Assembly (NCBI GenBank): GCA_046349955.1
Contig: JAXMBI010000030.1
Span: forward strand, 17,302-81,301
DNA: 64,000 nucleotides
From: Pirellulales bacterium
GTDB taxonomy: Bacteria > Planctomycetota > Planctomycetia > Pirellulales > JBGAPH01
Reading direction: 5' to 3'
A program made the translations under genes and the position numbers. Shown one piece after another: positions 1 to 64,000 of the stretch. The notes below the pieces were generated by a model. The model saw nothing but the letters and a program-made list of their open reading frames with translations. It was not told the DNA's origin and did not search any database. The number at the start of each line of letters is the position of its first letter. Position 1 is the first letter of the stretch.

Positions 1-273
1 CTGAGCAGTCGCCCGGTCGCCGAAGAATTCGAGCTGCCGGGCGAGCGCCGTTGCGAAGCCTGTGGGCAGGCAATCCCCGCGGAGCGCGTGGCGGCGCTCC
101 CTAAGGTCACGTTCTGCGCCAAGTGCGCGGGCGCCATGGAGCGCGGCGGGGCGCCGGGACCGGCCGAGTATTGCCCCCGCTGCGGTTCGCTCATGGAGTT
201 GCGCCCGAGCCGCGGCGCCGGCATCACGCGGTATGAATTGCGCTGCACGGCCGGTGCCCGCTGCGGACGCTGA
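1..273 (+). CDS. TraR/DksA-family C4 zinc-finger protein, C-terminal part (5' end outside window)
   Basis: Frame 1 is open from base 1. The translation ...GERRCEACGQAIPAERVAALPKVTFCAKCAG... gives CxxC-x17-CxxC, typical of TraR/DksA zinc fingers. A second Cys ribbon (CPRC ... CTAGARC) follows. The stop codon is at 271-273. Confidence 0.6.
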   Translation: MSSRPVAEEFELPGERRCEACGQAIPAERVAALPKVTFCAKCAGAMERGGAPGPAEYCPRCGSLMELRPSRGAGITRYELRCTAGARCGR

Positions 274-300
274 TTCCTTCGAGACGACAGGCAAGGCGCC

Positions 301-786
301 ATGGCGCGTGACAGCGAATCTCGCGAAGACCTGATGCGCGAGGCGACTGCGCTCGTGGTCCGCTGCGAACTCACGTTGCCGCACGAACCCGAGTCCATCG
401 TCGTCGGCTTTCGCGCCGATGGATGCGGCAGCGTCTACTGGGGCGAAGAGCCGGCCTATCACTTCAATACGCGCTGCGAGTTGCGCAGAGCCTATGTCAG
501 GGGCCTGCTGTTCAAGGCCGAAGGGGGACGGCTGGTGAGCTTGCGGCGCGAGCGGAGCGGGGGCCAGGTTTCGCTCGTGCGGCACGAGCTCGACGACTCG
601 GAACAGCAAACGCTGCTGGAGGCACTAGCGGCGCGGCAGGAGCGACTGCTGGCAGCTCTCCAAACGGGGCAGGCCGCGCTGGTTCGCCAGGTTCCGGAAG
701 CGGGCGAGGTGCGCGAGCGCGTGTGTCTCTGGCTCGCCTCGCTTCCGCGGCCAATCGGCGTTGCCATCGGGCCGCACGCTCGCTAA
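301..786 (+). CDS. hypothetical protein (161 aa)
   Basis: ATG-initiated ORF starting 28 nt after the preceding stop, with high GC3. The competing overlapping ORFs are Arg/Ala/Gly-rich shadows. I recognise no motif. Confidence 0.55.
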   Translation: MARDSESREDLMREATALVVRCELTLPHEPESIVVGFRADGCGSVYWGEEPAYHFNTRCELRRAYVRGLLFKAEGGRLVSLRRERSGGQVSLVRHELDDSEQQTLLEALAARQERLLAALQTGQAALVRQVPEAGEVRERVCLWLASLPRPIGVAIGPHAR

Positions 787-876
787 TCTCCCGCCCCGCG
801 AGGGCGCTCTGGGGACGCTGAGTTCGACCGGGGCGGCCCGTTCGCCCTGTTCGCGATAATTTTTTCGAAGCTGCTA

Positions 877-905
877 TTGACCGGTCCGGGGGGCCTCAGT
901 ATTTA
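877..905 (+). promoter_or_regulatory. candidate sigma70-like promoter upstream of the secretin gene
   Basis: TTGACC (877-882), a 17-nt spacer, then TATTTA (900-905), preceded by the AT-rich stretch GATAATTTTTTCGAAG. It sits about 215 nt upstream of the start codon. The promoter consensus for this phylum is poorly defined. Confidence 0.25.
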
Positions 906-1121
906 TCCGCCTCTCTTCTGCCGGATTCGAGACCGCTATCGGGGCCGGGATAGGGAAATCAAGAGTTACGCCTCGCCAAGATGCGCGAGCTGAGTGCTGC
1001 GCCGTCGGGCATGGTCCGCAAGTCGAGAGCCAGCGAGTTTGCTCAAGGACGAGCAAGCAGGTTCTAGGCAGCCGACCAAGAGCGCCCGGCGGGCACCGCC
1101 AGCCTCACAAGGAGAGCCGTT

Positions 1122-4100
1122 TTGAACATGATGTCCAAGCTGTTCACCGGTGGTGTTGCCGTTAGCGTGGCGCTGGCCGCCATCCCGGCCCCGGCCAGCC
1201 CCACACGTTTTGCGGCCTCCGTCGCGCTGGCGACGCAAGCCGTGGGACAGGCGAGCAAGGCCAAAGAGTACGAGCGCCGCAAGGAAGCCGAACGGCTGCT
1301 GAAGACGGCGCGCGAAGCCTTGGCCGAGGGCAACCTCGAAACGGCCGAGTCGTACGTCTCGCGCGCCGAGGCCCTAGGGCTCACCTACTCGAAGCTGTTC
1401 CTCTTCGGCGACACGCCGCAAAAGGCCCGCCGGGACCTCGAGAAGCGCAAAACCGCGCTCGGACGCAAGTCCTCGAGCGAGGAGCCGGCCGAGAAGGCCG
1501 CGGCCCCGCGCTCGCGCTCGGAGCGAACCACACGGACCGGCGCCAAGAACTCCGATCCGTTTGGCGACGCCGACAGCGCAGGGGACGACAGCGAAACTCC
1601 CCCGCCGGTGCGGCGGCGCCCCGAGCCGCTCTCGCTCGATGGCGGCGCCGAAGAACAATTCATGCCCAACGAGCGTCCGGTGCGGCCTGCCCGCACCCCG
1701 GCGGCCGACGCCAGCGCCGACGGGAGTTCGTCGGACGCCCACTTGATCGCCGCGCGACGCTTCCTGGCCGTGGGCGACGTGGCGCAGGCCCGCCAGCGCG
1801 TCGCGCAGGCCCGCCAACTCGGCCTCGAGTACGCCGCGGGCGACGACAATCCTGATCAAATCGAAACCGCGCTGCGCGACTTCGAGGATCTGCAAGCCCG
1901 CTCCAAGACCGAAGGCGGCTCCGACGCGATGCGGCGGATGCACGCCACGCTGCTCGTGGATCAAGCTCAAGCGCTGCTTCGCTGGAAGCAGTACGACGAG
2001 GCCGAGCGGTTGGCTGAAGACGCCGCTCGCCTGACCAGTCGCGCTCCCGAACTGCAGGCTCGCCCCAAGCAACTGCTGACCCGCATCGCCCATGAGCGGC
2101 GCGCGAATGGTCAGTCTTCCGAGATGGCGGGCAATTCGCCCCCCGCGGCCTCGCCGGCCGCGGCCAAGACACGCGCTCTGCGGTTGGCGGCCGAGGCTCG
2201 CCTGGCCTTGGGCCAGGGCGACCTGGACCGCGCCGAGGGGCTGGTTCGCCAGGCCGAAGCCTTGCGCGTGCCGGAAACGCAGTTTGGCCCCGGCGAGGAT
2301 CGCCCGTCGTCGATTGCCCGCGCCATTCGCACGCGTCGCGGTCTGGAATCGTCGACCCCGGCGGCCGTCAACGACGGCTTGGTGCTGCCGACGGCCGGAA
2401 CCCGCGCTGGCGGCGCCGATCGCAAGGTCGAGCAATTGCTGTTCGATCCCTCGAAGGACCAAACGCGCAACGCCGCGGCGCAGGCCGACGAAGTTGTGCC
2501 GGGCGACGCCGACCCGCTCGCGGACGATCCGTTTAGCGACACGGCCCCGGCCGAGCAGCCGCCGCTTTTTGGCCCGCCGGATCAGCCGGCGCAGCCCTTG
2601 CCGTCGCAACCGGAGCCGGGCCAAGCGCTCGCGCCCCCGGCCGACGCCCTGAGCAATCCGGCTGAGCCGCCGCCGGTCGACCTGCCGGCCACGGAGGCCC
2701 CGATTCAAACCGCGCCGCCGGTGCAATTGCCGGCTGCCGAGCCGCAGCCCACCGAAAGTTTGGGACTGCAACTGTTCCGCGAAGGCGAGAAGGCCCTCAA
2801 GGCCCGCAACATCGACGCGGCCCTGAAAAACTTCCGCCAGGCCAACGAGCATCGGGCCGATCTCGACCCGGCCACGCTCGAGCGGCTCGACGGCCATCTG
2901 CAAATCCTCTCGCCGCCGGTGGAGCCCACGCCGCCGCCGACGGCCAATTCGGGCGATCTGATTAGCGACGCGGCTAAGCGGCAGCAATTGCTCTTCAAGC
3001 AAGTGTCGGCCGACCTGGCTCGCCAGCAAACGGAAGCCCGCAACCTGCGGGAGAACGATCCGAAGAAGGCCCTGGAACTGCTGACGCAGGCTAAGGCCCA
3101 GGTGACGGCCTCGGGGCTCGAGCCCCAGTATCGCGATCAACTGTTGCGGCGGTTGGAGATCAGCGTTCGCGACACCGAGCAGTACATCGCGGCCAATCGG
3201 GCCGACATCGAGTTGGCCGAACAGAACCAGGCCGTGCTCAACGACGTCGAACGCCGGCAACAGGTGCGCGTCGAGGTCGACGCTCGCCTGGCCAAGCTGG
3301 TCAACGACTACAACGAGTTGATGGACGAGCACCGCTACGCCGAGGCCGAAACCTTGGCTAAGAAGGCCAACGAGCTCGCTCCCGACCATCCGGTGGTGAA
3401 ACAGCTCCTGCTGCAATCGAAGTTCGTTCGCCGGCTCCGCCGCAACGAGGGAATTCTCGATCGCAAGGAAGACTCGGTCGCCTCGACGCTCATGGACGTC
3501 GACCAGGCCAGCGAGTTGACCGTGGGCGACGCCACGCCGCTGGTGTTCGACAAGAACTGGGATTCGCTCACGACGAGCCCCTTCCGCCGGCAGCAGGAAC
3601 AACGCCGCCGCCGCACCGAAAAGGAAATTCAGATCGAGCGCAAGCTCTCGAGCGAGGTCTCGATCAACTTCCGCGACAAGCCGCTCGGCGAGGTGATCGA
3701 TCACCTGGCCAAGGTCACGGGCGTTCCGATCGTCCTCGACCAGCTTGCCTTACAAGAGGAGGGCGTGGAGAGCGACGCCTTGGTGACGATTCCGCTCGAC
3801 ACGCCGATCTCGCTCAAGAGCGCTCTGAATCTGATTCTCGAGCCGCTCAAGCTGAGCTACATCATCAAGGATGAGGTGCTCAAGGTCACGAGCGAGCAGA
3901 AGCGCGACGGCGACCTCTATCCGCGAACCTACAACGTCGCGGACCTGGTGATCCCGATCCCGAACTTCGCTCCCACCGGCCGCCTTGGCCTGGCCGCCGC
4001 CCTGCAAGCGGGCATGGCCGACGCCGCGGTCACCTGGAACGGCGGCGCCTACGGCAACCTGGGCACGGGTGGCAGCAATCTGGGGTTCGCCAGCCAAGGC

Positions 4101-5408
4101 GACCAGGCGCTCGGCGCCTCGGGTACGCTGGCCCAGCCGGCGCCCGGGCCGAGCGACCGGCCCTACATGCAGCAGCCCGCCGCGACTGGTCCGGGCGGCC
4201 TCTCCGGCGGCTCTCAGGCTGACTTCGACACGCTCATCGACTTGATCGTAACCACCATCGCTCCCGACTCGTGGGACGAGGTGGGCGGTCCCGGCTCGAT
4301 CAGCCCCTTCCCCACCAACCTCAGCCTGGTCATCAGCCAGACGCAAGACGTGCATGAGCAGATCGTGGATTTGCTCGAGCAGTTGCGGCGGCTGCAAGAC
4401 TTGCAAGTGACGATCGAAGTGCGGTTCATCACGCTCGACGACAACTTCTTCGAGCGGATCGGCGTCGACTTCGACTTCAACATCGGCCCGGCCGTCACTC
4501 AGGCCGTGTTGGGCCAGAACCAGAACGCCAACTTCCAGCCTAGCCAGTCAGCCACGGTCGGTCTCACCAACGGCGTGGGCACCGGGCCCCCGACCTTCAC
4601 CAGCGACCTCGACCTGCAGTTCCGTCAGGGGAGTTTCGGCTCCACGGTGCCGCAGTTCGGTGGGTTCGACGCCGCGACGGCCGCCACCTTCGGGTTTGCC
4701 ATCCTGAGCGACATCGAAACCTTCTTCTTCGTGCAGGCAGCCCAGGGCGACACGCGCACCAACGTGCTCCAGGCGCCCAAGGTGACGCTGTTCAACGGAC
4801 AGCAGGCCAGCGTGAACGACACCGCACAGCAACCGTTCGTGATCAGCGTGATCCCCGTGGTGGGCGACTTCGCCGCCGCCCAGCAGCCGGTGATCGTCGT
4901 GCTGCCCGAAGGCACGCACCTCACGGTGCAGGCCGTGGTGTCGCCCGACCGCCGCTTCGTGCGGATGACGCTGGTGCCGTTCTTCAGCAACATCGGCGAC
5001 GTGCAGGAGTTCACCTTTACGGGGAGCCAAACCTCGGCCGACTCCGAGAGCACGACGAAGAACAACACCGACAACACGACGACCAACAGCAAGAGCGCGA
5101 ACACCAACCGCAATGGCACCACGGTGCAGTTGCCCACGTTCGCCTCGATCAGCGTGAGCACGACGGTCAGCGTGCCTGACGGCGGCACGATTCTGCTGGG
5201 CGGCATCAAACGCCTGCGGGAAGGCCGCACCGAACGCGGCGTGCCGATCATGTCGAAGCTGCCGTACGTGAACCGGTTGTTCAAAAACGTCGGTATTGGT
5301 CGCGAAACGCAAAGCCTGATGATGATGGTCACGCCGCGCATCATCATTCAGGAAGAGGAAGAGGCGAAGCTGGGAGTAACGCCCCCGCCCACGCCGCCTA
5401 CGCCGTAG
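1122..5408 (+). CDS. giant secretin (GspD/PilQ-superfamily outer-membrane channel) with a long TPR-like and Pro-rich N-terminal extension
   Basis: The N-terminus looks like a signal peptide (MNMMSKLFTGGVAVSVALAAIPAPA). About 800 aa of repeated helical A-x-x-A-L-x-x-G-(N/D)-L-x-x-A-E motifs and a P/A/Q-rich linker follow. Next is an STN/secretin-N-like module (VSINFRDKPLGEVIDHLAKVTGVPIVLD). The C-terminal secretin domain reads VTIEVRFITLDDNFFERIGVDF ... QAPKVTLFNGQQASV ... GVPIMSKLPYVNRLFKNVG ... LMMMVTPRII. AAGGAG lies 7 nt upstream of TTG 1122; ATG 1128 is an alternative start. Confidence 0.9.
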   Translation: MNMMSKLFTGGVAVSVALAAIPAPASPTRFAASVALATQAVGQASKAKEYERRKEAERLLKTAREALAEGNLETAESYVSRAEALGLTYSKLFLFGDTPQKARRDLEKRKTALGRKSSSEEPAEKAAAPRSRSERTTRTGAKNSDPFGDADSAGDDSETPPPVRRRPEPLSLDGGAEEQFMPNERPVRPARTPAADASADGSSSDAHLIAARRFLAVGDVAQARQRVAQARQLGLEYAAGDDNPDQIETALRDFEDLQARSKTEGGSDAMRRMHATLLVDQAQALLRWKQYDEAERLAEDAARLTSRAPELQARPKQLLTRIAHERRANGQSSEMAGNSPPAASPAAAKTRALRLAAEARLALGQGDLDRAEGLVRQAEALRVPETQFGPGEDRPSSIARAIRTRRGLESSTPAAVNDGLVLPTAGTRAGGADRKVEQLLFDPSKDQTRNAAAQADEVVPGDADPLADDPFSDTAPAEQPPLFGPPDQPAQPLPSQPEPGQALAPPADALSNPAEPPPVDLPATEAPIQTAPPVQLPAAEPQPTESLGLQLFREGEKALKARNIDAALKNFRQANEHRADLDPATLERLDGHLQILSPPVEPTPPPTANSGDLISDAAKRQQLLFKQVSADLARQQTEARNLRENDPKKALELLTQAKAQVTASGLEPQYRDQLLRRLEISVRDTEQYIAANRADIELAEQNQAVLNDVERRQQVRVEVDARLAKLVNDYNELMDEHRYAEAETLAKKANELAPDHPVVKQLLLQSKFVRRLRRNEGILDRKEDSVASTLMDVDQASELTVGDATPLVFDKNWDSLTTSPFRRQQEQRRRRTEKEIQIERKLSSEVSINFRDKPLGEVIDHLAKVTGVPIVLDQLALQEEGVESDALVTIPLDTPISLKSALNLILEPLKLSYIIKDEVLKVTSEQKRDGDLYPRTYNVADLVIPIPNFAPTGRLGLAAALQAGMADAAVTWNGGAYGNLGTGGSNLGFASQGDQALGASGTLAQPAPGPSDRPYMQQPAATGPGGLSGGSQADFDTLIDLIVTTIAPDSWDEVGGPGSISPFPTNLSLVISQTQDVHEQIVDLLEQLRRLQDLQVTIEVRFITLDDNFFERIGVDFDFNIGPAVTQAVLGQNQNANFQPSQSATVGLTNGVGTGPPTFTSDLDLQFRQGSFGSTVPQFGGFDAATAATFGFAILSDIETFFFVQAAQGDTRTNVLQAPKVTLFNGQQASVNDTAQQPFVISVIPVVGDFAAAQQPVIVVLPEGTHLTVQAVVSPDRRFVRMTLVPFFSNIGDVQEFTFTGSQTSADSESTTKNNTDNTTTNSKSANTNRNGTTVQLPTFASISVSTTVSVPDGGTILLGGIKRLREGRTERGVPIMSKLPYVNRLFKNVGIGRETQSLMMMVTPRIIIQEEEEAKLGVTPPPTPPTP

Positions 5409-5447
5409 CCGGCTCGGGCCAACGGCCTCACGCAAAAATCTCGATAC

Positions 5448-5479
5448 GGCCTGGCAGCGCTGCCAGGCCGTTTTTCTTT
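5448..5479 (+). terminator. rho-independent terminator after the secretin gene
   Basis: Perfect 9-bp stem GGCCTGGCA / TGCCAGGCC with a GCGC loop, followed by GTTTTTCTTT. It lies 40 nt after the stop codon. Confidence 0.75.
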
Positions 5480-5858
5480 GCGCCGGCGAAAGGAAGGGAG
5501 GGGAGACGGCGGTCGGCACAGCGAGGGTCGACAATGATCCCGACAGCGCGCTCGGCATGCTATCATCCGATGCGGCTGGGCCGCACGTCAGCCGTCGCCC
5601 CTTGAAACGAGCCGAGCTCCTCGTGCTGCGTCACAGCTAGACGATGGGGTTGGCGAGTGGCGGGGTGTACCCCGCCGTGCCGCGCGCTGAGGAAATCGAG
5701 GCCTCCTGTACCGCGAGCCGTGATTGATTCGCTGCCAATTCCCACGACAAGTTGGCTGTGATCGTCGCTTCACTCGCTGAAGGAGTTTGTCGCCGCGGTA
5801 AGCCGGCGGCTCGCTGGGCCATTTGCTCCTCCGTCATGCGGACCCGAAAACGAGCGGT

Positions 5859-6406
5859 GACAAAAGCGCTAGTCGTTATGGTTCAGAAGCCCCCATTCGT
5901 AGTAAGTGTCGTCGATGCCGTAGTGAATCGACAACACAAAGGCGACCAATGTGGCGAGGCAAACCACCGCGCCCAGCCAGTCGGTCCAGGTCGGGCGCCA
6001 TTGCGACCGCACTCAAGGCGTGCGTCACAAGGTAGGCTAGAAACAACCCGCCGGCCAAGCGCTCGGCCTCCAGCCAGCCTGCGAGGCCCGCCGGAAAATA
6101 TAGCGCGGCAGGCAGCAGCCAAACCACCTCGCCAAAACCCAGCCGGCCGCGGCGGCCCCGCAGGTATTGCGCGCCGATGATCGCGGGGCCTGCAATCATG
6201 CCGTTGGCGAACCAGGCAGCACAATAGAACGACTGCCAACGCCCCCCTTCGCCGGCGAGCGTGCCAGCGCGAGCGATCGCCAATCCCGCCGCCGCCGCGC
6301 CGGTGAAAATCAGGGCATCCAGAATCGTCGGCCGACGAAACCGCCGGGCTGGCTCGTGTGCTTGAGTGGCTGGCTGATCGTTCATAGGCGGCTCCTGCGC
6401 AGTCAT
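5859..6406 (-). pseudogene. small integral membrane protein with an apparent frameshift (pseudogene or sequencing error)
   Basis: ORF 5876..6406 encodes TM-like segments and then, about 40 codons before its stop, turns into a low-GC3 Arg/His-rich tail. An adjacent frame from about 6012 to the stop at 5859-5861 has high GC3 and reads ...WTDWLGAVVCLATLVAFVLSIHYGIDDTYYEWGLLNHND, a clean TM helix. A TGA at 6013-6015 blocks that frame further upstream, so the frame switch must lie within about 5975-6012. Confidence 0.5.
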
Positions 6407-6439
6407 TGAGCTCGATCCAAGTCAGGGCGCACATCGCAG

Positions 6440-9010
6440 CTACTGTCCCGGCCCGGCAATCCGGCGCAGCCCTTCATGCGCGGCGTCTCGTGCTTCGGCG
6501 AACGCATCGTGCTCGAGTCGCTCGAGTTGCGGTTTGGCCACCTCGGCCTTTGGGCCCAAGTTGCCGAGGGTTCGAGCGGCCGACACGCGGACGGCCAGGT
6601 GGTCGTCGCTAAGCCGCGCGATGAGCGCCGAGACGGTCGCTGGCCGATCGTCGGACAAGCGACCGAGCGCCGTTGCAGCAGCGGCGCGCACGCGGAACGC
6701 GGGATCGGTCAAAGCCGTCGCCAGTTCATCGGCCGCAGGCAGGGCCGCGGCGCCGATGCCGCCAAGCGCGGTTGCGGCCCCCTCGCGCACGCGGCGGTTT
6801 TCGTCGTGCAGTCCTGCCCGCAAGCCTGGCACGGCGGGCTCGCCAATGGCCACTAAGGCCTTAACCGCGGCTTCGGCATCGCCAATACTTTGGCCTGCGT
6901 TCCCGAAGGCTTGAGTGACACAGTACCAGTCCTCCGAGCCGAGCATCTGGACCAGGCCGGGAACCGCGGGCGCGGCGGCAGGACCCAGCCGCGCGATAAC
7001 CTCGGCGACGCCCTGGGGCAGATCGTCCCGGCAAATCCGCGCGAGCGTCTGAATCACCGGCGGGCCGACCAAGCCCACTTCGACTAGCAGCTTGGCGCAA
7101 GCGAATTGCTCCGTCGCAGTTTCCTCTCTCCCTTTCCCCTCCGCCTGTTCCGAAAGTCCCGCGACCAGATCCTTTTCTGCGGCCTGAGCTTTTGGGCCGA
7201 GATTCCGCCAAGTCAAGGTCGCGTCGTCGTACTCGGGTGCATGCAACAGCATAGGGCCTGGACCGCGCAACGCCGCAGCCAGGCTGCGCACGGCAACCTG
7301 ATCGCCGGGATCGATCTTGACCAGAGCCGCCGCCCAGACGGCCTTATAGCTCGCGTGAAAGTGGCCGTTGAGCAGACGGCGCAACGTCGGCGAAATACTC
7401 GCTGCGCGAGTGCCCATGTCGCCCAGCGCCCTGACGAGCAATTCATCGACAGACTCGTCGGATTTCAACTCGAGTTCGAGAATCTCGAACAACCCCGGAT
7501 GATCAGGGTTGATCTTCGCGAGCGCGCACGCTGCCAAACGTCGCTTGGCCGGATCGGACACCAGGGGCTCGATCGCAGGAATTAGCTTCTTGCCTAGCGG
7601 CCCCAGCCTCCGGATCAATTCGAGCGCGGGACGCTCGATGCGGCGATCGATCACGATCTGCTCCAGCAGCGCCGCAGCGAGTTGATCTTGGGCCGGATTG
7701 AGCCGTTCGATCGCGTCGAGCGCCTGCTCGCCTGCTTCGTCGTTGAGCAGTCGCACCAACTGAGGGACCGCAGGCATCGCCGGCGGGCCCATTTGCCCCA
7801 AGCTATCGGCCGCGACGCCGCGCACAAAACTCTCCTGGTCGTTGAGCAGCGCAACGACCTCGGCAACAGCCGCAGCGTCGGCCTTCATGCGGCCAAGTTG
7901 TTGGACCGCGAGCGCGCGCACGATCCGATCTTTGTCATGCAACGCCCGCACGAGCGCTGGGCGCGCAGGTTCCCCGATCCTGCCCATGGCCGCGGCTGCA
8001 TGTTTGCCGACAATCCAGCCTCGATGAATGCCAGGCACAAAGTGCGACTGAGTGTCGCGAAGCGATCTCTCGAGAGGCTCCAGCGCGGTTGCCGCGCCCG
8101 CTCCCATGGCCCCCAAAGCGTCGGCCGCCGCGATTCGTTCGCCAAACACCGGACTGTCGAGCGCGCGGATCAACGCCGGAATCGCGACGGTTGCTTCTGG
8201 CCCGATCTTAGCCAATCGCTCGATGCCCGCATCGTGGTCATCGACGCTTGGGAATTCGCCGCTCGCGGGATTCGGAATAAAGATTTCGACGAGCGAAAGG
8301 AGCACCGGCACAAGTTTGTCGGCCGGCTCATCCAGTTCCCACAGCGACTCGGCGGCTGCTCCCTTCACGTCGGCAGACGCATCGCTGAGCAGAGATCGCA
8401 GCGCCTGGACAACGTCGTCGCGGCGAGCGGGCGTGACGGCGCCTAGAGCTTGCGCCGCCGCGGCCCGCACCTCCGCGGCTGGATCGCAGCAAGCGACCAA
8501 CAACGAGTCGATTGCAGATTTCGCTTTGAATCCCTGATCTTCGAGCAACTCCGCCGCCATTCTTTGCTGCTCGACGTCAGAAGCAGCGAGCGCCGCCGGC
8601 AGAGCCTCGATCGCCGCTTGATTCCCAGGCTCGCGATTGAGAATCGCTCGGGCGACCGTCACGCGAACGCCGGCGTTGGGGTATTCGAGAAGCACGCGGA
8701 GTTCGGCCGGAATCGTCTCGTTGCTCGGCGCAATGGTGGAGATGACGTCGAGCGCCACGCCTCGCGTTTCGGCGTCGGCGGTGGCAGCCAGATCGACCAC
8801 CAGCGGCAAGTGGTCGAGCGCGTCCTCGCGGCCTTCGTATAGATCGCTCAGACCCTCGAGCCGAACGTCGGGATCGGAACTATGGAGCTTTTCGAGCACC
8901 GAAGCCTGCGACTTTTCGACGGCGTCGTCCGGCTCATCGTCTTGCGTTTTGCCTACAGCGACCAGGCAGCCCGCAATTGCCAACGCCAAGAGAACGGCTC
9001 GGGGGTGCAT
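6440..9010 (-). CDS. HEAT-repeat (PBS-lyase-type) lipoprotein, 856 aa
   Basis: The N-terminus MHPRAVLLALAIAGC has a lipobox-like IAGC. There are more than 15 recurrences of the D-x-x-x-(V/R)R-x-x-A-A-x-(A/S)LG motif, for example DPAFRVRAAAATALGRL, DENRRVREGAATALGGIG, DHLAVRVSAARTLGNLG and ESFVRGVAADSLGQMG. Confidence 0.85.
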   Translation of the reverse strand: MHPRAVLLALAIAGCLVAVGKTQDDEPDDAVEKSQASVLEKLHSSDPDVRLEGLSDLYEGREDALDHLPLVVDLAATADAETRGVALDVISTIAPSNETIPAELRVLLEYPNAGVRVTVARAILNREPGNQAAIEALPAALAASDVEQQRMAAELLEDQGFKAKSAIDSLLVACCDPAAEVRAAAAQALGAVTPARRDDVVQALRSLLSDASADVKGAAAESLWELDEPADKLVPVLLSLVEIFIPNPASGEFPSVDDHDAGIERLAKIGPEATVAIPALIRALDSPVFGERIAAADALGAMGAGAATALEPLERSLRDTQSHFVPGIHRGWIVGKHAAAAMGRIGEPARPALVRALHDKDRIVRALAVQQLGRMKADAAAVAEVVALLNDQESFVRGVAADSLGQMGPPAMPAVPQLVRLLNDEAGEQALDAIERLNPAQDQLAAALLEQIVIDRRIERPALELIRRLGPLGKKLIPAIEPLVSDPAKRRLAACALAKINPDHPGLFEILELELKSDESVDELLVRALGDMGTRAASISPTLRRLLNGHFHASYKAVWAAALVKIDPGDQVAVRSLAAALRGPGPMLLHAPEYDDATLTWRNLGPKAQAAEKDLVAGLSEQAEGKGREETATEQFACAKLLVEVGLVGPPVIQTLARICRDDLPQGVAEVIARLGPAAAPAVPGLVQMLGSEDWYCVTQAFGNAGQSIGDAEAAVKALVAIGEPAVPGLRAGLHDENRRVREGAATALGGIGAAALPAADELATALTDPAFRVRAAAATALGRLSDDRPATVSALIARLSDDHLAVRVSAARTLGNLGPKAEVAKPQLERLEHDAFAEARDAAHEGLRRIAGPGQ

Positions 9011-9139
9011 ATTCGGCCTCGAGAAATCGGCGAGTCGGCGGAGAAGACCTCGACCCTCTCATTCTCATCCTGCCGCAGCGCCCGGGCAATCGCGGCCGGA
9101 TGAAGGATGTGCAAGGTCGCCCAGATTGCGCGCCAGCGT

Positions 9140-9538
9140 TCAACCTCCGACTCGGTTTGCATTCGACCGCTCGCCGGCAAGCACAACCCAACGGATCGCA
9201 AAAACGTACGGCGCGAGCATCGCCCAGGCCAGTAGCCGCGCTGCCTGGTCTGACAACATGCCCAGCAAGGACAGACCGCAAATCGCCGACACAAAGCACA
9301 GCACGCCAATGTTGCACGCTAGTACTCGCTTCCCCACCTCCGGCTCGCGGCGTCGCGGCAGGCCAGCCAAGTCCAAAAGGGCTAGCAAGGTGGCAAACGC
9401 AAGGGATAACCTGCCGAAGGCAGCGGTCTCTTGCCCCGGCCAAAGCGACGAGATCCATGCGATCGCCGCAAAGCAGGTCGTTAGACCGAACATGGTCAGA
9501 ATCGAAAACGCCCAAGGTCGCGCACCGCGTTCTCGCAT
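9140..9538 (-). CDS. hypothetical membrane protein (132 aa)
   Basis: Four hydrophobic helix-length segments (FSILTMFGLTTCFAAIAWI, LSLAFATLLALLDLAGL, IGVLCFVSAICGLSLLGML, LLAWAMLAPYVFAIRWVVL). GC3 is acceptable. I recognise no family motif. Confidence 0.55.
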   Translation of the reverse strand: MRERGARPWAFSILTMFGLTTCFAAIAWISSLWPGQETAAFGRLSLAFATLLALLDLAGLPRRREPEVGKRVLACNIGVLCFVSAICGLSLLGMLSDQAARLLAWAMLAPYVFAIRWVVLAGERSNANRVGG

Positions 9539-9628
9539 GGTGACTAACCCTCGAAACGGTCGATTCTAGTGGATCACTTCTCTCTTGGCTAATCCAGGTG
9601 CCGCCCTTCGAGCGACATAGAATCCAGT

Positions 9629-10633
9629 CTATGGGGAGTTGCTTGGAAGGTTAAAAGCCAATAAGTCTTCGAGCCGGTGGACCAAGGCGCTGATGAGCGC
9701 GAAAACAACGGACAGGTCACCGTCCGGCACCGTGACTACGATCGTCCCGGCACTTTCCTCCAGCTTCGCGCGAGGCGCATCACGGCTTTCAGACAATTCC
9801 GCAGGTCGCCAAATCCGCGTCGCGGCGGCCAGGCCATCTGGGATCGCCGGCCGGTAGACGACACGCAACTCAGGGCTCACGCGGTCCTTCGCGAAGAAAG
9901 TAGTGCGGGCTTCGGGCCGAATCGGTTCAGTCTTCGCAGGAAACGCGCGCACGCCCCACACCGCGGCCCAGGGCGCCACGTCACTCCAATCAAGCACCGA
10001 AGCAGGGACGGCGATTTTGCGATCGGCTTGCGCAACGCGCGCGAGGAGTTCCCGGAGATAGGTGTCGCTCGTAGCCACGATGAGCGCGTCGTTCGCCCAA
10101 GTGACGAACACCCCTTCCCAGGGTTTTTCCGGGTAGACCCCCTCTCGAACAAAGCTCGAGGGAAACTTGTAGACCGTAGCCTTCCCCTCGGACCCGATCG
10201 AACGCGCATTCTCGGCCAGCCAGCTCGTCAGGGCTTGACGATCCTCGGCCGTTAGCGATCCGAGACCGAAGATCGTGCAGCCTTCGTAGCGGAGCGACCC
10301 GAACGCACTCACCACCTCAGTCCCACGGTGCGCATGAATTGCCCACGCCGCTGATTTATTCTCTAACGCCGGCACGGCGAGCGCGTCCCCGAAGGCCATA
10401 AATTCTAGCAACGACATCCTGGGTCCTGTCTTTGGCCCCGGCGGCGCGGACGCAAATCGCAATTCGAGCGCCGTGGAAACGAACAGCGTATCGCAGTCGG
10501 CCGGCAACCAAGAGAGAGCATCCCGCGCCGGAGCTGGGAGTGACGCGAGCGACTTGAGCTGTGGGGCCCCTTCCTCGGCCAATGCTGCCGCTGCCAGTGC
10601 GAGAAACAGGCCGAGGAACGAAAGTCTGCGCAT
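9629..10633 (-). CDS. secreted hypothetical protein (334 aa)
   Basis: Classical signal peptide MRRLSFLGLFLALAAAALAEE. Coding-type GC3 holds throughout. I recognise no motif. Confidence 0.7.
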   Translation of the reverse strand: MRRLSFLGLFLALAAAALAEEGAPQLKSLASLPAPARDALSWLPADCDTLFVSTALELRFASAPPGPKTGPRMSLLEFMAFGDALAVPALENKSAAWAIHAHRGTEVVSAFGSLRYEGCTIFGLGSLTAEDRQALTSWLAENARSIGSEGKATVYKFPSSFVREGVYPEKPWEGVFVTWANDALIVATSDTYLRELLARVAQADRKIAVPASVLDWSDVAPWAAVWGVRAFPAKTEPIRPEARTTFFAKDRVSPELRVVYRPAIPDGLAAATRIWRPAELSESRDAPRAKLEESAGTIVVTVPDGDLSVVFALISALVHRLEDLLAFNLPSNSP

Positions 10634-10872
10634 GGCAATTCCCCTCCGGGCATAGCCCGTCTTTAAGGAACGCGGGCTGAACAGAGCAGAAAGCGAATCG
10701 TCGACATCGTGCAGATTCGCACCAAAATCAAGGGACCGATTCCGACAGCCGTTGACCCAGCGCGGCTTATTCTCTCACGGTGCGCTGCTCACGGCAACAG
10801 AGTTGCGGTGTGAGCGCATTCGTTCGCTCGAATAATTCGCGCGGCCGCATCGAGCGGTAGGAAGAAGGTTGC

Positions 10873-11907
10873 CTACCCCGCCCCGCGCCGCGACAGCAGC
10901 CCATTTGCCACCAGCGCCACCATCAGCACCGTGCCGAGCACGAGCGGCCGGGCGTGGTCTTCGATCTTCATTTGGTTGAGGCCGATGTCGAGCGTGGTGA
11001 AGGTGAGCACGCCCAGCAGCGTGCGCCCCATGCTGCCTTGACCGCCGAGCAAGCTCGTGCCTCCCAGGACGACGCAGGCGACCGCTTGCAGCAGTAGGTC
11101 GCGGTTTTGGTCGAGGCTCACGCTGCCGAGCCTGCCAGCGTTCACGAGTCCGGCCACGCCGCTGGCGAGCGCCGAGATCACCAAGCAGGCGACGACCACC
11201 TGGCCGCAGCGCACGCCCGAGAAGTAGGCCGCGCGGCGGTTGGCCCCCGTCATGTAGACCGAGCGGCCGAAGCGGGTGTGGACGAGGGCGTAGTGCCCCG
11301 CAGCCAAGATTGCCGCGGCCAATAGGGCGCTATAGGGAATCATTGCCCGCGGCGTGAGTTCGATGCCGCGGTTGCCCAGCGTGTCGAGCAACCGCGGCAC
11401 GTCGTGCTGCACGCTCCGCGTGAGATAACGAGCGAGGCCGTAGGCGATGTTCATCGTGGCCAGCGTAATGATGAAGCTCGGCAGCCGCGACCACACGACG
11501 ATCAGGCCTGAGAGAGCGCCTAGCAGCACGCTCGTGGCCAGCGGCACGAGCAGCGTTACCGCCACCGCCCAAGCGCCCGGCTGGCCGCTGCCTCCTGCGC
11601 CGGCGGCCCAGGGGCGCTCGTAGAGCCAGCCGCAGAAGCAGGCGGTCCAGAGGGCGATCATGCCGACCCCTAGGTCGATCTCGCCGCAGAGGATGACGAA
11701 CGTCAGCCCCGCCGAGGCGATCGCCAGCACCGAGCCCTGCTTGAGAATCTGCATCGCGGTGACGGGACGCAGAAAGCTTTCGCTCGCCAGCGCGAAGAAA
11801 CCTGCGATCAGCAGCAGCGAGACGAGCGGCGCCCAATCGCGGGCCTCCCAGCGGGTGAACCAAGAGCGGCCCACACGAGCGACCGGAGCGGACGACGGAG
11901 CGGACAT
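10873..11907 (-). CDS. sugar (ribose/xylose-type) ABC transporter permease, RbsC/AraH family
   Basis: Family signatures are present: CGEIDLGVGM, LPSFIITLATMNIAYGL, HTRFGRSVYMTGANRRAAYFSGV and VVLGGTSLLGGQGS. I place the start at ATG 11907 (MSAPSS...); the upstream extension to 12081 is Arg/Pro-rich and not membrane-like. Confidence 0.85.
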   Translation of the reverse strand: MSAPSSAPVARVGRSWFTRWEARDWAPLVSLLLIAGFFALASESFLRPVTAMQILKQGSVLAIASAGLTFVILCGEIDLGVGMIALWTACFCGWLYERPWAAGAGGSGQPGAWAVAVTLLVPLATSVLLGALSGLIVVWSRLPSFIITLATMNIAYGLARYLTRSVQHDVPRLLDTLGNRGIELTPRAMIPYSALLAAAILAAGHYALVHTRFGRSVYMTGANRRAAYFSGVRCGQVVVACLVISALASGVAGLVNAGRLGSVSLDQNRDLLLQAVACVVLGGTSLLGGQGSMGRTLLGVLTFTTLDIGLNQMKIEDHARPLVLGTVLMVALVANGLLSRRGAG

Positions 11908-12081
11908 GAGGAAGCGGCGAATGAGGGCGGGGTTTGCGGATTGCCCGCCAGTGTAGAAAGGGGGCGCACGCGACGCCACCTGCAGTGGCCGAAAGGCCAC
12001 ACGTGCGGTTTTCGCCACTGGAACGCTCGGGGTGCAGCGCCGCGGGTTTGACCGCGCGGCGGGGCGACCTAGCGTTGGCAC

Positions 12082-12180
12082 ATGGAATCGGCCGTGCTCG
12101 AACTGACGTTGCTCGTGCTGCTGGCCCTGTGGGGCATAGCGGCGATGGCCGGCTTCGGCTTTTGGCGGGTGCAGGGCTAA
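12082..12180 (+). CDS. possible 32-aa single-pass membrane peptide
   Basis: ATG ORF encoding MESAVLELTLLVLLALWGIAAMAGFGFWRVQG. About 28 of 32 codons end in G or C, which is coding-like. It lies in an otherwise unassigned 480-bp gap. I have no homology evidence. Confidence 0.3.
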   Translation: MESAVLELTLLVLLALWGIAAMAGFGFWRVQG

Positions 12181-12389
12181 CGGCGAGGAGAAAACGTCGC
12201 CCCCGGTCCAGCGAGCCGCCGGCCTTTACGCCGGCGGTCCCCGATGATCGCGGGCTTCGTGTGGAGCGTTGTCGCGCCGAACCGAGGAGGCCTTCATCCA
12301 CGATTGCCTCGAATGCCGATCGGCATGACGGTTTCAATTCTCGTCACGGGCGTCGGCGGGTCGCTAGAAGCGAGTTTCATCGATCCGCA

Positions 12390-15300
12390 CTACGGCCGGT
12401 CGTCGGCCGAATGACGGGCACGACGCTTGGCGGCCAGCAGACGCTCGGTGTAGCTCTCGGCCGCTGGTTGTTCGGCGGCGAGCTTGGGCGCAGCGCTAGC
12501 TACGGCGCGCACCGCGGGGGCCGGCTCGTCGGCCAGGGCCGCACTCAGATCGCCGCTGAAGGCCGCCGACGGCTCGAACCGCGCGGCCGTTCCTTCGAGC
12601 GATGCCCTCACCGCTTGCTTCGAGCTCTTGAGGCGATCGAGGTATTCCGGCTGCGCGATCGTGCGAGCGCCGCGCAGCCGCGTCCACGCGGCGGCGAGCC
12701 AGCCGTAGAGCCCCGTCGGGTCGACCATCACGCGGCGATTGAAGACGTCGCAGAAGAAGACCGTGGCGGCCAACAGGGCGCACAACGGCCAGGCCATGCG
12801 GCGGCTCTCGGCGAGTTGCAAGTCGCCGCGGAAGACGTCGGTCGCGAGCGCCTGGTCCAAAGTCCAAGCGCCGGCCGGCCCGCCGATGACCTTGCCGTCG
12901 CCGCCGCCGGTGGGCTGCACGCCCGCCAGGTCGGTGAGCAGACGATCGTTCGAGGCCCGCTCGTTGTACTCGGCCGAGTACGGTACGGTGATGCCGGCCC
13001 GCAGCGGCGCTCGCCCGGGGCCAGGCAGGATCGTGAGAAAGTAGGAGCCGGGGCTCGTGGCTTCGAACTCGCCTTGGTAGCGGCCGGGGGCTGTTTGCCG
13101 GATCGACACCGTCTTGGCCGTGAGATCGGGTTCGACCACGGTGGCCGTCATTGTGAGCGCGTTGAGGAAGCGGCTTTCCTCGTCGAGCGCGTTCAGCACC
13201 ACGGTGGCATGGCCATCGCGCTGATCGACGGCGAGCTGGAAGCGGCCGTCCTGATCGGAGGGGCGCAGCGCCCAACGCATCATCTGGGCGAAGAGCTTGT
13301 CGTAGCCGTTCCAATCGGGCCACTGCTTGGCCCAGCGGCGGCCGGCGTCGGTCGTCCAGGCCACGGCCCGCCCCGCGCCAAAGGTCCAGGCGGCGAGCAG
13401 CGTGTTCTCGCGCCCGGCAGGCACGGGAGACATCATGGCCAGCTCCACGAGCGGGCTCTCTTTGAGCGTGGTCATCACGAAGCCGGTCAGCGGCGGCAGC
13501 GCGTCTCCCAGGCCGCGGAGGATCTCTTGATCGCCTACGACCGACGGCGTGAAGCCCTTGTCGTTTTCGTACACCACGGGGCGGGCCACGCGGCGGGCCT
13601 CGTTCACAAAGATTCGCGGGATCGAGCGCGGATTGTCGACCGAGTAGAACTTGCCGCCCCCTTGCTGGGCAATGTTCAGCATCCGCGGCTTATCAGAGCC
13701 CTGCCCCACGGCCACCGTGCTGACCGTGATGTTGGCTGCCCGCATTTGCTTGACCAAAGTGGCGAAGTCGGCCTCGTTCGTCTGGCCGTCGGAGAGCACG
13801 ATCATGTGCTTTACCGAGGCCTCGGTCTGCGCGAGGGAGCGAAAGCCCTCGAGCATGCCGGGGTACATGTCGGTGCCGCCCCCCGGGGTGATCGTGTTGA
13901 TCTGGGCCGTCAGCCGCTCGGGGGACCGCACCGACTGCATGGGCACCACGCGGTAGGCGGCCGAATCGAACGCCACCACGCCCACGAAGTCCTTCGGGCT
14001 GAGCACTTTGACCGCCTCGCGGGCCGCGTTCTTGCTCAGCTCGAGTTTCTCGCCCGACATCGAGCCCGAGCGGTCGATCACGAGCATCAAGGCGCCGACA
14101 GGCACGACCTCGGCCCCTTTGATCTGAAAGTCGACCGGCATCGCCTTCTCGAGCTCGGTGCCTGACCAGCCGCCGGCGCCGAAGCTATTGGGGCCGCCCA
14201 GCATGACCAGGCCCGCGCCGAGCTCGCGCGTGTTGCGCACGAGGAGGGCGATTTGCTGGTCGTTGATCTCGGTGACGCGTTCCCCTTGGTCGTCGCCGGT
14301 GCGGGCTACGTTGGCCAGGATCACCAGATCGTAGCGCTGCAGATCGGCCAGGTTCTCGAAGAGTTCGTTGCTCTTGCGAATCTCGACTTCGAGTTCCTCC
14401 TGCCGCAAGCGGTCGGCCAGCACGTCGAACTCGCCGGGGCTCGTCCAGTCTTCCACCAGCAGAACCCGCCCCTTTCCGCGAACGTGCGTGAAGCTCGTGG
14501 CGCGGTTGTTCTGGGCGTAGCGATCTCCAGACGGCGAGTCGGGAACGAAGCGGGCTTCGTAGGTGTAGAAGTCGGCGGCGTCGATGCGGTCTTGAATCGA
14601 GAGCACGCGCTTGCCGGGGCCGAGCGTAACGTCTTCTTCGACCACAAGGTCCTCGTGCTCGCCGCTGCGGCGGACCACACGGAGCTTGCCATGGGCCGCC
14701 GGCGCCTGCTGTCCGGCCGGCGCTTGGTTGTGAAGCACCACGCGTAAGTCAAAGGGCGCTCCTTGGCGAATCTCCGGCGAGAGCGCGACCTTCTCGACGG
14801 CAACGTCGGGCTGCGGGGCCATGGAAACCGGCAACACGTCGATGCCGATGCCGGCCTCGGCCAGCGCGCGCGCCTGACGCAGCGACTGTCCCAGATTCTC
14901 GTTGCCGTCGCTGATGATGACGATCCGCTTGGCCGAGTCGGGCGGAAACGACGCCTGGGCCAGCTTGAGCGCGGCGGTGAGGTTGGTGTGCTCGCGGTCG
15001 ATAGGGGCTTCGAACGCGGTGAGCTCGAAGTCCCCTTCGATGGGCGGCACCTCGACCGCCGCCTCGCGGCCGAACACGATCACGCCGGCCCTGTCGGCGC
15101 GGAGGCCGCGGCGGTGGGCCCGAACCGACTCGGTGACGAACTTGCGGGCAGCGTCCGACTGGTCGGAGGGCACGCTGAGCGAACGGTCGAGCAGGTAGAA
15201 AACGGTGAGCCGCTCGTGGCGGCGAACCATTTCGGCCTCGGCCAGGGCCATCACGATCAGCACATAGACGGCCGTGCGCAGGGCGAAGGCCAGCCAGCGG

Positions 15301-15416
15301 CGAACCGGCGACATGGCGGTCAAGCTGCGGCGGCCGAGCCACCACACCAGTGGGAGCCCCAGCAGCAACAGCAGATACCAAGGCTCGCCGAAGCTGATTC
15401 GATTGCCGAGTTCCAC
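12390..15416 (-). CDS. BatA-like von Willebrand factor A domain membrane protein (1008 aa)
   Basis: The N-terminal double-TM segment is of aerotolerance BatA type (EPWYLLLLLGLPLVWWL ... RTAVYVLIVMALAEA). Two vWA modules carry DxSxS MIDAS motifs (LLDRSLSVP; LVIDRSGSMSGEKL). A C-terminal TM helix reads MAWPLCALLAATVFFCDVF. Confidence 0.9.
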   Translation of the reverse strand: MELGNRISFGEPWYLLLLLGLPLVWWLGRRSLTAMSPVRRWLAFALRTAVYVLIVMALAEAEMVRRHERLTVFYLLDRSLSVPSDQSDAARKFVTESVRAHRRGLRADRAGVIVFGREAAVEVPPIEGDFELTAFEAPIDREHTNLTAALKLAQASFPPDSAKRIVIISDGNENLGQSLRQARALAEAGIGIDVLPVSMAPQPDVAVEKVALSPEIRQGAPFDLRVVLHNQAPAGQQAPAAHGKLRVVRRSGEHEDLVVEEDVTLGPGKRVLSIQDRIDAADFYTYEARFVPDSPSGDRYAQNNRATSFTHVRGKGRVLLVEDWTSPGEFDVLADRLRQEELEVEIRKSNELFENLADLQRYDLVILANVARTGDDQGERVTEINDQQIALLVRNTRELGAGLVMLGGPNSFGAGGWSGTELEKAMPVDFQIKGAEVVPVGALMLVIDRSGSMSGEKLELSKNAAREAVKVLSPKDFVGVVAFDSAAYRVVPMQSVRSPERLTAQINTITPGGGTDMYPGMLEGFRSLAQTEASVKHMIVLSDGQTNEADFATLVKQMRAANITVSTVAVGQGSDKPRMLNIAQQGGGKFYSVDNPRSIPRIFVNEARRVARPVVYENDKGFTPSVVGDQEILRGLGDALPPLTGFVMTTLKESPLVELAMMSPVPAGRENTLLAAWTFGAGRAVAWTTDAGRRWAKQWPDWNGYDKLFAQMMRWALRPSDQDGRFQLAVDQRDGHATVVLNALDEESRFLNALTMTATVVEPDLTAKTVSIRQTAPGRYQGEFEATSPGSYFLTILPGPGRAPLRAGITVPYSAEYNERASNDRLLTDLAGVQPTGGGDGKVIGGPAGAWTLDQALATDVFRGDLQLAESRRMAWPLCALLAATVFFCDVFNRRVMVDPTGLYGWLAAAWTRLRGARTIAQPEYLDRLKSSKQAVRASLEGTAARFEPSAAFSGDLSAALADEPAPAVRAVASAAPKLAAEQPAAESYTERLLAAKRRARHSADDRP

Positions 15417-15849
15417 GCCGGCCGTCCTCTTATCCGGATCTCAGGTGCGAGCGTCTCATCGATTCTCACCCGTCCGCCCAAGGTTTGCCAGGGGCTGGTT
15501 TTGGGCGCCGGTTGCGCGGCGTACGGAAGGTTTAGCGGCCAGCCCCCGTCCGCCGGCCTGACTCAGGCCCCGAATTGGTGCGCAGGGCCGCTCGGATTTC
15601 CTTGAAACCCACCCTGGGGCCGCCTACACTGAGGGTTTGCCTGGCGGACAAGGGGCCTACGGGCCATCCCTGAACCGGGTGCACGCTGCGTGCGTAACTA
15701 TCGATACGCACGGCGGCTAGCGTCGGTCTGACGGGAGGTTCCGGAATTCCTGTCATCCCCTGAATCGAGCAGCAACACGCGCCCCGCATTTTCTTCTGGG
15801 CGCTTTTTCATCCGTACTTCTTCCCGTCTGAATCTCTCCCGAGGCACGC

Positions 15850-16782
15850 ATGAGCACTGCCGTGACGCGTGACCCACAGGCTTCCTCTCCGGCCACCAGC
15901 CGGGAAGCAGTGGTCGAAACCCGCAGCCTCTCCAAGGTTTATCGCGATTTCTGGGGCCGGCAAAAGGTCCGGGCGCTCAAGGCGCTCGACCTCGAGATCT
16001 ATCGCGGCGAGATCTTCGGTCTACTCGGGCCCAACGGCTCGGGCAAAACGACCACGATCAAGCTCATTTTGGGCCTGCTCTTTCCGACGACCGGCAAGGC
16101 GCTCGTCTTCGGCAAAGACGCCACCGACGTGCAGAAGAACGAGCAGATCGGCTACCTGCCGGAAGAATCCTACCTGTACAAGTTTCTGAACGCCGAGGAA
16201 ACGCTCGACTTCTACGGCCGGCTGTTCGACATGTCGGCCCAAGAGCGCCGCGAGCGGGCCGCCCGCCTGATCACCATGGTCAAGCTCGACTGGGCCAAGA
16301 AGCGGCAGTTGCGCGAGTACTCCAAGGGCATGACCCGCCGCATCGGCCTGGCCCAGGCGCTGATCAACGATCCCGAGCTGATCGTGCTCGACGAGCCGAC
16401 CACGGGCCTCGACCCGATCGGCACGCGCGAGATGAAGGACCTGATCCTGGACCTCAAGGCCCAGGGCAAGACAGTGCTCCTCTGCAGCCACTTGCTGGCC
16501 GACGTGCAGGACGTGTGCGACCGCATCGCGATCCTCTACCAGGGCGAGCTCAAGGAGTTGGGCCGCGTCGACAGCCTGCTCAAGGTCCGCGACGTGACGC
16601 AGATCCGCGCCTCAGGGCTGAACGATGCTTGCAAGGATGAGATCCGGGCGGCGATCGAGAAGCACCATGGCGACCTGATGCAGATGGACAACCCCACCAC
16701 CACGCTCGAGGAGCTGTTCCTCAGCATCGTCCGCGAGAGCGAGGCCCGGCCCGGACGCCGGGCCAAGGGAGACGGCGCTTAG
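15850..16782 (+). CDS. ABC transporter ATP-binding protein
   Basis: Walker [11 protein letters not shown]-loop GYLPEE, signature-like [13 protein letters not shown], Walker [14 protein letters not shown]-loop LLCSHLL. Confidence 0.95.
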
Positions 16783-16863
16783 CGCATCCGAGCAGCTTGC
16801 CGCTGCCGGTGACCTCTCCCTCCCAACTCGTTGCGAACGCGGTTTCTCGAGTGTGAGCCTTCC

Positions 16864-18693
16864 ATGACCGTTGAACAGGACATTCCCGCTTTTCTTCAGT
16901 GGCTGCCGCCGGCGCTGCTGGGTTTTGCGCTGGCGGCCGCAGCCGTGGCCTTTCTGGCGCTGGTGTTTGGCTACGTGATCGCCGCCGCCCGGCATGGACC
17001 GGTGGCCGCCGGCGACATCACCTACCGCGTGGTTTCGACCGGTGTCGCCGACCTCTTGCGCACCTCGCCGCGGCGCGTGTTCGCCATCGCCAAGCTGGCG
17101 GTGCAGGAGTCGATTCGGCGGCGCGTGATCGTCGTGTTCGCCGTGTTCCTGGCGATCTTGCTCTTCGCCGGCTGGTATCTCGATGACTCGGTGGCCGACC
17201 CGGGCAAGCTCTATCTGAGCTTCGTGCTCTCCTGGACGAGCTACCTGGTGTTGCTGCTGGCGCTGTTCCTCAGCGTGTTCAGCCTGCCCAACGACATCAA
17301 GAACCGCACGATCTACACGATCGTGACCAAGCCGGTGCGCCCCGGCGAGATCGTGCTCGGCCGCATTCTGGGCTTCACCTTCGTGGGCACGCTGCTGCTG
17401 GCCTGCATGGGCGTGGCCAGTTACGTGTTCGTGGTTCGAGCCGTGGACCATAGCCATGGCGTCGTCGAAGTCGACGCCGCCGACGCCGCGACCGCCGGGC
17501 TGAAGCTGCGCTCCACCACCGACCACAACCACCGGCACGACGTGTTGACCGACAAAGACGGCAACTACGTGACCGACTTCCGCGAAGGGCACTGGCACGA
17601 GATCGAATCGCAGACCAGCGGCGACAAGACGAGCTACACCGTGGGTCCGCCCCTGGGCGTGCTGGTGGCTCGCGAGCCGCTCTACGCGGCGAAGCTCTCG
17701 TTTCTCGACCGCAACGGCAAGCCCACCGACAAGGGCGTGAACACCGGCAACGAATGGATGTACCGGAGCTTCATCGAAGGAGGCTCGCAGGCGGCGGCGA
17801 TCTGGAGTTTCGAGGGCGTCACGCCGACGTTGTTCCCGCGCGATCGCTTTCCCGACGGCCTGCCGCTCGAGTTGACGATTCGCGTTTTCCGCACGCACAA
17901 GGGAAACATCGAAAAAGGCGTGGCGGGGGGCATCGTGCTGCGCAATCCGCAAACGGGCGTCTCGACCGAACAGCTCGTGTTCCTGGCGCGCGACTACCAC
18001 GTCGACACGAAGCTGCTCAAGTGGGAGCAGAAGGACTCCAAGGGAAAGCCGCTCGACCTGATGAAGGACCTCGTGAGCAGCGACGGCAAGCTCGAGGTGA
18101 TCCTGACCTGCATCGACCCGGCCCAGTACTTTGGCATGGCCAAGGCCGACGTCTATCTCAAGGCCCGCGACGCCTCGTTTACTTGGAACTTCATTAAGGG
18201 CTTCGCCGGAATCTGGAGCCAGATGGTGCTGGTGATCGGCTTCGGCGTGATGTACAGCACCTTCCTGAACGGCGCCGTGGCGATGATGGCCACGCTCGGC
18301 ACGATTGTGGTCGGCTTCTTCGCCAGCTTCATCGCCCGCGTGATCCAAGGCACCTACAAGGGCGCGGAGACCGTGCCGGACGCCGTGATGGGGGGCGGAC
18401 CGATCGAATCCTTGATTCGCATCGTAACACAAAAGAACGTGATGACGGCCCTCGAGGAGAGTCCGGGCACGACCGTGGCCAAGATGCTCGATCAGGGACT
18501 GCTGTTCATGATGAGCGCGGTGGGCCGCATCGCCCCGAACTTTGGGGCGCTCGACAACTCCGATTACGTGGCCTACGGCTATAACATTCCCGCCGACATG
18601 GTGGGCGAACATCTGGTGACCGTGCTCGGCTACCTGCTCGCCCTGTTCGTGGCCGGCTACTTCTTCCTGAAGACGCGCGAGGTGGCCAAGTGA
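16864..18693 (+). CDS. ABC-2/NosY-like transporter permease with a large extracytoplasmic loop
   Basis: It follows the ATPase gene after an 81-nt gap. It has N- and C-terminal TM clusters plus a loop of about 230 aa. ATG 16864 is preferred over TTG 16831. The stop overlaps the next gene's GTG start (GTGA). Confidence 0.85.
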   Translation: MTVEQDIPAFLQWLPPALLGFALAAAAVAFLALVFGYVIAAARHGPVAAGDITYRVVSTGVADLLRTSPRRVFAIAKLAVQESIRRRVIVVFAVFLAILLFAGWYLDDSVADPGKLYLSFVLSWTSYLVLLLALFLSVFSLPNDIKNRTIYTIVTKPVRPGEIVLGRILGFTFVGTLLLACMGVASYVFVVRAVDHSHGVVEVDAADAATAGLKLRSTTDHNHRHDVLTDKDGNYVTDFREGHWHEIESQTSGDKTSYTVGPPLGVLVAREPLYAAKLSFLDRNGKPTDKGVNTGNEWMYRSFIEGGSQAAAIWSFEGVTPTLFPRDRFPDGLPLELTIRVFRTHKGNIEKGVAGGIVLRNPQTGVSTEQLVFLARDYHVDTKLLKWEQKDSKGKPLDLMKDLVSSDGKLEVILTCIDPAQYFGMAKADVYLKARDASFTWNFIKGFAGIWSQMVLVIGFGVMYSTFLNGAVAMMATLGTIVVGFFASFIARVIQGTYKGAETVPDAVMGGGPIESLIRIVTQKNVMTALEESPGTTVAKMLDQGLLFMMSAVGRIAPNFGALDNSDYVAYGYNIPADMVGEHLVTVLGYLLALFVAGYFFLKTREVAK

Positions 18694-20249
18694 ACCGCTG
18701 GTCCCGCATCCGCAAATACGGCCTCTACGGCGGCCTCATCGTGCTTCTGCTCGTGCCCATGGCGTGGCTCAGCCAACCGGCCACCAGCAAGTCGGCCGGC
18801 GGCAAGCTGGCCACGCTGCGGGCTGACTACAAGCTCAGCCAGGCGAACCTGGGCGAGATCGATCCGGCGAGCGCCACCATGCGGTTGGCTTCGCTGGGCA
18901 TGGCCAACGTGGGGGCCAACCTGCTCTGGTCGCGGGCGAACCACTATAAAAAGGTCGAGGACTGGACGAACTTCCGCGCCACCCTCGACCAGATCATCAA
19001 GCTGCAGCCCAACTTCGTGGCCGTGTGGCGGTTCCAGGCCTGGAACCTGTCGTACAACGTTTCGGCCGAGTTCGACGACTACAAGGACCGCTACCACTGG
19101 GTGAAAGAAGGCATCAAGTACCTGTACCGGGGCAATGAGTTCAACGCCGACAGCCCGCGGCTGCAGTGGGACACGGGGTGGTTCATCTCGCACAAGATCG
19201 GCCGCTCCGACGAGCGCAAGCAATTCCGCCGCATGTTCCGCCACGATGAAGATCTCTTCGGCGAAGACGCCAAGACCAACGAATACGACAACTGGCTCGA
19301 AGGCAAGCGCTGGTTCGAGCGCGCCCACGACACCGTGCGGCGGATCAACAGCTATAAAGGCATGAACCCGTTGATCTTTCATGCCGATCCGGCGATGGCC
19401 CAGATCAACTCCTCGGACAACCTCAACGAGGACGGCGTCTACGGCGAGCGGGCCAAGCAGTCCTGGCAAAAGTCGCACGACGATTGGACCCGCTACGGCG
19501 ACACGATCCTCCCCACCACCTTCGGCTTCGACATCGCACTCAACGATCAAGAGCCGATGGAGAAGAAGGCCAAGGAGCTGCGCGCCAAGCTCGACGAGTT
19601 GGCGCCCGGCGCCCGCGAGCAGATTCGCGAGGAAAAGCGGGCCGCGCTCAAGCCCGAGGAGCGCGCCGCCCTCGACGTGCCTTACGAACAGCGCTCTCCC
19701 GACCAGCAGCAGTTGGCCGGTCCCGTGGAAGACAAAGTGCTCGTCTCGCACCTCGAAGTGGCGCAGCGAGCTCCTGAGGCCAAGCGGCTCGAGGCGCTGA
19801 ACGTGGCTGACGAACTGGCCCGGGCCGAAGAATATGCCCATGGCGTGGAGCGTTACCGCAGCGTCGTGAACTTCAACTACTGGCGGACCCGCTGCGAGAT
19901 GGAACGCACCGACGACGCCATTGCGGCGCACGAACTGGTCCATTCAGGCAAGGAAAAACGCGCCAAGGGCCATCTGCAGGAAGCGAAGGAAGATTTCCGG
20001 GCGGGGCTGGCGAGGTGGAAGGTCGTGATGGCGAAGTTCCCCGAGTTGCTCGATGACCGCACCACGGGCGAGGAGCTGGCTGGCGTGATCGAGGAGTATC
20101 GCACGACGCTCGAGCTGCTCGACGAATCGTTCCCGGAAGACAAGTTCTTCCAGGACGTGCTCAATCGCTACGGGAAACAGGCGGCTATGGCGCGAGAGGA
20201 AGTGCCCGACGAGCCGGCCGAGCCGGCCGCGGCCGAGCCGGCCAAATAA
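18690..20249 (+). CDS. membrane-anchored hypothetical protein (519 aa) translationally coupled to the ABC permease
   Basis: GTG start within GTGA overlaps the permease stop. It has an N-terminal TM segment (YGLYGGLIVLLLVPMAWL), a helical repeat-like body and a charged coiled segment (EKKAKELRAKLDELAPGAREQIREEKRAAL). GC3 is high throughout. Confidence 0.8.
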   Translation: MNRWSRIRKYGLYGGLIVLLLVPMAWLSQPATSKSAGGKLATLRADYKLSQANLGEIDPASATMRLASLGMANVGANLLWSRANHYKKVEDWTNFRATLDQIIKLQPNFVAVWRFQAWNLSYNVSAEFDDYKDRYHWVKEGIKYLYRGNEFNADSPRLQWDTGWFISHKIGRSDERKQFRRMFRHDEDLFGEDAKTNEYDNWLEGKRWFERAHDTVRRINSYKGMNPLIFHADPAMAQINSSDNLNEDGVYGERAKQSWQKSHDDWTRYGDTILPTTFGFDIALNDQEPMEKKAKELRAKLDELAPGAREQIREEKRAALKPEERAALDVPYEQRSPDQQQLAGPVEDKVLVSHLEVAQRAPEAKRLEALNVADELARAEEYAHGVERYRSVVNFNYWRTRCEMERTDDAIAAHELVHSGKEKRAKGHLQEAKEDFRAGLARWKVVMAKFPELLDDRTTGEELAGVIEEYRTTLELLDESFPEDKFFQDVLNRYGKQAAMAREEVPDEPAEPAAAEPAK

Positions 20250-20301
20250 AGGAGGGCAGCGCGGGCAGGGGACTGGTTGGAAGCCGAGGACGTCGTTTCA
20301 G

Positions 20302-21087
20302 ATGCAAGGGTTCGCCGACGTCCACTGTCATCTCTGCGCCGGCCTGGACGACGGTCCCCGCACTCCCGACGATGCGCTCGAAATGTGCCAAATCGCCTGG
20401 GGCGAAGGCACACGCATGGTCGCCGCCACGGCCCATCAGAATGAATCGTGGCCAGAAGTCACGCCGGCAAGAATTCGCGAATCGGCGGCGACGCTGGCGG
20501 CCCAGTTGGCTGAGCTCGAAGTGCCGCTCGAGATCTTTCCCACGGCCGAGGTCATGGTTTGGGCGGGGCTCGAGGAAGCGTGGGACCGCGGCGAACTGCT
20601 CAGCGTCGCCGACGGCGGCAAGTATCTGCTCATCGAGTTGCCGGGCGGGCTGTTTCTCGATTTGTCTTCGCTGATCGTGGCCTTGCGCGAACGCGGACTC
20701 ACGCCGATCCTCGCGCATCCTGAGCGCCATCCCGAACTGCTTCATTCTCCCGGCGTCATGCAGCGCTGGATTGAGCTGGGCTGCCTGGCCCAGGTGTCGT
20801 CGGGGAGCCTGACCGGCGAGATCGCTCCGCGCGACGTGAAAGTTCTGCGGCAATGGGCGGAGCGGGGGCACATCCACCTCATCGGCTCCGACGGCCACTC
20901 GGTGCGGCGTCGGCCGCCGAAACTGGCGGCGGCGCACCGCGTGCTGGCGGAGTGGATCGGCCCGGCGGCTGCCCGGCAGATTTGCGAGACCAATGGCGCC
21001 GCGGTGTTTCGCGGCGAGCCGATCGAGCCGGTCCGCCCAGCGCGTCCCGCTCCCCGCCGCGGCTGGCTCAGCCGCTTCTTCGAATAG
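20302..21087 (+). CDS. PHP-family protein-tyrosine phosphatase (CpsB/YwqE type)
   Basis: The N-terminus reads FADVHCHLCAGLDDGP, followed by TAHQ, ILAHPERH and IGSDGHS. These are the metal-binding motifs of CpsB-type PHP phosphatases. Confidence 0.85.
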   Translation: MQGFADVHCHLCAGLDDGPRTPDDALEMCQIAWGEGTRMVAATAHQNESWPEVTPARIRESAATLAAQLAELEVPLEIFPTAEVMVWAGLEEAWDRGELLSVADGGKYLLIELPGGLFLDLSSLIVALRERGLTPILAHPERHPELLHSPGVMQRWIELGCLAQVSSGSLTGEIAPRDVKVLRQWAERGHIHLIGSDGHSVRRRPPKLAAAHRVLAEWIGPAAARQICETNGAAVFRGEPIEPVRPARPAPRRGWLSRFFE

Positions 21088-21332
21088 CGCTGCGCGAGAA
21101 TCGGCTGGCGTGCGCCGTACGATCGGCAAGGCCGTTAGCCTCGGAACAAGAAATCTCGCACCCACGCCAAGTTGCAGCGATCGGCTGAAGTTTGCGTTGA
21201 CTCTCCCCTCAGAGGAAGTAGGTTTGCGGTGGACCGCGGCCAGATGCGGCGGTCCTCCTAAATGCTTTTCACGACCTCAAAACTCGGCCTTTTGTGGCCG
21301 CTAATCGCCCGATCCGTGGCAGGCAGGCTCCC

Positions 21333-21515
21333 ATGTTCAACGCAATCGCGCGATTCTGGCACGATGACGAAGGCACAACCTCGGTGGAGTACGCCGTGAT
21401 GCTGGCGCTGATTCTGGTCGCCATCATCGGCGCCATTGGCAGCGTGGGGGGCCGAACCGGCGGCATGTGGGGCGGCATCAACACCGACCTCACCTCGGCC
21501 GGCTTCGGCAGCTAG
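21333..21515 (+). CDS. flp: Flp-family type IVb pilin
   Basis: 60-aa product MFNAIARFWHDDEGTTSVEYAVMLALILVAIIGAIG... carries the Flp prepilin motif (G / TTSVEY plus a hydrophobic helix). ATG 21333 is preferred over the upstream alternative start at 21294. Confidence 0.85.
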   Translation: MFNAIARFWHDDEGTTSVEYAVMLALILVAIIGAIGSVGGRTGGMWGGINTDLTSAGFGS

Positions 21516-22600
21516 TCTGCGGGGCGGCGCCCGTCCCTCAGGCCCACGAATAGCCGCCGCCATTGTGCCCAGAGTTCCGCTGGGTTAGTCAGTTCGATTA
21601 CGCGATCTCGCCCTGCGCTGGCCAACCGCCCGCGCAGGGCGTTGTTTTGCGCGAGCCGGCCGATCAGCGCCGGTACGTCGGCCGGCTCCGCGGCCAAGAG
21701 GCCGTGTTGTTCCGGAACGAGCATCTCGCGCCACCCCCAGGCATGCTGCACAACCAAGGGTGTGCCGCTGGCCAGGGCCTCGAGGCCGACGCGCGGCCAA
21801 TTCTCCTGGGCGCCGCCATTCACTTGCGCCAAGCAGTGCACTGAGCGCAAGAACTGATCGGCCGGTTCCCCTCCAGGCGGCAACGCCTCGGCCCAACTCG
21901 GGGGCGGCCCCAGCTTCTCTTGCACCTGATCGCTCCAGCCGAGCACCCGCACCTTGAACGGCCGGTAGGGGACCGCCGCGAACAACTCCCAGGTGTCTGG
22001 GTGAAACTTCGAGGGATCGGCGCGCGAGATTCGGCCGACGATGAACTCCTCGCCTGCCGCGTGGGGCAAGGGCCGGAAGGCGAAGTCGGCAAGGTCGAGC
22101 GCTCCGTGGATCAAGTGGCACTGCGCGGGCGACACTCCATAGCGCGTGAGCGTCGGGAGCAGGTTCTCCCGCTGAAATCGCGACTGAAATACATGCGCGT
22201 CGAACGGACCGTACTGTTCGTAGTGCCGCTCTTCCTCGGTGAAGATCCAGGTCATGCAGTTCGCCCAGACGAGCCGGCAACCGAGCGCGCGGAGGTCCCC
22301 GGCCCGGCGGAGAAACTCGTCGTTGCAGAACGACACGACGATCGCGTCCGCCAGACCAGGGACCGAGGCCAGCTCTGCGGGCCCCTCGATCTCGCAGGTG
22401 CGCAACCCCAACGTGTCGCACCGCCGCCGCCACTCGGGCGGGGTGCGCCACGTGGGGATGAGCGTGACCTCGAGGCCGTGGCTGCGCCACAGTTTGAGGA
22501 CGTGCCAGAGCTCGGTGTCAGCGCCGCCCAGCGCACTGGGATAGCCCACGACGAAGATCGGGGGCAGCCCCTGTTCGGCCGCGGCAAACGATGCCGACAT
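21512..22600 (-). CDS. GT-B fold glycosyltransferase (GT4-like)
   Basis: 362 aa. The C-terminal half carries the sugar-donor pocket pattern ENWPRVGLEALASGTPLVV (E-x7-E-like). The stop shares the palindrome CTAG with the flp stop. Confidence 0.75.
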   Translation of the reverse strand: MSASFAAAEQGLPPIFVVGYPSALGGADTELWHVLKLWRSHGLEVTLIPTWRTPPEWRRRCDTLGLRTCEIEGPAELASVPGLADAIVVSFCNDEFLRRAGDLRALGCRLVWANCMTWIFTEEERHYEQYGPFDAHVFQSRFQRENLLPTLTRYGVSPAQCHLIHGALDLADFAFRPLPHAAGEEFIVGRISRADPSKFHPDTWELFAAVPYRPFKVRVLGWSDQVQEKLGPPPSWAEALPPGGEPADQFLRSVHCLAQVNGGAQENWPRVGLEALASGTPLVVQHAWGWREMLVPEQHGLLAAEPADVPALIGRLAQNNALRGRLASAGRDRVIELTNPAELWAQWRRLFVGLRDGRRPAD

Positions 22601-22640
22601 GCGCTTCCTCGTCTGCTGGCCGCGAACGCCAGGCGCTCGT

Positions 22641-23027
22641 TCAGCAAGTCACGCTGGCCTGGCACTTGCCGGTGAACGTCTTGCTGGCTAAGTCGTAGAT
22701 CACCGATCCCCCGGACGACGAAGACGTGGAAACGGGATACTCGGCCCAGACACAGATCTTGTTGTCAGGATAGGGCGCGTTCGGAGAGCACTGCGCCGTG
22801 CCCACCAGACCCAGACTGTAGTCGCCGTTGGCGTCGGGCGCTACATTCGCCGAACCGGCAGGCGGGCTCGCGCTGCACGTCCCGCTCGAGGAGATGATCT
22901 TCGCATAGACCTTGGTGGCTACGGTGCCCAGCTTGATCGCGCCGCCCCCCTTGACGCATACCAAGTTGCCGTTAGCGCAGTCGCAAGGGGTCTCCGCTCC
23001 GATCGGGCTGGTGATTGAGAGCGCCAT
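22641..23027 (-). CDS. Cys-rich small hypothetical protein (128 aa)
   Basis: ATG 23027 is preceded by GAAAGGAAG, which is SD-like, with a 4-nt spacer. GC3 is high, including the 56 nt that overlap the kinase 3' end. It has 8 Cys residues and Ser/Gly-rich stretches. There is no signal peptide and no recognisable family. Confidence 0.5.
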   Translation of the reverse strand: MALSITSPIGAETPCDCANGNLVCVKGGGAIKLGTVATKVYAKIISSSGTCSASPPAGSANVAPDANGDYSLGLVGTAQCSPNAPYPDNKICVWAEYPVSTSSSSGGSVIYDLASKTFTGKCQASVTC

Positions 23028-24960
23028 GCAGCTTCCTTTCGTTCCCTTGAAGCAACCAAAAACGGTGGAACCGCGTGGTTCCGATCCCGTTCAGGAGTCC
23101 GATGCCGCCTGGCCAATAGTGAGGACGATGCCGGTTGCCGTCGCGCACCAGCTTAGGGAGTTCCTGGCCGTCCCAGTAAACCTTGGTCAACCCGGTCTGA
23201 TCGATCGCGAGGTCAAGCGAGTGCCGTGTGCCAGGTTTCGGCATAGGCACGCTCTCAAAGGCGAATCCTTCGCTCCTGTGCCCCTCGCTCATCCCACTTT
23301 CGAAGGTGTACCAATACAGGCTGAGTTTTCGCTCTGGGTCGTCGGCCGCCCCCGGGCTCAGCAAGATGGCTTGATGGCTCCAGGAGGCTGGAAACTCCTG
23401 GCTGGGCACGGCGCCGAAGAAAATGCCGCTGTGGTGGAACCATTCCTCTTGAGACAACTCGAGATGCAAGGTGAAGGGGCCTTCGGGAGGCTCCTTCAAG
23501 GTCAGCCACCCCGCGCTCTGCACAGAGGTGGCAATATACCCGCCCTCATCCTGCGGATCGGGATCGAATTTGGCGCGCTCCGCAAAGGTTGCGTGATCCA
23601 AAAAGGGCGCAGGATACGCTGCAAGCAGATCCTTCACGATCAGCGGCTCGCGATACGACCGCACGATGCCTAAGAGCACGATCAATGCGAGCATGCCCAA
23701 GGCGACCACTTCGCCGCGCTTGAGCCGCCGAAGACGATTTCCGGCGGCCTCGCGCAGCAGTGTGGGCCGGACGGCAAAGGTGCTTCCCTGCACGTCGCTC
23801 TCGGTGCTAATTCCGCGCGCGAGGCGTCCCCGCACGAGCTCTCCCAGATTCGCGCCCTGGGCAAAGGGAGCGAGCCGCTCCGCCACCGCGCCCATCGAAG
23901 CGGTTCGCTCGCCCGGTGTCTTGGCCAGCATCTCTCTCAACAGCAACGCCAGGCCTTCAGGCACGTCGTCGCGGCGCGAACGGACATCGGGCGCCGCCGT
24001 TTCCAAGTGGGCTTTCATCCGCTCGAACGTGTCGCGCCCCTCCGCCTGAAACGGCGCTTGGCCGGTGAGCAGCTTGAAGAGCGTGCAGCCGAGCCCATAG
24101 ACGTCGGTCCGCGCGTCGACCGCCTCCGCCCGCCACTGCTCGGGGGCCATGTAGTCGGCCGTGCCTGAGCGATCGCCAGCTCCGCTGGCCAGGGAGGCGA
24201 GTCCCAGATCAAGCACTTTGACCTGCCCCGAATCGGAGACGAGCAAGTTCGAGGGCTTTACGTCGCGATGAACCACCTCGAGGCGATGGGCGGTTTCCAA
24301 ACCCGCCGCGGCCTGGCGGACGACCTCGCAAGCTTCGGCGATGGGCAGCGGCCCGCCGTCGAGCATCAGACGGCGCAAATCGACGCCGGCGACGTGCTCC
24401 ATGACCAGGTAGTGGTGCCCATCAGCTTCGCCCGCGTCGTGGGCCAAGATGACGTGCGGATCGGCGAACTTGCCGATCATTTCCATCTCGCGATGGAACC
24501 GCGCGATGGCCTCGGCGTCGGCCAGCCGCTGCGGGGCGAGGAATTTGATCACGACCCGCCGCTTGAGCCGCACGTGCTGGCCCAGGTAGACGCTGCCCAT
24601 GCCGCCCTGGCCGATAAAGTCGCCCAGCAGATAAGGGCCGAACTGCCGCGGGAAGGGCCGGGTTTCCACGGGCTCGCCCTGGCCCGGATCGCGCGCCTTG
24701 AGTTCGTGTCGGAGGAGGGACAGCTCCGCCGACTCGACAGGGGCGGTAGTCGCGTCGCCGCTGGTCTCGCCGCGAATGAGGCCGACAACCGAGTCGCTGG
24801 CGTCGTTATGGGCTTGGAGAAACTCCTGGCAGCGAGAGCACTGCCCCACATGGTGGGCCACCGCCACCAGGCGCTCTTCTTCGAGCTTGCCTACGCTCAG
24901 CGCGACGAGCTCATGGTTGGGCGGGCATCGGAGCGCTGGCTGATCCGCTGGCGTCTTCAT
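22972..24960 (-). CDS. transmembrane Hanks-type Ser/Thr protein kinase with an N-terminal ZAS-like anti-sigma motif and a C-terminal DUF1080/LamG-like sensor domain
   Basis: Kinase motifs are IGQGGMGSVYLG, VIKFL, HRDVKPSNLLV, DLGLA and GTADYMAPEQ. The TM helix is VVALGMLALIVLLGIV. N-terminal residues C12, H37, C41 and C44 form HxxxCxxC. The C-terminal ...GGIGLLNGIGTTRFHRFWLL resembles the end of DUF1080 domains; that assignment is tentative. Confidence 0.9.
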   Translation of the reverse strand: MKTPADQPALRCPPNHELVALSVGKLEEERLVAVAHHVGQCSRCQEFLQAHNDASDSVVGLIRGETSGDATTAPVESAELSLLRHELKARDPGQGEPVETRPFPRQFGPYLLGDFIGQGGMGSVYLGQHVRLKRRVVIKFLAPQRLADAEAIARFHREMEMIGKFADPHVILAHDAGEADGHHYLVMEHVAGVDLRRLMLDGGPLPIAEACEVVRQAAAGLETAHRLEVVHRDVKPSNLLVSDSGQVKVLDLGLASLASGAGDRSGTADYMAPEQWRAEAVDARTDVYGLGCTLFKLLTGQAPFQAEGRDTFERMKAHLETAAPDVRSRRDDVPEGLALLLREMLAKTPGERTASMGAVAERLAPFAQGANLGELVRGRLARGISTESDVQGSTFAVRPTLLREAAGNRLRRLKRGEVVALGMLALIVLLGIVRSYREPLIVKDLLAAYPAPFLDHATFAERAKFDPDPQDEGGYIATSVQSAGWLTLKEPPEGPFTLHLELSQEEWFHHSGIFFGAVPSQEFPASWSHQAILLSPGAADDPERKLSLYWYTFESGMSEGHRSEGFAFESVPMPKPGTRHSLDLAIDQTGLTKVYWDGQELPKLVRDGNRHRPHYWPGGIGLLNGIGTTRFHRFWLLQGNERKLHGALNHQPDRSGDPLRLR

Positions 24961-25564
24961 GATTCGTCGCCTGGCGATTCGCTCTTAAGTGACGGATAAC
25001 GCGCGATCTAATGACATAGACGGTTGCGAGCTTCAGGTCGTAGCGGGCCGCCAATTCGTGCGCGGTCGACGTGCCGTTCACCATTTCGCGGCAGATGATC
25101 CAATCGCGGTCGCTCACCTCGGCCCGCAGCCGGTCGATTTCTGCCTGACGCCAATCGAGGTCGTCCTCTTCTTCCCTGGGAGAAGGCAAACTGTGGAGCC
25201 GAACCAGGGCCTCGGAGCCGCCCTCGGCGACGCCTACGCGGCGTTTCCGCCGCCGTTCTTCGTCGAGCGCCTTTCTTGCCGTAATCTGCCGCAGCCAGCC
25301 GCGGAACGTGTCGGTGTCTCGATCATGGCGGTACTGTTCGAGATTTGCCATCACGGCGGACAGCGCCTCTTGGACGACGTCACGGGCGTCGTTCGGCGGC
25401 ACTCCGTATTTCAGGCACCACGAGTAGATCGTGTTCGCGTACTTGTCGACCAACTCATTCCACGCTGACGGGTCGGCGGCGACCGCCTTTCGCAGCAGCG
25501 AGGTCGAGGTCCCGCTCAAGCCATCGTGCGGCCCTCTACCATCATTAACGTTTGGACCTGTCAT
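24911..25564 (-). CDS. ECF-type RNA polymerase sigma-70 family factor
   Basis: Region 2 reads DARDVVQEALSAV ... FRGWLRQITARKALD. The region 4 helix-turn-helix reads AHELAARYDLKLATVYVIRSRVIRHLR. The 3' end overlaps the kinase start by 50 nt. Confidence 0.9.
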   Translation of the reverse strand: MTGPNVNDGRGPHDGLSGTSTSLLRKAVAADPSAWNELVDKYANTIYSWCLKYGVPPNDARDVVQEALSAVMANLEQYRHDRDTDTFRGWLRQITARKALDEERRRKRRVGVAEGGSEALVRLHSLPSPREEEDDLDWRQAEIDRLRAEVSDRDWIICREMVNGTSTAHELAARYDLKLATVYVIRSRVIRHLRANRQATNHEDASGSASAPMPAQP

Positions 25565-25965
25565 GATTTTTCCAAAACGGTTCCGAGGCAGATCCTTCTG
25601 ATGCTAACGACCGGGCTTTCTCCCGCAACAGGGGGGGTGTTTTCAAAATCGTGTTAGATCCGAACGTTAATAGTAGTAGGGAATGCCATTTCCCACCCCA
25701 CAGTTCATGTTTGCGAGGACCGGGCCTCCGTGGGCCGCCCCGCCTTGGGGCGGCCCACTTTTCGACTCTCGCGAGCGGCAAAACCGTTCGGAGGCGAATT
25801 GTTTTTGTGTAGTGTATGCGTGTTGCGTATCTTGGCTCTGCCGGAGGGAACTCGTTGCCGGGTATGGCGTACGAGCTCCCTTTTCCCGTCATCAGGTCGC
25901 GCGCTTGGTTCTACGTCTTGCCGGGTGCAACGATTTGATTGCGGCTTCAACCGCTTAGGCATACG

Positions 25966-27450
25966 ATGGCGCGGGCGGGCGCCATCGGAGCCAAGCGGAG
26001 GATCGTCGTGCGGGTTTCCCTAGGACTATCGATTCAACGAGCTTTCCTCGCCCTCGCCTGCCTTGTGGCGGTCGGCGGTTTCCCCGGCCCTCTTCTCGGA
26101 CAAGAGCTCTCGGTTGGAACCGCTCAGGTAGAAATCACGCCGCCGCGCGGCATGCGCATGTGCGGCTACTTCTTCGAACGGCTGAACACCGGCACGCATG
26201 ACCCCCTCTGGGCCAAGGCCCTCGTCTTCCAGCAGGGCGACGTGCGGGCAGCGCTGGTGTTCTGCGATCTGATCGGGTTGCCGCGCGCGGTCACGCAGCG
26301 GGCGCGCCGCGACGCCGCGATCAAGACGGGCATCCCGGCCGATAACATTCTGGTCGCCGCCACCCACAGCCACACCGGCCCGCTCTACTTTGACGCTCTT
26401 CGCGACTTCTACCACTCCCAGGCCGTGGGACATTTCGGGCAAGATGCGGCGGAGCCGGTCGACTACTCCGCCGTGCTAGCCGGCAAGATCGTCGCCGCGG
26501 TCGAGGCTGCCCACAAAGCCGCCAAGCCGGCAACGCTGGCGGCGGGCGTCGCGCAACAGCGTGGCCTGTCCTTCAACCGCCGCTTCCATCTCCGCGACGG
26601 TTCGGTGGTCTTCAATCCGGGCAAGCTCAACCCGAACATCGTTCGCCCAGCCGGTCCGATCGACCCGGATCTTGGGCTGGTAGCCGTGCGAGACGCCGCT
26701 GGCCAAACCGAGGCCGTGCTCGCCGTGTTTGCCCTTCATCTCGATACGGTCGGCGGCACAGACTATTCCGCGGACTACCCCTTCTACTTGGAGCGGGGGC
26801 TGCAAACGGCGTTGGGGCCGCGCGTGGTTTCTTTATTCGCGGCCGGAACCTGCGGCGACATCAACCACATCGACGTGACGCACGACCGCCCCCAAGGCGG
26901 TCAGGCGGAGGCCGAGCGGATCGGCAGCGCACTATCTGCCACAGCAACGAGCACGCTCGCCAATTTGCCTCCAATCGCAAACCCCTCGCTGGCGGTGCGG
27001 CGGGCGATCGTCGAAGCGCCGCTGCAGACTTATCCTCCAGAGCAGCTCGAAGCCGCCCGCCAACGGCTGCCGGAGGTCGGGCGCCGGCTGATGCCGTTCC
27101 TGGAGGAGGTCGAGACGGTCAAAATCGTGGACCTCGAGCGTCTTGGCGGGCAGCCCAACTACCCGCTCGAGACCCAGGTGTTTCGGTTCAGCGACGAGGT
27201 GGCGGTCGTGGGGCTGCCCGGGGAGGTCTTCGTCGAGTTGGGACTCGCCATCAAGGCCGCTTCGCCCTTCCCGACGACGCTTGTGATCGAGCTGGCCAAC
27301 GACGACCCGGCTTACATTCCCACGCGCAAGGCCTTCGCCGAAGGGAGCTACGAAACGGTCAACTCGCGGGTGCAGTCGGGGAGCGGCGAGCAACTCGTCG
27401 AGGCGGCGGTGCGGCTGCTCAAGGAGCTGGCGGTCCGGCCCGATAAATAG
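25966..27450 (+). CDS. neutral/alkaline ceramidase-like hydrolase (secreted)
   Basis: Signal-like segment AFLALACLVAVGG. The N-terminal domain pattern is GYFFERLNTGTHDPLWAKALVF ... LVFCDLIGL ... ATHSHTGP, which is characteristic of the non-lysosomal ceramidase N-terminal domain. This is a call from memory. Confidence 0.7.
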   Translation: MARAGAIGAKRRIVVRVSLGLSIQRAFLALACLVAVGGFPGPLLGQELSVGTAQVEITPPRGMRMCGYFFERLNTGTHDPLWAKALVFQQGDVRAALVFCDLIGLPRAVTQRARRDAAIKTGIPADNILVAATHSHTGPLYFDALRDFYHSQAVGHFGQDAAEPVDYSAVLAGKIVAAVEAAHKAAKPATLAAGVAQQRGLSFNRRFHLRDGSVVFNPGKLNPNIVRPAGPIDPDLGLVAVRDAAGQTEAVLAVFALHLDTVGGTDYSADYPFYLERGLQTALGPRVVSLFAAGTCGDINHIDVTHDRPQGGQAEAERIGSALSATATSTLANLPPIANPSLAVRRAIVEAPLQTYPPEQLEAARQRLPEVGRRLMPFLEEVETVKIVDLERLGGQPNYPLETQVFRFSDEVAVVGLPGEVFVELGLAIKAASPFPTTLVIELANDDPAYIPTRKAFAEGSYETVNSRVQSGSGEQLVEAAVRLLKELAVRPDK

Positions 27451-27644
27451 CCTGAAAAACGCACACACTAATCGTCCTATCCGATTGGTAAATAACGACT
27501 TGCGCTATGACATGCCGGCGGGTCGGCTGTTTGGGGAAGTTCTGTGTAACACTTTGCTCCGCTTCTCGCTGGTGCTGTTAGAGACGGCAAACAGCCCGCC
27601 ACGGTGGCCAGGGCCGCCGTGGCGAACGAAAGCGAGAGTGAGCA

Positions 27645-28889
27645 ATGAAAAGCCTCTGGACCAAGTTTTTGACGGGCATCGCGGTTGCGGGAACGTTGAT
27701 CGGCAGCACGGCTTCGGCCGCCGGCCATAAGGGGTTCAGCTTTGGGGGCGGCGGAGGCGGCGGCAACTCGATGCGGTCGCAGAGTTTCAGCGGCAACCTG
27801 GGGAACGCCCTGAAGATCAACTCGAACCTGAACCAGAACCAATTCAAGGCCCGCACGCTGGGCAACGTTTCCGGCAGCCAATTCCAGAGCCTCTCGAAGG
27901 GCCTGAAGGCGGGCAACCAGTCGTTCGGCCAGAAGTTCGGCTCGCAGATCGGGACCAACCAGAACCAGTTCAAGGGTCTGCAGCGCGTTGGCCAGCTCAA
28001 CGGCCAGAACGGCAAGTTGCTCAACCAAATGTTCCACGGCGCCCAGACCTTCCAAGGGAACAAAGGCCTGCAGAAGGTCAATGGCTTGCCAGGGCTCGTC
28101 GGCGGCCAGTTCGGCAAGCAGCAGTTCAACCCCGCAAAGTTCAACGGCCTGACCAAGCAGAACAACTTCTTCGGAAGCTTCGGCAATCACCCCAACAAGT
28201 CGAACAAGAGCTTCTGCTTCGGCAACAGCGGCTGGTGCGGCTGGAACAACTGGTACAACCCCTGGTGCTACCGCCCGTACTGCTACAACTACAACTCCTG
28301 CTACGGCTACCCGTACTACTGCGGCTACCCCGTCTACAACAGCTACCCTGTCTACAACAACACGGTGACCTATGTGACGCCGGCTCAGCCGGTGGCGACC
28401 GAGCCGGCCCCGCAGCTCCCCTTGGCCGACTTGCTGCTGACCGATCTGCGGTTGATGGATCCGGGCAACGGGACCGACCTGGGCCCGCGGTTCCTGCTGA
28501 CGATTGCCAACCAAGGTCCCTCGGTTTCGCCTCCCTTCCAAGCGGGGATCGCGGCCGCGGTCAGCCAGGAACAGCTCGGCTCAGCGGTGAAGGCCGCCGC
28601 CCAAGTGGGGCCGATCCAGACTGGCCAGACCACGACCGTGGAGATTCGGCTGCCGGTGCAGGTTCTTGGCCTGCCGAGCCCCAACGGCCCGACGCTGTTC
28701 GGAGTGCTTGGTGTTTCGCTGGATGAGCTGAACCAGGTGGACGAGCTCGACGAGCAGAACAACGGCGCCCTTGTGAGCCGCGACCAAATTCAGCCCCTGC
28801 AAGCCGCCCCGGCCCCGCAAGGCCCGACGGCCAACCTGGCCGCGAACGGCCCGAGCGTTCCGCCGATGCTGAGCCTGCCCCCACAGTAA
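27645..28889 (+). CDS. secreted low-complexity protein: Q/N/G/F/K-rich region, Cys/Tyr/Trp/Asn-rich segment and CARDB-like domain
   Basis: Signal peptide MKSLWTKFLTGIAVAGTLIGSTASA. Residues about 30-190 are rich in N, Q, G, F, K and S, with NQNQFK occurring twice. Residues 189-238 read SFCFGNSGWCGWNNWYNPWCYRPYCYNYNSCYGYPYYCGYPVYNSYPVY. Residues about 259-376 look like CARDB (DLLLTDLRLMDPGNG ... LLTIANQG ... VDELDEQNN). A strong terminator follows. Confidence 0.8.
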   Translation: MKSLWTKFLTGIAVAGTLIGSTASAAGHKGFSFGGGGGGGNSMRSQSFSGNLGNALKINSNLNQNQFKARTLGNVSGSQFQSLSKGLKAGNQSFGQKFGSQIGTNQNQFKGLQRVGQLNGQNGKLLNQMFHGAQTFQGNKGLQKVNGLPGLVGGQFGKQQFNPAKFNGLTKQNNFFGSFGNHPNKSNKSFCFGNSGWCGWNNWYNPWCYRPYCYNYNSCYGYPYYCGYPVYNSYPVYNNTVTYVTPAQPVATEPAPQLPLADLLLTDLRLMDPGNGTDLGPRFLLTIANQGPSVSPPFQAGIAAAVSQEQLGSAVKAAAQVGPIQTGQTTTVEIRLPVQVLGLPSPNGPTLFGVLGVSLDELNQVDELDEQNNGALVSRDQIQPLQAAPAPQGPTANLAANGPSVPPMLSLPPQ

Positions 28890-28918
28890 CCCTTGCCACG
28901 AACGCCTGCCCTTCTCCA

Positions 28919-28968
28919 CCGCGGCGATCCCCGAGCGAAAGCTTGGCGGGTCGCCGCGGTTTTTTTTG
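28919..28968 (+). terminator. rho-independent terminator
   Basis: 12-bp stem CCGCGGCGATCC / GGGTCGCCGCGG with one G-U pair, an inner mini-hairpin, then TTTTTTTTG. It lies 30 nt after the stop at 28889. Confidence 0.8.
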
Positions 28969-29044
28969 TTGGGAGATGGGGCGGGAGCGCCCGCGCGTTA
29001 GGATGAGATGCAAAAGGAACTCGGGTCACCGAGTTGCGTGCATC

Positions 29045-29881
29045 ATGCCTGAAGCAGACCGGTCGATCACCCGCGAAGACCGCATGAGCGACTTGCGATC
29101 ATCGATCGCCGGTCTGTACGCGGTTTTCGGCGCCTATGGCTGGATCCGCGGCCGGGAGCTGCGCGCGTTGCGAAGCGCGGGTGAGGAGCCTCCGACGGCC
29201 GTGTTCGAGAAGGATCTGCGCGAGGTCAGCGCCGAGGACCTGCGCTCGCATCGCAACTGGAGCATGGGCCGGTCCGGGTTAAGCGAGTGTCTCGATAGCT
29301 TGGAGCGAACCAAGTATCTGCTGCCGCGTGTCCTCGAGCTTTTCGGGCAGACTGCAGTCGCGGAGACCGCCGAATCCATTCCGGCCTACGAGATTACTTC
29401 CAAGCTGATCGAGTACGCTTGGTGGGACTGGCCGGATGCCGAGCATGCCAGCGTGCGGCGCTGGATGGACGCCGTCTATTTGCTTCTCTTCACCAGGACG
29501 CCGGCGGAGCGGTGGGCAGGATTGCCCACCCCGGACGACTGGCTCGATAAGGTCTTGGCATGTGATCGTGACGTATCTCGCTGTCTTGAAGCTTGGTGGA
29601 GCCTAGCGTGCCCGGCCGACGTAGTCGCTGCGTCTCGAACCTTTCTCCTCGCTTGTGACAACAGCCTAATCGGCACGGGGCCATTCCCGAGGCCGCTCGC
29701 AGCGCCCCCGGATCCTGAATGGCCGGCAATAAAACAAATCGCGGCCTTCTACTGCGAGCGGCGCATGCGAGATCGCTGGGAAGCCTTGTTCTTCGCGGAG
29801 ACGATTGATCCGAAGGACCGGCAAGACCTTGCCAGGGCAGTCGACGCCTGGGATCAATGCTATGCGCGCCCTGCCGCCTGA
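29045..29881 (+). CDS. hypothetical protein (about 278 aa)
   Basis: Long ORF with coding-type GC3. ATG 29045 is preferred; the extension to 28943 runs through the upstream terminator. It is Trp/Asp-rich (WWDWPDAEH, WWSLACPAD). I recognise no family. Confidence 0.6.
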   Translation: MPEADRSITREDRMSDLRSSIAGLYAVFGAYGWIRGRELRALRSAGEEPPTAVFEKDLREVSAEDLRSHRNWSMGRSGLSECLDSLERTKYLLPRVLELFGQTAVAETAESIPAYEITSKLIEYAWWDWPDAEHASVRRWMDAVYLLLFTRTPAERWAGLPTPDDWLDKVLACDRDVSRCLEAWWSLACPADVVAASRTFLLACDNSLIGTGPFPRPLAAPPDPEWPAIKQIAAFYCERRMRDRWEALFFAETIDPKDRQDLARAVDAWDQCYARPAA

Positions 29882-29908
29882 TACGCGAAGGCGTCGGCGC
29901 GGTCGCCG

Positions 29909-31018
29909 CTAAGGCCGCGCAACCAGGTTTCCGCTCAACCGCTTCACCAGCCGCCGCATCTCCAGAATGGAGAGCGTGCTCAGCACCTGGGGCGTCGTCA
30001 GTCCGCTCTTGGCGATCACCTGGTCGATCGTCAGCGGGTCGAGCGTAATCGTGCCCAGCACCTGTTGTTCGATTTCGTTGAGCAGCAGTTCCGCCGGATG
30101 GTGAATTGGCGGGCCTTCGTCGGCCCGCGGCGCGGCCTCCACGAGCGGGCCCAGTTCTTCGAGCACGTCGTCGGCCGATTCCACGAGCTTCGCGCCGTCG
30201 CGAATCAGCCGGTGGCAACCGTGCGACATGCGATTGTCGACCCGTCCCGGCACGGCGAACACCTCGCGCCCCTGCTCCGTGGCGTGGCGCGCCGTGATCA
30301 GAGCGCCGGAATGCACCGCGGCCTCTACTACAATTACGCCGAGGCTCATGCCGCTGATGATCCGATTACGTTGCGGGAACGAGCCGGCGACTGGCGCCGC
30401 CCGCACCGGCGTTTCGGTGAGCACGGCCCCCTGGGCGGCCACTTCGCCGGCCAGTTCTTTGTGTTCGGGCGGGTAGATGTCGACGAGCCCGCCCCCCAAC
30501 ACGGCCAAGGTGCGGCCGCCGGCGGCCAGGGCGCCGCGATGGGCCGCGGCGTCGATGCCGCGGGCGAGGCCGCTGATGATCGTGAGCCCAGCCCGCGCCA
30601 GGCTGGCCGCCAGCCGTTCGGCCTGGGCAAGGCCGTACTGCGTGGCATGCCGGGAGCCGACGATGGCGATTCCCAGGGCATCCTGCGGCGCGAGTTCGCC
30701 ACGCACGAAGAGCAGGCCCGGCGGATCGGGAATCTCGCGGAGCGACCGCGGATACGCGTCCGACTCGAGCGGCACGAGCGCGATGCCGTGCTGCCGGCAA
30801 ACGGCCAGTTCCTGATCGACATCGATTTCCTCGAGCGCCGCCGCGATCCGCAGGCTCAGCTTGCGGCCGATGCCGGGCACCTCGCCGAGTTGGGCTGGCG
30901 GCGCCCTCAAAATGGCCTCGGGCGAGCCAAACCGGGCGAGCAGTGCCTGCCGCAGCCGCGGGCCGACGCCTGAGACGAGGCTGAGCCGTAGGACCGATTC
31001 GAGATTGGGCTCGGCCAT
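29909..31018 (-). CDS. dprA: DNA-processing protein DprA (SMF family)
   Basis: N-terminal SAM/HhH-like segment (LSLVSGVGPRLRQALLARFGSPEAIL). Rossmann core GIAIVGSRHATQYG ... IISGLARGIDAAAHRGAL ... AVLGGGLD..YP. C-terminal winged helix. Start placed at ATG 31018. Confidence 0.9.
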   Translation of the reverse strand: MAEPNLESVLRLSLVSGVGPRLRQALLARFGSPEAILRAPPAQLGEVPGIGRKLSLRIAAALEEIDVDQELAVCRQHGIALVPLESDAYPRSLREIPDPPGLLFVRGELAPQDALGIAIVGSRHATQYGLAQAERLAASLARAGLTIISGLARGIDAAAHRGALAAGGRTLAVLGGGLVDIYPPEHKELAGEVAAQGAVLTETPVRAAPVAGSFPQRNRIISGMSLGVIVVEAAVHSGALITARHATEQGREVFAVPGRVDNRMSHGCHRLIRDGAKLVESADDVLEELGPLVEAAPRADEGPPIHHPAELLLNEIEQQVLGTITLDPLTIDQVIAKSGLTTPQVLSTLSILEMRRLVKRLSGNLVARP

Positions 31019-31337
31019 GCTCGTGCGTCTGACCCAAGGAATTCGACCCTGCCCGACGCCGCTTCGAGCCAGGCCCCCCAGAATCCCCCTGTGGCAGGGC
31101 TGAGTCAAGCGAAGGCGCGACGAAGCCTGCGTTGCCGGCACACGGTAAATCCGTCTCCAACCTTCGGCGCAGCGGACGGTGCCGGTTACTGCAAAAACCC
31201 GCTCCAAAGGGCATTGCCGCCCCGCGGGAAGGCCGCTAAACTATTGAGTTTTACGCCCCTTGGCCCCGGCAATTTCGCCGTGCGGGCCGGGCGCCCTTCC
31301 CGAGGAGACTCCGCGGCTGACGCGGTGGTGGTGAACG

Positions 31338-31781
31338 ATGTCCAAGACGACCTACATGGCCAAGCCCGGCGAACTGGAAGCCCAATGGTGGCTCGTGGAC
31401 GCGGCCGATCAGGTGGTAGGTCGCCTGGCCGCCGAAATCGCCACGGTGCTCATGGGCAAGCACCGCCCCACCTACACCCCGCACGTCGACACGGGCGACT
31501 TCGTGGTTGTGGTGAACGCCGAAAAGGTGGTCTTCACTGGCCAGAAGTGGCAGAAGAAGCAATACAAGTGGTTCACCGGTTACCGCGGTCTCCGCTCGGA
31601 GACTGCGGGCGACCGCCTGCAGCGCCGCCCCGAAGAGATTCTGCGTGAAGCGGTGCGCCGCATGCTGCCCAAGAACAAGCTGGCCAGCAAAATGCTCGAC
31701 AAGCTCAAGCTGTATGTGGGCGACCAACACCCGCACCAGGCCCAACTTCCCCAGCCGCTCGAACTGCCGGCCAAGGCCTAA
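31338..31781 (+). CDS. rplM: 50S ribosomal protein L13
   Basis: WWLVDAADQVVGRLAAEIATVLMGKHRPTYTPHVDTGDFVVVVNAEKV ... YVGDQHPHQAQ is the canonical L13 sequence pattern. Confidence 0.97.
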   Translation: MSKTTYMAKPGELEAQWWLVDAADQVVGRLAAEIATVLMGKHRPTYTPHVDTGDFVVVVNAEKVVFTGQKWQKKQYKWFTGYRGLRSETAGDRLQRRPEEILREAVRRMLPKNKLASKMLDKLKLYVGDQHPHQAQLPQPLELPAKA

Positions 31782-31835
31782 GGCGTTCGCCGCTCGGCTT
31801 CCCAACTCACTTCCTTCGGACCGCAGGCTGCAGTC

Positions 31836-32240
31836 ATGGTAGATACGAAGACCGCGAACGACATTCTGGGCACCGGCCGCCGCAAGACCTCGGTGGCGCG
31901 CGTGCGGCTTCGTCCGGGGTCGGGCGTGATCACCGTGAACGGCCGCCCGTTCGAGGAGTACTTTACGATCGATCAGGATCGCCGCAACGTGCTGGCCGCC
32001 CTCGACGGCACCGGCCGCCGCAACGACTTCGACGTACTGATCCGCGCCGACGGCGGTGGCAAGACAGGCCAATCGGGCGCTTGCCTGCTGGGCATCGCAC
32101 GGGCTCTAAAGAAGCTCGACCAGGACGCGGAAACGGTCCTTCGCCAGCAAGGCCTGCTCACCCGCGACGGCCGCATGAAGGAACGCAAGCACTACGGTCT
32201 CCGCGGCGCCCGCCGGGGAACGCAGTTCTCGAAGCGTTAA
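31836..32240 (+). CDS. rpsI: 30S ribosomal protein S9
   Basis: GTGRRKTSVARVRLRPGSGVITVNGR ... GGGKTGQSGA ... LTRDGRMKERKHYGLRGARRGTQFSKR is the canonical S9 sequence pattern. It lies immediately downstream of rplM. Confidence 0.97.
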   Translation: MVDTKTANDILGTGRRKTSVARVRLRPGSGVITVNGRPFEEYFTIDQDRRNVLAALDGTGRRNDFDVLIRADGGGKTGQSGACLLGIARALKKLDQDAETVLRQQGLLTRDGRMKERKHYGLRGARRGTQFSKR

Positions 32241-32265
32241 CGCCAGGCGGATTACGGCTTCTTAG

Positions 32266-32286
32266 CCCCCCGTCAATGACGGGGGG
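32266..32286 (+). terminator. GC hairpin between convergent rpsI and the methyltransferase gene (no U-tract)
   Basis: Perfect 9-bp stem CCCCCCGTC / GACGGGGGG with an AAT loop, 26 nt after the rpsI stop. There is no T-run on either strand, so intrinsic-terminator function is uncertain. Confidence 0.4.
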
Positions 32287-32378
32287 GAATCTACGCCGCA
32301 TTGCGCGAGTGCCGTTGGTTTATCGCGATCGGTTCGTCGCGATTCTCGTCCCCCGGCGGCTCGCCGGGGGCTAAGGGC

Positions 32379-33242
32379 CTATCGAGGCCGCGCTACGGCC
32401 ACCAGCAGACTGCCGCGCCCAAGCCATCCGGTAAGCCGGAAGGCCAAGCGCGCAGGGGCCGACAGTTCGCGCTGCACCTGGCCGAAGATGGGATGGCAAA
32501 CGTCGTAGGCGTTGCAGATCAAGACCTCGTAGCCCGCCGATTCCAGCAGGCCGTGCAGCACCGGCCGCGTGTAGGCCAGCATGTGATAGGGCGGCTGTAA
32601 GAAACCGTAGTGGGCGCCCCAGGGGTTCAGCTTTCGCAGCGTGGGGACCAGGCCGTTGTGGTTGGGTACGTCGAGGTGCAACAACCCCCCCGGCGTCAGT
32701 GTCTCGCGGGCCTTGGCCAGGTACTCGTGCGGATTCAGGCAGTGCTCGAGCACCTGGCTCGAGAAGATCACCTCGAATTGCCGCTCGACCGGACGCTGCG
32801 TGAAATCGCCCAACTCGATGGGCAGGCCGATCTCTTTCGTGAAGGCCGTGACCTCGGGGTTGATGTCGAGTCCGGCCCAATCGACGCCGAGCTCGCGAAA
32901 GGCGACGCAGAAGGCGCCGTCGCCGCAGCCCACGTCCAGCAGCGACTCGAGTGGGCGGCCGAGCGTGCGCTCGTAAAACTCCTTGCGGGCTCGCGCCAAC
33001 GGGCGAGCGCTTTCCGCCCGGCGCTGGTGCATCGCCAGCATGTTGCGAGTGTATTCATCCCAGGTGCGAATCGACTGGCTGCCGGCAACGGTGGGGTCGT
33101 CGTCTTCGACCAAGGGCTGCACGTAGGCCAGTCCGCACTTCCCACAGGCGCCAAACGTCAGCGGTCCGCGGCGCCGGGCGGGGCGAAAATCGGGCGATGC
33201 GCAGACAGGGCAAACTTCAACCCTGCGGGCCACGGAGCTCAT
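32379..33242 (-). CDS. class I SAM-dependent methyltransferase with an N-terminal zinc ribbon
   Basis: CPVC-x17-CGKC ribbon. SAM motif I is LLDVGCGDGAF, with acidic residue GLDIN. The Methyltransf_11/23-like core reads VIFSSQVLEHC ... LTPGGLLHLDVP. Start at ATG 33242. Confidence 0.85.
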   Translation of the reverse strand: MSSVARRVEVCPVCASPDFRPARRRGPLTFGACGKCGLAYVQPLVEDDDPTVAGSQSIRTWDEYTRNMLAMHQRRAESARPLARARKEFYERTLGRPLESLLDVGCGDGAFCVAFRELGVDWAGLDINPEVTAFTKEIGLPIELGDFTQRPVERQFEVIFSSQVLEHCLNPHEYLAKARETLTPGGLLHLDVPNHNGLVPTLRKLNPWGAHYGFLQPPYHMLAYTRPVLHGLLESAGYEVLICNAYDVCHPIFGQVQRELSAPARLAFRLTGWLGRGSLLVAVARPR

Positions 33243-33347
33243 GCAATAAATCCGCTTGGGAACAAGCTGAACGACCAGCCCCAACCTCTGCTGCTTAGAT
33301 TCTAGCCTGACGAATGCCGGTCTAACCCCGGATTTTGGCTCCGACCG

Positions 33348-34439
33348 TCAGGCGATTTGCTGGTTGGCCGGACGAGGCGGACTGCCGGTAAAGTCGACCC
33401 GGCAAACCGGCCCCAGCGTGTGCTCGGGCCACACGACCAGGGCGCTGGCCCAGGAGAGCCCCACGCCAAAGGCGCTGAGCACCACCCGCATGCCGGGGCG
33501 CAAGCGGCCGGCGAGCCAGGCGTCGGTGAGGGCGACGGCGACCGTTGAGCCGCCGGAGTTGCCGACGTCGTGCAGCTTGTAGTGCAGCTTCTCGCGAGGA
33601 ATCTTCAGCTTTTTGGCCGACGATTCGATGATCATTTCGCTGGCCTGGTGGAAGATGAAGAGATCTACGTCGTCGACCGTGAGCCCGGCCTTGGTCAGCA
33701 GATTGCCCACCGCCTTGGGCACCATCTTGAGCGTGAACATGAAGATGGCGGCGCCGTCCATGTACATGTCGTCGCCGCGGCGGACGCAGCCGTTCTTGTC
33801 GGTCGTCTCCTGAGCCGATTCCGGCGTGCGCGGATGACGTAGGCCGCTGGTGGGCCAGATCAAGTGCTCGTGCCCCGAGCCATCGGTGCCGAGTTCGAAC
33901 TGCACGAAGCCCTGCCCCTGGGGCGCCCGCTCAAGCAAGGTGGCGGTGCCGGCGTCGCCGAAGAGCGGCACCACCGCCCGGTCCTGCGGATGCAAGAGCC
34001 GCGTCGGCGTTTCCCCAGTGAGCACGAGCGCCCGCTTAGCCAGGCCCGCCATGAGCATGCTATGGGCCGTGGCCAGCGAGTACACGTACTGCGAGCAGCC
34101 GAGATTAATGTCGAACGCGGCACACGAGGTCGGCAGCCCCAGCCGCTGCTGCAGGATACAGGCGGTGGTCGGCAGCAGATAGTCGGGCGTCTGCGTGGCC
34201 ATCAGCAGGAGCTCGATCGACGCGGGATCGATCGCATGCGCCGACAACAGATCCTGCGCGGCGCGAAACGCGAGGTCTGACGCACAGGTCTCCGGCCCCG
34301 CCACGCGACGTTCGAAGATGCCGGAGCTCTCGGCGACCTTCTGCATCGCCTCGGCGCCGAACCGCTCGACGAGCTGCCCATGGGTGAGCCGGTTCTCCGG
34401 CACGTAGTAGCTGGTGGCCAGGATGGCGCTGGAAGTCAT
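33348..34439 (-). CDS. 3-oxoacyl-ACP synthase III (FabH-like KAS III)
   Basis: Catalytic triad contexts are FDINLGCSQYVY (Cys), FIFHQAS (His) and VGNSGGSTV (Asn). The length of about 363 aa is typical. Start at ATG 34439. Confidence 0.9.
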   Translation of the reverse strand: MTSSAILATSYYVPENRLTHGQLVERFGAEAMQKVAESSGIFERRVAGPETCASDLAFRAAQDLLSAHAIDPASIELLLMATQTPDYLLPTTACILQQRLGLPTSCAAFDINLGCSQYVYSLATAHSMLMAGLAKRALVLTGETPTRLLHPQDRAVVPLFGDAGTATLLERAPQGQGFVQFELGTDGSGHEHLIWPTSGLRHPRTPESAQETTDKNGCVRRGDDMYMDGAAIFMFTLKMVPKAVGNLLTKAGLTVDDVDLFIFHQASEMIIESSAKKLKIPREKLHYKLHDVGNSGGSTVAVALTDAWLAGRLRPGMRVVLSAFGVGLSWASALVVWPEHTLGPVCRVDFTGSPPRPANQQIA

Positions 34440-34465
34440 GGTTGCGTCGATCGAGGAGGGATTTG

Positions 34466-34567
34466 AACCACGAAGGCACGAAGACACAAAGCAGATCATT
34501 TCTCGCCAAGGCGCTGAGATCGCAAAGTAATGAACTCGAGCTTTGCGCCCTCTGCGTCTTTGCGAGA
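34466..34567. repeat. palindromic intergenic repeat element, copy A (purine-periodic module plus 27-bp-arm hairpin)
   Basis: AACCACGAAGGCACGAAGACACAAAG at 34466-34491. An imperfect palindrome lies at 34501-34527 / 34541-34567 (22 of 27 positions pair). Both modules recur at 37145-37336. Confidence 0.65.
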
Positions 34568-34578
34568 AATCTCGATTC

Positions 34579-37125
34579 CTAAAACGGTCCGCCTAACGAG
34601 ACCCAGCGGACGAAGCGCTCCATCGGGAAGAGGCCGTCCCAGGGGCTGTCGAAAAAGGTCATGCGGCCGAGGTCGGGAAAGCGCTCGGCGCCGTTGGCAG
34701 CCGCGCGGCGCGCAAACTCCAGCCGCCGCGGGCCGTCGAGCGCCAGCCCCACGGTTTGAATCCCATGGTGGGCAAAGTCGGCCGCGGCCAATACATCGTC
34801 GATCGCGCGCACCGTGATTACCCGCGAGTAGCAGGGCTCGGCCAGGCCGCGCACGCCGAGCTCGTCGTAGAGCACGGTCCACTCGGTGCCGGACGATCGC
34901 CACACGTCGCCCGTCAGCTCGTAACGAATGCGGGCACTCTCCACCTTGGCGGCGGTGCCGGAGTCGATCGGCGCTTTGGGAATGCGGATCGCGGCCTTCG
35001 CCATTTCTTCAGCCAGGCGTTCGGCGAAGCCGCGCGGATCGCACTCAGCACCGCCCCGCTCGACGAAGATCGTGTGCGGCGAGGCGCAGGCATATTGATC
35101 GAAGACCGACGAGTCGGTCGCAGCGCCCCGCGCGGTGCGCTTCACCAGCCGCGGGGTAGCCAGCCGCTCGCGGCCGATCACCATGAACGACAGCTTGGGG
35201 CCGAAGATGATGTCTTCCGAGCCGTAACGACGCGGTAGCGCCAGCACCGATTCAATCGCCTCGCGGCCGCCCCAGGCCAGCCGCACGTCGGCCAGTTGCG
35301 AAAGCTCCGCCGCCGACTCGTAGTCATCGCGCGGGTAGTAAATCACCGCCGTAGCGGCCAGCAGATCGTCTCCGCGCAGCACGCGGCCCGAGGGCGAGGC
35401 CACCTCGAGGCCGCGGAAGGTTTCTAGCAGCGCCGGCAACACACTCGAGAACGTGCTCGCGGCCTTCAGCAGGTTCGCGTTGCGGGTGACCATCGACTGG
35501 GCGAGAGCCAGCATGCCCAACAGCGGCACATTGCCAGCCAACCAGTGGCTCACCAAACCGCGCGGCTGCGCCATCAGCAGCCGGCGGTTGCTGCCGTCTT
35601 CGGGGCGGAATCCATCGAGAAAGCCCCGCGCGCCGCGGAGCGAGCGGTCGGCCGTGTTCCGCATCGAGGGCGCCTGGCACCAACTCGAGAGGAACTGTAG
35701 CCCCTGCTGTCGTAGTGGCCCCAGCGGCGAATCGGGCGCTGCCCAGCGACGGGCCGCTGCGCCGATCAGAGCGATGATCTCGTCGGTCGTGTAATAATCG
35801 AGCCGCGCGCGGGCCGCCTTGAGGCGATCCGCCAGCGCTGGCAAGTCTTCGACCTGCGGCAATGCCTTGAGGTCGATCGGCGTAAGGAAGTTCCGCGGCG
35901 TGTAGTTGGCTTGGCCGTCGAACAGCAGCCGCACGTCGGAGGGCGGCGCATCTTCGGTCGATTGCTGCGCGGCGGCGCGAGCGGCACGCGGCCGGGCCAC
36001 CTTCTCGCTCATGATGTCGCCGCAGCCGCGCACTTCGGCCTTCTTGGCGCGGCCGAGAATGCGGAAGTGCGTGCCTTGCCAGCCGTCAGGACCCGTGCCG
36101 CGCTGCACCACAACGCCCACGTCGTCGGTCAGCACGGCGAGGCCGGGATACGAATGCGGCAGCGGCGTGAGGAACTCGAGCAGCCCTTCCTGCCCATCAG
36201 GCACAGGCTCAAACGTCGTGGGATCGCGGACCACGACTTCAGCGAACGCCGGAGCGCACTTGAGCCCGGTCGGCGAATCGGGGTAGGTGACCCCCATCTG
36301 TTCGGTGAAGCCGTAGAAGTCGACCACCGACTCGGGCGGCACGCCCAGCGCCTGGTGCATATCGGCATTGAAGCGGTCGCGGGCCACGCCTTGGTCGACC
36401 AGCTTCTTCCAGCCGCCGATGTGAATGACCTGCGAGCCAGGCGGCAGCTTGAACGACTTGCCCTGCTCCAGCAGCGGCTTCACCGCGTTGATGTAGAGCA
36501 CAAACGTGAAGCCGAACACGCAGACCGGCTCGCCAGCGGCGCTGAACTCCTCGAGCGCGGCCAGGAAAGCCGGCTCATCGAGCGTGAGCCCGCCAGCGCC
36601 CTGCTGCATGAAGTAGCGGGCTTCGCGGGCGAGGTTCAAGAATCCGCGCACCGCCGCGCCGCGGGCGCCGAGCCCCGTTGGGCCAGCCTGGCGGGGATCG
36701 ACATCCAAAACCAGAAACGGCCGCCGCCGCTGGCCGAGCACTTCGCCGATCACCGACGCGAGAGCCCTCACTTGTCGCTTCGCGGTCAGCTTGTCGACGA
36801 GCACGGTGCTAGGCACGCCGCTCGTGGCTGACGACTGCAGCCGCGTCTTGATCTCGCTCGCATCGACACTGGCCAGCAGTTCGCCGTTTTCCTTGAAGGC
36901 TTGCACCGGCAAGTAGGGGAACTCGGCGTAGTCGGCGAAGGCGTGGTCGAGCGACAGGCCGCGCCGCTCGCAGTAGCGGCGATAGGCCGGGCAATGGGCG
37001 AAGTGATGTCGGTAGGCCTCGTGCAGGGCCTCCATCAGCCGCGCGCGCTTCTGCTCCTCCGGCAACCCATAGGGCGGCAGAGAGAAGAGCTCGTCGATCA
37101 CACTCGTCTGGGCTTCAACCGACAT
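34579..37125 (-). CDS. fused acyl-protein synthetase (LuxE-like) / acyl reductase (LuxC-like), 848 aa
   Basis: The N-terminal half reads ELFSLPPYGLPEEQKRARLMEALHEAYRHHFAHCPAYRRYCERRG ... and has the adenylate-forming core of the LuxE / coenzyme F390 synthetase type. The C-terminal half is LuxC/ALDH-like (LVSHWLAGNVPLLGMLALAQS ... FDQYACASPHTIFVE). The family assignment is from sequence pattern memory, not from a search. Confidence 0.8.
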   Translation of the reverse strand: MSVEAQTSVIDELFSLPPYGLPEEQKRARLMEALHEAYRHHFAHCPAYRRYCERRGLSLDHAFADYAEFPYLPVQAFKENGELLASVDASEIKTRLQSSATSGVPSTVLVDKLTAKRQVRALASVIGEVLGQRRRPFLVLDVDPRQAGPTGLGARGAAVRGFLNLAREARYFMQQGAGGLTLDEPAFLAALEEFSAAGEPVCVFGFTFVLYINAVKPLLEQGKSFKLPPGSQVIHIGGWKKLVDQGVARDRFNADMHQALGVPPESVVDFYGFTEQMGVTYPDSPTGLKCAPAFAEVVVRDPTTFEPVPDGQEGLLEFLTPLPHSYPGLAVLTDDVGVVVQRGTGPDGWQGTHFRILGRAKKAEVRGCGDIMSEKVARPRAARAAAQQSTEDAPPSDVRLLFDGQANYTPRNFLTPIDLKALPQVEDLPALADRLKAARARLDYYTTDEIIALIGAAARRWAAPDSPLGPLRQQGLQFLSSWCQAPSMRNTADRSLRGARGFLDGFRPEDGSNRRLLMAQPRGLVSHWLAGNVPLLGMLALAQSMVTRNANLLKAASTFSSVLPALLETFRGLEVASPSGRVLRGDDLLAATAVIYYPRDDYESAAELSQLADVRLAWGGREAIESVLALPRRYGSEDIIFGPKLSFMVIGRERLATPRLVKRTARGAATDSSVFDQYACASPHTIFVERGGAECDPRGFAERLAEEMAKAAIRIPKAPIDSGTAAKVESARIRYELTGDVWRSSGTEWTVLYDELGVRGLAEPCYSRVITVRAIDDVLAAADFAHHGIQTVGLALDGPRRLEFARRAAANGAERFPDLGRMTFFDSPWDGLFPMERFVRWVSLGGPF

Positions 37126-37144
37126 CGCTGCTCACGGCTGTTCT

Positions 37145-37336
37145 AACCACGGAGACACGGAGGCACGGAGAGAATCTCTTTCAACCACGAAGACACAAAG
37201 ACACGAAGAGAATGCAGATCAACATCTTTGTTTCTCGCAAAGGCGCAGAGCCCGCAAAGGAAAGTCATTCAAAACTTTGCGAGCTCTGCGCCTTGGCGAG
37301 AACTTTCTTTCTTTGTGTCTTCGGGCCTTTGTGGTT
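37145..37336. repeat. palindromic intergenic repeat element, copy B (composite)
   Basis: Two tandem purine-periodic modules lie at 37145-37173 and 37183-37211. A hairpin with 27-bp arms lies at 37233-37259 / 37275-37301. An inverted copy of the module lies at 37307-37336. The left hairpin arm is 23/27 identical to copy A. Confidence 0.7.
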
Positions 37337-37348
37337 AAGCAATTTGGT

Positions 37349-38503
37349 TTACAAGGCTCTTTGCAGGACTTCGTCGATCAGGGCTGGGTCGACGCGGCGG
37401 GGGTTGGCGCGGCAGCAGATGTCTTCGAGCGCGCCTTCGCGGATTGCTGCCCGCTCCGGCACGACGCGGTCGAGGCCGCCTTCGATCACCGTGCGCAAGC
37501 GGTCGTCGGCGTCGAGCGTTGCCCGCAACTCATCGATGCTGGCCACCAAGGCCCGTTCATCGGCCAAGCCGATTTTCTGCGCGAGGCGACGATACCCTGC
37601 CCGCGCTTTATCTTCCATTTGATTCACTTCGATCGACGGCACGAGCAGCGCACCACACGCCAGGCCGTGCGGCACATGGAAGCGGCCAAGCTGATGGGCG
37701 ACCGCGTGGCCGATCCCAGGCACCTTTTGGTTTTGCACCCAGCCGGCCAGCAAGGCGGCCTCCATCATTTCGAGCCGCGCGTCGAGATCGTCGGGATCGC
37801 GGAACGTGCGCGGCAGCGCCGCGAGAATCATTTCCGTCGCCTTCTCGGCCAGCGCGTCGGCCAGCGGATTGGCGAAGTTCGACACGTAGCTTTCGACCGC
37901 ATGGGCCAAGGCATCGAGCCCCGCCGCGGCGATCGCCGCCGGAGGCACGCCGACCGTGAGCGTCGGGTCGAGCACCGCCACGTCAGGCAATAAGTCATGC
38001 GATACGATGGGCCGCTTCCGCCCGGTTGTGGTGTCGGTGAAAACGGCCGCCGAGCTGACCTCGGAGCCGGTGCCGGCGGTCGTTGGCACGGCGACGAAGC
38101 GGGCTTTGCCACGCAGCTTCGGCAGGGCGAACGGCCGAGCAATCCGCTCGACCTCCGCCTCGGGCTGCTCGTAGAACACCCAGGCGAGCTTGGCCGCATC
38201 GAGCACGGAGCCGCCGCCGATGGCCACGATCCAATCGGGGCGTTGCTCAGCGAGCGCGGCCGCTACCGGCTGCAATGATTCGAGACTCGGCTCGCCGCGC
38301 GGGGCCGCCACCAGCCGCATATCGACAGCGCCGATCGCCTTTTCGATACGGGCAGTTAGCTCGGCGTTGGCCAAGATCGACGGCGAGATGATCACGGTTG
38401 CCCGCGCCGCTTCGAGCGACTTGAGCGCAGCCAGGCTGCCGCGGCCGACGAAGATCTCGCCAGCGCTCACAAATCTCGGCAGAGGCAATCGCAGTCGCAG
38501 CAT
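37349..38503 (-). CDS. iron-containing (group III) alcohol dehydrogenase
   Basis: IVAIGGGSVLDAAK nucleotide-binding motif. His-rich metal site contexts are LDALAHAVESY and HAVAHQLG. 384 aa. Confidence 0.9.
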   Translation of the reverse strand: MLRLRLPLPRFVSAGEIFVGRGSLAALKSLEAARATVIISPSILANAELTARIEKAIGAVDMRLVAAPRGEPSLESLQPVAAALAEQRPDWIVAIGGGSVLDAAKLAWVFYEQPEAEVERIARPFALPKLRGKARFVAVPTTAGTGSEVSSAAVFTDTTTGRKRPIVSHDLLPDVAVLDPTLTVGVPPAAIAAAGLDALAHAVESYVSNFANPLADALAEKATEMILAALPRTFRDPDDLDARLEMMEAALLAGWVQNQKVPGIGHAVAHQLGRFHVPHGLACGALLVPSIEVNQMEDKARAGYRRLAQKIGLADERALVASIDELRATLDADDRLRTVIEGGLDRVVPERAAIREGALEDICCRANPRRVDPALIDEVLQRAL

Positions 38504-38675
38504 GATTAGTAGCCAGCACTCTCCGAGTGCTGAATGCTTGGGAAGATCGTTGGTTACTCAATCCGCGTTGTGTCTCGATCTCGCTTCCCGCGAGCGGCGG
38601 GGTTTACCCCCGCCGTCCGGAAACCGCGAAGGGCTTTCTTCGGCTCGTCATCACTCGAGCGTGATCCCGCTTCAG

Positions 38676-40250
38676 TTACGGCACACGGAGTGTGCCTACT
38701 ACTTCGGCCAACCGCTTGGCCAGCTCTTGGCGTTTGGTCTTGCCGGTATCGCTGCGGGGAACCTGCTCGATCAACGCAAAGTGCCCCGGCACCTTGAACT
38801 TCTCGAGCGACGCCAGGCAGTGTTTTTCGAGGGCCACCAGGTCGACGCTCGCGCCTGCGGCCGCCACGATGCCGGCGACGACGGTTTCGCCGGTGAAGCC
38901 GTCGAGCCCTTCGACCCCCGCCACGCCGACGCTCTCGACCCCCGGGAAGCCAGCAATGGCTTGCTCAACTTCCGTGGGATTCACCTTGTAGCCGCCGACG
39001 TTGATGAAGTCCTTGATCCGCCCCGTGATGCTCAGGTTGCCGTCTTCATCGAAGCGGCCGAGATCGCCGGTGTGCAGCCAACCGTCTTGAAACACGGCCT
39101 GCGTCGCTTCGTCGTCTTCCCAGTAACCGCTCGTGACCGTGGGGCCCGAGATCAGCACCTCGCCGCTGCCGTCGGCGATCTCGCGATCAACAGGACGCAG
39201 CTTGATCTGCACGCCGCGCATCGGGCGGCCGACCGAGCGGTATTTTGCCGGCCCCAATTGCGTAAGCGAGGCGAAGCACGAGCGGCTAGCCTCGGTGAGG
39301 CCGTAGTAAACCATGATGTCAAGGGTCGGCAGCAACTCTTGAAGCTGCACGGTGCGCTCCGGCGGCAGGGGCGCCGAGTTGATCACCGTGAATCGCAGCT
39401 TCCGACAACGCTGGGCAAGCACCGGGCCGAACTTGTCGATGAGCATGCCGAAGCCCAGCGGCGTGCCGGGGAAGCCGGTCGCGCCCCATTCGTCGATCGT
39501 CTTGAGCACGCGGCCCACGCGCGTCAGGCCGTTTTCGGTGTACACCGCGCCGCCGGAAAGCAGATTGCAGTAGACGTGCCCTAGGCCGAAGTTGTGCGAC
39601 AGCGGCAGGATCACCACCTCGCGGTCGTCGGGCGTATAGCCGACGAACTCGCAGATGTTTCGCAGGGCGGTCAGCGCGTTGCGATGCGTGAGCTTGACGC
39701 CCTTGGGCCGGCCGGTGGTGCCGGTCGTGTACATGAGGGCGGCCAAGTCGTCGGGCGAGCGGCCGACCGGCGCCGCAAGCGGTTTGGTCGCCATCAATTC
39801 TTCCGCACTGTGGACCGCCGCGCCGTCAGCAGCGCCGTCGGTAGCCTTGCCAAACAGCACCACGCGCTCAACCGTCGATCCAACGACCGCCAGCGACAGT
39901 CGCTCAAGCGAGGCCGAATCGGTCACGAGCACGCGCGGCCGGCAGCTTCCGGCAATCGCCGCGTAGCCGCTCGCGGTGATTTGCGCATCGCAGGGAACAC
40001 TGACCGCGCCCGCCGCGAGCGCTGCAAAGTGCCCCCGCAGCAGGTTCACGCTGTTGGGAAGCACGAGCGAAACGCGGTCGCCCGGCGCCACGCCGAGTTG
40101 CGTGAAACCGCGCGCGAGACGCAAGAGTTGATCGGCCAGCTCGGCGTAGTTGACCGCCTCATTCGGATCGGCCAGCGCAGGGCGATCGTTCCACCGCGCC
40201 GCGCCGGTGGTGACGATCTCGGACAGCAGCGTTACGCCGGGGAATGCCAC
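38676..40250 (-). CDS. AMP-dependent synthetase/ligase (acyl-carrier-protein or CoA ligase)
   Basis: AMP-binding motif MYTTGTTGRPKGV, core YGLTE, and TGDLGRFDEDGNLSITGRIKD. GTG 40250 is the likely start, 8 nt after the upstream ACP stop; the extension to 40409 is Arg/Gly-rich and overlaps the ACP gene. Confidence 0.9.
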   Translation of the reverse strand: MAFPGVTLLSEIVTTGAARWNDRPALADPNEAVNYAELADQLLRLARGFTQLGVAPGDRVSLVLPNSVNLLRGHFAALAAGAVSVPCDAQITASGYAAIAGSCRPRVLVTDSASLERLSLAVVGSTVERVVLFGKATDGAADGAAVHSAEELMATKPLAAPVGRSPDDLAALMYTTGTTGRPKGVKLTHRNALTALRNICEFVGYTPDDREVVILPLSHNFGLGHVYCNLLSGGAVYTENGLTRVGRVLKTIDEWGATGFPGTPLGFGMLIDKFGPVLAQRCRKLRFTVINSAPLPPERTVQLQELLPTLDIMVYYGLTEASRSCFASLTQLGPAKYRSVGRPMRGVQIKLRPVDREIADGSGEVLISGPTVTSGYWEDDEATQAVFQDGWLHTGDLGRFDEDGNLSITGRIKDFINVGGYKVNPTEVEQAIAGFPGVESVGVAGVEGLDGFTGETVVAGIVAAAGASVDLVALEKHCLASLEKFKVPGHFALIEQVPRSDTGKTKRQELAKRLAEVVGTLRVP

Positions 40251-40258
40251 GAGAGTGC

Positions 40259-40525
40259 TCAGGCCGCTCCACGCTGCGCGAGATACCGCTTGAGCAAGTC
40301 CTGCAGGTCGCCAATCGACTCCACGTCGATCGCGTCGGCCACGTCGAAGGCCACATCGAACTCCTTCTCCACGGCCATCAGCAGGTTGACGTGCCCGATC
40401 GAGTCCCACTCCGGCAGGTCGCCGGCCGCCAGGTCTTCGTCATACTGCGAGGGGTCGATCTTGAGGACGTCGAGCACCACTTGCTTCAGCTTCTCTTCCA
40501 CTTGGCCAGCCTCGTTCACTTGCAT
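40259..40525 (-). CDS. acyl carrier protein (88 aa)
   Basis: Phosphopantetheine-attachment context DLPEWDSIGHVNLLMAVEKEF. Acidic four-helix-type sequence. The start overlaps the SDR stop by 10 nt. Confidence 0.85.
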   Translation of the reverse strand: MQVNEAGQVEEKLKQVVLDVLKIDPSQYDEDLAAGDLPEWDSIGHVNLLMAVEKEFDVAFDVADAIDVESIGDLQDLLKRYLAQRGAA

Positions 40526-41262
40526 GTCAGCCCTCCATCCACGATCAATTCGGTTCCGGTGATCCAGCGGGCATCGCTCGAGGCCAGGAAGGCGATCGCC
40601 GCGGCGACGTCTTCCGGCTCGCCCAGCCCCAGCGGGTGCGCGGCCGCGATCGCCTGCGCTTGCTCAGGCGGCAACCCGCCGAGAAAGGCGTCGCTCATCG
40701 GAGTCTTCACGACGCCAGGAACTACGTTGTTCACCCGCACCTTGCGCGGCGCCAGTTCCACCGCCAAGCTGCGGCCCAGCGACAACAGCGCTCCCTTGGC
40801 CGCCGAATAGGCCGATACGGCCGAGCCGCCGCGAATGGCCGCACCCGAGGAGACCAGCACGATGCTGGCGGCTTCTTTGTCGGCCACCTTGACGAAGGCC
40901 CTTACGGCGGCGACCGCGCTGATCACGTTGGCGCGGAACATTTCTTCGTAGTTGGCCGACTGCGACACGGCGAGCGGCCGCGTTTGATGAGCGCCGGCGC
41001 ACAGCACGGCCGCGTGAAACGGGCCAAGCTCCTCGCGGAGCGGCTTGAGCGCCGCGGCGAGCGCCTTCTCATCGACCGCGTCGCAGGCGATCGTGCGGTG
41101 TCCTTCGCCGGACAGTTGGGCAACCGCGGCCGCGAGCTTGTCTTCCGAGCGGGCGACCAGCACCACGCGGGCGCCTTCGTCGGCCAGCCGCTTGGCGGCG
41201 GCCAGGCCGATGCCGGAGGAGCCGCCGGTGATCAGGGCCAGTTTGTTGGCAAAGCGCTGCAT
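40516..41262 (-). CDS. SDR-family oxidoreductase (FabG-like ketoreductase)
   Basis: TGGSSGIG cofactor motif, NVISA, and catalytic YSAAKGAL (Y-x3-K). 248 aa. Confidence 0.9.
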   Translation of the reverse strand: MQRFANKLALITGGSSGIGLAAAKRLADEGARVVLVARSEDKLAAAVAQLSGEGHRTIACDAVDEKALAAALKPLREELGPFHAAVLCAGAHQTRPLAVSQSANYEEMFRANVISAVAAVRAFVKVADKEAASIVLVSSGAAIRGGSAVSAYSAAKGALLSLGRSLAVELAPRKVRVNNVVPGVVKTPMSDAFLGGLPPEQAQAIAAAHPLGLGEPEDVAAAIAFLASSDARWITGTELIVDGGLTCK

Positions 41263-41315
41263 GCCAGAGTTCCTGGGGAGAGCGAGCAGCGACTTCTCGA
41301 GGTGGAGCGCAACCG

Positions 41316-41534
41316 CTAGGCCGCGTAGCCCAAGATGTCGCCAAAGGTGCGGAGGTCGGCGATCTTGTTGCGCGGCACCTCGACCCCCAACTCATCGAGC
41401 ACCACGATCAGGCTCAAGAGCTGTACGGAGTCGAAGTTAGGCAGATCGGCGAGGTTGGTTTGCGGCTGCAAGTCGTTCGGCGTCACTTCGAGCAGATCGG
41501 CCACCGCTTCGCGAATTTCCTGTTCCGACGGCAT
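41316..41534 (-). CDS. acyl carrier protein (72 aa)
   Basis: Attachment context LADLPNFDSVQLLSLIVVLDE. Small acidic protein. Confidence 0.8.
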   Translation of the reverse strand: MPSEQEIREAVADLLEVTPNDLQPQTNLADLPNFDSVQLLSLIVVLDELGVEVPRNKIADLRTFGDILGYAA

Positions 41535-41663
41535 CGTTCGCCCACATAGGTCCGGTAGTCAGGGGTGTCGCCACAACGGCCCGAATCGGTGCGGCGGCTG
41601 CGACCGGCGCGCAACACCACACCCTTGATTCTAGGCCAGTCCCGCCCAAGAAATCGCTTGGGC

Positions 41664-42347
41664 TTAAGCAGTCGACCCGTCGGTGGCGGGTTTGCTGATA
41701 ATCCGGGCTGGAACCCCCATCACGGTGACATGAGGCTCCACGCTGCGAATTACATAAGAGCTCGACCCTACGGTCGCGCCTTCCCCCACGCGCTTGTAGG
41801 GGTGAATAACTGCATTTGATCCTACAAAGGCCAAGCGGTCAAGGATGCAGCCGCCGTTGAGCTTAGCCCCCGGGCAAAGCTGCGCGAAATCACCCGTAAC
41901 ACTGTGATGACCGACGCCCACCTGGGTGTTGATCAGCACGTGGCGGCCGATCACGGCCTGCGGGGCGATGACGGTGAGGGCGCCCACATAGGTCCCTTCG
42001 CCAATGCTGGCGTCGGGTCCGATCACCACGCTCGAATGCACGAGGGTGGCCGGCCGCAGCCCGCGCGACTCGAGAAAGATGGCGACCTTCTGACGCTGCC
42101 GGTTGGCGCCGATGGCGCCGTGGAACCACGTGCCGGCTCCAAGATCGCGGGCGACCTCTTCGGTTGTGCCGAGGATCGGCAGGTCTTCGTAGGTTTCGCC
42201 CTTGCGGTTGGGGTTATCGTCGGCGAAGCCAAGCACGTTCCAACGGAATTCCTGGGTGCCCGTCTCGTTCATGTCGTGGGCGACCCACAGCACTTCGCTG
42301 CCAAATCCGCCGGCGCCAACGATTACCAGGTTGCGTGTTTCGGACAT
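41664..42347 (-). CDS. NeuD/PglD/VioB-family hexapeptide-repeat N-acyltransferase
   Basis: The N-terminal Rossmann-like LVIVGAGGFGSEV is followed by left-handed beta-helix hexapeptide repeats (VHSSVVIGPDASIGEGTYVGALTVIAPQAVIGRHVLINTQVGVGHHSVTGDFAQLCPGAKLNG). Confidence 0.9.
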   Translation of the reverse strand: MSETRNLVIVGAGGFGSEVLWVAHDMNETGTQEFRWNVLGFADDNPNRKGETYEDLPILGTTEEVARDLGAGTWFHGAIGANRQRQKVAIFLESRGLRPATLVHSSVVIGPDASIGEGTYVGALTVIAPQAVIGRHVLINTQVGVGHHSVTGDFAQLCPGAKLNGGCILDRLAFVGSNAVIHPYKRVGEGATVGSSSYVIRSVEPHVTVMGVPARIISKPATDGSTA

Positions 42348-42916
42348 GGTCGGGTTGGGGCTCGAGCGAGGTGGGTTGGGAATGCGCGTGGCGTGGCGGC
42401 TCCTTCATGTTTAGCACATTTGCCGGCTCGAGAAACCGCTGGTCCGGCGGTGGTAAGGATCGTAGCGAGCCTGCCCAATGCGCTGGCAGCGCTTGCCATG
42501 CGGCTATGCAAGAACTGGGGGGCTGGTGGGTTGGGTGACACGCCGCTGCGGAAGTCTTGTTCTACGCAACCAGTTGCATGAATTGCAGTTGTGCTGCGAT
42601 TGCTCTCGCTGGCCCAGTGGGCAGTCGCGCTCATGGCACTTTGGTTGCTTTGCGGTGCGGGCGGCGATGGGTCTTGCGCTGGCAAGACTTGGCGGATTCT
42701 CGAACCCTCAGGCCGGGCCTCTTCACCGTGCGGGGGCAAAGGGGCCGGCGATTCTTCGCGACCGACGATCGGAACAGACACGAGTGCGCGGCGGCCGGCG
42801 GGTGTGTGGCTCGCCGCCGGCCTCAACGGTTGGGACCCTCTGCCGACTGCCATGGAGGGGACACGGCAGTGGCGATAATTCTGGCTCCGCCTGGCCAGAA
42901 GGAAGCCCCACGGCTT

Positions 42917-42940
42917 GGATAGGGGCCTCGGCCCCTATCC
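42917..42940 (+). other. perfect 10-bp GC-rich hairpin in a long non-coding gap
   Basis: GGATAGGGGC-CTCG-GCCCCTATCC, with GGGGGTTTTG 6 nt downstream. It lies 39 nt after the stop of a weak 95-aa ORF (42591-42878). Confidence 0.4.
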
Positions 42941-43142
42941 AGGTCGGGGGTTTTGCGGCGCCGTGCGCGCCCTACGACCCACAAGCGCGTCAAGATCCGG
43001 CGTTTCTCGTTTTTCTCCTTGGCCGGCGTGCTACGCTCGCATGTGCGCAGAATCCGCAAGGCTATGTGTGAAAGGCAGTTAGGTGTCGCGCACGGTCGAC
43101 GATCTCGTCGTGGCCCCCAAGCGGTCGCTACAATCAGGCCCC

Positions 43143-45104
43143 ATGAACAACGCTCCCCCCGCCCCGGCGGCGCACGAGCACCATCAGAGCTACTGGCTTT
43201 GGGTGATGTGCCTGACCGGGGTCGATTACTTTAGCACCCTCGGTTACCAACCTTCGATCGCTGTGGAAGCCGCCGGCGCCCTTGCGCCGCTGGCGACCGT
43301 CGTTCTCGTGCTCGTCACGTTGCTCGGCGCCCTGCCGGTCTATTCGCACGTGGCCTCCCAATCGCCGCACGGCCAAGGCTCGATCGCCATGCTCGAGCGG
43401 CTCGTCCGCGGCTGGTCGGGCAAGATCCTGGTGCTCGTGCTGCTCGGCTTCGCGGCCACCGACTTCGTGATCACGAAGACGCTCTCGGCCGCAGACGCCG
43501 CCGAGCACATCCAGCACAACCCGCTCTGGGCTCAGCATGCGCCCGGCTGGCTGCACTCCTTTGGCGAGGACCGCCAGCGCGTGGTGCTCACCATGGGCCT
43601 CCTCGTCGCCCTGGGGGCCAGTTTCATGCGAGGGTTTCGCGAAGTCATTGGCATGGCCGTGGCCATCGTGGGGGTCTATCTGATCCTCAACTTGCTGGTC
43701 GTCGGCTTCGGGCTGGCCTTCTTGCTGCAACACCCCAGCCACTTTCAGGAATGGTGGGGCCGGGTTTCGACCGGAGACTGGCACTTGGCGCATGCGCCGC
43801 TCGAAGGGCACGGCCTGGGCGTGATGATCGCGGTGAGCCTGCTCGTGTTTCCCAAACTGGCGCTGGGGCTCAGCGGCTTCGAGACGGGCGTGGCCGTGAT
43901 GCCGCTCATCCGCGGCAATCCCGACGACGATCCGGCCAAGCCGCGAGGCCGCATACGCAACGCGCGGAAGCTGCTGGTCACGGCGGCCGCGATCATGTCG
44001 TTTTTCTTGCTCGGCTCGGCGATCGTCACCGCCACGCTGATTCCCCCCTCCGACATTCACACCGAAGGCAAAGCCCGCAACCGCGCACTCGCCTATTTGG
44101 CGCACGGCGAGGCCCCCGAGCAAATCGCCCCCTTCTTCGGCGAGATCTTCGGCACCGCCTACGACATCAGTACGGTGCTGATCCTGGCCTTCGCCGGCGC
44201 AAGCGCCATGGCGGGCCTCTTGAACTTGATGCCGCGCTACCTGCCGCGCTACGGCATGGCGCCCGAGTGGGCTCGGGCCGTCCGGCCGCTCGTGCTCTTG
44301 TTCACGATCATCAACTTGTTCGTCACGTGGTGGTTCAACGCCGACGTCATCGCCCAAGGGGGCGCCTACGCCACCGGCGTGCTCGTGCTCATTTCGAGCG
44401 CCTGCCTGGCGACGGTGATCGACCTGTTCCGCACCCGCGAAGGCACGTTCTGGCAGCGGGCGCCCAAGCGCTATCTGCTGATCACCGCGGCGTTCCTCTA
44501 CACCACGGCCGCCAACATGATCGAGCGGCCCGACGGCCTGAAGATCGCGAGCTGCTTCATTCTGGGGATCATCGTGTCGTCGATCGTGTCGCGGGTGCAG
44601 CGGAGCACCGAGCTGCGGCTGCACGGCTTCGAGTTCGCCGACGCCGAGAGCAAGTTCCTCTGGGACAGCGTGAAGCACCTGGAGTTTCCGGTGCTCGTGC
44701 CCCACCGCCCCGGCAACCGCATGCTTACGGAAAAGGAGCGGATCATCCGCGACCGGCATCGGCTCTCGGAGGAAGTGCCGATCGTATTCCTCGAGGCCAG
44801 CCTGGAGGATCCCAGCGAATTCGAGCAGGTGCCGCTCGTGCGGGTGTTCGAGCAGGAGGGCAAGTTCGTGATCAAGATCACCCGCTGCGCCTCGATCGCC
44901 CACGTGATCGCCGCCGTGGCGCTCGAACTCTCGCAGGCCGGCAAGCCGCCGGAAGTCCACTTCGGCTGGTCCGATGAAAGCCCGGTGGCGGCCAGCGTGG
45001 GCTTCCTATTGCTGGGCGAAGGGAACGTGCCTTGGATGGTGCGGAAGCTGATCTGTGAAGCGCAGCCCGATCCGGAGCGGCAGCCGCAGGTAATTATTGG
45101 GTGA
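43143..45104 (+). CDS. APC-superfamily-like membrane transporter with a C-terminal cytoplasmic domain
   Basis: About 12 hydrophobic helices over 450 aa ([24 protein letters not shown] ...), followed by a soluble tail of about 200 aa. ATG 43143 is preferred. The family assignment is tentative. Confidence 0.75.
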
Positions 45105-45387
45105 AGCGGACTACTCTTGCCGAACTGCGGTTTTCGGCGAAGCGGTCGTTTGCGTGGAGGATTGCACAGCTCGCGGGGCAAACACCGCATATTGCCCGCC
45201 CAGCGGCAGGCGGCGACAGCGCTCCTCCCAACAACCCAGTCCGTAGCAGCGCTCCGGGACGAGCAAGAAGTAGCCCAGGTCAGTCTGCCGAAACTCGCTG
45301 TCCGCCAGCAAGGTAAGCGCGGCGCTCGGTCAGCCGCTCGTCGGCAGCTTCGCAGGCATCGCTGCCCGCGTCGGCACGGCGCCGGGT

Positions 45388-45681
45388 GTGGCGGACGACC
45401 CGGCCTATCAGTTCAGCTTTCACCAACCGGGCATCGTCGCGGGGCAGGCGGGAGACATCGTGGCCCTGCCGGAGCCGGGTGGCATGACGCTGGCCATGGC
45501 CGGGCTTGTCTTGCTCGTCGTCGCACGACGACCGTCACGTGAACGTGGGTTGCGGCAAGCGCGCCCCCGGCGAGCGGCCGGCGTCAGCCGGCTGACCGTG
45601 CGTGGCGAGCCCCAACAACCGCGATCGGCCCGCCAACTTACGTTGGGCCGCTCGTCGGTGCGGCGCTCAGTGCGCTGTTGA
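45388..45681 (+). pseudogene. PEP-CTERM sorting-signal remnant (no signal peptide, no body)
   Basis: The translation contains ...IVALPEPGGMTLAMAGLVLLVVARRPSR, which is a PEP motif plus TM helix plus Arg cluster. The reading frame is closed by TAG at 45271, leaving no N-terminal signal peptide or ATG. The surrounding 600 bp has no convincing CDS. Confidence 0.35.
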
Positions 45682-45704
45682 AACGCCGGAAAAGTGCAGA
45701 ATCC

Positions 45705-46226
45705 CTAACCCGCGACCTGCGGCATTCGTCGCTTGATTTCCGCAAGAAACTCTTGCGCCTGCTGAGGCGACTTGAACGCGCGGAGCGGAACGCCAACCAC
45801 GCCGATTGGTCCGCGGATTGCTATCCGGTCAGTGTCTTCCTCGATGGCCTTCAGACCCTTCCATCGCAACAAAATTTCCAAATCACCCTGGTCGACAAGG
45901 ACACCGTCGTCTTCGAGTTCAATCACGACACGCGTCGACGAACGATCAGCGAGCGCATGTTCGGCAAGGCGCCGCTCGAGGTTTTGCTGCATGCCTGACT
46001 GCATCTTGAACGCAAGCGGCAAACCCACGATAACGCCAAACGCGGCGAAGACCAGCTTGACCGTTGGCGTATCAGGGATCAGGAGATAGAGCAGCAAGCC
46101 GCCCAAGGCGGCTCCGCCCACGGCATTGAGCTGTTGCATACGACGAATTGGCGGCGCCGTCTGCGACCTGGCAAGTCGCTGGAGTGCTACGAGGTCATCG
46201 ACCGTGGTTTCGTATTCGACCCGCAC
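45705..46226 (-). CDS. YcxB-like membrane protein (173 aa)
   Basis: The topology (N-terminal soluble segment, two adjacent TM helices AVGGAALGGLLLYLLI and VKLVFAAFGVIVGLPLAF, then a C-terminal beta-rich domain) matches the YcxB family layout. The call is tentative. Confidence 0.55.
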   Translation of the reverse strand: MRVEYETTVDDLVALQRLARSQTAPPIRRMQQLNAVGGAALGGLLLYLLIPDTPTVKLVFAAFGVIVGLPLAFKMQSGMQQNLERRLAEHALADRSSTRVVIELEDDGVLVDQGDLEILLRWKGLKAIEEDTDRIAIRGPIGVVGVPLRAFKSPQQAQEFLAEIKRRMPQVAG

Positions 46227-46253
46227 AGCGCAAGCCCTGCGTTTAAGTGCAAC

Positions 46254-49200
46254 TCAGCGTCGCGCCATCGCCGGCGCGCCGTTCCCGCGGCGTTGCGGGG
46301 GCGGGGGCGCCGCCTTGGGCGGCGCCGCTAGCGGTTTCAAATTGCCGGGGCCGAGCAAATCGTCGACGCGCGCCCGCAACTCCGCGCCAATCTCGATCCG
46401 TAGGTTTTCGCACGCCATCATCATCCGGGCACCGTCGCTAAAGGAGACGACGAGTTGCAGCTCCGAGGAACCGGGATAGCCGCGGACGATCTCGCGGAGT
46501 TGGTCGATGTGTCGCTCGGTGTGCTGACCTTCCACGATCCGCACCATCAGGCCGCGGGTATAACGGCGGGCCAGCTCGTCGAGCGGGATCAACTCGTTGA
46601 CCACGAGGTTGGCCTCTTCGCTGCCAGGGCGACGGTCGACGACGCCTCGGACCGCGAGGATTGCGTCGGCGACCACCAGGTGGCCGAAGTCGCGGAACTG
46701 GTCGGGCCAGAGGATGCAGCGGACGATGCCGTCCATGTCCTCGAGGTCGAACATCACGTACTTCGTGTCGCCGCCAGGCTGGCGGGCGCTCTTGGTGTGC
46801 GAGAACTTGAGCGACGCGAGCATCCCGCCGAGCAGGATCTCGGAGCGATGCTGCAACTCGCCCATGCTGCTCGAGCTGTGGGTGCAGAAAGTCTTGAGCG
46901 TGGCCTCATGTTCCGCCAGCGGATGGCTCGTGATGTAGAAGCCGAGCACCTCCTTTTCGTTCGACAGCCGCTGTCGCTCCTCCCACTCTGGCACGTCGGG
47001 GAGGGAGCTACTGGCGGCCCCCGCAGCGGCTGGCTCGTCGTCGTCGGCGTCGAACAGGCCTTTCTGGCCAGCGCGGCGATCGGCCACGGCCGCTGCGCCC
47101 GATTGCACGGCCCGATCGACCACGGCTGCAAGCTGCGCGCGGCGAGCGCCCAGCGAATCGAAAGCTCCGGCTTTGACCAGCGTTTCGAGGGTCGCGCGGT
47201 TGGCCACCAAGGGATCAACGCGCTCGCAGAAATCGAACAGACTCCGAAACGGACCGTTGGCCTGCCGCTCGGCGACGATCGCGGCGCTGGCGGGGCCGCC
47301 GCAGCCCTTGATCGCCTTGAGGCCAAACACGATCTTGCCTTCGGAAACGATGAAGTCGCCTTCCGAACGGTTCACGTCGGGGGGCACGATCTCGATGTTC
47401 ATGCGCCGGCAGTCTTCGAGATGCTCGACGAGCGCGTCCTTCTTCTTGAAGTTGCGCCCCGGGATGTCGCCCGAGAGGAGCGCGGCCATGAACTCGATCG
47501 GATAGTGGGCCTTGAGGTAGGCCGTGATATAGGCGATCGCCGCGTAGGCCGTGCTGTGGCTCTTGTTGAAGCCGTAGCCGGCGAACTTTTCGATCATGCC
47601 GAACAGATCGATCGCTTCCTGCTTCGGCAGCCCCTTGGAGACCGCCCCTTCCACAAACTCCTCGCGGAACTTGGCGATCATCGAGAGCTTTTTCTTGCTG
47701 ATCGCTTTGATGCAGGTATACGCACTGGAGAGCTCGATGCCCCCCAGGCGATTGAGAATCCGCATCACCTGCTCCTGGTAGACCATGACCCCGTGGGTCT
47801 CTTCCAGGACGTCCTTCATCACCGGGTGCTTATATTCGGCCGGCTTGCGGCCGTGCTTCACCTGCACGTAGTCGTCGACCATGCCCCCTTCGAGCGGGCC
47901 GGGACGATACAGCGCGTTCGTGGCAATGATGTCGCGGAAGTGGTCGGGCTTCATCTTCTGCAGCAGATCGCGGATGCCGCCGCTTTCGAGCTGGAAGACG
48001 CCCTTGGTTTCACCGCGGCACAGCAGGGCAAATGTCGGCTTGTCGTCGAGCGGGAACTTGTAGGGGTCGACCCGCTTGCCGGTGGTCTGCTCGATCAGGT
48101 CGACCGCCTTCGACAGAATCGTGAGGTTGCGCAGTCCCAAGAAGTCCATCTTCAAGAGGCCGGCCGCCTCGACGTCGCCCATCGCCCACTGGGTGATGAC
48201 GTCTTCCTTCCCTTGCACGCAACCCAGCGGCACGTATTCGGTGAGCGGCCGGTCGGCGATCACCACGGCCGCGGCATGCGTGCCGACGTTGCGCGCCAGG
48301 CCTTCGATCTTGCGCGCGAGGTCGAGCAGCTCGCGGGCTTCGTGGTCTTGCTCGTAGGCCCGCTTGAGATCGGCGCTCTGCTCGATCGCCTCGTCGAGCG
48401 TGATGCCGAGTTCCTCGGGCACCATGGCCACGACCGAGTCGACGCGGGGGATGGGCCAGCCGAGGGCGCGGCCCACGTCGCGGATCGCTGCCCGCGCAGC
48501 GAGGGTGCCGAAGGTGCCGATCTGGGCCACGTTGTCGGCGCCGTACTTCTGCTTGACGTAGTCGATGACTTCGCCGCGGCGCTCCTTGCAAAAGTCGATG
48601 TCGATATCGGGCGCCTCGAGCCGGTTCTCGTCGAGGAACCGCTCGAAGATCAAGTCGTAGGCCAGCGGGCACACATGGCTCAGGTAGAGCGCATAGCAAA
48701 CAAGCGCGCCCACGCCTGATCCGCGGGCCGTGGCCGGAATGCCTTGCTCGCGGGCATAGCGCACGAAGTCCCAGACGATGAGAAAGTAGTTGGGGAAGCC
48801 GAGCACGTTGATCACGTGGAGCTCGCGATCGAGCCGGTCGATCACTTCCTTCGAGAGCTCGCCGTTCTCCCAGCGATCGGGGCGGTCGGCATAGCGTTCC
48901 TTGAGGCCTTGCAGGCACAACTCGCGCAGATACTCGGTCGGAGTCTGTTCGTTGGGCGGCGAGAAGTTCGGAAAGTGCCGCTTGCCGAGTTCGAGCTCGA
49001 TGTCGACGCGGTCGGCGATCTCCTGGCTGCGGCCCACGGCTTCTTCGAGGCCCGGGAAGGCCGCGTACATATCCTCCGGCGCGCGAAGGTAGAACTGGTC
49101 CCCCTCCATCCGCATCCGGTTGGTGTCGGTGCGAAACTTGCCGGTGTTGATGCAGAGCAGAACGTCTTGGGCCTCGGCGTCGGTCTGATCGACGTAGTGG

Positions 49201-49841
49201 GCGTCGCTCGTGGCGACGAGCGGAAAGCCGTGGCTGCGGGCGAAGTCGACGGCCGCCTCGAGCTGCTGCCGCTGAATGTCGACGCCGTTGTTCTGGATCT
49301 CGATGAAGTAGCGGTCGCCGAAGACTTTTTGGAACCAGCCGGCGATGTCGAGGGCACTGGCCAGATCGCTCGAGTCGGCCTGCCCGCGCAGCAGCGCGCG
49401 GCTGAACTCGCTCGACACGCAGCCGCTCAGGCAGATGATGCCTTCGCTATGGGCGGCCAGCAGTTCCTTGTCGATGCGGGGCTTGAAGTAGAAGCCTTCG
49501 AGGAACGCGGCCGAGGCCAGCTTCGTCAAGTTTTTGAAGCCCGTGCGGTTGGCGGCCAGGAGCGTCAGGTGGTAGGCGTTTTCCTTGAGGCTGCCGCCGT
49601 CGCGCTGAAAGCGGCTGCCGGGGGCGATGTAGGCCTCGTAGCCCAGGATCGGCTTGATGCCGGCGCCCTTGGCCTTCTTGTAGAACTCGAGGGCGCCGTA
49701 GAGGTTGCCGTGATCGGTGAGCGCCAGCGCGTTCATCCCGTGCTGCTTGGCCCGCTCGACCAGCCCGCCGATGGGGCTCGCGCCGTCGAGCAGGCTGTAG
49801 TGGCTGTGGCAGTGAAGGTGGACGAACGGTCTGCCTGACAT
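46254..49841 (-). CDS. dnaE: DNA polymerase III subunit alpha
   Basis: N-terminal PHP domain FVHLHCHSHYSLLDGA. Palm and fingers motifs are present (DIDIDF, GLLKMDFLGLRNLT, FNKSHSTAYA), along with a C-terminal OB fold. 1195 aa. Confidence 0.97.
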   Translation of the reverse strand: MSGRPFVHLHCHSHYSLLDGASPIGGLVERAKQHGMNALALTDHGNLYGALEFYKKAKGAGIKPILGYEAYIAPGSRFQRDGGSLKENAYHLTLLAANRTGFKNLTKLASAAFLEGFYFKPRIDKELLAAHSEGIICLSGCVSSEFSRALLRGQADSSDLASALDIAGWFQKVFGDRYFIEIQNNGVDIQRQQLEAAVDFARSHGFPLVATSDAHYVDQTDAEAQDVLLCINTGKFRTDTNRMRMEGDQFYLRAPEDMYAAFPGLEEAVGRSQEIADRVDIELELGKRHFPNFSPPNEQTPTEYLRELCLQGLKERYADRPDRWENGELSKEVIDRLDRELHVINVLGFPNYFLIVWDFVRYAREQGIPATARGSGVGALVCYALYLSHVCPLAYDLIFERFLDENRLEAPDIDIDFCKERRGEVIDYVKQKYGADNVAQIGTFGTLAARAAIRDVGRALGWPIPRVDSVVAMVPEELGITLDEAIEQSADLKRAYEQDHEARELLDLARKIEGLARNVGTHAAAVVIADRPLTEYVPLGCVQGKEDVITQWAMGDVEAAGLLKMDFLGLRNLTILSKAVDLIEQTTGKRVDPYKFPLDDKPTFALLCRGETKGVFQLESGGIRDLLQKMKPDHFRDIIATNALYRPGPLEGGMVDDYVQVKHGRKPAEYKHPVMKDVLEETHGVMVYQEQVMRILNRLGGIELSSAYTCIKAISKKKLSMIAKFREEFVEGAVSKGLPKQEAIDLFGMIEKFAGYGFNKSHSTAYAAIAYITAYLKAHYPIEFMAALLSGDIPGRNFKKKDALVEHLEDCRRMNIEIVPPDVNRSEGDFIVSEGKIVFGLKAIKGCGGPASAAIVAERQANGPFRSLFDFCERVDPLVANRATLETLVKAGAFDSLGARRAQLAAVVDRAVQSGAAAVADRRAGQKGLFDADDDEPAAAGAASSSLPDVPEWEERQRLSNEKEVLGFYITSHPLAEHEATLKTFCTHSSSSMGELQHRSEILLGGMLASLKFSHTKSARQPGGDTKYVMFDLEDMDGIVRCILWPDQFRDFGHLVVADAILAVRGVVDRRPGSEEANLVVNELIPLDELARRYTRGLMVRIVEGQHTERHIDQLREIVRGYPGSSELQLVVSFSDGARMMMACENLRIEIGAELRARVDDLLGPGNLKPLAAPPKAAPPPPQRRGNGAPAMARR

Positions 49842-50147
49842 CGAGAAGGCGCCTCCCTTGCGAACTGCGTACGGCCGGCCGCTAGCGCCCCAGACAGGCT
49901 GCTAGCGGCCGAAAACCCGATTCTACCAGGGGCCGGGAGGCGGGCAACCAAGGCCGAGCGTTTGGTGTGAGTCGTGTCCGAGATTCGACTTAGAGCTTCG
50001 TTCCATGCGAGCGCCTTTCCGTCGCCGGCGCGGTTCCGCACGGCTTCGACGGGCCTTCAACGTGCCTTCGGTTGCCATCAATGCTTCAAACGTCCTACGA
50101 TCGCAGCGGTTCCGGTTGCTGCGGGCTCGCATTGGATCGACCGAGGT

Positions 50148-51221
50148 ATGATTAGGCTCTTCACGCCCGAGTATGCGACCGCCCGCCAGCGCTTCCTAGC
50201 TGTCGGCGCGGCTACTGGCGGACAGGCCGAGGCCGTGGAATTCGCTGCCCGGGGGCCGGCGGGCGAGCCTCTGTTTTTGGACTGCCTGCGGTTAGGAGAC
50301 CAGGGTGCCCGCCGCGTCCTGCTGCTCTCGAGCGGCCTGCACGGCGTCGAAGGCTTCTTTGGCTCGGCCGTGCAATGCCGGCTGCTCGAGAGCGGGGCCT
50401 TGGCGCCGCCGGCCGGCGCCGCCGTCGTGCTGCTCCACGCGCTCAATCCGTTTGGCTTCGCCTGGCTGCGGCGGACGAACGAGCAGAACATCGACTGCAA
50501 CCGCAACTTCCTGCTCGCCAGCCAGCAATACAGCGGGGCTGCGCCCGAGTACGCCGCCCTCGATGCGCTGCTGAATCCACGCTGCGCTCCACGGCCCGAC
50601 ACGTTCCTGCTACGGGCAGCCTGGAAGATCCTGCGACTTGGCATGCCGGCGTTCAAGCAGGCGGTCGCTGCGGGGCAATACGAGTTCCCGCGCGGCCTAT
50701 TCTTCGGCGGGCATGGGCCCAGCGAAACGCTGCGCGTGCTCGACGAGCGGCTGCCAAGCTGGCTTGGTCCGGCCGAGCGAGTGCTGCATCTGGACTACCA
50801 CACGGGGCTCGGCCCATGGGGCGACTACCAGCTCTATCTCGAGCAGGACTTGCCCGACGAAGCCCGCGCGAGGCTGGAACAATTGGGGCCTGGCAAGCTG
50901 CGGGCAACTCGCCGCGGGGATCTGCCCTATGTCACCAAGGGGAGCATCCAACCTTGGCTCGCCCAGCGGCTCGCCGGGCGCGACTACGTCGGCCTGTGCG
51001 CCGAGTTCGGCACGTATGCGCCGCTGCGAGTGCTCGCGGCACTGCGGGCGGAGAACCAGGCCTTTCACTATGCCGAGCGCGGGCAGCCGACGGCGACGCG
51101 GGCACGGCAGCGTTTGCTCGAGGTCTTCTGCCCTGCGGACGCCGGCTGGCGGGAAACGGTCGTCGAGCGTGGCTGCGCACTCGCCCACCGCGCGCTCGAG
51201 CAGGTTCGGGAAGCCGGATGA
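50148..51221 (+). CDS. M14-family zinc carboxypeptidase-like protein (DUF2817 type)
   Basis: LLLSSGLHGVEG (H-x-x-E zinc motif) and LHALNPFGFAWLRRTNEQNIDCNRNF. ATG 50148 (MIRLF...) is preferred over the 49974 extension. Confidence 0.8.
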   Translation: MIRLFTPEYATARQRFLAVGAATGGQAEAVEFAARGPAGEPLFLDCLRLGDQGARRVLLLSSGLHGVEGFFGSAVQCRLLESGALAPPAGAAVVLLHALNPFGFAWLRRTNEQNIDCNRNFLLASQQYSGAAPEYAALDALLNPRCAPRPDTFLLRAAWKILRLGMPAFKQAVAAGQYEFPRGLFFGGHGPSETLRVLDERLPSWLGPAERVLHLDYHTGLGPWGDYQLYLEQDLPDEARARLEQLGPGKLRATRRGDLPYVTKGSIQPWLAQRLAGRDYVGLCAEFGTYAPLRVLAALRAENQAFHYAERGQPTATRARQRLLEVFCPADAGWRETVVERGCALAHRALEQVREAG

Positions 51222-51484
51222 ATTCGGCGGCTAGCTAGCTTGTGCTTTGTCACAGGTGAAGGTTCAGATTGGCGAGCGGTGATTTGGCAAATCGGCGTGA
51301 AGGTCAGCCAGCTCACGCTGCCGCTCGCCGGAACCGGCGGCCAAAACCACCGCCCAGGCGAGCGGCCCGGCGTAAGCCGGCCGATTCCGCGCGATCTGGC
51401 AATTCGGCCGCGAAGTCAGCCAGCCCACCCCGGGAGCTCGATGGATCGTTTGCTCCGACCCGGAACCTAGGCTTCGACAAAGCG

Positions 51485-51844
51485 CTACGAACGGCGTCGC
51501 CAGGGAATCTGTCCCTTGGTGTTCAAAGCCGCCGGATCGATGGCCAGGTCGTCGAGCACTCGGCCGCCGACCACCGTTTCGTCGAGAATCCGCGGCACGT
51601 CGGCCGCCGTCACGTTGCCATACCAGATGCCCTGGGGGTAGATCACCACCGTGGGGCCGTACTCGCACTGCTCCAGGCAGCCTGCCGAGTTTGCGCGCAC
51701 CAGCGGCCCCAGCTTGCGCCGTTTGAGTTCCGCCTTGAAGCACTCGCGCAGGGCTTCGGTTCCTTCGGGATCGCAGCAGCCGCGCGGATGCCCCGGCTCG
51801 CGCTGGTTGCAGCAGACGAAGATATGGCTCGTGAACGGAGGCAT
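51485..51844 (-). CDS. thioredoxin-like [2Fe-2S] ferredoxin
   Basis: HIFVCCNQREPGHPRGCC ... ANSAGCLEQCEYGPTVVIYPQGIWYG is the Cys ligand pattern of the (2Fe-2S) ferredoxin/thioredoxin-like family. The ATG directly abuts the upstream stop (TAGATG). Confidence 0.85.
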   Translation of the reverse strand: MPPFTSHIFVCCNQREPGHPRGCCDPEGTEALRECFKAELKRRKLGPLVRANSAGCLEQCEYGPTVVIYPQGIWYGNVTAADVPRILDETVVGGRVLDDLAIDPAALNTKGQIPWRRRS

Positions 51845-52240
51845 CTAGCGGTTGCCGGAGCGGTGGAAATGAACATGCCGCCAGCCGCCGCCGATCTTTT
51901 GCCAGACGCGGGTCTCCTCGCAGCAATCGGTGGTGAACGCGCCGTCGGCGGTTTGCCGCTGAATGAGCCGCACGTAGCTAACGACCGCGGCGTCGTTGCC
52001 GAGCAGCCGGACGTGGGGCGAGGTGATCGTGTTCAGCTTGCGGACCGGAGATCCGCCGCCGTTCCCTTGAAAGTAGAAGCGGTGGAAGTCGAGCCCTTCC
52101 ACCAGGTGGCCGCGGGCTTCGGCTTCGAAGGCGCTGAGGGTGGGGTCGCAAAGCTGCTCATAGGTCGACCAGTCGCCGGCAGCGATGCTGTCGAGCAGCT
52201 GCTGGCTGAGCACCAGCAGTTCTTGTTCGCGAGAATTCAT
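51845..52240 (-). CDS. CaMKII association (hub) domain-like protein, SnoaL/NTF2 fold (131 aa)
   Basis: LCDPTLSAFEAEARGHLVEGLDFHRFYF ... PHVRLLGNDAAVVSYVRL ... EETRVWQKIGGGWRHVHFHRSG. Several blocks are identical to the eukaryotic CaMKII hub as I recall it (LVEGLDFHRFYF, EETRVW, VHFHRSG). Start at ATG 52240; the extension to 52549 is a shadow of the upstream gene's tail. Confidence 0.85.
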   Translation of the reverse strand: MNSREQELLVLSQQLLDSIAAGDWSTYEQLCDPTLSAFEAEARGHLVEGLDFHRFYFQGNGGGSPVRKLNTITSPHVRLLGNDAAVVSYVRLIQRQTADGAFTTDCCEETRVWQKIGGGWRHVHFHRSGNR

Positions 52241-52352
52241 GGGCGTGGGGCGAAGGAATCGGGGCGCGGACCGCGCAGCCACCGAACGGGAGACCGCCGG
52301 CGACGCGCACGAATGCCCGATCGTAGCCCAAGACCCGCGAGGGTGGTAGCCG

Positions 52353-55300
52353 TTAGCGGCCGCCAAATCCCCCGCCGCCAAATCCCCCGCCGCCAAAGCC
52401 GCCACGTTGGCCGCCGAAACCGCCGCCCTGCTGGCCGAATCGCTGTTGGCCGCCGCCGTTCCGCGTGCCGCCCCCGCCTTGGCCCCGCGCGTTGGCGGCC
52501 GTGGGAGTGGCGCCGGCTTGTTGACCGAGGACGCGAGCGAGCACCTCACGCATGCTCGCGCCGTCGACGCTCCGTCCCAGCGGCACCACGGCGACGTTCC
52601 GCTCCGACGCGGCGCGGTCCACCTGCTTCACGAGCGCCAGGACTTCGCGAATCACGAACTCAGGCGCCGAGATGATGAGCTGGTTCGAGACTTCATCGAT
52701 CCCCAGCGAAAGCTGGCCTTTGTATTGCGGCCTCTTGGTGCTGGTCAGCTCGCCGCCGAGATAGACCACGCGGCGCTGTTCGCCCCCGCGGCCGCCCCCC
52801 TGCTGTTGGCCCTGCGCGAGGGCCTTGTCGTTCTCGCTCAGTAGGTCGCGGAAGACCTCTTTCACCACCTCGGCCACTTGCGTGGCCTTGGAGTGCTGGA
52901 TCTGCACCAGCTCGGTGCGGCGGGCTGACTGCGAGTCTTCAGGCTCGGGTTGATCGTAGAATTCGATCAGCTCCTCGATCGTGCGCAACTGCTCCGGTGA
53001 GGCGTGCTGCACGAGGATCGTGTTCGAGTCGAGGTCGGAAATGAGCTTGAGGGGCAGTCGGCGCGAGAGCCGCTGTTGCGGCGTCGCGCTCGTTCCCAGC
53101 GGGCGGCCGAAGCCCCGTTCCCCTTGCCGCTCGCCAAACCCGCCGCCGGTGAAGCCACCACTGTTGCCGCCACGCTGACCGGCAAAGCCGCGATTCGCCG
53201 CGCTCGCGGCGGCCGCGCTCGCCGGCGTCACGCCGAACACCTCTTCCAAGTTCATCCGCACCGTCGGCGCCCAGGCATGGCGCAGGCGAAAGAGGCGGAA
53301 GTCCTGCTCCGGTGGCGACAGCTCTTGCAGCAGCCGCTCCACGCGGTCGAGCGCCTCGGGATCAGGCGAGGTGACGATCACCTGGCCAGCGGGGCCTTCG
53401 GTGACGCGGACCGGCGAGCCGGCTTGGGTCGCCGCTTGCGCCGGCTCGTCAGCTTCGTCCGCTCCCTGGGCGTCGCTCGCAGCGGCCGGTGCATCCGATG
53501 GCTTTGCCACGGCATCGGCCGCCTTTTCCGCCTCAGCGGCCGGGGAGACGGGATTCATCGCCAGTAGGACCGGCGTTTGGGGGCGGGTCAGATCGGCCGA
53601 ACGGCGCCGTACGTCGTCCGGCGCCTCGGCAGCCGGCTCGGGCTTGTCGGCGGCGGGGGCGGTTTCGGTTCGCTGGCTGCCCATGCGGAGCGGCACTTCT
53701 TTGAGCGGCGGGCTCGCGCGCTGGCTGCGGCGCTCCCCTTCGGCCCCCTTGCGTTTGGCCTCGCGCGGTACGACCTCGAGCTTGTTGTCTCCCACGGTCG
53801 GCCAGAGCCGTTCGAGCTGGCGCAGCAACTCGTCGGTGTCGCCCGGCGTGCGAATGACGCGGACGTTGGAGTCGGTCGCGGGGCCGGTGCGGGCATCGAG
53901 CTTGGCCAGCAGCGTCTTTACTTCGTTCAGCTCGGCCTCGGTGGCCCACAGCAAGAGTTGGTTGCGCTCCACGTCGGCCTCGACGCGGAACTGGTCCTGC
54001 GGCGGTTGCCGCTCTTCGCCGCGGCGGCGCCAGTTGCGGCTCTCAGCAGCCTCGGCCGGCGCCGGGGCGCCGAGCATGTACTCGACGGTGCCGGCCACTT
54101 CGACGACGTCGAGATTCGCCAGCGGAATCACCTCGAAGCGTCGTCCCGCGGCGTCAAGCTGCGAGATGATGGCGCCAATCAGCATTTGATCGGTCGGGGC
54201 GGCGTAGGCGATCAGCGCGCCGTTGTTGTTGTCGGCCTCGAGTCGCGTGCCGGCGTCGAGGTCGCCACTGGTGCGCAGGTTGGTGAGAAGATCGACCACG
54301 CGCTCCGGATCGAGCCCGGGAAGCCGATACACGCGCATCCGCGTGGCGGCCTGCAAAGGCGAACGGGCGTTCTGCGGCGGCGCATCGAGCGCCTCGAGCG
54401 CCTGACGAATGAGCGCCATCTTGTCCGGCGGAGCATTCACCAGGATGCTGTTCTCTTGCTCATTGACCGCCATATACACTTCCGGCTGCTGCCGGTTCAT
54501 GCCCGGAGCGTCTTTGCCGAGCTGTTTGACCATCTCGGCCTTCATCCGCGTTTCTTCCATCGCCATCCGCATCTGCCCGAACGAGTTCGGATCGCGTGGC
54601 TTCTCCATACCGAGAAGCGCGCGGAGTTTGTCGCTGGCGTCGACGGCGCGGGCATGGCGGAGCTTGAATTCCTCGACCAACCGCTCCTGAGCGACCCCCG
54701 ATTGCTCGCGCTCGAGCAAGGCCTTGAGTTCGCGCAGGTTCACGACGGCGTCAACGGCTTCGAGCCGATTGGTGGCCTTCATCGGCGCGAGTTTGCCGAA
54801 TGGGCTGAGCAGGGGCTTGAGTTCCTGAGCGGCCGACTCGGCGACCAGCCACTCGAGCTTGAACGTGGTCCGCACGAACTCGTGGGCGTCGCGCTTGGCC
54901 AGTTGCTCGGGCTCGACATACGGAACCAAGCTCGCGTTGAGCTTGTCGAGTTTGACGACCGAGAGCACTTCGCCCCGTTTGAGCATAGTGAAGCCGCGGG
55001 CAAGCAGGTGCATGTTGATCAGGTCACGGGCTTCGTCGAGCGTATAGTCGCGCTGAGTTTCGAGGTTCAGGAAGTCGCCCGGCACCTCTTGCCAGTCAAG
55101 GCTCATGCCCGAGATTTCGGCTAACCAATCGAGAATCGAAGGCCACGACTCACCGCGGAAATTGAAGCGAATGCGGCCGTTTTCGCCGGGGGCGACTTCG
55201 AGCCGAGGGCCCGTGGGAGGACCGACCTGGTCGCGCGTCACCACCGGCGGACCCGGCGGCGTTGCGGGCTTCGCCTCTTCTTTCTTGACCTCTTCGGGTG

Positions 55301-55541
55301 CGGCGACGTCCGCCGGCTTCTCGTCGCCTGATTCGCCCCCCTCGCCGCGCGGACCTTCGCCTTCTCCGGCCGGGCGGCCGGGACCTCGGTCGCCCCCGCC
55401 CCGTTCGCCGGCGCCGCTTCGAAACCGCTCCCCACCCCCGCGCCGACGACCACCCTGCGCTTCGGCCTCGGAGGTCAGCGGCGAAAGCGTTTGCGACCAG
55501 GCAACGGCAGCAATGAGCACATACAGGCAAGGTCGAAGCAC
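52353..55541 (-). CDS. secretin-N (GspD N-domain) multi-repeat protein lacking a secretin barrel, with Gly/Arg/Phe-rich segments
   Basis: Signal peptide MLRPCLYVLIAAVAWSQTLSPLTSEA. At least 8 NolW/secretin-N-like alpha/beta modules are present, for example IRFNFRGESWPSILDWLAEISGMSL, LKLISDLDSNTILVQHASPEQLRTIEELI and LSLGIDEVSNQLIISAPEFVIREVLALVKQVD. The GVPxLxxxPxxGxLF secretin motif seen in the 1122-5408 protein is absent. The C-terminus reads GGQQRFGQQGGGFGGQRGGFGGGGFGGGGFGGR. Confidence 0.85.
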   Translation of the reverse strand: MLRPCLYVLIAAVAWSQTLSPLTSEAEAQGGRRRGGGERFRSGAGERGGGDRGPGRPAGEGEGPRGEGGESGDEKPADVAAPEEVKKEEAKPATPPGPPVVTRDQVGPPTGPRLEVAPGENGRIRFNFRGESWPSILDWLAEISGMSLDWQEVPGDFLNLETQRDYTLDEARDLINMHLLARGFTMLKRGEVLSVVKLDKLNASLVPYVEPEQLAKRDAHEFVRTTFKLEWLVAESAAQELKPLLSPFGKLAPMKATNRLEAVDAVVNLRELKALLEREQSGVAQERLVEEFKLRHARAVDASDKLRALLGMEKPRDPNSFGQMRMAMEETRMKAEMVKQLGKDAPGMNRQQPEVYMAVNEQENSILVNAPPDKMALIRQALEALDAPPQNARSPLQAATRMRVYRLPGLDPERVVDLLTNLRTSGDLDAGTRLEADNNNGALIAYAAPTDQMLIGAIISQLDAAGRRFEVIPLANLDVVEVAGTVEYMLGAPAPAEAAESRNWRRRGEERQPPQDQFRVEADVERNQLLLWATEAELNEVKTLLAKLDARTGPATDSNVRVIRTPGDTDELLRQLERLWPTVGDNKLEVVPREAKRKGAEGERRSQRASPPLKEVPLRMGSQRTETAPAADKPEPAAEAPDDVRRRSADLTRPQTPVLLAMNPVSPAAEAEKAADAVAKPSDAPAAASDAQGADEADEPAQAATQAGSPVRVTEGPAGQVIVTSPDPEALDRVERLLQELSPPEQDFRLFRLRHAWAPTVRMNLEEVFGVTPASAAAASAANRGFAGQRGGNSGGFTGGGFGERQGERGFGRPLGTSATPQQRLSRRLPLKLISDLDSNTILVQHASPEQLRTIEELIEFYDQPEPEDSQSARRTELVQIQHSKATQVAEVVKEVFRDLLSENDKALAQGQQQGGGRGGEQRRVVYLGGELTSTKRPQYKGQLSLGIDEVSNQLIISAPEFVIREVLALVKQVDRAASERNVAVVPLGRSVDGASMREVLARVLGQQAGATPTAANARGQGGGGTRNGGGQQRFGQQGGGFGGQRGGFGGGGFGGGGFGGR
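52359..52403. repeat. 15-nt tandem repeat (3 units) encoding the GGFGG tail
   Basis: GCCGCCAAATCCCCC occurs twice perfectly, followed by the degenerate unit GCCGCCAAAGCCGCC. It lies inside the 3' end of the 52353-55541 CDS. Confidence 0.8.
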
Positions 55542-55748
55542 GATGAAGCAACTCCTCTCGAGGGCCGCTCCCCCCTCAAGAGGGGACGCGTGCCGGCTGG
55601 ATCCGCAAGATCGAGAAAGTTTGTGGGTTGGCGGGGGACATCAGGCGGGCCTGCCCCTGTCGAAACCCCGCAACCTTGAACCCGAAGAGGGTCCCAAGGT
55701 TCCGCCCTGCAGGACGAAGTCGGACTCGCGCGAAAGAGGGCTTGTCAA

Positions 55749-55785
55749 CAAAAAAACGCGGCGGTCCCTGGGGGACCGCCGCGTT
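55749..55785 (-). terminator. rho-independent terminator after the PEP-CTERM gene
   Basis: 13-bp stem ACGCGGCGGTCCC / GGGACCGCCGCGT with a 3-nt loop. On the minus strand it is followed by TTTTTTTG. It lies about 40 nt downstream of the stop at 55826. Confidence 0.75.
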
Positions 55786-55825
55786 TGCGAAAACAATCAA
55801 GCGAGGTCGAACTCGCGAGCGTAGC

Positions 55826-56482
55826 CTAGCTGCGCCGACGCAGGGCCAAGCCCAGGCCGAGCGCGCCGCAGGCTGCCAGCACCAGGGTCGAGGGCTCCGG
55901 CACGGCGGGTCCGTAGGACTTCGCCTGGGTCACGCCGCCATCGATCACCGAGGCCAGCACATCGCCGTAGGCCGCGGCATTGGTCTGCAGGACCAACAGG
56001 CGGCTGCCGGTGCCCGGCGCCAGGAAGGCGGTCAGCGGATCGGCCGGGGTGGGGAGGAAGTTGAAGCCCACCACTTCGCCCGAGGGCTGACGATCGATCG
56101 AGCCGGGCACCACGCCCACGCTCGTCGACTGGTAGCTGGCGTCGACCGTCCAACCCGTGTAATCGGGCACCGACAGGCGGCCGATCGAGTTGGGGCCGGA
56201 GACGCCGTCGTTGGTGATCTCGTAGGTAAACGTCAAGCCGCCCAGGGCGTTCGACGGATCACCGCTGATCACTTTGGAGGTCAACACGCCACTGAACGCG
56301 CCAGCAGCGCTAAAAGGCACCGATTGCGAGGCGATCACCGCCCCGCCCGTGGGGTCCGCTTCGCCCGGCGACGGTACGAGCACCGTGCCGGACGGGAGCG
56401 CGGCGGCCGAAGCCGACCCCGCGAACGCAAGGCCGCACAGGGCGACCAAGCAAAAAAACAACGAAAACTTGCCCTTATTCAC
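55826..56482 (-). CDS. PEP-CTERM-anchored secreted protein
   Basis: The C-terminus GPAVPEPSTLVLAACGALGLGLALRRRS is a PEP-CTERM sorting signal. With GTG start 56482 the N-terminus is a classical signal peptide (MNKGKFSLFFCLVALCGLAFAGSASA). ATG 56524 is the alternative start. Confidence 0.85.
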   Translation of the reverse strand: MNKGKFSLFFCLVALCGLAFAGSASAAALPSGTVLVPSPGEADPTGGAVIASQSVPFSAAGAFSGVLTSKVISGDPSNALGGLTFTYEITNDGVSGPNSIGRLSVPDYTGWTVDASYQSTSVGVVPGSIDRQPSGEVVGFNFLPTPADPLTAFLAPGTGSRLLVLQTNAAAYGDVLASVIDGGVTQAKSYGPAVPEPSTLVLAACGALGLGLALRRRS

Positions 56483-56689
56483 AGATGTAGTCTCATCGAT
56501 TGAGGTAAGGGATAGGCCGGTCACATGGAGTCTAAGGTACTCCCCCCAGGTGGAATGTCAACCGATTCTTCCTGGTTTTCCAAATCGATCACTTATGCGG
56601 GCACCCGGCCAAGACTCACCCGAGTGCAGTCGCAAAGCCAATCCGAAAAAACACTTACGACTTCGAACGACCCCATAGTCCAGCAGGTT

Positions 56690-56718
56690 TTGGCAGTCTG
56701 GCGACGACGGGATAGAAT
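56690..56718 (+). promoter_or_regulatory. candidate sigma70-like promoter
   Basis: TTGGCA (56690-56695), a 17-nt spacer, then TAGAAT (56713-56718). It lies about 40 nt upstream of the TTG start at 56757. Confidence 0.3.
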
Positions 56719-56756
56719 GAGGACCTTATTCGCCACGCCCTTCCCGAGTCCCCACT

Positions 56757-57347
56757 TTGGCCCCCAAGAAATACTCGCGAAAGCGCCCCGCTTCCACAAA
56801 GCCCGCGAAGGCCGCTGCCCCCGGCCGTTCCGCAAGCGAGGTCCGCGCGCGATGGCTGGAAGCCGAGCAAGCCTGGGAGTTGGTCCATCCGCGCTGTGCT
56901 CTCGAGCGCGCCGAGGACCTCGAAGAAGTCGACCAAATGGTCGAGATGGGCGAAACCGAAATCGCCGTCGATGAACTGCGCTGGCTGCTTGGCGGTTGCA
57001 GCGACTTCATTGCGGCTCATTCCCGGCTGGGAGAACTGGCAATGGCCGACAACGATCTGCCGCTCGCCCGCGGACATTTTGGCCAGGCCTATCGAGCGGG
57101 CGAGCAAGCCATGCGGCGCGCCGGCAGCGGCGGGCCGCTCCCTTTTCGGTTGCCGGCGAATCAGGAATTCCATTCGGCGGGCAAGGGGCTCGTGGCCTGC
57201 CTGCTGGCGGTGGACAAGCGGGAGATGGCAGAACAGGTGGTCGAACAGCTGCTGCGACTCGACCCAAGCGACCCCTTGTTCGTGCGCGGATTGCTCGATC
57301 GTTCCGCGCCCGGCGACGCCCCCCAGTGCGCCCTGCCGCCGCAGTGA
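56757..57347 (+). CDS. hypothetical protein with a basic N-terminus and TPR-like helical body (196 aa)
   Basis: TTG start (MAPKKYSRKRPASTKPAK...), so the start is uncertain. GC3 is high. The body is a helical repeat (IAVDELRWLLGGCSDFIAAHSRLGELAMADNDLPLARGHFGQAY). I recognise no family. Confidence 0.6.
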   Translation: MAPKKYSRKRPASTKPAKAAAPGRSASEVRARWLEAEQAWELVHPRCALERAEDLEEVDQMVEMGETEIAVDELRWLLGGCSDFIAAHSRLGELAMADNDLPLARGHFGQAYRAGEQAMRRAGSGGPLPFRLPANQEFHSAGKGLVACLLAVDKREMAEQVVEQLLRLDPSDPLFVRGLLDRSAPGDAPQCALPPQ

Positions 57348-57372
57348 GGCTGCCGCGCTCGCGCAGCAATAA

Positions 57373-57400
57373 AGCGAGCGGGAATTGCTTCCCGCTCGCT
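57373..57400 (-). terminator. hairpin terminator downstream of rpoC (shared with the convergent gene)
   Basis: Perfect 12-bp stem AGCGAGCGGGAA / TTCCCGCTCGCT with a 4-nt loop. On the minus strand it is followed by TTATTGCTG. It lies 35 nt after the rpoC stop. Confidence 0.55.
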
Positions 57401-57434
57401 CGTAAGTTGCCGCTCGACGGAGATCCTGCTCGGC

Positions 57435-60400
57435 TTACTCGGACTTGCCTGCCGGGCCGCCGCCCAGCAGGGCCTCGAGGGTGCCGGCAGTGCTCGGGCG
57501 CTTCTGGCCGGCGCCGTTCTCGTCCTCCACCGAATCCAACAGCGGGAACGACTTCGACAGCGCCCGGTCCTTCTCGGCCTGGAGGGCTTCGAGCGCCTCG
57601 GGCCGGATGCGGACTTCCGACTCCTGGAAGGTGCGGAAACCGGTGCCCGCCGGAATCAAGTGGCCCAGGATCACGTTTTCCTTGAGGCCCACCAGGTTGT
57701 CGACCTTGCCGGCCAGAGCGGCCTCGGTGAGCACCTTGGTGGTTTCCTGGAAGCTGGCCGCGGAGATGAAGCTCGAGCTTTGCACGCTCGCCTTGGTGAT
57801 GCCCAAGAGTTGCGTGCTGGCCGTGGCGGGCTTGGGCCGCGTCCCCTTGGCGATCTCGCCGCCGAGGGCCTCGATCTGAGCATTCACGGCTTCGAGCGCG
57901 TCCTTCGGCACGACCGACGTCGGAGCGAATTCCGAATCGCCCTTCTCCGTGATCTTCAGGCAGCCGCTCAAGCTCTGGTTCACTTTGCGGAACTCGAACT
58001 TGTCCATCACGCTGCCGGGGAGCAGGGTCGTATCGCCCGGCGACTCGATGCGGACCTTGCGGAGCATCTGAGCCACGATGATCTCGACGTGCTTGTCGTC
58101 GATTTCCACGCGCTGGCTGCGGTAGACATTCTGGATTTCGCGCACCAGGTACTGCTGCACCGCTTCTTCGCCCGAGATCCGCAAGATGTCGTGCGGCACG
58201 AGCGGTCCATCGACAAGCGCCTCGCCCGCCCGCACGAAGTCGCTGGCATGCACCCGCAAGTGCTTGCCGTGCGACACCAGGTGCTCGCGCTCGATGCCCG
58301 ACTCGCTGCGGACGATGATCGTCCGCTTGCCGCGGCGTTTCTCACCCAGCAGTTCGACCTGGCCGTCGATTTCGGCGATGACCGCCGGGTCCTTGGGCTT
58401 GCGGGCCTCGAAGATTTCCGTCACGCGGGGCAGACCGCCGGTGATGTCCTGCGTTCCCGACACCTCGCGGGGGGTCTTGGCGAGCAGGGTGCCCGGGCTG
58501 ATCTGCTGGCCTTCGTTGACTTCGATGTGGGCCTTTTCCGGCATGTAGTAGAAGTCGAGAATCTTGCCGCTGGCGTCTTCGAGCACCACCTGCGGGTGCA
58601 GGTCGCCCTTGTGCTCCATGATGAGCCGGCGTTCGTGGCCGCTGGGATCCTTTTCGATCCGCATCGTGTGGCCTTCGATCACGTCTTCGTAGCGGACCTT
58701 GCCGCCGACCTCAGCCAGAATGGGGATCGAGTGCGGGTCCCACTGGCAGATGATCGCGCCCACGGCGATCTGGGCGCCTTCTTCGACCATGAGGCTGGCG
58801 CCGGCTGGAATCTCGTATTTTTCGAGCTCGCGGCCCTTGGGGTCGAGCACCGTGACTTCGCCGTTGCGGGTGAGCACGATGTTCTGGCCGTCGTCGTTGC
58901 GCACCACCTTGAGGCGGGTGAACTGCACTTGGCCGGCCTTCTTGGCGCGGATCTCGCTTTCCTCCACGGCGCGGGCGGCGGTGCCGCCGATGTGGAAGGT
59001 CCGCATCGTGAGCTGGGTGCCCGGCTCGCCGATGCTCTGGGCGGCGATGATGCCCACGGCCATGCCCTCTTCGACCTTGGCGCCGGTCGACAGGTCCATG
59101 CCGTAGCAGCAGCGACAGACACCGAGGGCCGCCTCGCAGGTCATGGGGCTGCGGACCTGGATCTTCTCCAGGCCGAGCTCTTCGATCCGGCGGGCGATCG
59201 TGGGCGTGATCATTTCGCTTTCGCGAACGATCACTTCGTCGGTGATCGGGTTGACGATGTTGGTTCGGCTCACGCGGCCGCGAATGCTGTCGGCCAGCCG
59301 CACTTCGACCTTTTCGCCGCGGTAGATCACCCCCTTGGTGATGCCCTGCGTAGTGCCGCAGTCCTCCATGGTGATCACCACGTTCTGCGCCACGTCGGCC
59401 AGCTTACGAGTCAGGTAACCCGAGTCGGCCGTCTTGAGGGCGGTGTCGGCCAGGCCCTTACGGGCGCCGTGCGTGGAGCTGAAGTACTCGAGCACCGACA
59501 GGCCTTCGCGGAAGTTCGCCTTGATCGGCGTTTCGATGATCTTGCCCGACGGCTTGGCCATCAAACCGCGCATGCCGGCCAACTGACGAATCTGTTCGAC
59601 GCCGCCGCGGGCGCCGGAGTGAGCCATGAGGTGGATTGGGTTCACATAGCCTGGGAAGCGATGGTCGTTCTCGAGTTCCTGCATCATTTCCGAGGTGATC
59701 CGCTCGCGGGCGTGGGTCCAGGCGTCGAGCACCTGGTTGTAACGCTCGCCCTCGGTAATGATGCCGCGCTGGTAGAGCTTGTGGATCTTGAGGACGTTCT
59801 TTTCGGCCTCGGTGATGATCTTGCCCTTGCTGGGCGGGGTCACCAGGTCGTCGGTGGCGAACGAGAGGCCGCTGTTGGTGGCTTGGCGGAAGCCGAGCCG
59901 ATTCATGCCGTCGAGCAGATCGATCGTGGCGCGGCGTCCGAGCAGCTGATAGCTGTCGGAGATCACCTTGGCCAGCTCGCTCGACCGCATGGGAATGTTG
60001 TAGAAGGGCATTCCCTTGGGCAGGATGTGATTGAAGATCACGCGGCCGACCGTGGTGTCGATCAGCTTGCCGAGCGCGTTCTTGCTCTCGTCTCCCTTGA
60101 GCTTGCGGTCCTTGGGCAGCCGCACGCGGATGGTGGCGTGCGTGTGCGCCACGCCCAGCGAATGCGCCAGCAACACCTCCTCGAGCGAGGAGAACTTCAT
60201 GCCGTCGCCCTTGCGGTCGTTGACGGCCATGGTGGTGTAGTAGCAACCCATCACCACGTCCTGCGACGGACTGATAATGGGCGCGCCGTTGGCAGGGCTG
60301 AAGATGTTGTTGGTCGACATCATCAGCGTGTGGGCTTCCACCTGGGCCTCGATCGACAGCGGCAGGTGGACCGCCATCTGGTCGCCGTCGAAGTCAGCGT

Positions 60401-61796
60401 TGAAGCCCTTGCACACGAGCGGGTGCAGCTTGATGGCGTTGCCCTCGACGAGCACCGGCTCGAAGGCCTGAATGCCCATGCGGTGCAGCGTGGGAGCGCG
60501 ATTGAGCAACACGGGATGGTTGCGGATCACCTCCTCGAGGATATCCCAGACCTCGTCGTCCTTGCGCTCGAGCATCTTCTTCGCGCTCTTGATGGTGTCG
60601 GCGTGGCCGAGCTCCTTCAGGCGGCGAATGATGAACGGCTGGAACAGTTCGAGGGCGATCTTCTTGGGCAGGCCGCACTGGTGCAGCCGCAGGCTGGGAC
60701 CGACCACGATCACGCTGCGGGCCGAGTAGTCGACGCGTTTGCCGAGCAGGTTTTCGCGGAAGCGGCCCTGCTTGCCCTTGATCATGTCGGTGAGCGACTT
60801 GAGCGGGCGGTTGCTCGACCCGAGCACGGGGCGCTTGCAGCGGTTGTTGTCGAACAACGCGTCGACCGACTGCTGCAGCATCCGCTTTTCGTTGCGGATG
60901 ATCACCTCGGGCGCGTTCAGGTCGACCAGCTTCTTGAGCCGGTTGTTGCGGTTGATGATCCGGCGGTAGAGGTCGTTCAGGTCGCTCGTGGCGAAGTTGC
61001 CCGAATCCAAGAGCACCAGCGGCCGCAGATCCGGCGGGATGACCGGGATGACGTCGAGGACCATCCACTCGGGCTTGTTGTCGCTGTCGCGGATCGACTC
61101 GACGATCTTCAGCCGATTGATCAGGTCCTTCTTCTTTTGCTTGGAGTTGGTCTCGGCCAAGTCCTGCCGGAGCGTCTTGGAGAGCTGCACCAAGTCCAGG
61201 TCCATGAGCAGCTTGCGGACCGCCTCGGCCCCCATGTCGGCTTCGAAGGCCTCGCCATATTGCTCGCGGGCGCCGCGATACTCTTCTTCCGTGAGCAACT
61301 GCTGCTTCTTGAGCGGCGTGTCGCCCGGATTCGTCACCACGTAGTCCTGGAAGTAGATCACCTTCTCCAGGCTCGAGGTCTTCATGTCGAGCAGGTTGCC
61401 CAAGCGGCTGGGCATGGCCTTGAAGAACCAGATATGCACCGTGGGCGCGGCCAGTTCGATGTGGCCCATCCGCTTGCGGCGCACGCGGCTGTGCGTCACT
61501 TTCACGCCGCAGCGATCGCAGATCATGCCCTTGTACTTCATGCCGCGGTACTTGCCGCAGGCGCACTCCCAGTCCTTTTCGGGGCCGAAGATGCGCTCGC
61601 AGAAGAGACCGTCCTTTTCCGGGCGGTAGGTGCGGTAGTTGATCGTTTCGGGCTTCTTCACTTCGCCGAAGGACCAACTGCGAATGTCGTGCGGCCGCGC
61701 CAGGCTGATCTTCACCGAGGCGTAGTCGTTGATCCGGTCGTAAGAGGTTTCGCCGATGCTCACGGTTGTGCTCCTAATCGGGAAACTCACCGGCAA
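57435..61796 (-). CDS. rpoC: DNA-directed RNA polymerase subunit beta'
   Basis: Zinc-binding [21 protein letters not shown], the catalytic [12 protein letters not shown] motif, and bridge-helix and trigger-loop regions are all present. 1453 aa. It lies directly downstream of rpoB. Confidence 0.98.
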
Positions 61797-61843
61797 GGTG
61801 AGCGGTCTTGTGCGGGGAACAGGGGAAACGCCGGGTCAAGCGG

Positions 61844-64000
61844 TCACGCGTTGCGCTTCTCCAGTTGCATGTTCAGAGCCAGCCCGCGGATTTCGTTGGT
61901 CAGCACGTCGAAGCTGGCGGGCGTGCCGGCTTCGAGCGTGTTTTCTCCCTTGACCATCGACTCGTAAATCTTGGTGCGGCCTTCCACGTCGTCGCTCTTC
62001 ACCGTCAGCAACTCCTGCAGAATGTAGGCGGCCCCGTAGGCTTCCAGCGCCCAGACTTCCATTTCCCCGAACCGCTGACCGCCGAACCGCGCCTTGCCGC
62101 CCAGCGGCTGCTGAGTAATGAGCGAGTAGGGCCCGGTCGAGCGGGCATGCACCTTGTCGTCGACCAGGTGGTGCAGCTTGAGCATGTAGATGTAGCCCAC
62201 GGTCGTCTGCTGCTCGAACGGCTCGCCCGTGCGGCCATCGAAGAGTTGACTCTTGCCGGTGGTCGGCAAGCCGGCCGCCTTCAGGCACTCGTGGATGTCG
62301 CCCTCGGTCGCCCCGTCGAACACGGGGGTCACCGCCTGGAAGCCCAGCTTGGCGCCGGCCCAACCCAGGTGCGTTTCCAGAATCTGGCCCACATTCATAC
62401 GGCTGGGCACGCCCAGCGGGTTGAGCATGATTTGCAGCGAGGTGCCATCGGCCAAAAAGGGCATGTCTTCCTCGGGCAGGATCTTGGCGATCACGCCCTT
62501 GTTGCCGTGACGACCGGCCATCTTGTCGCCGACCGAGATCACGCGCTTGGCCGAGATGTAGACCTTGACCATTTGCAACACGCCGGAGCGGAGCTCGTCG
62601 CCGCGCTTCATCGAGTTGAGCTTGCGGTCGCGCTCGTCGATGGCCAATTCCACGGCCGGCCACTGCGTCTTGTGGATTTTTTCGACGTCGGCTTTGCGCT
62701 GCGGGCTGCGAATGTCGAGGTTGTCGAGCTTGAAGAGCAACGCCCGCTCGGCCACGAACTTGTGTTCCTGGTCGCGCACCAGAGGGTTGCCGTCTTCATC
62801 GGTCAAGGGGCGTTGGAGCACCTCCTCGATCTCGGCCACCATGGCGCCGAAGGCGGCCGAGATCGCCGCGTTGCCCTCGGCCTCAGCCTCCTTGAGGGCT
62901 TTCTCGAAGGCCTTGCGCTCATCTTCCGACAAGCTCATCCGCCGCGAGAACTTCTGCGTGTCGATCACGATTCCTTCGATGCCCGAGGGAACTTCGAGCG
63001 AATCGTTCTTCACGTCTTCGCCGGCCCGGCCGAAGATGGCGTGCAGCAGTTTTTCTTCGGGCGTGAGCTCCGTCTTCGACTTGGGCGAGACCTTGCCGAC
63101 GAGGATGTCGCCGGGCCGCACGAACGTGCCCACCCGAACGATGCCCCCTTCGTCGAGATTGCGGAGGGCCCGCTCGCTGACGTTGGGAATGTCGCGGGTG
63201 AATTCCTCGCGGCCGAGCTTCGTCTCGCGAATCTCGATGTCGAACTCTTCGATGTGGATCGAGGTGTACGTGTCGTCCTTCACCAGCTCTTCGCTGATGA
63301 TGATGGCGTCTTCGAAGTTGAAGCCGTCCCAGGCCATGAAACCCACGAGCACGTTGCGGCCCAAGGCCAACTCGCCCTGGAAGGTGGCGGCGCCGTCGGC
63401 GATCACCTGGCCCTTTTCGACCTTCTGACCGAGCTGAATGATCGGCTTCTGGTTCTGGCAGGTGCGCTCGTTCAGGCCGACGAACTTCCGCAACTTGTAG
63501 ACGTCGCCGCCGATCTCGATGCGGTCGGCATCGACATAGGTCACCGTGCCCTTGCGGCGGGCCCGCACGAGCATGCCCGAGTTGCGGGCAACGTCGCGCT
63601 CCATGCCGGTGGCCACGATCGGCGGCTCGGCCACGAGCAGGGGCACCGCTTGCCGCTGCATGTTGGAGCCCATGAGCGCGCGGTTGGCGTCGTCGTGTTC
63701 GAGGAACGGAATCAAGCCGGCCGATACGCCCACCATTTGGCTGGGCGCCACGTCGATATACTGCACCTTGTCGAGCGGCACCATCTCGAAGTCGGCCCGG
63801 TAGCGGGCGACGATGTTCTCGCCCACCAGCTTGCCCTTGTCGTCGATCGCGGCGTCGGCCGGGGCGAGGTAGGCTTCGTTTTCTTGATCGGCCCGCAGCC
63901 AGGTGATCTCTTCGGCCACCTTGCCCTTGGTCACTTTGCGGTAGGGGGTGACCAGGAAGCCGTATTCGTCGACTGCCGAGTAGATCGCCAAACTCGAGAT
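61844..64000 (-). CDS. rpoB: DNA-directed RNA polymerase subunit beta (3' portion; 5' end beyond window)
   Basis: The frame stays open to base 64000 (...[23 protein letters not shown]...). Conserved blocks include [26 protein letters not shown] and [20 protein letters not shown]. The stop is at 61844. Confidence 0.98.

Follow-up and report, generated by a model that had tools for sequence, protein, structure and literature searches.

A probable RfbN/WbeN-family LuxE-LuxC carboxylate reductase in a putative glycan N-acyl-donor module of a Pirellulales bacterium

The window (the whole 64,000-nucleotide stretch of DNA that was analysed, from a Pirellulales metagenome-assembled genome, MAG) contains a same-strand block of genes that includes a fused LuxE-LuxC gene, carrier proteins, a ligase, an alcohol dehydrogenase and a sugar acyltransferase. 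The genes and domains, with their predicted functions and the basis for each assignment, are as follows.

32379..33284, minus strand: class I SAM-dependent methyltransferase with an N-terminal Cys4 motif (Pfam Methyltransf_23/11/12)
33348..34439, minus strand: KAS III (FabH-type condensing enzyme), about 363 aa from ATG 34439, an add-on gene (Pfam, NCBIfam PRK09352)
34579..37125, minus strand: RfbN/WbeN-family bifunctional acyl-protein synthetase / acyl-thioester reductase (LuxE-LuxC fusion), 848 aa (ORF, Pfam, RfbN identity)
34603..35790, minus strand: LuxC-type (ALDH-fold) NAD(P)H-dependent thioester reductase domain, aa 446-841 (Pfam, 7XC6_A alignment, Foldseek)
35935..36036, minus strand: flexible tail and linker, aa 364-397 (pLDDT, LuxE alignment, conservation in 60 homologues)
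35998..37104, minus strand: LuxE-type adenylating / self-acylating domain, aa 8-376 (Pfam, 7XC6_E alignment, PaaK1 2Y27 fold match)
37349..38503, minus strand: RfbM/WbeM-like iron-containing alcohol dehydrogenase (Fe-ADH), 384 aa (Pfam Fe-ADH and ADH_Fe_C)
38676..40250, minus strand: RfbL/WbeL-like AMP-dependent ligase, about 524 aa from GTG 40250 (Pfam AMP-binding and AMP-binding_C)
40259..40525, minus strand: ACP2, RfbK-like carrier protein, 88 aa, with a GDLPEWDS motif (Pfam PP-binding)
40516..41262, minus strand: SDR / FabG-like ketoreductase, 248 aa, an add-on gene (Pfam adh_short_C2 and KR)
41316..41534, minus strand: ACP1, second carrier protein, 72 aa, an add-on gene (Pfam PP-binding, E 5.7e-09)
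41664..42347, minus strand: NeuD/PglB/VioB (PglD-type) amino-sugar N-acyltransferase, 227 aa (TIGR03570; PglD_N and Hexapep)

The methyltransferase gene is the last of the same-strand block, and the module is bordered in the window by rpsI, rplM and dprA on one side and by dnaE and a gene for an unknown membrane protein on the other. As had been predicted from the sequence, the Fe-ADH gene lies immediately upstream of the fused gene and the cluster encodes two acyl carrier proteins, both above the Pfam PP-binding cut-off. The longest ligase ORF starts at 40409 yet overlaps ACP2; a start at GTG 40250 matches the 524-525 aa of the ligases at two other loci (L006, L012). The acyltransferase scored 186.6 bits against TIGR03570 (cut-off 160.8). 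The KAS III scored 265.8 bits against PRK09352 (cut-off 249), and its Cys/His/Asn triad is intact in an alignment to 3GWA; the triad and the score above the FabH-subfamily cut-off disfavour an acyltransferase-type KAS III-like enzyme. No LuxD, dehydratase, enoyl reductase or luciferase was found among the neighbours in the window.

The fused gene is, as first described, a single 848-aa ORF, and it reads on the minus strand from an ATG at 37125 to a TAG at 34579-34581 with 848 codons and no internal stop; a plus-strand reading of the interval is ruled out by its many stops. Given that split luxE and luxC genes are known from related modules (the gammaproteobacterial locus L005 and flagellin glycosylation islands), the fusion might be an artefact in which two separate genes were joined through a sequencing frameshift or a missed stop codon. 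We regard this as vanishingly improbable. The GC3 of the ORF is 0.76-0.92 in every 50-codon block, in the same single frame throughout, and in each of two database searches LuxE and LuxC were both present in 120/120 of the best homologues, which are about 770-875 aa long with the exception of a few shortened or partial entries. Because of the one-frame GC3 and the two-domain homologues of like length, a merger of this kind, which the original prediction had named as a point to check, is excluded. A 98%-identical 848-aa copy was also recovered by homologue search in an independent MAG, the matches listed include more than 200 fused homologues from several phyla (among them isolate genomes of V. 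cholerae, V. vulnificus, Cerasicoccus and Winogradskyella), and the structure model places both domains confidently within one chain.

Profile searches and structure prediction mapped the two halves to the families that had been proposed for them. Pfam LuxE (PF04443) covers aa 8-376 (E 1.8e-96, profile positions 16-390 of 391) and Pfam LuxC (PF05893) covers aa 446-841 (E 8.1e-82, positions 5-401 of 401), both near full length, and Pfam found no third domain in the ORF, including PP-binding or NAD_binding_4. The predicted structure (pLDDT 89.3, pTM 0.81) has two confident domains. Its best Foldseek match is LuxC (7xc6_A, TM-target 0.68), followed by ALDHs that include acylating and succinyl-CoA reductases, and the N-terminal half matches PaaK1 (2Y27). 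The protein is a genuine fusion of LuxE and LuxC.

The catalytic residues of both families are in place. The LuxE-type domain carries an SSATSG motif (aa 98-103), K240 (in GGWK) and R359, and in an alignment to 7XC6_E the latter two correspond to K238 and R355 of LuxE, which are named as active-site residues (PMC9157457). In the reductase domain, the candidate catalytic cysteine picked out earlier within FDQYACASPHTIFVE is Cys680 (codon 35086-35088), which aligns with the active-site cysteine of LuxC (7XC6_A) in a phmmer alignment that begins at LuxC residue 120 and is unreliable for the N-terminal cleft region. K240, R359, C368, C680 (the reductase cysteine, in ACASPH) and H684 are invariant in 60 homologues of the family.

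Between the two domains lies a segment that may be central to how the protein works. Apart from aa 1-4, pLDDT falls below 50 solely at aa 364-389. Cys368 (codon 36022-36024) sits within this flexible inter-domain segment, in an RGCGD motif (R366-D370) that is invariant in the 60 homologues, and it aligns to LuxE Cys364 (7XC6). The Ala/Arg/Pro-rich linker noted from the sequence, RPRAARAAAQQSTEDAPPSD, is present at aa 378-397; it is predicted to be disordered, and the region after the motif is hypervariable across the homologues. LuxE-type enzymes self-acylate Cys364 of their C-terminal tail, in the motif TRxxKGCxLS (PMC9157457). Given a conserved Cys368 in a flexible inter-domain segment, the fused protein therefore probably has a built-in thiol arm, predicted to carry the acyl group. 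The earlier statement that the protein has no carrier domain of its own holds for PCP/ACP domains, which Pfam did not detect, but it overlooks this tail cysteine.

One of the closest known systems is the bioluminescence fatty acid reductase LuxC-LuxE(-LuxD), for example that of Photobacterium phosphoreum (PDB 7XC6). Both catalytic domains and their catalytic residues match, and the same relay is predicted, from acyl-AMP to an acyl-S-Cys on the tail, to an acyl-S-Cys on the reductase and then to the aldehyde. However, LuxC and LuxE are separate subunits, whereas the RfbN-like protein is one chain at about 20% sequence identity, with a short polar acid as its expected substrate in place of myristate. 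Orthology to bioluminescence LuxCE was rejected, given equivalog scores under the cut-offs (106.1 bits against NCBIfam LuxE NF052244, cut-off 550; 84.6 bits against LuxC NF052251, cut-off 750), the absence of luxA, luxB and luxD, and the fused domains. The flagellin glycosylation islands of Aeromonas and Enterobacteriaceae combine luxE/luxC with ACP, FabG and AMP-ligase genes of the same families (PMC7874193, PMC4875605). In these islands and at L005, where these families are likewise grouped with an ACP and a ligase within glycan-modification loci, LuxE and LuxC are encoded by separate genes, unlike in the window. The split LuxE of L005 has the same tail motif (EVKGCGD) and ends 5 residues past the Cys; this locus is without an Fe-ADH and its proteins have about 35% identity to the window protein.

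The analogy drawn originally to carboxylic acid reductase (CAR), as an enzyme built from different families, stands: by Pfam and fold, the CAR carrier and SDR-type reductase are absent. CAR performs the same net ATP- and NAD(P)H-dependent conversion of a carboxylate to an aldehyde via an enzyme-bound thioester on a swinging arm, but the likeness is one of analogy only. Unlike that of CAR, the adenylating domain of the fused protein is similar to the N-terminal domain of PaaK/LuxE, with no ANL C-terminal subdomain. The arm of the fused protein would be a cysteine of its disordered tail, as opposed to a phosphopantetheinylated PCP, and its reductase has an ALDH rather than an SDR fold.

The fused architecture is not unusual. 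By sequence, the protein belongs to the already known and widespread RfbN/WbeN family, and the fusion is not new. It shares 47% identity and 62% positives over 848 aligned columns (E = 0) with V. cholerae RfbN, a protein (P0127) that was found in a second protein search via a Vibrio-like homologue (P0119) and was called RfbN from its source names and rfb context. V. cholerae O1 RfbN/WbeN (VC0251, 825 aa) is annotated as "acyl protein synthase/acyl-CoA reductase RfbN" and is encoded in the canonical O1 rfb region beside RfbK, L, M, O and T. It has the same LuxE-then-LuxC architecture as the 848-aa protein, with near-identical motifs (KKAEVRGCGD(I/V)MSEK and FDQ(Y/F)ACASPHTIFVE). The synteny extends to the surrounding genes. 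The order ACP, AMP-ligase, Fe-ADH and fused reductase is the same in both loci, and an N-acyltransferase gene is linked to each. Identity to the V. cholerae proteins is 42% over the full length for the Fe-ADH (RfbM), 31% for ACP2 (RfbK; E 9e-16) and only 27% for the ligase (RfbL).

The O1 antigen of V. cholerae is tetronate-acylated perosamine, and mutations in wbeN, wbeM and wbeL cause it to be lost or altered. In 1995, Morona et al. (Gene 166:19) reportedly proposed a pathway through RfbK/L/M/N/O to the 3-deoxy-L-glycero-tetronate (2,4-dihydroxybutanoyl) N-acyl group of perosamine. The chemistry assigned there to RfbN and RfbM has been an unverified hypothesis since then, and the set is proposed to start from a C4 acid, for which L-malate is an assumption made from stereochemistry. 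The succession of carboxylate, aldehyde and alcohol suggested initially for the window's fused protein and Fe-ADH agrees with the role proposed for this homologous V. cholerae pair. RfbL is described as acting on an already reduced 2,4-dihydroxybutanoate, which would mean that reduction precedes loading (PMC12208996). A literature search returned no enzymology of any RfbN/WbeN family member and nothing relevant that links LuxE/LuxC genes to specific N-acyl groups.

The two loci also differ. The acyltransferase in the window is PglD/NeuD-type, whereas V. cholerae has the small hexapeptide protein RfbO, of a different hexapeptide subfamily. The extra ACP, ketoreductase, KAS III and methyltransferase belong to the Pirellulales locus and not to the V. 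cholerae set, and, unlike the rfb region, the Pirellulales module has no adjacent genes for perosamine, other sugar nucleotides or Wzm/Wzt. The hosts are a planctomycete and Vibrio cholerae, respectively. An identity of 47% leaves room for a substrate other than that of the V. cholerae enzyme.

Comparison across genomes suggests that the core genes travel together. Besides the window's own genome (L001), 8 other distinct fused loci were compared (L002-L004, L006-L010, L014), and the genome-contig scan for homologous loci yielded 5 loci. The Fe-ADH gene adjoins the fused gene in 8/8 of the others and the RfbK-like ACP2 is found in 7/8, with none detected in L007. The set of ACP, ligase, Fe-ADH and fused gene occurs in Myxococcota, Rhizorhapis, Vibrio, Verrucomicrobia and others among the loci compared, and in relatives it is embedded among PglC/PglF/DegT/NeuB/GT genes. 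In L002-L004, L009 and L013, the module has linked homologues of the PglD-type acyltransferase. The add-on genes are rarer: ACP1, SDR and KAS III co-occur only in the window/L001, L002/L012 and L014 (three distinct lineages), and the methyltransferase, present only in the window/L001 among the loci compared, is specific to the Pirellulales locus.

We suggest, with a probability of roughly 0.7, that the ORF encodes a two-domain carboxylate reductase of the RfbN/WbeN family that works within a glycan N-acyl-donor module. From homology we infer the chemical steps, their order, the substrate and the acceptor. The LuxE domain would adenylate a free carboxylate in an ATP-dependent reaction involving K240 and R359, and would then transfer the acyl group to its own Cys368 on the disordered tail (aa 364-389). 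In the RfbN/WbeN family this tail runs on as the linker to the second domain, and it may swing to the ALDH-fold LuxC domain and pass the acyl group to Cys680, from which NAD(P)H reduction would release the aldehyde. The RfbM-like Fe-ADH could reduce the aldehyde to a primary alcohol, and the RfbL-like ligase together with the RfbK-like ACP2 could load the resulting hydroxy-acid onto the carrier. The PglD/NeuD-type acyltransferase would finally attach the hydroxy-acyl group to the amine of a nucleotide-linked amino sugar that goes into a surface polysaccharide. Because the module in this window has no flanking genes for amino-sugar biosynthesis (PglF/PglE/PglC-like), the acceptor is predicted from the acyltransferase family and from the relatives alone.

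For the add-on genes, our guess is that KAS III, the ketoreductase and ACP1 would add two carbons and a 3-hydroxyl. Since these three and a methyltransferase are present, the locus probably makes a longer acyl group of about C5-C6, of the polyhydroxy or omega-hydroxy kind and possibly methylated. The product is probably not tetronate itself, because the acyltransferase type, add-on genes, gene context and host differ from those of V. cholerae. More tentatively, the extended module might make a novel N-acyl substituent on a planctomycete/verrucomicrobial surface glycan, for example a 3,omega-dihydroxy C5-C6 group, perhaps O-methylated; reduction of a distal carboxylate combined with two-carbon chain extension on the carrier is one possible route to it.

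Reduction need not take place on a free acid. The original prediction raised the idea that LuxE adenylates the distal carboxylate of an ACP-tethered diacid, which is then reduced to the aldehyde and the alcohol on the carrier; the diacid could come onto an ACP through the ligase, or KAS III and the ketoreductase could assemble it on ACP1, starting from a dicarboxyl primer. One block encodes a ligase and a KAS III along with two ACPs, a free carboxylate is the sole requirement of the LuxE domain, and some relatives of KAS III use dicarboxyl primers (e.g., the 3-oxopimeloyl-ACP synthase 9J6E, a weaker PDB match). Such a route would presumably also avoid a free reactive semialdehyde. We nevertheless consider it somewhat unlikely, given the placement of RfbL on an already reduced acid, a core module with one ACP and no KAS III that works without on-ACP chain building, and free fatty acids as the known substrates of LuxE (PMC9157457).

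A further possibility is a genuine fatty-acid reductase that converts medium- or long-chain acids to fatty aldehydes, which the Fe-ADH would reduce to fatty alcohols for a lipid, wax or 'liposugar', an idea put forward for the luxE/luxC genes of the flagellin glycosylation islands. The domains match those of the bioluminescence fatty acid reductase, the KAS III, ketoreductase and ACPs are fatty-acid-synthesis-type enzymes, and the papers on flagellin glycosylation islands speculate on lipid-modified glycans (PMC7874193, PMC4875605). However, the protein falls far under the NCBIfam LuxE and LuxC equivalog cut-offs, and RfbN, the nearest family member whose role has been assigned by genetics, is tied to a C4 hydroxy-acid substituent. 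The locus also has none of the enzymes (LuxD, dehydratase, enoyl reductase) for a full elongation cycle, and a sugar N-acyltransferase gene accompanies the module. We find a fatty-acid reductase improbable and favor reduction of a short polar acid for glycan N-acylation.

The present analysis assigns a planctomycete gene to the RfbN/WbeN family and points to the rfbKLMN-type module as a widespread, portable unit for hydroxy-acyl decorations of glycans that is not confined to Vibrio. Where 'acyl-CoA reductase' or 'LuxE/PaaK family acyltransferase' is annotated in such contexts, glycan N-acyl-donor synthesis may be a better assignment than bioluminescence or lipid metabolism. With its putative swinging-arm cysteine, the fused and well-predicted protein would be well suited as a model for the 1995 route hypothesis, and an enzyme of this kind, compact and free of a carrier, could also be useful for reducing the carboxylates of short polar acids. 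Should reduction occur on an ACP-tethered diacid, a LuxE/LuxC enzyme would be carrying out on-carrier tailoring of a new type.

The RfbN-like fusion runs on the minus strand from an ATG at 37125 to a TAG at 34579-34581, and encodes 848 amino acids without interruption. The plus-strand translation of 34579..37125 contains many stops, so the original prediction was right that an ORF exists here, but it has to be read on the minus strand. Pfam places LuxE (PF04443) at residues 8-376 (E 1.8e-96, profile positions 16-390 of 391) and LuxC (PF05893) at residues 446-841 (E 8.1e-82, profile positions 5-401 of 401), with no domain beyond these two in the 848-residue protein. A frameshift or a missed stop is excluded as the origin of the ORF, given that one frame keeps a third-position GC content of 0.76-0.92 across all 50-codon blocks, and that a Pirellulales MAG (cluster P0001, locus L001, JBGAPH010000022.1) encodes an 848-residue protein 98% identical to that of the window. 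With both domains near full length and no frameshift, the predicted union of a LuxE half and a LuxC half in one polypeptide is confirmed.

The genes between 42347 and 32379 are all encoded on the minus strand, in this order:

Genes of the block containing the RfbN-like fusion
41664-42347, minus, PglD/NeuD-type acyltransferase
41316-41534, minus, acyl carrier protein ACP1
40516-41262, minus, SDR/ketoreductase
40259-40525, minus, acyl carrier protein ACP2
38676-40250, minus, AMP-ligase
37349-38503, minus, Fe-ADH
34579-37125, minus, RfbN-like fusion
33348-34439, minus, KAS III
32379-33284, minus, SAM-methyltransferase

The block is bordered by rpsI, rplM and dprA on one side, and by a gene for an unassigned 673-aa membrane protein and dnaE on the other. 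Other polysaccharide-related genes identified in the examined part of the window are limited to a CpsB/CapC-type PHP tyrosine phosphatase (20302-21087) and a GT1-like glycosyltransferase (21512-22600), some 20 kb away from the module.

The window protein is placed in the RfbN/WbeN family by its architecture, its homology from end to end, its catalytic motifs and its synteny. Cluster P0127 (825 aa, 176 member sequences), named RfbN by its sources, is located in the Vibrio cholerae O1 rfb region (L010). There, manC, manB, gmd and the perosamine synthase gene are followed by a glycosyltransferase, wzm and wzt, then by RfbK (ACP, 77 aa), RfbL (AMP-ligase, 471 aa), RfbM (Fe-ADH, 374 aa) and RfbN (825 aa), and finally by RfbO (hexapeptide transferase), an IS element and RfbT. 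The window fusion and RfbN share 47% identity and 62% similarity across the full 848 columns of their alignment, and their cysteine motifs, KKAEVRGCGD(I/V)MSEK and FDQ(Y/F)ACASPHTIFVE, are near-identical. The Fe-ADH is 42% identical to RfbM over its full length, ACP2 is 31% identical to RfbK (the GD(L/I)PEWDS motif is common to both), and the AMP-ligase is 27% identical to RfbL. The likeness of the NeuD/PglD-type acyltransferase to RfbO is confined to the hexapeptide repeats; it is of another subfamily, and scores above the TIGR03570 cut-off.

The LuxE-LuxC fusion is a large, already known family, documented from the sequencing of the V. cholerae rfb region onwards and routinely annotated. Two database searches each gave more than 900 significant matches among the candidates scored, and in each search both Pfam domains were found in all 120 of the matches listed. 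With the exception of a few entries that are truncated or partial, the listed homologues are about 770-875 aa long, and their hosts include Planctomycetota, Verrucomicrobiota, Myxococcota, Magnetococcales, Sphingomonadales (Rhizorhapis), Vibrio and other Gammaproteobacteria, and Flavobacteriia (Winogradskyella, Maribacter).

Catalytic residues were mapped by alignment to the P. phosphoreum LuxC-LuxE complex 7XC6, with residue roles taken from PMC9157457. K240 and R359 correspond to K238 and R355 of the LuxE active site, and C368 to C364, the LuxE cysteine that accepts the acyl group and belongs to the flexible C-terminal motif TRxxKGCxLS (PMC9157457), so that C368 is predicted to have the same role. 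C680, the candidate catalytic cysteine proposed earlier for the LuxC half, indeed aligns with the LuxC active-site cysteine, and is the predicted nucleophile of the reductase. Across 60 aligned family members, with identities of 38-69% to the window protein, there is no variation at these four residues, at H684 or in the stretch R366-G367-C368-G369-D370.

A confident AlphaFold2 model built from the 60-member alignment (mean pLDDT 89.3, pTM 0.81) drops below a pLDDT of 50 only at residues 364-389, besides residues 1-4. The former cover the tail with Cys368 and the initial part of the Ala/Arg/Pro-rich linker, a predicted feature that proved real and is hypervariable across the family, with RGCGD fixed. 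In Foldseek searches, the closest match of the C-terminal half is LuxC (7xc6_A, TM-target 0.68, rmsd 3.4 Å), followed by ALDH-superfamily enzymes including acylating aldehyde dehydrogenases and succinyl-CoA reductase; for the N-terminal half the match is PaaK1, at a TM-target of about 0.6. HMMs and structure prediction bear out the LuxE-type and LuxC/ALDH-like families proposed for the two halves. In a gammaproteobacterial relative (L005), where LuxC is a separate gene, LuxE ends "...AAEVKGCGDTI", right past the cysteine motif, which places the fusion junction directly behind the acyl-cysteine tail. The original prediction that the enzyme has no carrier domain is literally correct, but the homology suggests that the tail Cys368 probably acts as a built-in swinging arm, held between the active sites of the two domains.

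Judging from its domains and residues, the window protein would work like the homologous LuxC-LuxE fatty acid reductase and, by analogy, like carboxylic acid reductases (CAR). It falls outside the bioluminescence equivalogs (106 bits versus a cut-off of 550 for LuxE, and 85 versus 750 for LuxC), and is not a CAR, having neither a PCP domain nor an SDR-type reductase.

We surveyed 14 loci by tblastn, one of which (L001) is from the window's own genome, together with Pfam-annotated neighbourhoods. In seven of the eight other distinct fused loci, the ACP2, ligase, Fe-ADH and fused reductase of the core module are found together, the exception being L007, in which tblastn detected no ACP2 homologue. 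In the loci surveyed, a PglD-type acyltransferase usually accompanies the module, which is surrounded by PglC-like (Bac_transf), PglF-like (Polysacc_synt_2), DegT aminotransferase, NeuB and glycosyltransferase genes. The KAS III of the window retains the Cys/His/Asn condensing motifs and aligns best with the FabH-type structure 3GWA, so the add-on of ACP1, SDR and KAS III looks like a unit for one round of elongation plus ketoreduction. This trio co-occurs in the window and L001, in Opitutus (L002/L012) and in L014; among the loci surveyed, the methyltransferase is confined to the Pirellulales locus. A Limisphaerales locus (L003) has a KAS III-like match of only about 86 aa at 12668-12925, downstream of the fused gene, and tblastn found neither ACP1 nor SDR there; the match may be a remnant of the add-on.

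The split form in L005 (8287-13300) consists of an ACP, an AMP-ligase, LuxE (354 aa) and LuxC (422 aa), with an aminoglycoside-3-N-acetyltransferase-like gene (PF02522) after them. The survey found no Fe-ADH in this locus, which suggests that the aldehyde may have a different fate in split systems. Split luxE/luxC genes with ACP, FabG and AMP-ligase are also described, as gene sets without biochemistry, from flagellin glycosylation islands of Aeromonas and Enterobacteriaceae. A small Glyoxalase_4 gene (PF13669), absent from the window's module, adjoins the module in Myxococcota, Vibrio-like and Rhizorhapis loci (L006 6397-6816, L008 12498-12881, L009 5096-5569). Directly behind the module in two Verrucomicrobia loci (L012 13628-14332, L013 12784-13497) is EpsI (PF11984, exosortase-associated), an adjacency that may indicate a connection with PEP-CTERM/exosortase-type exopolysaccharide systems.

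The gaps flanking the RfbN-like gene (34462-34578 and 37126-37348) carry copies of one shared repeat. All four copies of the unit TTCTCGCAAAGRCGCAGAG lie in these two gaps (0.06 expected by chance), and it forms hairpins (37232-37259 / 37275-37302, 93% complementary); the gaps also contain a GTGTCTTCGTGGTT-type unit. The gene is bracketed by a 69-nt inverted pair (34466-34534 versus 37268-37336, 83% complementary). Given that the equivalent gaps in Opitutus are only 2-10 nt, the repeats look like REP- or MITE-like insertions. The 172-nt gap between ligase and Fe-ADH (38504-38675) holds sequence whose opposite frames translate as ...HGVCLLL and ...TECAYYF, and which presumably resembles the short repeats common in planctomycete intergenic regions.

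By homology, the LuxE domain would adenylate a free carboxylate and move the acyl group onto Cys368, and the disordered tail would hand it to Cys680 of the LuxC domain, where NAD(P)H reduction would release an aldehyde. The RfbM-like Fe-ADH would convert this to an alcohol, the ligase and ACP2 would activate the other end of the molecule, and the acyltransferase would put the hydroxy-acyl group on an amino sugar. The product proposed in V. cholerae is the C4 acid 2,4-dihydroxybutanoate, and L-malate would be its precursor, as suggested by the stereochemistry and, reportedly, by the 1995 proposal. From KAS III, the ketoreductase and ACP1, a 3-hydroxy derivative longer by two carbons is predicted for the window locus, and the methyltransferase may methylate it. 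The original prediction held that reduction possibly takes place on an ACP-tethered diacid. The literature view (PMC12208996, citing Morona et al. 1995) places reduction before loading, in that RfbL is said to activate already reduced 2,4-dihydroxybutanoate and load it onto CoA or the carrier RfbK; the sequence fits either order. Overall, the observation behind the original prediction is confirmed, and its interpretation is supported in part.

The remaining interest lies in a family for which we found no published enzymology in the searchable literature, and in the extended variant of its module. It is a tentative suggestion, with a probability of about 0.3, that the product of this extended module is an as yet undescribed hydroxy-acyl substituent of a glycan, possibly made via on-carrier reduction.
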